The notes below the pieces were generated by a model. The model searched no databases and had not been told where the DNA came from. It saw nothing but the letters and a program-made list of their open reading frames with translations. From a virus (taxonomy: Duplodnaviria > Heunggongvirae > Uroviricota > Caudoviricetes): 17,112 nt of DNA. Below are positions 1 to 17,112 of this stretch, one piece after another. Where the stretch lies: IMG/VR virus record IMGVR_UViG_2695420699_000006, positions 1 through 17,112 of that record. One strand, 5' to 3'. The position numbers and the translations under genes are program-made. Position 1 is the stretch's first letter. Every line of letters starts with the position of its first letter.

Positions 1-1638
1 GCCTGCCAGCGCCATCTTGATGACCTGATGGCGGAAAAAAGTAAGTCGTTTCGTTACCGCTTCGACAAGGACCTGGCTGAACGGGCCGCCAAATTTATTC
101 AGCTGTTGCCGCACACCAAGGGTGAGTGGGCATTTAAGAGGATGCCCATCACGCTGGAGCCGTGGCAGCTCTTTGTGATCTGCTGCGCGTTTGGCTGGGT
201 CAATAAAGGCTCCCGGCTGCGCCGCTTCCGTGAGGTGTATACCGAAATCCCCCGTAAGAACGGCAAATCGGCAATCTCTGCCGGTGTCGCCCTGTATTGT
301 TTTGCCTGTGATAACGAGTTTGGTGCGGAAGTGTATTCCGGTGCCACGACAGAGAAACAGGCGTGGGAAGTCTTTCGCCCGGCGCGACTGATGTGTAAAC
401 GCACACCCATGCTGACGGAAGCGTTCGGGATTGAGGTTAACGCCTCAAACATGAACCGTCCGGAGGATGGCGCGCGGTTTGAACCGCTGATCGGCAACCC
501 CGGTGATGGCTCATCACCCCACTGTGCGGTGGTGGATGAATATCACGAGCATGCCACCGATGCGCTTTATACCACAATGCTTACCGGGATGGGGGCGCGA
601 CGTCAGCCACTGATGTGGGCCATCACCACCGCCGGGTACAACATTGAGGGGCCGTGCTACGACAAGCGGCGGGAAGTCATCGAGATGCTCAACGGCTCGG
701 TGCCTAACGATGAACTGTTCGGGATCATCTATACCGTTGATGAAGGTGACGACTGGACCGACCCGCAGGTGCTGGAAAAAGCCAATCCAAATATTGGCGT
801 GTCGGTTTATCGCGAATTTTTGTTAAGTCAGCAGCAGCGTGCGAAAAATAACGCCCGTCTGGCAAACGTCTTTAAAACAAAACACCTCAATATCTGGGTG
901 TCGGCGCGTTCGGCGTATTTCAACCTGGTGAGCTGGCAGAGCTGCGAGGATAAATCACTGACCCTTGAGCAGTTCGAGGGGCAGCCGTGCATTCTGGCCT
1001 TTGACCTGGCGCGTAAGCTGGATATGAACAGCATGGCGCGACTTTATACCCGCGAGATTGACGGTAAAACGCATTACTACAGTGTGGCCCCGCGCTTCTG
1101 GGTACCGTATGACACGGTGTACAGCGTCGAGAAAAATGAAGATAGACGGACAGCCGAACGCTTTCAGAAATGGGTGGAAATGGGCGTCCTGACCGTTACC
1201 GATGGTGCAGAGGTGGATTATCGCTACATCCTCGAGGAGGCCAAAGCGGCGAACAAAATCAGCCCGGTCAGTGAGTCACCCATCGACCCCTTCGGGGCGA
1301 CCGGGCTGTCGCATGACCTTGCTGATGAAGACCTGAACCCCATCACCATTATTCAGAACTACACCAACATGTCCGATCCGATGAAAGAGCTGGAAGCGGC
1401 GATTGAATCGGGGCGCTTTCATCATGACGGCAATCCCATCATGACCTGGTGTATCGGCAACGTGGTCGGCAAAACCATTCCGGGTAACGATGATGTGGTG
1501 AAGCCTGTCAAGGAGCAGGCGGAAAACAAAATCGATGGTGCGGTTGCACTGATTATGGCGATCGGTCGGGCAATGCTCAAAGAACCCGACGATTTCCTCT
1601 CATCTCTTGATCCGGACGATGCTCTCTTAATTCTATGA
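1..1638 (+). CDS. Phage terminase large subunit; 5' end uncertain because the reading frame is open from base 1 (first in-window ATG at 28)
   Basis: More than 536 aa. N-terminal ATPase motifs PRKNGKS (Walker A-like) and AVVDEYHE (Walker B-like), followed by a C-terminal region typical of the nuclease domain. First gene of a head-gene block, immediately upstream of portal. Confidence 0.85.
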
Positions 1639-1796
1639 AATCACTAATTGCTGATGTTATCGGGCTGGCTGGTTTTGGCCTGCTTACGTGCGGGTTTTAC
1701 CTGCAGTTTGGTATGGCTCCGGCTCTGATGCTGTCCGGCGGTTTACTGCTGGTGGGCGCACTGGCTATGGCCAGAAGGGGGACGCGTGCTGCTTGA
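1635..1796 (+). CDS. Small hydrophobic protein (53 aa, two predicted transmembrane segments), function unknown
   Basis: Hand translation gives [56 protein letters not shown] overlaps the terminase stop (ATGA) and the stop overlaps the portal start, exactly filling an otherwise 147-nt gap in a packed operon. Below the 60-aa cutoff of the ORF track. Confidence 0.4.
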
Positions 1797-3012
1797 TGCT
1801 CTGTTCAGAAGTAAATCACTGGAGAATCCTTCCACCCCGATAACCGGGGATGCCGTTGATACTGATGGGCTGTTCCGGGCAGACGTTTATGTCAGTCCTG
1901 AAACTGCGATGAAACTGGCTGCGGTGTATTCCTGTATCTATGTCCTGTCTTCCAGCCTTGCCCAGATGCCGTTGCATGTTATGCGCAGGCACAATGGGAA
2001 GGTTGAGCCCGCACGCGATCATCCGGCGTTTTATCTGGTTCATGATGAGCCCAATACCTGGCAAACCAGTTACAAATGGCGCGAACTGAAGCAACGTCAC
2101 ATCCTTGGCTGGGGGAATGGGTATACCTGGGTGAAACGTAATCGTCGCGGTGAAGTCATATCCCTGGATTGCTGTATGCCGTGGGAAACGACGCTGATGA
2201 ATACTGGTGGCCGATACACCTACGGTTTGTACAACGAATATGGGGCGTTTGCGATCAGCCCCGACGATATGATCCACATCCGAGCGCTGGGTAATAATCA
2301 GAAGATGGGGCTGAGTCCGATTATGCAACATGCCGAAACAATAGGCATGGGGATGAGCGGTCAGAAATACACAGAAAGCTTCTTCAGCGGTAATGCCCGT
2401 CCGGCGGGGATAGTATCCGTTAAAAGCGGACTCAATAAGGACAGCTGGGGCTGGCTTAAAGATCAGTGGCAGAAGGCATCGCAGGCGTTACGCAGCCAGG
2501 AAAACAAAACCATGCTGCTGCCAGCCGATCTGGATTACAAGGCACTGACTGTGTCGCCAGTTGACGCTCAGATCATTGACATGATGAAACTGAACCGTTC
2601 AATGATTGCCGGTATTTTCAATATTCCTGCGCACATGATTAATGACCTCGAAAAAGCCACCTTCTCCAATATTTCTGCGCAGGCGATTCAGTTTGTCCGC
2701 TACACGATGATGCCGTGGGTGACGAACTGGGAGCAGGAGCTTAACCGTCGCTTGTTTACCCGCGCTGAGTTAGCCGCCGGGTATTACGTCAGGTTCAATC
2801 TGACGGGGCTTTTACGCGGAACTCCGCAGGAGCGCGCGCAATTCTATCACTTCGCTATTACCGATGGATGGATGAGCCGTAATGAGGCCCGCGCATTCGA
2901 GGATATGAATCCGGTTGAAGGGCTGGATGAGATGCTGGTAAGCGTGAACGCTGCTAACCCGGCAGGAGATTTTAAGCCCCCAAAAAACGATGAGGGAAAA
3001 ACCAATGAATGA
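1786..3012 (+). CDS. Portal protein (HK97 family)
   Basis: 408 aa directly after terminase. N-terminal region SPETAMKLAAVYSCIYVLSSSLAQMPLHV and overall layout typical of HK97-type portals. GTG start inferred. Confidence 0.85.
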   Translation: MLLDALFRSKSLENPSTPITGDAVDTDGLFRADVYVSPETAMKLAAVYSCIYVLSSSLAQMPLHVMRRHNGKVEPARDHPAFYLVHDEPNTWQTSYKWRELKQRHILGWGNGYTWVKRNRRGEVISLDCCMPWETTLMNTGGRYTYGLYNEYGAFAISPDDMIHIRALGNNQKMGLSPIMQHAETIGMGMSGQKYTESFFSGNARPAGIVSVKSGLNKDSWGWLKDQWQKASQALRSQENKTMLLPADLDYKALTVSPVDAQIIDMMKLNRSMIAGIFNIPAHMINDLEKATFSNISAQAIQFVRYTMMPWVTNWEQELNRRLFTRAELAAGYYVRFNLTGLLRGTPQERAQFYHFAITDGWMSRNEARAFEDMNPVEGLDEMLVSVNAANPAGDFKPPKNDEGKTNE

Positions 3013-3607
3013 CCGTGAAATCCGTTGTTACAGCGGTGAGGTGCGTGCTGAGAGGCATGACGATAACCCGGCGCACATTATCGGTTATGGATCGGTGTTT
3101 GACTGTCGTTCTGAGCTGATATTCGGTTCATTCCGCGAAATCATCCGGCCCGGCGCTTTTGACGATGTGCTTGGTGATGATGTACGCGCACTGTTTAACC
3201 ACGATCCTAATTTTATTCTTGGGCGTAGTGCAGCAGGCACGCTGAATCTTTCAGTTGATGAGCGCGGATTACGCTATGACATCCAGGCTCCGGAGACACA
3301 GACCATTCGTGATCTGGTGCTGGCCCCGATGCAACGTGGAGATATTAACCAGTCATCTTTCGCTTTCCGTGTCGCCCGTGACGGTGAGGAGTGGTATCAG
3401 GATGAGGATGGGGTTGTTATTCGCGAGATAACCCGCTTTTCCCGTCTGCTGGATGTCAGTCCTGTGACATATCCTGCCTATCAGGAGGCTGACTCGGCTG
3501 TTCGCTCCATGAAAGCATGGCAGGAGGCGCGCAACAGCGGCGCGCTACAGAAAGCCATTAATCAACGTATGGCGCGTGAACGCGTCCTGACCCTTCTTAA
3601 CGCGTAA
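3005..3607 (+). CDS. Prohead maturation protease (HK97 family, S78-like)
   Basis: About 200 aa between portal and capsid. Motifs GYGSVFD, PGAF, LFNHD, LGR, VDERGL, SFAF typical of HK97 prohead protease. ATG at 3005 has a better-placed GAGGG than the listed ATG at 2990. Confidence 0.85.
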   Translation: MNDREIRCYSGEVRAERHDDNPAHIIGYGSVFDCRSELIFGSFREIIRPGAFDDVLGDDVRALFNHDPNFILGRSAAGTLNLSVDERGLRYDIQAPETQTIRDLVLAPMQRGDINQSSFAFRVARDGEEWYQDEDGVVIREITRFSRLLDVSPVTYPAYQEADSAVRSMKAWQEARNSGALQKAINQRMARERVLTLLNA

Positions 3608-3617
3608 AGGAAACATC

Positions 3618-4847
3618 ATGAAACTGCATGAACTGAAACAGAAACGTAATACTATCGCAACTGACATGCGCGCCCTGAATGAAAAAATTGGTGATAACGC
3701 ATGGACGGAAGAGCAGCGCACTGAGTGGAACAAAGCAAAATCCGAACTGGAAGCGCTTGATGAACGAATTGCACGCGAAGAAGAACTGCGTCGTCAGGAT
3801 CAGGCGTACATTGAAAGCAATGAGGAAGAGCAGCGTCAGAATCTTGATCCGGAAAACGATCCACAACAGGATGAGAAACGAGCTCAGGTTTTTGATAAGT
3901 GGATGCGTCACGGTGCCAGTGAGCTGACATCAGAAGAACGAAAGGCGTTGCGTGAACTTCGTGCCCAGGGTGTAGCTCAGGATGAAAAGGGCGGATATAC
4001 CGTACCAGAAACATTCCTGGCGAAAGTTGTTGAGAAGATGAAATCCTACGGTGGCATCGCCAGTGTGGCGCAGATTCTGACCACTTCTGACGGTCGCACT
4101 ATGGAGTGGGCAACAGCTGATGGTACTTCCGAAGTTGGTGTTCTGCTGGGCGAAAATGAAGAAGCCGGTGAAGAAGACACCGATTTCGGTATGGGAAGCC
4201 TTGGGGCGCTCAAAATGACATCGAAAATCATTCGTGTGTCTAATGAGTTGCTGCAGGACAGCGCGATCGATATGGAAGCTTATCTTGCCCGTCGCATTGC
4301 TGAACGTATTGGTCGTGGTGAAGCCCGTTATCTGATTCAGGGGACTGGTGCGGGTACGCCTAAACAACCCAAAGGGCTGGCAGCATCAGTGACCGGCACA
4401 ACACAGACTGCCGCGGCAAATGCGGTGAAGTGGCAGGAAATTCTGGCTCTGAAACACAGCATTGATCCTGCATATCGTCGCGGACCGAAATTCCGCCTGG
4501 CGTTTAACGATAATACGCTGAAACTGATCAGTGAGATGGAAGACGGTCAGGGACGCCCTTTATGGTTGCCGGATATTGTTGGTGTGGCACCTGCTTCAGT
4601 GTTGAATGTACCGTATGTCATTGATCAGGAAATTGATGATATCGGGGCGGGTAAAAAATTCATGTTCTGTGGTGACTTTGATCGCTTCATTATCCGTCGT
4701 GTGCGATACATGATTCTTAAACGTCTGGTTGAGCGTTACGCGGAATATGATCAGACCGGTTTTCTGGCCTTCCATCGTTTTGACTGTATCCTGGAAGACA
4801 CCTCTGCCATTAAAGCGCTGGTGGGGAAAGGTAGCGTTGGTGGTTGA
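3618..4847 (+). CDS. Major capsid protein (HK97 fold) with N-terminal coiled-coil delta (scaffold) domain
   Basis: 409 aa. Charged, helical N-terminal ~100 aa (ELEALDERIAREEELRRQDQ) followed by a capsid body. Sits after the protease. Strong RBS AAGGA upstream. Confidence 0.85.
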   Translation: MKLHELKQKRNTIATDMRALNEKIGDNAWTEEQRTEWNKAKSELEALDERIAREEELRRQDQAYIESNEEEQRQNLDPENDPQQDEKRAQVFDKWMRHGASELTSEERKALRELRAQGVAQDEKGGYTVPETFLAKVVEKMKSYGGIASVAQILTTSDGRTMEWATADGTSEVGVLLGENEEAGEEDTDFGMGSLGALKMTSKIIRVSNELLQDSAIDMEAYLARRIAERIGRGEARYLIQGTGAGTPKQPKGLAASVTGTTQTAAANAVKWQEILALKHSIDPAYRRGPKFRLAFNDNTLKLISEMEDGQGRPLWLPDIVGVAPASVLNVPYVIDQEIDDIGAGKKFMFCGDFDRFIIRRVRYMILKRLVERYAEYDQTGFLAFHRFDCILEDTSAIKALVGKGSVGG

Positions 4848-4872
4848 TTAGTCTTTTTACGTAATACAGCAC

Positions 4873-4916
4873 GCCGCGTAATGCGGTTTTTTTGTGCCCG
4901 CGTTCTGGCGGGCACA
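4873..4916. terminator. Two tandem stem-loops after the capsid gene; putative partial terminator or attenuator
   Basis: Weak hairpin CCGC-gtaat-GCGG followed by T7 (4874-4893), then a perfect 9-bp stem TGTGCCCGC / GCGGGCACA with a 6-nt loop (4893-4916) directly abutting the RBS of the next gene. Confidence 0.35.
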
Positions 4917-4925
4917 GGAGGTTTT

Positions 4926-5249
4926 ATGCTGTTAAAAATGGAAGAGATTAAGCTTCAGCTCCGTCTGGATGATGATTTCTCTGATGAAGATGAGTTGCTT
5001 GAACTACTTGGGAAGGCCGCTCAGAGTCGTACGGAAAACTTCCTTAACCGTAAGTTGTATGCAACCGCAGATGACAGGCCTGCGGATGATCCTGATGGGC
5101 TTGTGATATCTGATGATGTGAAGCTGGCGCTTCTGCTACTTGTCAGCCATTTCTACGAAAACCGCTCAACTGTTACAGACGTTGAGAAAATGGAGTTGCC
5201 AATGAGTTTTAACTGGTTGGTTGTTCCTTATCGCCTTATACCACTATGA
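4926..5249 (+). CDS. Head-tail connector protein (phage gp6-like)
   Basis: About 107 aa. Start taken at ATG 4926 (MLLKMEEIKLQLRLDDDF) with AGGAGG RBS. Conserved C-terminal LLLLVSHFYENR motif of the gp6 connector family. The track ORF starting at 4881 is probably an over-extension. Confidence 0.7.
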   Translation: MLLKMEEIKLQLRLDDDFSDEDELLELLGKAAQSRTENFLNRKLYATADDRPADDPDGLVISDDVKLALLLLVSHFYENRSTVTDVEKMELPMSFNWLVVPYRLIPL

Positions 5250-5656
5250 AAATTCGTCAGGCGCAGACCAGCGCAACCTACATTCTGCCGGACCCCGGCG
5301 AACTGAATAAACGCGTCCTGATCCGCCAGCGGGTGGATATGCCCGCGGATAACTTTGGCGTGGAGCCTCAATACCCGGTTGCGTTCCGGGCATGGGCGAA
5401 GGTTATCCAGACCAGTGCCACCACCTGGCAGGAAACCGCGCAGACCGGAGACGCCATCACCCATTACATCACCATTCGCTACCGCCGGGGGATCACTGCT
5501 GATTATGAGGTGGTCTGTGATGACAGTGTGTACCGGGTGAAACGTCAGCGCGATCTGAACGGGGCGCGGCGCTTTCTGCTGCTGGAGTGTACGGAACTGG
5601 GCGAATTTACGCAGAGTCACGGAGGCAGCAATGGCGACTCCCTTTTTTCACGTTGA
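5246..5656 (+). CDS. Head closure / head-tail adaptor protein
   Basis: 136 aa, ATGA overlap with the connector stop. Sequence pattern (ITIRYRRGI, RFLLLECTE) resembles SPP1 gp16-type head closure proteins. Position fits conserved synteny. Confidence 0.65.
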   Translation: MKIRQAQTSATYILPDPGELNKRVLIRQRVDMPADNFGVEPQYPVAFRAWAKVIQTSATTWQETAQTGDAITHYITIRYRRGITADYEVVCDDSVYRVKRQRDLNGARRFLLLECTELGEFTQSHGGSNGDSLFSR

Positions 5657-6137
5657 TGTTCAGCAGCCCGCGGAGATGCGCTTTAACCGCGCCCGTGTCC
5701 GGCGGGCGTTTGTCACGATTGGGCAGCGTCATATGCGTGATGCCCGTCGGCTGGTGATGCGCCGTGCGCGGTCGGCACCGGGTGAAAACCCCGGTTATCA
5801 GACCGGACGCCTGGCTCGTTCGATTGGTTACATGGTGCCGAGAGCCAGTAAAAAGCGAGCCGGTTTTATGACACGCATTGCCCCTAACCAGCGCAACGGG
5901 AAGGGGAACCGGATGATCTCTGGTGACTTCTATCCGGCGTTTCTGTTTTTTGGTGTCCGGGGAGGAGCAAAACGTCGTCGTAGTCATCATCGTGGTGCAT
6001 CCGGTGGCAGCGGCTGGCGGCTGGCTCCACGTAATAACTTTATGGTGGAAACGCTTGAAAAGAACCGCAGCTGGACACGCTATTTTCTGGCGCGGGAATT
6101 ACGTAAATCACTGAAGCCGGAGCGACGACGCAGATGA
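5631..6137 (+). CDS. HK97 gp10-family protein (tail-attachment / neck component)
   Basis: 168 aa, GGAGG RBS. N-terminal region and the GENPGYQTGRLARSIGY motif match the HK97 gp10 family. Arg/Lys-rich C-terminal tail. Confidence 0.7.
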   Translation: MATPFFHVDVQQPAEMRFNRARVRRAFVTIGQRHMRDARRLVMRRARSAPGENPGYQTGRLARSIGYMVPRASKKRAGFMTRIAPNQRNGKGNRMISGDFYPAFLFFGVRGGAKRRRSHHRGASGGSGWRLAPRNNFMVETLEKNRSWTRYFLARELRKSLKPERRRR

Positions 6138-6694
6138 AACTGACGCCTGTTATTGCTGCGCTGCGTGCCCGCTGCCCGTATTTTGAAAACCGGGTGGCAG
6201 GCGCGGCACAGTTCAAAAATCTGCCGGAGGTCGGAAAGCTGAGACTCCCGGCGGCATATGTTGTACCGGGTGATGATTCTCCGGGAGAAAACAAAAGCCA
6301 GACCGACTACTGGCAGGAGCTGAAAGAGGGCTTCTCCGTGGTTGTCATACTGAGTAACGGGCGTGATGAGCGCGGTCAGTTTGCCTCGTATGATGTGGTG
6401 GACGATGTCCGGCAGATGCTCTTTAAGGCTCTGCTGGGCTGGAACCCGGAAGCGTGCGGTAACCCGATTACCTATGACGGCGGCACGCTGCTGGATCTGA
6501 ATCGTCATGAGCTGATTTATCAGTTCGATTTTTCGGTCATCAGCGAGCTGACCGAAGACGATACCCGCCAGCAGGATGACCTGAACAGTCTGGATGAACT
6601 GCGAACGCTGGCGATTGATGTTGATTATCTCGATCCCGGTAACGGGCCTGACGGCGATATCGAACATCACACCGAAATACCCCTTCCTTCCTGA
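6134..6694 (+). CDS. Putative neck / tail terminator protein (Mu-type, DUF1834-like); function inferred from position
   Basis: 186 aa, ATGA overlap with the upstream gene. Lies between head-completion genes and the tail sheath. No motif recognised with certainty. Confidence 0.4.
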   Translation: MKLTPVIAALRARCPYFENRVAGAAQFKNLPEVGKLRLPAAYVVPGDDSPGENKSQTDYWQELKEGFSVVVILSNGRDERGQFASYDVVDDVRQMLFKALLGWNPEACGNPITYDGGTLLDLNRHELIYQFDFSVISELTEDDTRQQDDLNSLDELRTLAIDVDYLDPGNGPDGDIEHHTEIPLPS

Positions 6695-6702
6695 GGATCA
6701 TC

Positions 6703-6873
6703 ATGTTTGTGAAACCTGTTAAAGGGCGGTCAGTGCCTGACCCTGCCCGCGGCGACCTTTTGCCCGCCGAAGGGCGAAATGTTGATGAGAACAACTACTG
6801 GCTGCGCCGTGAAGCAGCGGGTGATATCCGGCGCGTGAATAAAAAGGTGAACACCGATGACGATAAGCTTTAA
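6703..6873 (+). CDS. Small conserved-position protein (56 aa), function unknown
   Basis: Hand translation gives MFVKPVKGRSVPDPARGDLLPAEGRNVDENNYWLRREAAGDIRRVNKKVNTDDDKL. GAGGA RBS 5 nt upstream. Fills the gap before the sheath gene and overlaps its start by 17 nt. Below the ORF-track cutoff. Confidence 0.35.
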   Translation: MFVKPVKGRSVPDPARGDLLPAEGRNVDENNYWLRREAAGDIRRVNKKVNTDDDKL

Positions 6874-8353
6874 CACCATTCCGTCGAATACGCTGGTTCC
6901 GCTGTTTTATGCGGAAATGGATAACCAGGCTGCGAATACTGCACAGGACAGCGGAGCATCGCTGCTGATTGGTCATGCCAATAACGGTGCAGAGATTGTT
7001 GCCAACAGTCTGGTGCTGATGCCGTCGGCAGACTATGCACGCCAGATTTGTGGTGCGGGAAGTCAGCTGGCGCGTATGGTCGAGGCTTATCGCCAGACCG
7101 ACCCGTTTGGTGAGCTGTATGTGATTGCCGTTCCGGAAGCCACAGGCGCGGCGGCAACGGTTACGCTGACGGTGACCGGGGCGGCAACCGAAAGCGGCAC
7201 GGTGAATGTCTATGTGGGACGTACCCGTGTGCAGGCTTCGGTGACCAACGGCGATAACGTCACGACGATTGCCAGCAGTATCCAGGATGCCATCAATGCC
7301 GTTCCGACCCTGCCGTTTACGGCCTCATCTTCGGCAGGCGTGGTCACACTGACCGCGCGTCATAAGGGGCTTTGCGGGAATGAAATTCCTGTCAGCCTCA
7401 ATTACTACGGCTTTGGTGGGGGCGAAGTGCTGCCTGCGGGCGTACAGATTGCCGTGGCGACGGGGACCGCCGGAACGGGCTCTCCTGTTCTCACTGGCGC
7501 GGTGGCTGCAATGGCGGATGAGCCGTTTGATTATATCGGCCTGCCGTTCAACGACACGGCCTCCGTTAACACGCTGGTGACCGAGATGAACGATACCAGC
7601 GGTCGCTGGAGCTATGCGCGTCAGCTGTATGGTCATGTGTATACGGCAAAGATCGGCACGCTGTCAGAACTGGTGACCGCAGGTGACCAGTTTAACCAGC
7701 AGCACATTACCCTGGCGGGGTATGAAAAAGACACCCAGACGCCTGCCGATGAGCTGGCGGCAAGCCGTACCGCCCGCGCAGCGGTGTTTATTCGCAACGA
7801 TCCGGCACGTCCCACGCAGACCGGTGAGCTGGTGGGTATGCTGCCTGCGCCGAAGGGGAAACGGTTCACGATGACCGAACAACAGACCCTGCTGTCTCAT
7901 GGCGTGGCAACGGCGTATGTCGAAAGCGGGGTACTGCGCATTCAGCGTGATGTCACCACGTACAGGAAAAACGCTTACGGGGTTGCGGATAACAGCTACC
8001 TCGACAGCGAGACGCTGCATACCAGCGCGTATGTACTGCGCAAACTGAAATCCGTCATTACCAGTAAGTACGGGCGTCACAAGCTTGCCAGTGACGGTAC
8101 CCGCTTTGGTCCCGGTCAGGCGATTGTCACCCCGGCGGTGATCAAAGGGGAACTGCTGGCAACCTACCGTCAGCTTGAGCGAGCGGGGATCGTGGAAAAC
8201 TACGAACTGTTTAAGCAGTACCTGGTTGTGGAGCGTGATGCCAGCGATCCGAACCGCCTGAACACGCTGTTCCCGCCTGACTATGTTAACCAGTTGCGTG
8301 TTTTTGCCGTGGTTAACCAGTTCCGTCTTCAGTATTCAGAGGAGTCTGCATAA
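6857..8353 (+). CDS. Contractile tail sheath protein (Mu gpL-like)
   Basis: 498 aa, immediately upstream of a ~118-aa tube gene. Size and order are typical of Mu-type sheath proteins. Confidence 0.8.
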   Translation: MTISFNTIPSNTLVPLFYAEMDNQAANTAQDSGASLLIGHANNGAEIVANSLVLMPSADYARQICGAGSQLARMVEAYRQTDPFGELYVIAVPEATGAAATVTLTVTGAATESGTVNVYVGRTRVQASVTNGDNVTTIASSIQDAINAVPTLPFTASSSAGVVTLTARHKGLCGNEIPVSLNYYGFGGGEVLPAGVQIAVATGTAGTGSPVLTGAVAAMADEPFDYIGLPFNDTASVNTLVTEMNDTSGRWSYARQLYGHVYTAKIGTLSELVTAGDQFNQQHITLAGYEKDTQTPADELAASRTARAAVFIRNDPARPTQTGELVGMLPAPKGKRFTMTEQQTLLSHGVATAYVESGVLRIQRDVTTYRKNAYGVADNSYLDSETLHTSAYVLRKLKSVITSKYGRHKLASDGTRFGPGQAIVTPAVIKGELLATYRQLERAGIVENYELFKQYLVVERDASDPNRLNTLFPPDYVNQLRVFAVVNQFRLQYSEESA

Positions 8354-8709
8354 TGGCCCGTATCGGGGGAACCTGTTATTTCAAAATTGACGGTCAGCAG
8401 CTATCGCTGACCGGCGGCATTGAGGTGCCCATGAACAGGACGGTCAATGATGACATCATCGGCCTGGACGGTTCAGTGGACCGCAAGGAAACTCACCGTG
8501 CGCCTTATGTCAAAGGGACCTTCAAGGTGCCGAAGAATTTTCCGGTGAGCAAAATCACCTCGTCTGATGAGATGACCATCACTGCCGAGCTGGCGAACGG
8601 TCAGGTCTATGTATTGTCGTCTGCCTGGCTGCACGGCGAAGCGAACCATAATGCCGAAGAAGGCACGGTTGATCTTGAGTTCCACGGTGAAGAAGGGGAT
8701 TACCAGTGA
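8353..8709 (+). CDS. Tail tube protein (Mu gpM-like)
   Basis: 118 aa. Start overlaps the sheath stop (TAATG), GAGGAG RBS. Conserved position between sheath and chaperone. Confidence 0.75.
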   Translation: MARIGGTCYFKIDGQQLSLTGGIEVPMNRTVNDDIIGLDGSVDRKETHRAPYVKGTFKVPKNFPVSKITSSDEMTITAELANGQVYVLSSAWLHGEANHNAEEGTVDLEFHGEEGDYQ

Positions 8710-9029
8710 TTGAGCTTGTACTTAAAAAACCGATCATCGCCCACAAAGAAACACTGCATGTGCTGGAAATACGTGAGCCTACGTATGACGAGATTGAGGC
8801 GCTGGGGTTCCCTTTCTCTGTTTCGCCTGATGGTGGTATGAAAATGGACAGTCAGGTGGCGCTGAAATATATCCCGCTTCTGGCCGGGATCCCGCGCTCG
8901 TCTGCAGCGCAGATGACGAAGCTGGATATTTTCAAGGCAGGCATGATTGTAATGCGTTTTTTTACCGGCTTGGAGACGGAAGAGAGCTCCGGAAGCGATT
9001 CTACAATGTCGCGTGGTTCTGGAAATTAA
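8706..9029 (+). CDS. Tail assembly chaperone (short form); probable -1 frameshift yields a longer form ending at 9115
   Basis: 107 aa immediately upstream of the tape measure gene. Contains a T TTT TTT slippery heptamer at 8957-8963, and the -1 frame is open from there to a TGA at 9113-9115. Confidence 0.6.
   Translation: MIELVLKKPIIAHKETLHVLEIREPTYDEIEALGFPFSVSPDGGMKMDSQVALKYIPLLAGIPRSSAAQMTKLDIFKAGMIVMRFFTGLETEESSGSDSTMSRGSGN
8957..8963 (+). promoter_or_regulatory. Candidate -1 programmed ribosomal frameshift slippery site (T TTT TTT)
   Basis: Heptamer in X XXY YYZ register relative to the chaperone frame (CGT TTT TTT ACC). The -1 frame continues about 50 codons to just before the tape measure start. 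Confidence 0.4.
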
Positions 9030-9118
9030 ACCCCCTTGAACTTCGCCGGACGGCTATTTCCCACTTTGCTGATCTGGAGGCAGAGGCTGTCCGTATAAAT
9101 GAGGAGAGGAGATGAAGC

Positions 9119-11020
9119 ATGGCTGATAATTTTCAGCTGAAAGCCATCATCACCGCTGTTGACAGGCTGTCCGGCCCGCTTAAAGGTATGCAGCGTCAGC
9201 TTAAGGGATTTCAGAAAGAAGTCTCCAGCCTTGCTCTGGGCGCTGCCGGGGCGGGTACTGCAATAATGGGGGCACTGGCACTCCCTGTAAAATCAGCCAT
9301 CACCCTTGAATCGAAGATGGCTGATGTCCGCAAAGTGGTGGACGGTCTGGATACGCCGGATGCGTTTAAGGCCATGACGGAGCAGGTACGCGCTTTGTCT
9401 ACTGAGCTTCCCATGTCTGCAGACGGGATCGCGGAAATTGTGGCGGCTGGCGGTCAGGCCGGGATTGCACGTGATGAACTGATGCAGTTTGCCACTGATG
9501 CGGTGAAGATGGGCGTGGCCTTTGATACCACGGCTGAAGAGTCCGGGCAGATGATGGCCCAGTGGCGTACTGCGTTTAATATGACGCAGGATGAAGTGGC
9601 CGGGCTGGCTGACAAAATCAACTACCTTGGTAATACCGGCCCGGCGAACGCGAAGAAAATCTCCGATATTGTTACGCGTATTGGTCCTTTAGGTGGTGTT
9701 GCAGGTGTGGCTTCCGGCGAAATCGCGGCAATGGGGGCAACCATTGCCGGGATGGGCGTGGAGTCAGAAATTGCCGCCACAGGGATCAAGAACTTCATGC
9801 TTTCCCTGACCGCGGGAAATTCTGCGACAAAATCGCAGAAACAGGCATTGCGTTTTCTGCGGATCAATCCGAAGAAATTAGCTGCTGATATGCAGAAAGA
9901 TGCCCGGGGCACCATGCTGTATGTACTGGATGCGATGGCTAAAGTGCCTAAAGAAAAACAGGCAGCTGTGCTGAATGCCCTGTTCGGGAAAGAGTCTCTG
10001 GGCGCGATAGCACCTCTGCTGACTAACCTTGATTTGTTGCGTACCAACTTCAGGCGGGTTGCGGATTCCCAGCAGTATGGCAGTTCGATGCAGAAGGAAT
10101 ATGCTTCGAGGGCAGCGACGACGGAAAACCAGCTTTTACTTCTGCAAAATCAACTTGATGCCATTTCTTCCACGCTGGGGGAAACGTTTCTTCCTGAGGT
10201 TAATGATGGTCTTGAAGCGGTAAAACCGCTCCTTGAGGAAGTGAGAACGTTTGTTCGTGAAAACCCGGAGCTCGTTAAGACCATTGCTAAAATCGGTCTG
10301 GCCTTACTGACGGTGGGAGCCGCTGCAGGCTCTTTGTCCAGAATTATGAAAGTTCTCGGCGGTGTGATGAATATGACGCCTGCTAAGGGGTTGATTGCTC
10401 TTCTGGTTGGTGGCGCTTACCTCATTATTGATAACTGGGAAACCGTAGGTCCTGTCATAAAAAAAGTCTGGCACGTGGTGGATGAAACGGCGCAGGCGAT
10501 GGGGGGATGGGAAACTGTTCTGAAAGCGATTGCCCTGTTTATGGCAACCAAATGGGTTGCTGACGTTACCAAATCCATTACCGCAGTGACCAGAGAGATG
10601 CGTACGCTGGGGAAGGTATCGGCAGAAACGGGATTGATGGGGAAAGGCCGCGGCTTTATCGGGAAGGCCGGGGTATATGGTTTTCTGGGAACCCTGATGT
10701 ATGAGCCGGTTAAAGATACTCTGGAAAGTGTTATTCCTGAAGATACGGTTAACTGGCTGGATAATAAAGGGCTGTTTCTGGCTTCAGACTGGACGCCTTT
10801 TTTTGATCGTAAAGAGTACGAGCAGTATCAGGCCAGCCTGAGTCAGTACAAACCCAATGTTCCGCTGTTGAATCCATCTTCTTCCATGACACAGCACAGC
10901 GAGCTGAAAGTCACGTTCGAGAATGCTCCGCCAGGTATGAAGATAATTGATGTACCGGGCAAAGCCGATCCCCTGATGAAAATCACGCACGATGTGGGGT
11001 ATTCTCCATTCAGACGATAA
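9119..11020 (+). CDS. Tail tape measure protein
   Basis: 633 aa, largely helical and Ala/Gly-rich, with hydrophobic stretches near the C-terminus. Follows the chaperone/frameshift pair. GAGGAGAGGAG RBS. Confidence 0.85.
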   Translation: MADNFQLKAIITAVDRLSGPLKGMQRQLKGFQKEVSSLALGAAGAGTAIMGALALPVKSAITLESKMADVRKVVDGLDTPDAFKAMTEQVRALSTELPMSADGIAEIVAAGGQAGIARDELMQFATDAVKMGVAFDTTAEESGQMMAQWRTAFNMTQDEVAGLADKINYLGNTGPANAKKISDIVTRIGPLGGVAGVASGEIAAMGATIAGMGVESEIAATGIKNFMLSLTAGNSATKSQKQALRFLRINPKKLAADMQKDARGTMLYVLDAMAKVPKEKQAAVLNALFGKESLGAIAPLLTNLDLLRTNFRRVADSQQYGSSMQKEYASRAATTENQLLLLQNQLDAISSTLGETFLPEVNDGLEAVKPLLEEVRTFVRENPELVKTIAKIGLALLTVGAAAGSLSRIMKVLGGVMNMTPAKGLIALLVGGAYLIIDNWETVGPVIKKVWHVVDETAQAMGGWETVLKAIALFMATKWVADVTKSITAVTREMRTLGKVSAETGLMGKGRGFIGKAGVYGFLGTLMYEPVKDTLESVIPEDTVNWLDNKGLFLASDWTPFFDRKEYEQYQASLSQYKPNVPLLNPSSSMTQHSELKVTFENAPPGMKIIDVPGKADPLMKITHDVGYSPFRR

Positions 11021-11084
11021 TATAACTACTTTAATCAAGTAGGGTTATTGAGTGGTAAAGTTTGTGCTGAATGTAGGAGAGAAT

Positions 11085-11573
11085 ATGAAGAAAATGTTTA
11101 TATTGTTGTTGGCTGTAGGACTGCCATTAAACTCCTTTGCGAAGCCAGTAACGGAAAAGCAGCTTGCTACATACTTTATAGATAACGTTAAAACTTCAGC
11201 GGATAAGAATATAGATCTAGATGTAGAGGGAATAAATAGACTGTCTGTAATATGCCCAGCAAAGTCGGCAAGTGGAACTCTTTTAATAAAAAAAGCATCC
11301 TACGAGTTTAATAAAAGCATTGGTGCTTTTGATTTTGAAAATAACTCACAATCTGCGCCATTGACTTTTATTGTACCAATTAGTGAGGATGAAAATAACT
11401 TTGACTCGGAAATTATTGGTTTCTCTTTTGCATTTAAAATGCCAAGAGGGCAATTCTTTGTTGATGTTACGAAAACAGGGAAGGTAAAGGCTGGCGTAAA
11501 TATTAGTGGTGAAAGCGGAATTACTTATTCATCATGTAGAATAGATACTCATAATGTTGATTATGATCGTTAA
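11085..11573 (+). CDS. Moron-encoded secreted / periplasmic protein of unknown function (signal peptide, two Cys)
   Basis: ATG at 11085 with AGGAGA RBS. N-terminus MKKMFILLLAVGLPLNSFA-KP looks like a Sec signal peptide with an SFA cleavage motif. Region is markedly AT-rich (hand counts about 25-45% GC per 60 nt, against about 60% in flanking genes). Followed by a strong intrinsic terminator. Confidence 0.6.
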   Translation: MKKMFILLLAVGLPLNSFAKPVTEKQLATYFIDNVKTSADKNIDLDVEGINRLSVICPAKSASGTLLIKKASYEFNKSIGAFDFENNSQSAPLTFIVPISEDENNFDSEIIGFSFAFKMPRGQFFVDVTKTGKVKAGVNISGESGITYSSCRIDTHNVDYDR

Positions 11574-11588
11574 TTTTATTACCTAATA

Positions 11589-11614
11589 AAAAACCGCGTT
11601 TACACGCGGTTTTT
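11589..11614. terminator. Rho-independent (bidirectional-type) terminator after the moron gene
   Basis: Perfect inverted repeat AAAAACCGCGT-ttac-ACGCGGTTTTT (11-bp stem, 4-nt loop) followed by TTTTATTT. Confidence 0.7.
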
Positions 11615-11629
11615 ATTTGAGGTGACGCC

Positions 11630-13003
11630 ATGGATTTTTCTCATATTTCTTCGTACCTATCCTCTGATTCTCGAAGTGGCTGGCGTGAAAAGCTACTTGA
11701 AGCATCATTTCGAGGTGTGCCGTTTAAGGTTGAAGAAGAAAGTGCGGGAACCGGTCGCCGTGTGGAAACACATGAATACCCGAACCGCGACAAGCCCTAT
11801 ACCGAAGATCTGGGAAAAGTCACTTTCCGCCCGTCCATCACAGCTTATGTGGTGGGAGATGACTGCTTTGACCAGCGCGATCGCCTGATTGAAGCGCTGA
11901 ATAAACCCGGTCCCGGCAAGCTTGTCCACCCGACATATGGTGAGCTGAAAGTCTGTGTTGACGGGGAAGTTCGGGTCAGCACATCGAAAAGTGAAGGGCG
12001 TATTGTCCGCTTTGACCTGAAGTTTGTCGAAGCAGGAGAACTCTCTTACCCCACATCAGGTGCGGCGACGGCGCAGACGCTGATGTCATCCTGTTCTGCA
12101 CTGGATGACTGCATCAGTGACAGTTTCAGTGGTTTCAGTATCGATGGCGTAGCGGATTTTGTGCAGAACGACGTCGTCGGTAATGCCAGCACAATGCTTG
12201 GGTATGTTTCTGATGCGATGAAAGTGGTGGATTCTGCCGTATCGGATGCCGCCAGGCTGTTGCAGGGGGATATCTCGGTACTTCTGCCGCCGCCATCGTC
12301 AGGCAAAAATTTCGTTGAGCAGGTGCAGAAAATGTGGCGTACCGGGAAACGCCTTTATGGTAACGCCAGCGACCTGGTCACCATGATCAAAACGCTTTCC
12401 GGTGTCAGCCTCGGCAGCGATCTGCAACCGCGCGGCGTCTGGAAAACGGACAGTAAAACCACCGCCACGGCGACGCAGCAGCGTAACGTGGTTGCCAGCA
12501 CCCTTCGTACGACCGCAATCAGCGAAGCGGCGTATGCCGTCACCCGATTGCCTGCGCCAACAACTTCCGCGGTGATGCAGAATTCCGCAGTGGGGCAGGC
12601 AACAACACCCGCGCAGAACACTGGCTGGCCTTCCGTCACGCATCCGGCACTGAACAATGCACCGGCGGTGAAAAACACGGTTGACCTGCCGACGTGGGAA
12701 GAACTGACTGACATTCGCGACACACTGAATACGGCAATTGATAAGGAGTTGTCCCGTACAACCAGCGATGCGCTGTTTCTGGCGCTGCGCCGGGTGAAAG
12801 CAGATCTGAATGCGGATATCAACACGCGCCTTGAACAGTCTGCACGGATCATTCAGCGCACACCGGATGAGGTTTTACCCGCGCTGGTGCTGGCGGCTAC
12901 CTGGTTTGATAACGCGGCGCGTGACGCGGACATTATCCGGCGTAATGCCATTACGCATCCCGGCTTTGTGCCGGTGATCCCTCTGAAGGTGCCAGTGCAA
13001 TGA
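11630..13003 (+). CDS. DNA circulation protein (Mu N / gp43-like)
   Basis: 457 aa. N-terminal WREKLLEASFRGVPF...GRRVETHEYPNRDKPYTEDLG matches the conserved DNA-circulation N-terminal domain. Sits between tape measure and baseplate hub as in Mu. Confidence 0.8.
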   Translation: MDFSHISSYLSSDSRSGWREKLLEASFRGVPFKVEEESAGTGRRVETHEYPNRDKPYTEDLGKVTFRPSITAYVVGDDCFDQRDRLIEALNKPGPGKLVHPTYGELKVCVDGEVRVSTSKSEGRIVRFDLKFVEAGELSYPTSGAATAQTLMSSCSALDDCISDSFSGFSIDGVADFVQNDVVGNASTMLGYVSDAMKVVDSAVSDAARLLQGDISVLLPPPSSGKNFVEQVQKMWRTGKRLYGNASDLVTMIKTLSGVSLGSDLQPRGVWKTDSKTTATATQQRNVVASTLRTTAISEAAYAVTRLPAPTTSAVMQNSAVGQATTPAQNTGWPSVTHPALNNAPAVKNTVDLPTWEELTDIRDTLNTAIDKELSRTTSDALFLALRRVKADLNADINTRLEQSARIIQRTPDEVLPALVLAATWFDNAARDADIIRRNAITHPGFVPVIPLKVPVQ

Positions 13004-14079
13004 ACGACAATGTCACGCTACGGGTAAATGGCCGGGAGTGGAATGGCTGGACATCGGTGCGCATCGGTGCCGGTATTGAACGGCTGGCGCGGGATTTCAG
13101 TGTCGAGATCACCCGCCAGTGGCCGGGTGATGAGGGTATCACCACGCTTCAGCCGCGCATTAAAAACGGTTCAAAAGTGGAGGTGCTGATTGGTGATGAG
13201 CTGGTGATCACCGGCTGGGTGGAGGCGACGCCCGTTCGTTACGATGCCCGTTCGGTCAGCACCGGTATTGCCGGACGCAGTCTGACCGCTGACCTGATTG
13301 ACTGTGCAGCCGAACCGACACAGTTTAACGGACGATCACTGGTACAGATTGCGCAGGCGCTTGCTGCGCCCTTCGGCATTGAGGTGGTGAACAGCGGTGC
13401 GCCGTCGGGTGTTATTCCTGATGTCCAGCCTGATCACGGTGAAACGGTGATCGAGGTGATTAACAAAATACTCGGTCAGCAGCAGGCGCTGGCTTATGAC
13501 GACCCGCACGGCAGGCTGGTGATTGGCGGTATTGGCTCAACGCGGGCACATACCGCGCTGGTACTTGGGGAAAACATCCTTTCCTGCGATACGGAGAAGA
13601 GTATCCGGGAGCGGTTTTCTGTTTACCAGGTGGCGGGGCAGCGTGCCGGAAACGACGATGATTTCGGTGATGCCACCACCACCGCGCTGCGGGCCCGCAC
13701 AGAGGACGCATTTATTGCCCGTTACCGTCCGATGTATATCAGGCAGACAGGGCAGGCTACGGGGGCAGGCTGTATTGCGCGTGCTGACTTTGAAGCCCGA
13801 CAACGGGCGGCGCGGACGGATGAAACCACCTATGTGGTGCAGGGCTGGCGACAGGGTAACGGTACGCTGTGGCAGCCCAACCAGCGGGTGATTGTCTTCG
13901 ATCCGGTCTGTGGTTTCGACAATACCGAACTGCTTGTCTCGGAAGTCACGTTTACTCAGGACCAGAACGGCACCCTGACGGAAATCCGTGTCGGCCCGCC
14001 TGATGCTTATCTGCCTGAACCTGAAGCCCCCGGCGCGCGGAAAAAGAAAAAAGCCAGAGTACAGGAGGACCCGTTCTGA
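13000..14079 (+). CDS. Baseplate hub protein (Mu P / gp44-like, P2 gpD-like)
   Basis: 359 aa, ATGA overlap with the upstream gene. Mu-type synteny (N-P-Q-V-W-R-S). Confidence 0.75.
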   Translation: MNDNVTLRVNGREWNGWTSVRIGAGIERLARDFSVEITRQWPGDEGITTLQPRIKNGSKVEVLIGDELVITGWVEATPVRYDARSVSTGIAGRSLTADLIDCAAEPTQFNGRSLVQIAQALAAPFGIEVVNSGAPSGVIPDVQPDHGETVIEVINKILGQQQALAYDDPHGRLVIGGIGSTRAHTALVLGENILSCDTEKSIRERFSVYQVAGQRAGNDDDFGDATTTALRARTEDAFIARYRPMYIRQTGQATGAGCIARADFEARQRAARTDETTYVVQGWRQGNGTLWQPNQRVIVFDPVCGFDNTELLVSEVTFTQDQNGTLTEIRVGPPDAYLPEPEAPGARKKKKARVQEDPF

Positions 14080-14627
14080 TGAGGACGATTGAAGCCATGC
14101 AGCGACAACTTCTCGGCCTGATTGGGCGGGCAGTGGTGAAAAGCATCAGTGCCGCCACGAAATGTCAGACCGTGGATGTGTCCCTGATTGCCGGTGAACC
14201 CAAAGCCGGGGTTGAACATCTTGAACCCTACGGTTTTACCGCAAGGGCAAACAGCGGTGCGGAAGCGGTGGTGTTGTTTCCGGATGGCGACCGCTCTCAT
14301 GCGGTGGTTGTTACGGTGTCGGACCGGCGCTACCGCCTGAAAGGGCTGCAGACGGGTGAGGTGGCTGTCTATGACGATCAGGGGCAGTCTGTGACGCTGA
14401 CCCGGGAGGGGATCGTGGTGGACGGTGCAGGTAAAACGATCACGTTTCGCAATTCACCTAAAGCACGTTTTGAAATGGACCTGGAAGTGACAGGACAGGT
14501 GAAAGACCTGTGCGACTCCGGCGGCACCACCATGTCAGCGATGCGGCTTGCCTATAACGGGCATCGTCACAGAGAGAACGGTCAGGGCAGTAACACCGAC
14601 AAACCTGATAAATCGATGGAGGCATGA
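14079..14627 (+). CDS. Baseplate spike / assembly protein V (Mu gp45-like)
   Basis: 182 aa, overlapping start. N-terminal LLGLIGRAVV...VDVSLIAGEPKAGVEHLEPYGF is typical of gpV/gp45 spike proteins. Confidence 0.75.
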   Translation: MRTIEAMQRQLLGLIGRAVVKSISAATKCQTVDVSLIAGEPKAGVEHLEPYGFTARANSGAEAVVLFPDGDRSHAVVVTVSDRRYRLKGLQTGEVAVYDDQGQSVTLTREGIVVDGAGKTITFRNSPKARFEMDLEVTGQVKDLCDSGGTTMSAMRLAYNGHRHRENGQGSNTDKPDKSMEA

Positions 14628-15052
14628 TGGAACTGTGGCTGACGGTGAACGGTAAACGCACCTGCGCCAGCGCACCGCTGGATCCGCTGACCCGCGCCGT
14701 GGTGATTTCCCTGTTTACCTGGCGGCGGGCGGAGCCTGATGACAACGCCGACGTCCCGATGGGATGGTGGGGGGATACCTGGCCTGCGGTACAGAATGAC
14801 CGTTACGGCTCCCGACTGTGGCTGCTTCAGCGCAGCAAACTGACCAATCAGCTGGTGCTGACGGTAAGGGGGTATATCCGCGAATGCCTGCAATGGATGA
14901 TTGATGACGGCGTGGTGTCCCGTATTGATCTGGATATCCACCGCACCGGGATTAATGAACTGGGTAACAGTATCACTCTCTGGCGTCGTGACGGACCGGT
15001 AATGATTTCTTTTGATGATCTGTGGAGTGCGATAACGCATGGCGGACAGTGA
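14624..15052 (+). CDS. Baseplate protein (Mu gp46-like, P2 gpW analogue)
   Basis: 142 aa, overlapping start and stop. Position between spike and the J-like baseplate wedge. Confidence 0.7.
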   Translation: MMELWLTVNGKRTCASAPLDPLTRAVVISLFTWRRAEPDDNADVPMGWWGDTWPAVQNDRYGSRLWLLQRSKLTNQLVLTVRGYIRECLQWMIDDGVVSRIDLDIHRTGINELGNSITLWRRDGPVMISFDDLWSAITHGGQ

Positions 15053-16097
15053 ATTTCAGCGCCCGACGCTGGCAGAAAATATCAGTATGCTCCGTAACGA
15101 TTTATTCGCCAGGCTGGACGTCAGCGACACGCTCCGGCGCATGGATGAAGACGTGCGGGCAAAGGTGTATGCGGCGGCGCTGCATACGGTTTACGGGTAC
15201 ATCGATTATCTGGCAATGAACATGCTGCCTGACCTGTGCGATGAGTCCTGGCTGGCGCGACATGCTGCGATGAAACGGTGTCCGCGCAAGGGGGCCACGG
15301 CTGCCAGCGGGTATATGCGCTGGGAAGGTGTCAGCGATGGCCTGAAGGTGACCGCCGGGAGTGTTATTCAGCGCGATGACCTGGTTCAGTACACGGCAAC
15401 TGCCGATGCAACCAGCTCCGGTGGTGTCCTGCGCGTGCCGATCGCCTGCTCAAGTGCAGGCGCGGTCGGTAACGCTGACGACGGTACGTCATTAATCCTG
15501 GTCACGCCGGTTAATGGTCTGCCGTCTTCCGGCGTGGCAGATACCCTGACAGGCGGATTTGATACTGAAGAGCTGGAAACGTGGCGCGCCCGCGTCATTG
15601 AGCGGTATTACTGGACGCCTCAGGGCGGGGCTGACGGGGACTATGTCGTCTGGGCTAAAGAAGTGCCCGGCATTACCCGCGCATGGACATACCGTCACTG
15701 GATGGGAACGGGAACTGTCGGTGTGATGATTGCCAGCAGTGACCTGATTAATCCCATTCCGGAAGAATCAACGGAAACGGCAGCAAGACAACATATCGGG
15801 CCACAGGCCCCGGTGGCAGGCTCTGATTTGTATGTATTCAGGCCGGTGGCACATACGGTGGATTTTCATATCCGCGTGACGCCGGACACACCGGAAATAC
15901 GGGCTGCCATTACCGCGGAGTTGCGTTCGTTCCTGCTGCGTGATGGTTATCCGCAGGGAGAACTGAAGGTATCGCGTATCAGTGAGGCGATTTCCGGTGC
16001 GAACGGGGAATACAGCCATCAGTTGCTTGCACCGGTGGACAATATCTCCATTGCGAAAAACGAACTGGCGGTACTGGGGACGATTTCATGGACGTGA
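15039..16097 (+). CDS. Baseplate J-like wedge protein (Mu gp47-like)
   Basis: 352 aa. Size and synteny. Corresponds to the e14 jayE-type gene. Confidence 0.8.
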
Positions 16098-16672
16098 CAA
16101 ACGATGATTACATCCGCCTGTTATCGGCACTGTTGCCGCCCGGTCCGGCGTGGTCAGCCAGCGATCTGGCGATTGCCGGTGCGGCACCGTCATTAACTCG
16201 TGTTCATCAGCGTGCGGATGCCCTGATGCGGGAGCTGGATCCGCGCACCACCACTGAACTGATAAACCGCTGGGAGCGTCTGTGCGGTCTGCCGGATGAA
16301 TGTATTCCGGCGGGAACGCAGACCCTTCGCCAGCGTCAGCAACGGCTGGATGCGAAGGTTAACCTGGCGGGCGGCATCAACGAGGATTTTTATCTTGCAC
16401 AGCTTGCTGCCCTGGGCAGACCAGATGCCACCATCACGCGATACGACAAAAGCACGTTCACCTGCTCATCGGCCTGTACTGACGCGCTGAATGCGCCGGA
16501 ATGGCGGTATTACTGGCAGGTCAACATGCCAACCACCACCAACACCACCTGGATGACATGTGGCGATCCCTGTGATTCCGCACTGCGTATCTGGGGTGAC
16601 ACCGTTGTCGAGTGTGTGCTTAACAAACTCTGCCCGTCGCATACCTACGTAATTTTTAAATATCCGGAGTAA
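16088..16672 (+). CDS. Tail protein (Mu gp48-like, YmfQ/DUF2313-like, P2 gpI analogue)
   Basis: 194 aa, overlapping the J-like gene. Directly upstream of the tail fiber, as ymfQ is in e14. Confidence 0.75.
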
Positions 16673-16675
16673 TCC

Positions 16676-17043
16676 ATGCATCGTATAGACACGAAAACCG
16701 CGCAGAAGGATAAGTTCGGCGCGGGTAAGAACGGTTTTACCCGTGGTAACCCCCAGACCGGCACGCCTGCCACCGATCTGGATGATGACTACTTTGACAT
16801 GTTGCAGGAGGAGCTTTGCAGCGTTGTGGAGGCGTCCGGTGCCAGCCTGGAGAAGGGGCGGCACGACCAGCTACTTACCGCGCTTCGCGCGCTGCTGTTA
16901 AGCCGCAAGAATCCGTTTGGCGATATCAAATCGGATGGCACTGTGCAAACGGCTCTCGAAAACCTTGGATTGCAGACTATTAGACCCGACCCTGTATCCA
17001 CGAAGATTTTCTCTCCTGATTTGAAAAAATTTCTCCTGGTGTC
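16676..17043 (+). CDS. Tail fiber protein, N-terminal constant region only; truncated by IS insertion
   Basis: ATG at 16676 with GGAG RBS. Hand translation [74 protein letters not shown]... resembles the conserved baseplate-attachment N-terminus of Mu/e14-type tail fibers. Frame is open to the window edge, but sequence from 17044 is an IS end. Confidence 0.65.
16953..16978. other. Candidate Din-family (Gin/Pin/Cin/Hin) invertase crossover site inside the tail fiber gene
   Basis: CTCTCGAAAACC-TT-GGATTGCAGACT resembles the 26-bp gix site (TTATCCAAAACC-TC-GGTTTACAGGAA, quoted from memory). It encodes ENLGLQ in the same codon register as gix encodes QNLGLQ. Confidence 0.35.
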
Positions 17044-17112
17044 TGGATTTGCCCCTATATTTCCAGACACCTGTTATCACTTAACCCATTACTGGCTTGC
17101 TGCCGTAGATAT
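17044..17112 (-). mobile_element. IS2-like (IS3 family) insertion sequence, one end; element runs off the window
   Basis: TGGATTTGCCCCTATATTTCCAGACACCTGTTATCACTTAACCCATTAC is a near match to the reverse complement of the IS2 right end as I recall it (TGGATTTGCCCCTATATTTCCAGACATCTGTTATCACTTAACCCATTAC). Confidence 0.7.
17055..17112 (-). CDS. IS3-family transposase OrfB, C-terminal fragment (partial)
   Basis: Minus-strand translation ends ...[18 protein letters not shown]-stop, against the IS2 OrfB C-terminus ...[18 protein letters not shown] (from memory). Stop codon at 17055-17057. Confidence 0.6.

Follow-up and report, generated by a model that had tools for sequence, protein, structure and literature searches.

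A pixL-type crossover site in the tail fibre gene of an e14-family prophage: probable relic of a Pin switch locked in one orientation and later interrupted by an IS3-family element

One question raised by the end of this prophage sequence is whether a 26-bp motif inside its tail fibre gene, which resembles the crossover sites of the Din invertases, is part of a working host-range switch. The tail fibre switches of the Pin, Gin and Cin type, with their 26-bp sites, are textbook systems that date back to the 1980s. A Pin dimer binds to each 26-bp site, the DNA is cleaved at the central dinucleotide and the segment is rotated; canonical inversion exchanges one Sv-TAP cassette for another. The DNA analysed here (hereafter the window) is the whole 17,112-nt stretch of the viral record IMGVR_UViG_2695420699_000006, and the fibre gene with its site lies close to its right end.

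Taken as a whole, the window is the intact head-tail module of a phage of the e14 family, with baseplate genes of the Mu type. Only positions 502-1560 and 15310-16972 of it are kept in K-12 e14, and the latter stretch is 98% identical at the nucleotide level. Over its last 700 bp the window matches ymfQ-stfP (ycfK) of K-12 e14 and of thousands of E. coli genomes, and relatives annotate the orthologue of the window fibre gene as stfP or ycfK. The gene belongs to the e14-family StfP, as indicated by an orthologous constant region that follows ymfQ and ends with ...ALENLGL at the site. In K-12, the classical P region (tfaP, tfaE, stfE) comes after ymfQ-stfP, and then pinE. Homology to K-12 e14 and to ~1,800 other E. 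coli genomes stops at window position ~16972, inside the 26-mer. The site is therefore a real constant/variable boundary of the fibre, and the sequence-only reading, which had placed it at the end of the conserved N-terminal region, was correct on this point.

The 26-mer at positions 16953-16978 reads CTCTCGAAAACC-TT-GGATTGCAGACT, with the letters and the position as they had been quoted, and it is located inside the ORF that starts with the ATG at 16676 (Table 1). A Din-type site has two imperfect inverted half-sites of 12 bp, with the consensus TTC---AAAC- / -GTTT---GAA, on either side of a 2-bp core. Published sites of the hix, gix, cix, pix, mix and bix types are collected in Table 3 of PMC3241671, and half-sites were scored with a weight matrix (PWM) built from just 13 published sites. 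Read on the opposite strand, pixL is CTCTCGAAAACC-TT-GGTTTGGGAGAA (PMC3241671). The first 16 nt of the window site (outer half-site, TT and GG) match the published e14 pixL, and seven of the ten remaining positions differ. The outer 12-mer scored 14.4 bits, which places it in the top 0.006% of the window 12-mers, and the inner 12-mer scored -1.4 bits, a value reached by ~4% of random 12-mers. The total of 13.0 bits comes entirely from the outer half; the 13 published sites span 16.2-30.5 bits. The inner half GGATTGCAGACT is identical to the pix inner half at 5 of 12 positions and to the gix inner half at 7 of 12, and it has neither the T at position 3 nor the terminal GAA with which all the functional inner halves compared (published, Y5/AR_0137 and EC958) finish. 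In the comparison set of 80 viral contigs with a shared constant region, the site motif was detected in 66, and in all of these the outer half-site is invariant. The short core AAACCNNGG occurs twice in the window against 2.25 occurrences expected, i.e. at chance level. Hence, the proposed resemblance to gix and pix exceeds chance in the outer 12-mer but not in the inner 12-mer or in the short core alone, and alignment with gix, pix, cix and hix returned a pix-like outer half and core next to a non-canonical inner half.

The window (ALENLGLQT), e14 (ALENLGLGE) and the Mu S gene at gixL (FIQNLGLQE) all have the site starting at codon phase 1, so the common register with the Gin/Pin-type sites (..NLGL..) that had been noticed earlier is genuine. 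Judged by its sequence, the 26-mer appears to be the orthologue of pixL, and would thus be a Din-type crossover site by descent. Its identity to pixL in the outer half is due to orthology (the constant region is 98% identical) and not to independent convergence, and would not represent independent evidence of function.

Table 1. Position of the features around the crossover site (window coordinates).
Feature	Position	Strand	Basis
ymfQ (Mu gp48-like baseplate gene), directly upstream of the fibre gene	16088-16672	+	YmfQ family in relatives; Pfam Phage_Mu_Gp48 on identical protein
Tail fibre gene, 5' part (codons 1-122 plus 2 nt), StfP/YcfK orthologue	16676-17043	+	Translation; e14 identity; cut by the IS
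Outer (constant-region) half-site CTCTCGAAAACC	16953-16964	+	Identical to e14 pixL outer half; PWM 14.4 bits
Central crossover dinucleotide TT	16965-16966	+	Other strand AA, as in pix, cix and hix
Degenerate inner half-site GGATTGCAGACT	16967-16978	+	PWM -1.4 bits; without the GGTTT...GAA of functional Din inner halves
First 77 nt of the mobile Sv (receptor-binding) cassette	16967-17043	+	Continues to 202 aa in L005/L001
Terminal 69 bp of IS3-family (IS2-like) element interrupting the fibre gene	17044-17112		Identity to IS-free twins ends at 17043/17044

The gene order beyond the fibre was read in relatives without the IS. Two of these contigs (L005 and L008) are 100% identical to window positions 15039-17043 and several others are 98-99.5% identical. 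In these IS-free twins the frame runs through the site and the next 65 bp into an intact fibre of 302 aa. Annotation pipelines label this intact 302-aa fibre as a truncated stfP pseudogene. The fibre gene is followed, in the same direction, by a tail-fibre-assembly gene (Caudo_TAP, 164 aa), and ~75 bp past it, ~1.1 kb downstream of the site, lies an intact serine recombinase. In L005 this invertase (12053-12607) matched PF00239 (Resolvase, 1.3e-50) and PF02796 (HTH_7, 3.6e-13). It has 184 aa and is 87% identical to e14 PinE in an ungapped alignment, with the YARVST (catalytic serine) and WKLDRLGRS motifs intact, and its DNA is 77.6% identical to pinE over 544 nt. In Din-family inversion systems the 5' part of the invertase gene includes a Fis-dependent recombinational enhancer (sis), the Fis sites of which are too degenerate to be recognised in sequence alone. 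A second, divergent allele of 187 aa, 56% identical to PinE, occupies the same slot in L001 and L003, and wherever the contig of an IS-free relative extends over the gene, the invertase is intact. The pin-like serine invertase that had been predicted downstream of the site was thus found as a Pin orthologue in the IS-free twins, not within the window itself; the genome of the window presumably carries the same genes beyond the IS.

A partner site was searched with the same matrix. As positive control, the scan recovered pixL (29.1 bits) and pixR (26.6 bits) of e14 at a distance of 1,797 nt, which agrees with the 1,797 bp reported for the e14 invertible segment (PMC12529663). In 2.7 kb of the IS-free twins nothing besides the left site (13.0 bits) rose above the level of shuffled sequence and no site reached 15 bits, and in the full 20-kb loci nothing exceeded the weak score of the left site itself and no inverted partner site was detected. 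The second, inverted copy of the site expected downstream was absent from the twins, whereas the e14 control did return its pixR. One candidate upstream of pin, AGAATAGGAACC-TT-TTTTATAACCAT, was rejected, both of its halves being poor and the polarity of its core wrong. Canonical loci, i.e. those with the inner half GGTTTGGGAGAA, commonly have a partner TTCTCCCAAACC-AA-CGTTTATGAAAA ~55 bp upstream of pin; their TAP genes are mostly on both strands and many of them have a partner site. All ten loci with the inner half of the window showed one Sv, one forward TAP and no partner site. Where an invertible segment had been proposed, the window lineage shows a single forward Sv-TAP cassette, with no partner site within 20 kb and no flipped copy in the databases searched.

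The two ends of this cassette were compared with those of the canonical segments. The left junction in the window lineage is CTCTCGAAAACC-TT-GG followed by ATTGCAGACT..., and the right junction runs from the TAP stop as ...TAGG into AA-CCTTT... and then into an intact pin-family gene. The register of the right site (...ATAGG-AA-CCTTT...) was set by alignment to the canonical loci L038 and L072, whose right site is TTCTCCCAAACC-AA-CCTTTCAAATATTTTTCTGAATCAGG...; the corresponding sequence in E. coli FG31-1 is ...CCAGCATAGG-AA-CCTTTCAAATATTTTTCTGAATCAGG.... FG31-1 is one of the carriers of the IS-free prophage, others being the samples SRR6915219, ERR14031762 and SRR29490125. FG31-1 and the canonical loci are identical outward from the AA core, and the inner half is replaced by the 3' end of the TAP gene. 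The best half of the right relic scored 5.6 bits (L005) or 0.9 bits (L001), against at least 12.8 bits in all 13 published sites, and its total was 3.0 or -3.9 bits. Both inner half-sites are missing in the window lineage, the pin-proximal site consists of the AA core plus a weak outer half, and homology to the canonical loci breaks at or beside both central dinucleotides.

The best explanation, which we consider probable, is that the locus is the relic of an e14-type Pin switch that was locked ON in one specificity and then received an IS3-family insertion at 17044. In canonical relatives pixL lies in the fibre gene and pixR ~55 bp upstream of pin, with a 1.8-kb segment between them. The interior of this segment, including both inner half-sites, would have been replaced by one forward cassette devoid of Din half-sites, leaving one good half at the left site, none at the right site and no alternative cassette. 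Without a right half and an alternative cassette, the switch would be left as a relic, probably locked in the ON orientation, and from the sequence of the relic sites Pin is predicted to be unable to use them. The outer half and the crossover dinucleotide of pixL would persist because they are part of the conserved coding sequence of the constant region. The IS3-family (IS2-like) element would then have inserted after codon 122, truncating the fibre.

The cassette, composed of a 202-aa receptor-binding C-terminus and its own tail-fibre-assembly chaperone, was also found elsewhere. The 202-aa Sv domain gave 60 clusters in a large protein collection and no tblastn match among 50,697 phage genomes, which leaves the cassette without a named reference phage, and it is joined at an invariant LGL/QTI to at least six unrelated N-termini. 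The same cassette with the same two end-points is present in three unrelated backbones: e14-like (forward), the P2-like L092 (reversed) and a myovirus-type backbone without invertase. In the last of these, a different prophage backbone represented by L093-L096, the same relic TTCTTCAATACC-TT-GGATTGCAGACC is found, with a good outer and a poor inner half, followed by a single Sv-TAP; the 6 kb read beyond it contain no invertase. The assumption that the motif implies an invertase nearby fails in these loci; the motif, embedded in conserved coding sequence, persists there as a relic. This indicates that a gix/pix-like motif at the constant/variable boundary of a fibre is insufficient proof of a working switch. 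L091 (P2-like) has a segment with two cassettes adjoining a resolvase, in which the present cassette is the silent one; its first codons, GGTTTGCAGACA, keep the canonical GGTTT. In L092 a lone cassette is reversed with respect to the constant region of the fibre, so that fibre H reads ...LLAYL/PIQV and then a stop in the antisense TAP end; the junction is ...TATAGG-AA-GGTATGCGAGAA and both sites keep a good half (11.5 and 12.5 bits). In its P2-like context the L092 cassette was found in neither orientation among the complete E. coli genomes, and the arrangement in L092 may have arisen by inversion or by deletion.

The 3' end of the cassette TAP gene is ...CCAGAATAGGAACCTTT, and the end ...ATAGG-AA-CCTTT precedes three different downstream sequences. 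This confines the right break-point to 7 nt, which coincide with the core and initial outer bases of the canonical pin-proximal site. That the boundaries of the cassette fall exactly on both crossover dinucleotides in unrelated backbones is the one mildly new point of this locus, and provides a small piece of natural evidence on the exchange of host-range cassettes between phages. It is possible, although we regard it only as a tentative proposal, that it represents the footprint of cassette capture by a Din invertase, or of a deletion at a quasi-site located 1 nt past the TAP stop (...ATAGG-AA-). Events of this kind at quasi-sites have been proposed from experiments with P1 Cin, according to the citations given in PMC4134206 (its refs 50 and 51), and invertase-type cassette events are rarely documented in natural genomes. 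The cassette could have arrived by invertase action at quasi-sites or, equally, by ordinary exchange through short shared sequences. If the former were true, invertases would, in addition to flipping host-range cassettes, move them between phages and "freeze" them.

The main rival to a locked relic is a switch that still works at low frequency, with Pin bound to the good left outer half and loaded cooperatively on the poor halves, so that the single cassette would flip and the phage would vary between ON (fibre) and OFF (no fibre) instead of exchanging specificities. The canonical left outer half and central dinucleotide, the matching inverted AA core kept by the right relic and an intact pin in all IS-free relatives (which could mean that it is still used) are consistent with this. 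Natural Din sites with one poor half do function (hixR, 0.8/15.5 bits; mix, 4-7/13-14 bits), and the left site alone cannot therefore be called dead. The change of T to A at inner position 3 (GGATT) was considered as lethal by itself, an argument that is weakened by the half-site GGATTTGGAGAA of AR_0137, which flips. What speaks for loss of function is the lack of the distal GAA together with the dead right-hand site, neither half of which is usable (best half 5.6 or 0.9 bits, where published sites reach at least 12.8). In EC958, where long reads revealed flipping segments, the inner halves are all GGTTTA..GAA (PMC4134206). The reversed cassette of L092, with the same end-points, is the structure that a single-cassette flip would produce, but L092 differs from the window lineage in having a good half at both sites.

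The orientation of the cassette was also assessed directly. A synthetic flipped junction was built by joining the constant region at the core to the antisense TAP end (...GCTCTCGAAAACCTT to CCTATTCTGGTTTTTCTGG); it was found in none of 5,426 complete E. coli genomes, whereas the native arrangement was present in 4 of them. The fusion peptide of the OFF state (ALENL plus antisense TAP, ...ALENLPILVFLATL...) had no relative in 5.8 billion protein clusters, against at least 18 contigs with ON-state fibres carrying the e14-type constant region. These counts come from an arrangement carried by only 4 complete genomes and ~18 contigs, and from assemblies that give the majority orientation only, so that rare flipping would escape notice. 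As control, canonical segments showed both orientations in a sample of merely 80 loci: six e14-type cassette types occur both active and silent, and K-12 and L056 are exact flips of each other for the canonical e14-type segment. In a further control, a P2-like prophage differs between Y5 and AR_0137 by an exact inversion of 1,189 bp, with sites of 25-27 bits. (Y5/AR_0137 was also considered as a flipping single-cassette segment and rejected, since two Sv ends and two strong sites are present.) In addition, the OFF state would yield fibreless particles, the benefit of which is not obvious. Altogether, we consider a low-frequency switch improbable.

Beyond the site, the 65 nt at 16979-17043 have a GC content of 0.415, at the 6th percentile of 65-nt windows; that of the whole window is 0.539. 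The unusual composition ascribed to them is therefore real but mild, and does not amount to aberrance. Nor do they encode an atypical peptide of a disrupted variable region, since they are the conserved start of the intact 202-aa domain and are broken solely by the IS. The element does begin ~65 bp past the site, at 17044 and within the variable part of the fibre, as had been read from the sequence. The 69 terminal bases that lie in the window match, at 100% identity, multi-copy elements with the annotation "IS3 family transposase", of which there are up to 39 per genome; its end sequence is IS2-like, and it may be IS2 specifically. The IS interrupts the fibre after codon 122 and the reading frame enters foreign sequence at 17044. 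Hence, this copy of the prophage cannot make a functional fibre. A 12-nt inverted repeat between the insertion point of the IS (TTCTCCTGGTGT) and the leader of the recombinase was discarded as a chance pair, with six such pairs in 2.2 kb; the second arm of the TTCTCCTGGTGT repeat belongs to a local hairpin.

A different possibility is that the genome of the window differs from the twins beyond the IS, for example through an IS-mediated deletion or inversion of the rest of the cassette and pin, in which case nothing could be said of this copy past its truncated fibre. The window ends 69 bp into the IS, with the opposite end and the target duplication outside it, and the exact fibre/IS junction had no match in 185,579 representative genomes and none in the 5,426 complete E. 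coli genomes, where the best matches stop at 17043. IS3-family elements can mediate rearrangements and are multi-copy in these genomes. Against this, L005 and L008 show 100% identity to the window over the 2 kb that precede the junction, which suggests a recent simple insertion. We consider such a rearrangement very unlikely. A simple insertion would mean a 5-bp target duplication and then ...TAACACCAGTTTTGGAATG... beyond the IS.

The least probable alternative, which we consider hardly credible, is that recombination has no part in the motif, which would be conserved through the shared (N/Y)LGLQT peptide at the domain boundary next to a coincidental invertase: LGLQTI is indeed invariant across fibres with unrelated N-termini, L093-L096 carry the DNA motif with no invertase in the 6 kb read downstream and the minimal core AAACCNNGG occurs in the window at chance frequency, but the outer half and core are identical to pixL at the nucleotide level within a constant region that is 98% e14, the pin orthologue is at the position expected from e14, at the right junction the pin-proximal site still has its core and outer half, and in phages with a working switch the location of the site within coding sequence itself explains the codon conservation, so that orthology, as far as sequence comparison goes, would largely refute this reading.

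With the relic of a Pin switch as the favoured reading, the locus was compared with the known systems. It is like the e14 Pin/P-segment (pixL, pixR, pinE; stfP-tfaP/stfE-tfaE) in its constant region (98% of nucleotides), ymfQ upstream, outer half-site, central dinucleotide and codon phase (ALENLGL), and in the pin orthologue present downstream in the twins (87% of amino acids). Unlike e14, it has a replaced inner half (5/12), one forward Sv-TAP instead of two convergent cassettes and an IS in the fibre; of the pin-proximal site its lineage keeps just the core with a weak outer half, and no polymorphism of orientation is seen. With the Mu Gin/G segment (gixL, gixR) and the P1 Cin/C segment (cix) it shares the 12 + 2 + 12 site with its AAAACC-NN-GG core, the position of the site where Sc meets Sv, read in the same phase (Mu FIQNLGLQE), and, in the twins, an invertase just past the segment. 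Mu differs in its gix dinucleotide (GA/TC, against TT/AA in the window) and in having two perfect sites and two cassettes, and the inner half of the window, identical to that of gix at 7/12, lacks the terminal GAA. The segments Phi1, Phi2 and Phi4 of EC958 (PMC4134206) and that of Y5/AR_0137 also have 26-bp sites at the constant/variable boundary of the fibre in E. coli prophages. A local invertase that is truncated, with inversion presumably occurring in trans, is also known from them; they have two strong sites (25-27 bits in Y5/AR_0137) with GGTTT/GGATT...GAA, and are observed in both orientations, whereas the window lineage has neither.

The site of the window is therefore the orthologue of a known system, that of e14, in a decayed state, and offers little new biology. 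Orphan or trans-acting pins, and truncated invertases near flipping segments, have already been described (PMC12529663, PMC4134206). The twins resemble the orphan Din invertases, such as PinQ, in keeping a pin-family gene beside fibre genes without an obviously working segment of its own. Qin and Rac are not known to have an invertible segment of their own. The Qin invertase PinQ acts in trans on the P segment of e14 and inverts it (PMC12529663), and by analogy the invertase of the twins could act in trans on canonical sites elsewhere in the genome.

Only two parts of the structural module survive in K-12 e14, namely a terminase remnant and a baseplate-J remnant with ymfQ and stfP, and the window therefore displays the undeleted e14-type morphogenesis region, with terminase, portal, sheath, tube, tape measure and a baseplate resembling Mu gp44-48. 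In the IS-free relative L001 (E. coli FG31-1, NZ_CP142680.1), RefSeq labels positions 6277-6573 as 'StfP, incomplete, missing C-terminus'. The fibre ORF (6277-7186) nevertheless stays in frame and encodes a 302-aa protein, so that the 'incomplete StfP' call is an annotation artefact, which arises because the protein is named after e14 StfP. Several NCBI assemblies (L004-L006) have no call at all for the 302-aa fibre gene. Coordinates of the features compared are collected in the table.

Positions of the compared features in the window and related loci
Feature	Position	Remarks
K-12 e14 remnants: terminase remnant; baseplate-J remnant with ymfQ and stfP	window 502-1560 and 15310-16972	
Recombinase genes compared	L005 12053-12607; L003 12054-12617	L003/L001 type vs L005/L007 type
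Leader stem	L005 12021-12049; L001 7709-7735	about 5-30 nt 5' of recombinase ATG; IS-free relatives
Relic site and TAP end	L093-L096 6419-6444 and 7520-7545	different myovirus-type prophage
Reversed Sv-TAP cassette	L092 1548-2675 (GCA_014468095.1)	opposite to fibre H constant region
Site pair	L048 (viral contig)	left site after Sc; partner about 2.2 kb downstream

In one slot downstream of the shared Sv-TAP cassette (the receptor-binding C-terminus and the tail-fibre-assembly gene), two very different Din invertase alleles occur, one in L005/L007 and the other in L003/L001. The former has 184 aa and is 87% identical to PinE, the latter 187 aa and 56%, and the two types begin to differ just about 45 nt ahead of the recombinase start codon. 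It appears that prophages exchange the invertase gene itself. A perfect 11-12-bp stem with the arms TTTCTCCTGTTT...AACAGGAGAAA is kept in the recombinase leader of both divergent alleles of the window's lineage. Folding placed the Shine-Dalgarno sequence within this stem, with minimum free energies of -16 (L005) and -15.4 kcal/mol (L001) and z-scores of -4.3 and -5.2, respectively. The invertase may be under translational control by the sequestering stem. The equivalent leader of K-12 pinE folded no better than its shuffles (z = -0.85).

The window-lineage cassette, together with its TAP-stop...AA-CCTTT end, is shared by the prophages L093-L096, which have another myovirus-type backbone. Their relic site has a good outer half (TTCTTCAATACC-TT-GGATTGCAGACC), and neither an invertase gene nor, by tblastn, a Pin remnant was found in the 6 kb read downstream. 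The P2-like prophage L092 has the same cassette between the same two core dinucleotides, in reverse relative to the fibre H constant region, and H stops four codons beyond the core (…LLAYL|PIQV*). This arrangement reflects either a past inversion of a segment with one cassette or a deletion at a quasi-site immediately 3' of the TAP stop codon; neither orientation of the cassette in the P2-like context was found in complete E. coli genomes.

The left site of the viral contig L048 has the core TT (AA on the other strand), and its pin-proximal partner, TTCTTCTAAACC-GA-GGTTTATGAAAA, is good apart from the central dinucleotide. Since the central dinucleotides are mismatched, productive inversion should be blocked; judged from these sites, L048 is probably a locked switch as well.

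An exact 1,189-bp inversion (positions 1667-2855) distinguishes the otherwise identical P2-like prophages of E. coli Y5 and AR_0137 (L097 and L098). The adjoining recombinase gene is a mere 108-bp remnant, which implies that the inversion was made either in trans by a different Din invertase or before the recombinase gene was truncated. Of the two Sv ends in this segment, one lacks a TAP gene of its own.

Follow-up and report, generated by a model that had tools for sequence, protein, structure and literature searches.

Evidence for an IS2 isoform insertion in the tail fiber gene of an SfV-like Escherichia coli prophage

The tail fiber gene of an SfV-like prophage has, with little doubt, been split by an IS2 isoform that inserted once, in reversed orientation, in codon 123 of 302, duplicating the 5-bp target GTGTC. 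Both ends of the element are present and correctly oriented, the target sequence is found at both junctions, the fiber gene resumes beyond the element, and relatives carry an uninterrupted allele. The prophage, with its Mu-type contractile tail, is that of one E. coli isolate (assembly GCA_001283285.1); a Shigella origin is rejected, as the protein records name Escherichia coli. The window referred to throughout is the whole 17,112-nucleotide stretch of DNA that was analyzed, and it is the entire draft contig CYEQ01000053.1 of this assembly (100% identical), recognized via exact look-up of the gp48-like baseplate protein encoded at 16088–16672. The window ends inside the element because the assembly broke at the repeat, and as it is a whole contig ending at a repeat, downstream extension on that record is impossible.

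The last 69 bp of the window (17044–17112, minus strand, reversed relative to the fiber gene) are the terminus of an IS2 isoform of the IS3 family, much as the first-pass annotation had it. The full 69 bases are TGGATTTGCCCCTATATTTCCAGACACCTGTTATCACTTAACCCATTACTGGCTTGCTGCCGTAGATAT, reading TGGATTTGCCCCTATATTTCCAGACACCTGTTATCACTTAACCC from 17044, and are the reverse complement of the IS2 right end; they match complete copies, including the 1331-bp copy of strain S21, at 69 of 69 positions and K-12 IS2A at 63 of 69 (91.3% identical, six mismatches), a match to IS2 far above chance. The 41-bp right inverted repeat (IRR) occupies 17044–17084 on the minus strand, with its CA-3' terminus at 17044; it is identical to that of the S21 copy and aligns with the 42-bp left inverted repeat (IRL) of a second contig, CYEQ01000015.1 (L015), as imperfect repeats. 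The 3' end of OrfB (InsD) lies at 17055–17112, also on the minus strand, with 18 codons (17058–17111) and a TAG stop codon (17055–17057) located within the IRR, in agreement with the earlier report of C-terminal OrfB residues and a stop codon on this strand; the frame was set by the annotated transposase CDS of the S21 record (L001), which ends at L001 2512, equivalent to window position 17055. Sixteen of these 18 codons match K-12 InsD, the changes being R to Q and C to S. When positions 17030–17112 were compared by megablast with 5,426 complete E. coli genomes, 4216 records matched, 884 of them at 99% or above; many matches are 100% over exactly 69 bases (E about 3e-27), all under genes annotated 'IS3 family transposase', and the identity over the 69 bp is about 91% in copies with the annotation 'IS3-like element IS2 family transposase'.

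The remaining ~1.2 kb of the element is outside contig CYEQ01000053.1, and this copy is known by its two ends only. Its interior is represented here by a proxy, the S21 copy (L001 2501–3831; NZ_CP010230.1 4702994–4704324; 1331 bp, with duplication TCGGA), and K-12 IS2A serves as the reference (L014 1761–3091; NC_000913.3 381260–382590). The S21 copy and IS2A are collinear with no indels and 59 substitutions in 1331 positions (95.6% identity); 10 of the 301 OrfB residues (96.7% identity) and one of the 121 OrfA residues are changed, and the CDS of the proxy copy is annotated 'programmed frameshift', in keeping with the IS2 group, in which a programmed -1 frameshift links the overlapping orfA and orfB frames and OrfB holds a DDE transposase. 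The complete copies with the same 69-bp end, those of S21 and BS15R-A, are 1331 bp long. The suspicion that this is a variant IS2 copy is upheld by the two coding differences within the window and by the divergence of the complete proxy. IS2 copies across E. coli form a continuum at 95–100% identity, and E. coli genomes with this IS have a median of four matching places and up to 41. With the ISfinder convention for an isoform taken as roughly at least 90% DNA and at least 95% protein identity, and with the 69 bp and the proxy copy as the sequences compared, we read the element as an IS2 isoform rather than a new IS.

The element is like K-12 IS2 in its terminal sequences, in its unusual ends (5'-TA at the left and CA-3' at the right), in its 5-bp duplication and in having OrfB end within the IRR, but the source-strain copy differs from IS2A at six of the 69 right-end bases and at two amino acids of the OrfB C-terminus. 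It also differs from both the K-12 and S21 copies at the left end on CYEQ01000015.1, with TT for AA at element positions 42–43. At this place (L015 20–21) the contig strand reads CACTTAAATAAGTG, against CACTTATTTAAGTG in the K-12 and S21 copies; a short hairpin lies immediately internal to the IRL, and its two-base loop is flipped. Over the 69 window bases it is 100% identical to other E. coli IS2 isoform copies such as that of S21, but the S21 and BS15R-A copies are at other insertion sites, with duplications TCGGA and AGCTA, respectively.

The second junction was located through a model of the expected locus, composed of the window, the S21 IS, GTGTC and the downstream sequence of a relative (L008), from which gene-caller products were predicted; the exact look-up of predicted products covered nine sequences. 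A predicted 181-aa fragment whose start codon is the GTG in the second copy of the target has one occurrence in a collection of 15 billion proteins, CTX75639.1, an E. coli 'uncharacterised protein' whose sole contig is CYEQ01000015.1 of the same assembly GCA_001283285.1, at positions 63–608. The window's 145-aa partial product, a 181-aa N-terminal chimera, 208-aa and 174-aa C-terminal variants and two contig-edge partials are not in the protein collection; the terminase ORF of the window has no record in the exact look-up because the contig start cuts the gene. A homology search with the intact fiber listed no fragment from the source assembly, and the one hit when the assembly protein was the query was a representative at 97% identity.

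Contig CYEQ01000015.1 is organized as 62 bp of IS2 left end, GTGTC, fiber codons 122–302, the tail fiber assembly gene and the invertase gene. The IS2 left end (L015 1–62) is reversed and ends in GGGGGCCAGTCTA, followed by GTGTC and then by TAACACCAGTTTTGG, which is the fiber sequence past the empty site; these 62 bases contain the IRL and have two mismatches to K-12 IS2A, and positions 60–4656 of the contig are 99.96% identical to an intact relative (L006). The left inverted repeat, the 5-bp duplication at the far end (L015 63–67) and a resumption of fiber sequence, all of which the first-pass annotation had proposed looking for beyond the window, are thus present in the same assembly, with the fiber resuming directly past the IS. 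We infer that CYEQ01000053.1 and CYEQ01000015.1 are physically joined through one IS.

The left copy of GTGTC is at 17039–17043 of the window, directly preceding the IS, and the sequence occurs once in the empty site of eight relatives, where it comprises the codon for valine 122 and the first two bases of that for serine 123. The empty site in these relatives reads CCTGGTGTC followed by TAACACCAG, and the uninterrupted sequence across it is CCTGGTGTCTAACACCAG; at the junctions, GGTGTC is joined to TGGATTTG in the window, and CCAGTCTA is joined to GTGTCTAACACC on CYEQ01000015.1. GTGTC at both junctions is a clean 5-bp duplication from simple transposition, and 5-bp duplications are also present at three other IS2 copies (ATTAC, TCGGA and AGCTA). 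The fiber junction is absent from the 5,426 complete E. coli genomes, in which the best matches stop at 17043, and no exact 30-mer across the window junction was found in the GTDB species representative genomes. As the junction is absent from these genome sets, the duplication is perfect and the flanks are near-identical to those of intact relatives, the insertion looks recent and strain-specific.

We note that the insertion target is a perfect palindrome, CTGGTGT-CTA-ACACCAG (window 17033–17043 plus L015 63–74; near 10949–10965 in L004–L011), with the duplicated GTGTC falling in its left arm, and that it lies ~60 bp downstream of an invertase crossover-like site described below. No such palindrome is present at three other IS2 insertion sites (K-12, S21 and BS15R-A), and for this reason its presence at the target is probably a coincidence. 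It is very improbable that the insertion was non-random, with an isoform that could prefer hairpin-forming or bent DNA in fiber variable regions, and that a free distal-fiber fusion has some role as well.

The 5' part of the tail fiber gene spans 16676–17043 of the window on the plus strand, with its ATG at 16676 directly after the gp48-like baseplate gene, and consists of codons 1–122 and 2 nt of codon 123; the earlier estimate of an insertion about 120 codons into the reading frame was therefore close. The eight relatives (L004–L011), compared as intact counterparts, code for an identical uninterrupted fiber of 302 aa (allele P0001), which places the insertion at codon 123 of 302; downstream of it are genes coding for a 164-aa Caudo_TAP assembly protein and then a serine invertase. 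Residues 1–103 belong to the PHROG tail fiber family phrog_1396 (E 4e-52), residues 1–99 are a conserved baseplate-proximal domain with 97% identity to residues 1–99 of SfV orf21 (tblastn), and residues 37–99 weakly match the phage Mu tail fiber protein S (PDB 5yvq, E 0.0018). This N-terminal domain, together with the gene order gp47, gp48, fiber and Caudo_TAP, is that of the Mu S and SfV orf21-type fibers.

The variable module of the fiber starts at about residue 100; residues 104–302 have no Pfam or PDB sequence match, and the C-terminal part has one marginal PHROG match, to a tail fiber family (E 2e-4). In P0059 and P0076 the same C-terminal module follows N-terminal modules that are quite unlike this one, and by these sequence comparisons it appears to behave as an exchangeable distal fiber module; because it is exchanged in these proteins, it is a candidate for receptor binding. 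In phage Mu protein S, the part corresponding to the fiber C-terminal region carries receptor binding. The arrangement is like that of Mu S/U with the Gin G segment in that the N-terminal part is conserved, the C-terminal module is exchangeable, the gene immediately downstream is that of a Caudo_TAP chaperone and a serine invertase gene adjoins it, but unlike Mu there is one variable module and one chaperone only, no second inverted crossover site was found, and the match to S is weak.

A sequence at 16957–16982 of the window, CTCTCGAAAACCTTGGATTGCAGA, resembles a crossover site of the Hin/Gin/Pin invertase family, with one good half-site. It sits at the boundary between the constant and variable parts of the fiber, where matches to SfV and most other E. 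coli prophages stop (about 16968–16981). BS15R-A has CTCTCGAAAACCTTGGTTTGGGAGAT at this position, followed by two opposed fiber/chaperone sets, and the source lineage has one set only; a second, inverted crossover site flanking the variable module was sought, with none convincing in L008 and an uninformative search of the BS15R-A record (L003). Another palindrome, TTTCTCCTGT-N7-ACAGGAGAAA (L015 1133–1159), immediately precedes the start of the invertase gene in all relatives, and is 88% complementary over 16 nt to TCTCCTGATTTGAAAA at window 17017–17032, within the fiber gene and a short distance before the IS; possible roles for the palindrome are those of an operator, a terminator or a degenerate recombination site.

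BS15R-A itself carries a 1331-bp IS2 isoform in the invertase gene, beside the invertible fiber segment (L003 3634–4964; NZ_CP063349.1). This copy has 18 mismatches to that of S21 and the duplication AGCTA, and its host prophage is related and dusA-integrated; it is an independent insertion in the same gene neighborhood.

The IS2 isoform in the fiber gene would have arrived by the two-step copy-out/paste-in pathway of IS2, in which a figure-of-eight is converted to a minicircle, where the two ends abut and create the promoter Pjunc, followed by insertion; the inverted repeats described for IS2 are 41 bp (IRR) and 42 bp (IRL) (PMC3299598). With the proxy IS in place, the fiber product is predicted to be a stub of the 122 conserved N-terminal residues followed by about 59 residues read from the IS, with a stop after 181. 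Such a stub would lack the variable C-terminal 180 residues, a module that appears to be exchanged together with the assembly chaperone in this fiber class. Expression of the downstream assembly gene, which overlaps the end of the fiber gene, would probably be reduced by polarity, because the gene is now behind about 1.3 kb of largely untranslated DNA. Loss of fiber function is the predicted outcome, particles would presumably be without functional fibers, and the prophage is likely to be unable to make adsorbing particles. An outward hybrid promoter formed by IS2 was considered as well and dropped, because consensus scans gave no promoter-like match at the junctions, either in window 16000–17112 or on the plus strand near the junction on CYEQ01000015.1.

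The two junctions are on different contigs with no physical link between them, and E. coli genomes bearing this IS commonly offer several matching places, so that partners for recombination may exist; the insertion could then have been followed by recombination with another IS2 copy (inversion or translocation), leaving the two fiber halves far apart. We regard this as unlikely, given that an identical 5-bp duplication together with oriented IRR and IRL is the signature of one simple insertion, and that short-read contigs normally break at IS ends with no rearrangement needed; such recombination would in any case leave the fiber gene split at the same point. That the fiber is intact and the terminal IS sequence of the contig an artifact (a chimeric join or graph tip) hardly deserves credence, even though this sequence sits at the very tip of a draft contig and assembly errors cluster at such tips: the join coincides to the base with the IS terminus, another contig from this assembly has the complementary junction and repeats the 5-bp duplication, both contigs are each carried by two samples, and this assembly does not appear among the places listed for 16 contigs with the intact P0001 allele.

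The simple insertion may also be accepted while its inactivating effect is questioned. Using the S21 proxy, the frame that runs from the IS left end into the fiber stays open over the 52 codons preceding the duplication and contains an in-frame ATG, and a 208-aa IS–fiber fusion starting there could, together with the chaperone, provide a free distal fiber domain with some function. The product would be without the conserved N-terminal domain common to this fiber class, the predicted 208-aa protein is absent from the protein collection, and there is no sigma-70-like promoter match on the plus strand near the junction (L015 1–1300) or in window 16000–17112; we consider a functional fusion of this kind extremely unlikely.

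The window is collinear with positions 655–16967 of SfV (NC_003444.1), with 97.7% identity over 82% of its length. SfV has 19 structural proteins between TerL and gp48 inclusive, and the 18 other than TerL align in one piece and at or near full length, the neck protein as far as residue 164 of 168 and the DNA circulation protein beginning with residue 8; the sole cut in terL is that made by the contig start, at residue 33 of SfV TerL. The contig start (window 1–27) lies inside the large terminase gene and has no IS sequence, and the break there may come from a repeat shared with another prophage. The orf13-like and tape measure genes (window 8706–11020) are 44% and 24% identical to those of SfV, and their flanking genes are 98–100% identical; the region is a swapped tail module, a case of mosaicism rather than damage. 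As in SfV, the full set of structural genes is present, from terL through to the gp48-like gene of the baseplate, with the fiber and assembly genes next in order. The window fiber has only residues 1–99 in common with SfV orf21, its C-terminal module being another one, and beyond the assembly gene lies a gene for a serine invertase, in the place taken in SfV by gtr genes and the integrase.

To the right of the invertase the relatives vary. L015 1779–4347, like L006 and L009, contains genes for a LEM-3-like GIY-YIG nuclease and an AraC-type regulator and a short rve_3 transposase remnant, and L004, L007 and L008 have dinI, an integrase and dusA. A further prophage (L020 1–2409; Logan SRR28801453) has the same 302-aa fiber gene directly after head genes (capsid and connector); its whole tail and baseplate module appears to have been deleted, and decay appears clearer there than in the prophage of the window.

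The IS in the fiber gene is the sole lesion visible in the window. The first-pass annotation had suggested a defective or decaying prophage, and the first part of this is supported in that the fiber gene is split; wider decay is not supported, since the other 18 complete structural genes align at full length, and general decay is rejected for the visible region because all of the structural genes upstream are full length.

Insertion of IS elements in prophage genes is a textbook route to defective prophages, and with element and mechanism both known and the target familiar, the finding is real but ordinary; it has little wider importance, IS2 and the way it transposes being well characterized. 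The two short 'uncharacterised' ORFs at the ends of CYEQ01000053.1 and CYEQ01000015.1 are nonetheless the halves of one tail fiber gene, and a single IS2 copy allows their contigs to be placed in order and orientation. In annotation, the gene content suggests that this prophage should be scored as fiber-defective, with its other structural genes apparently intact.
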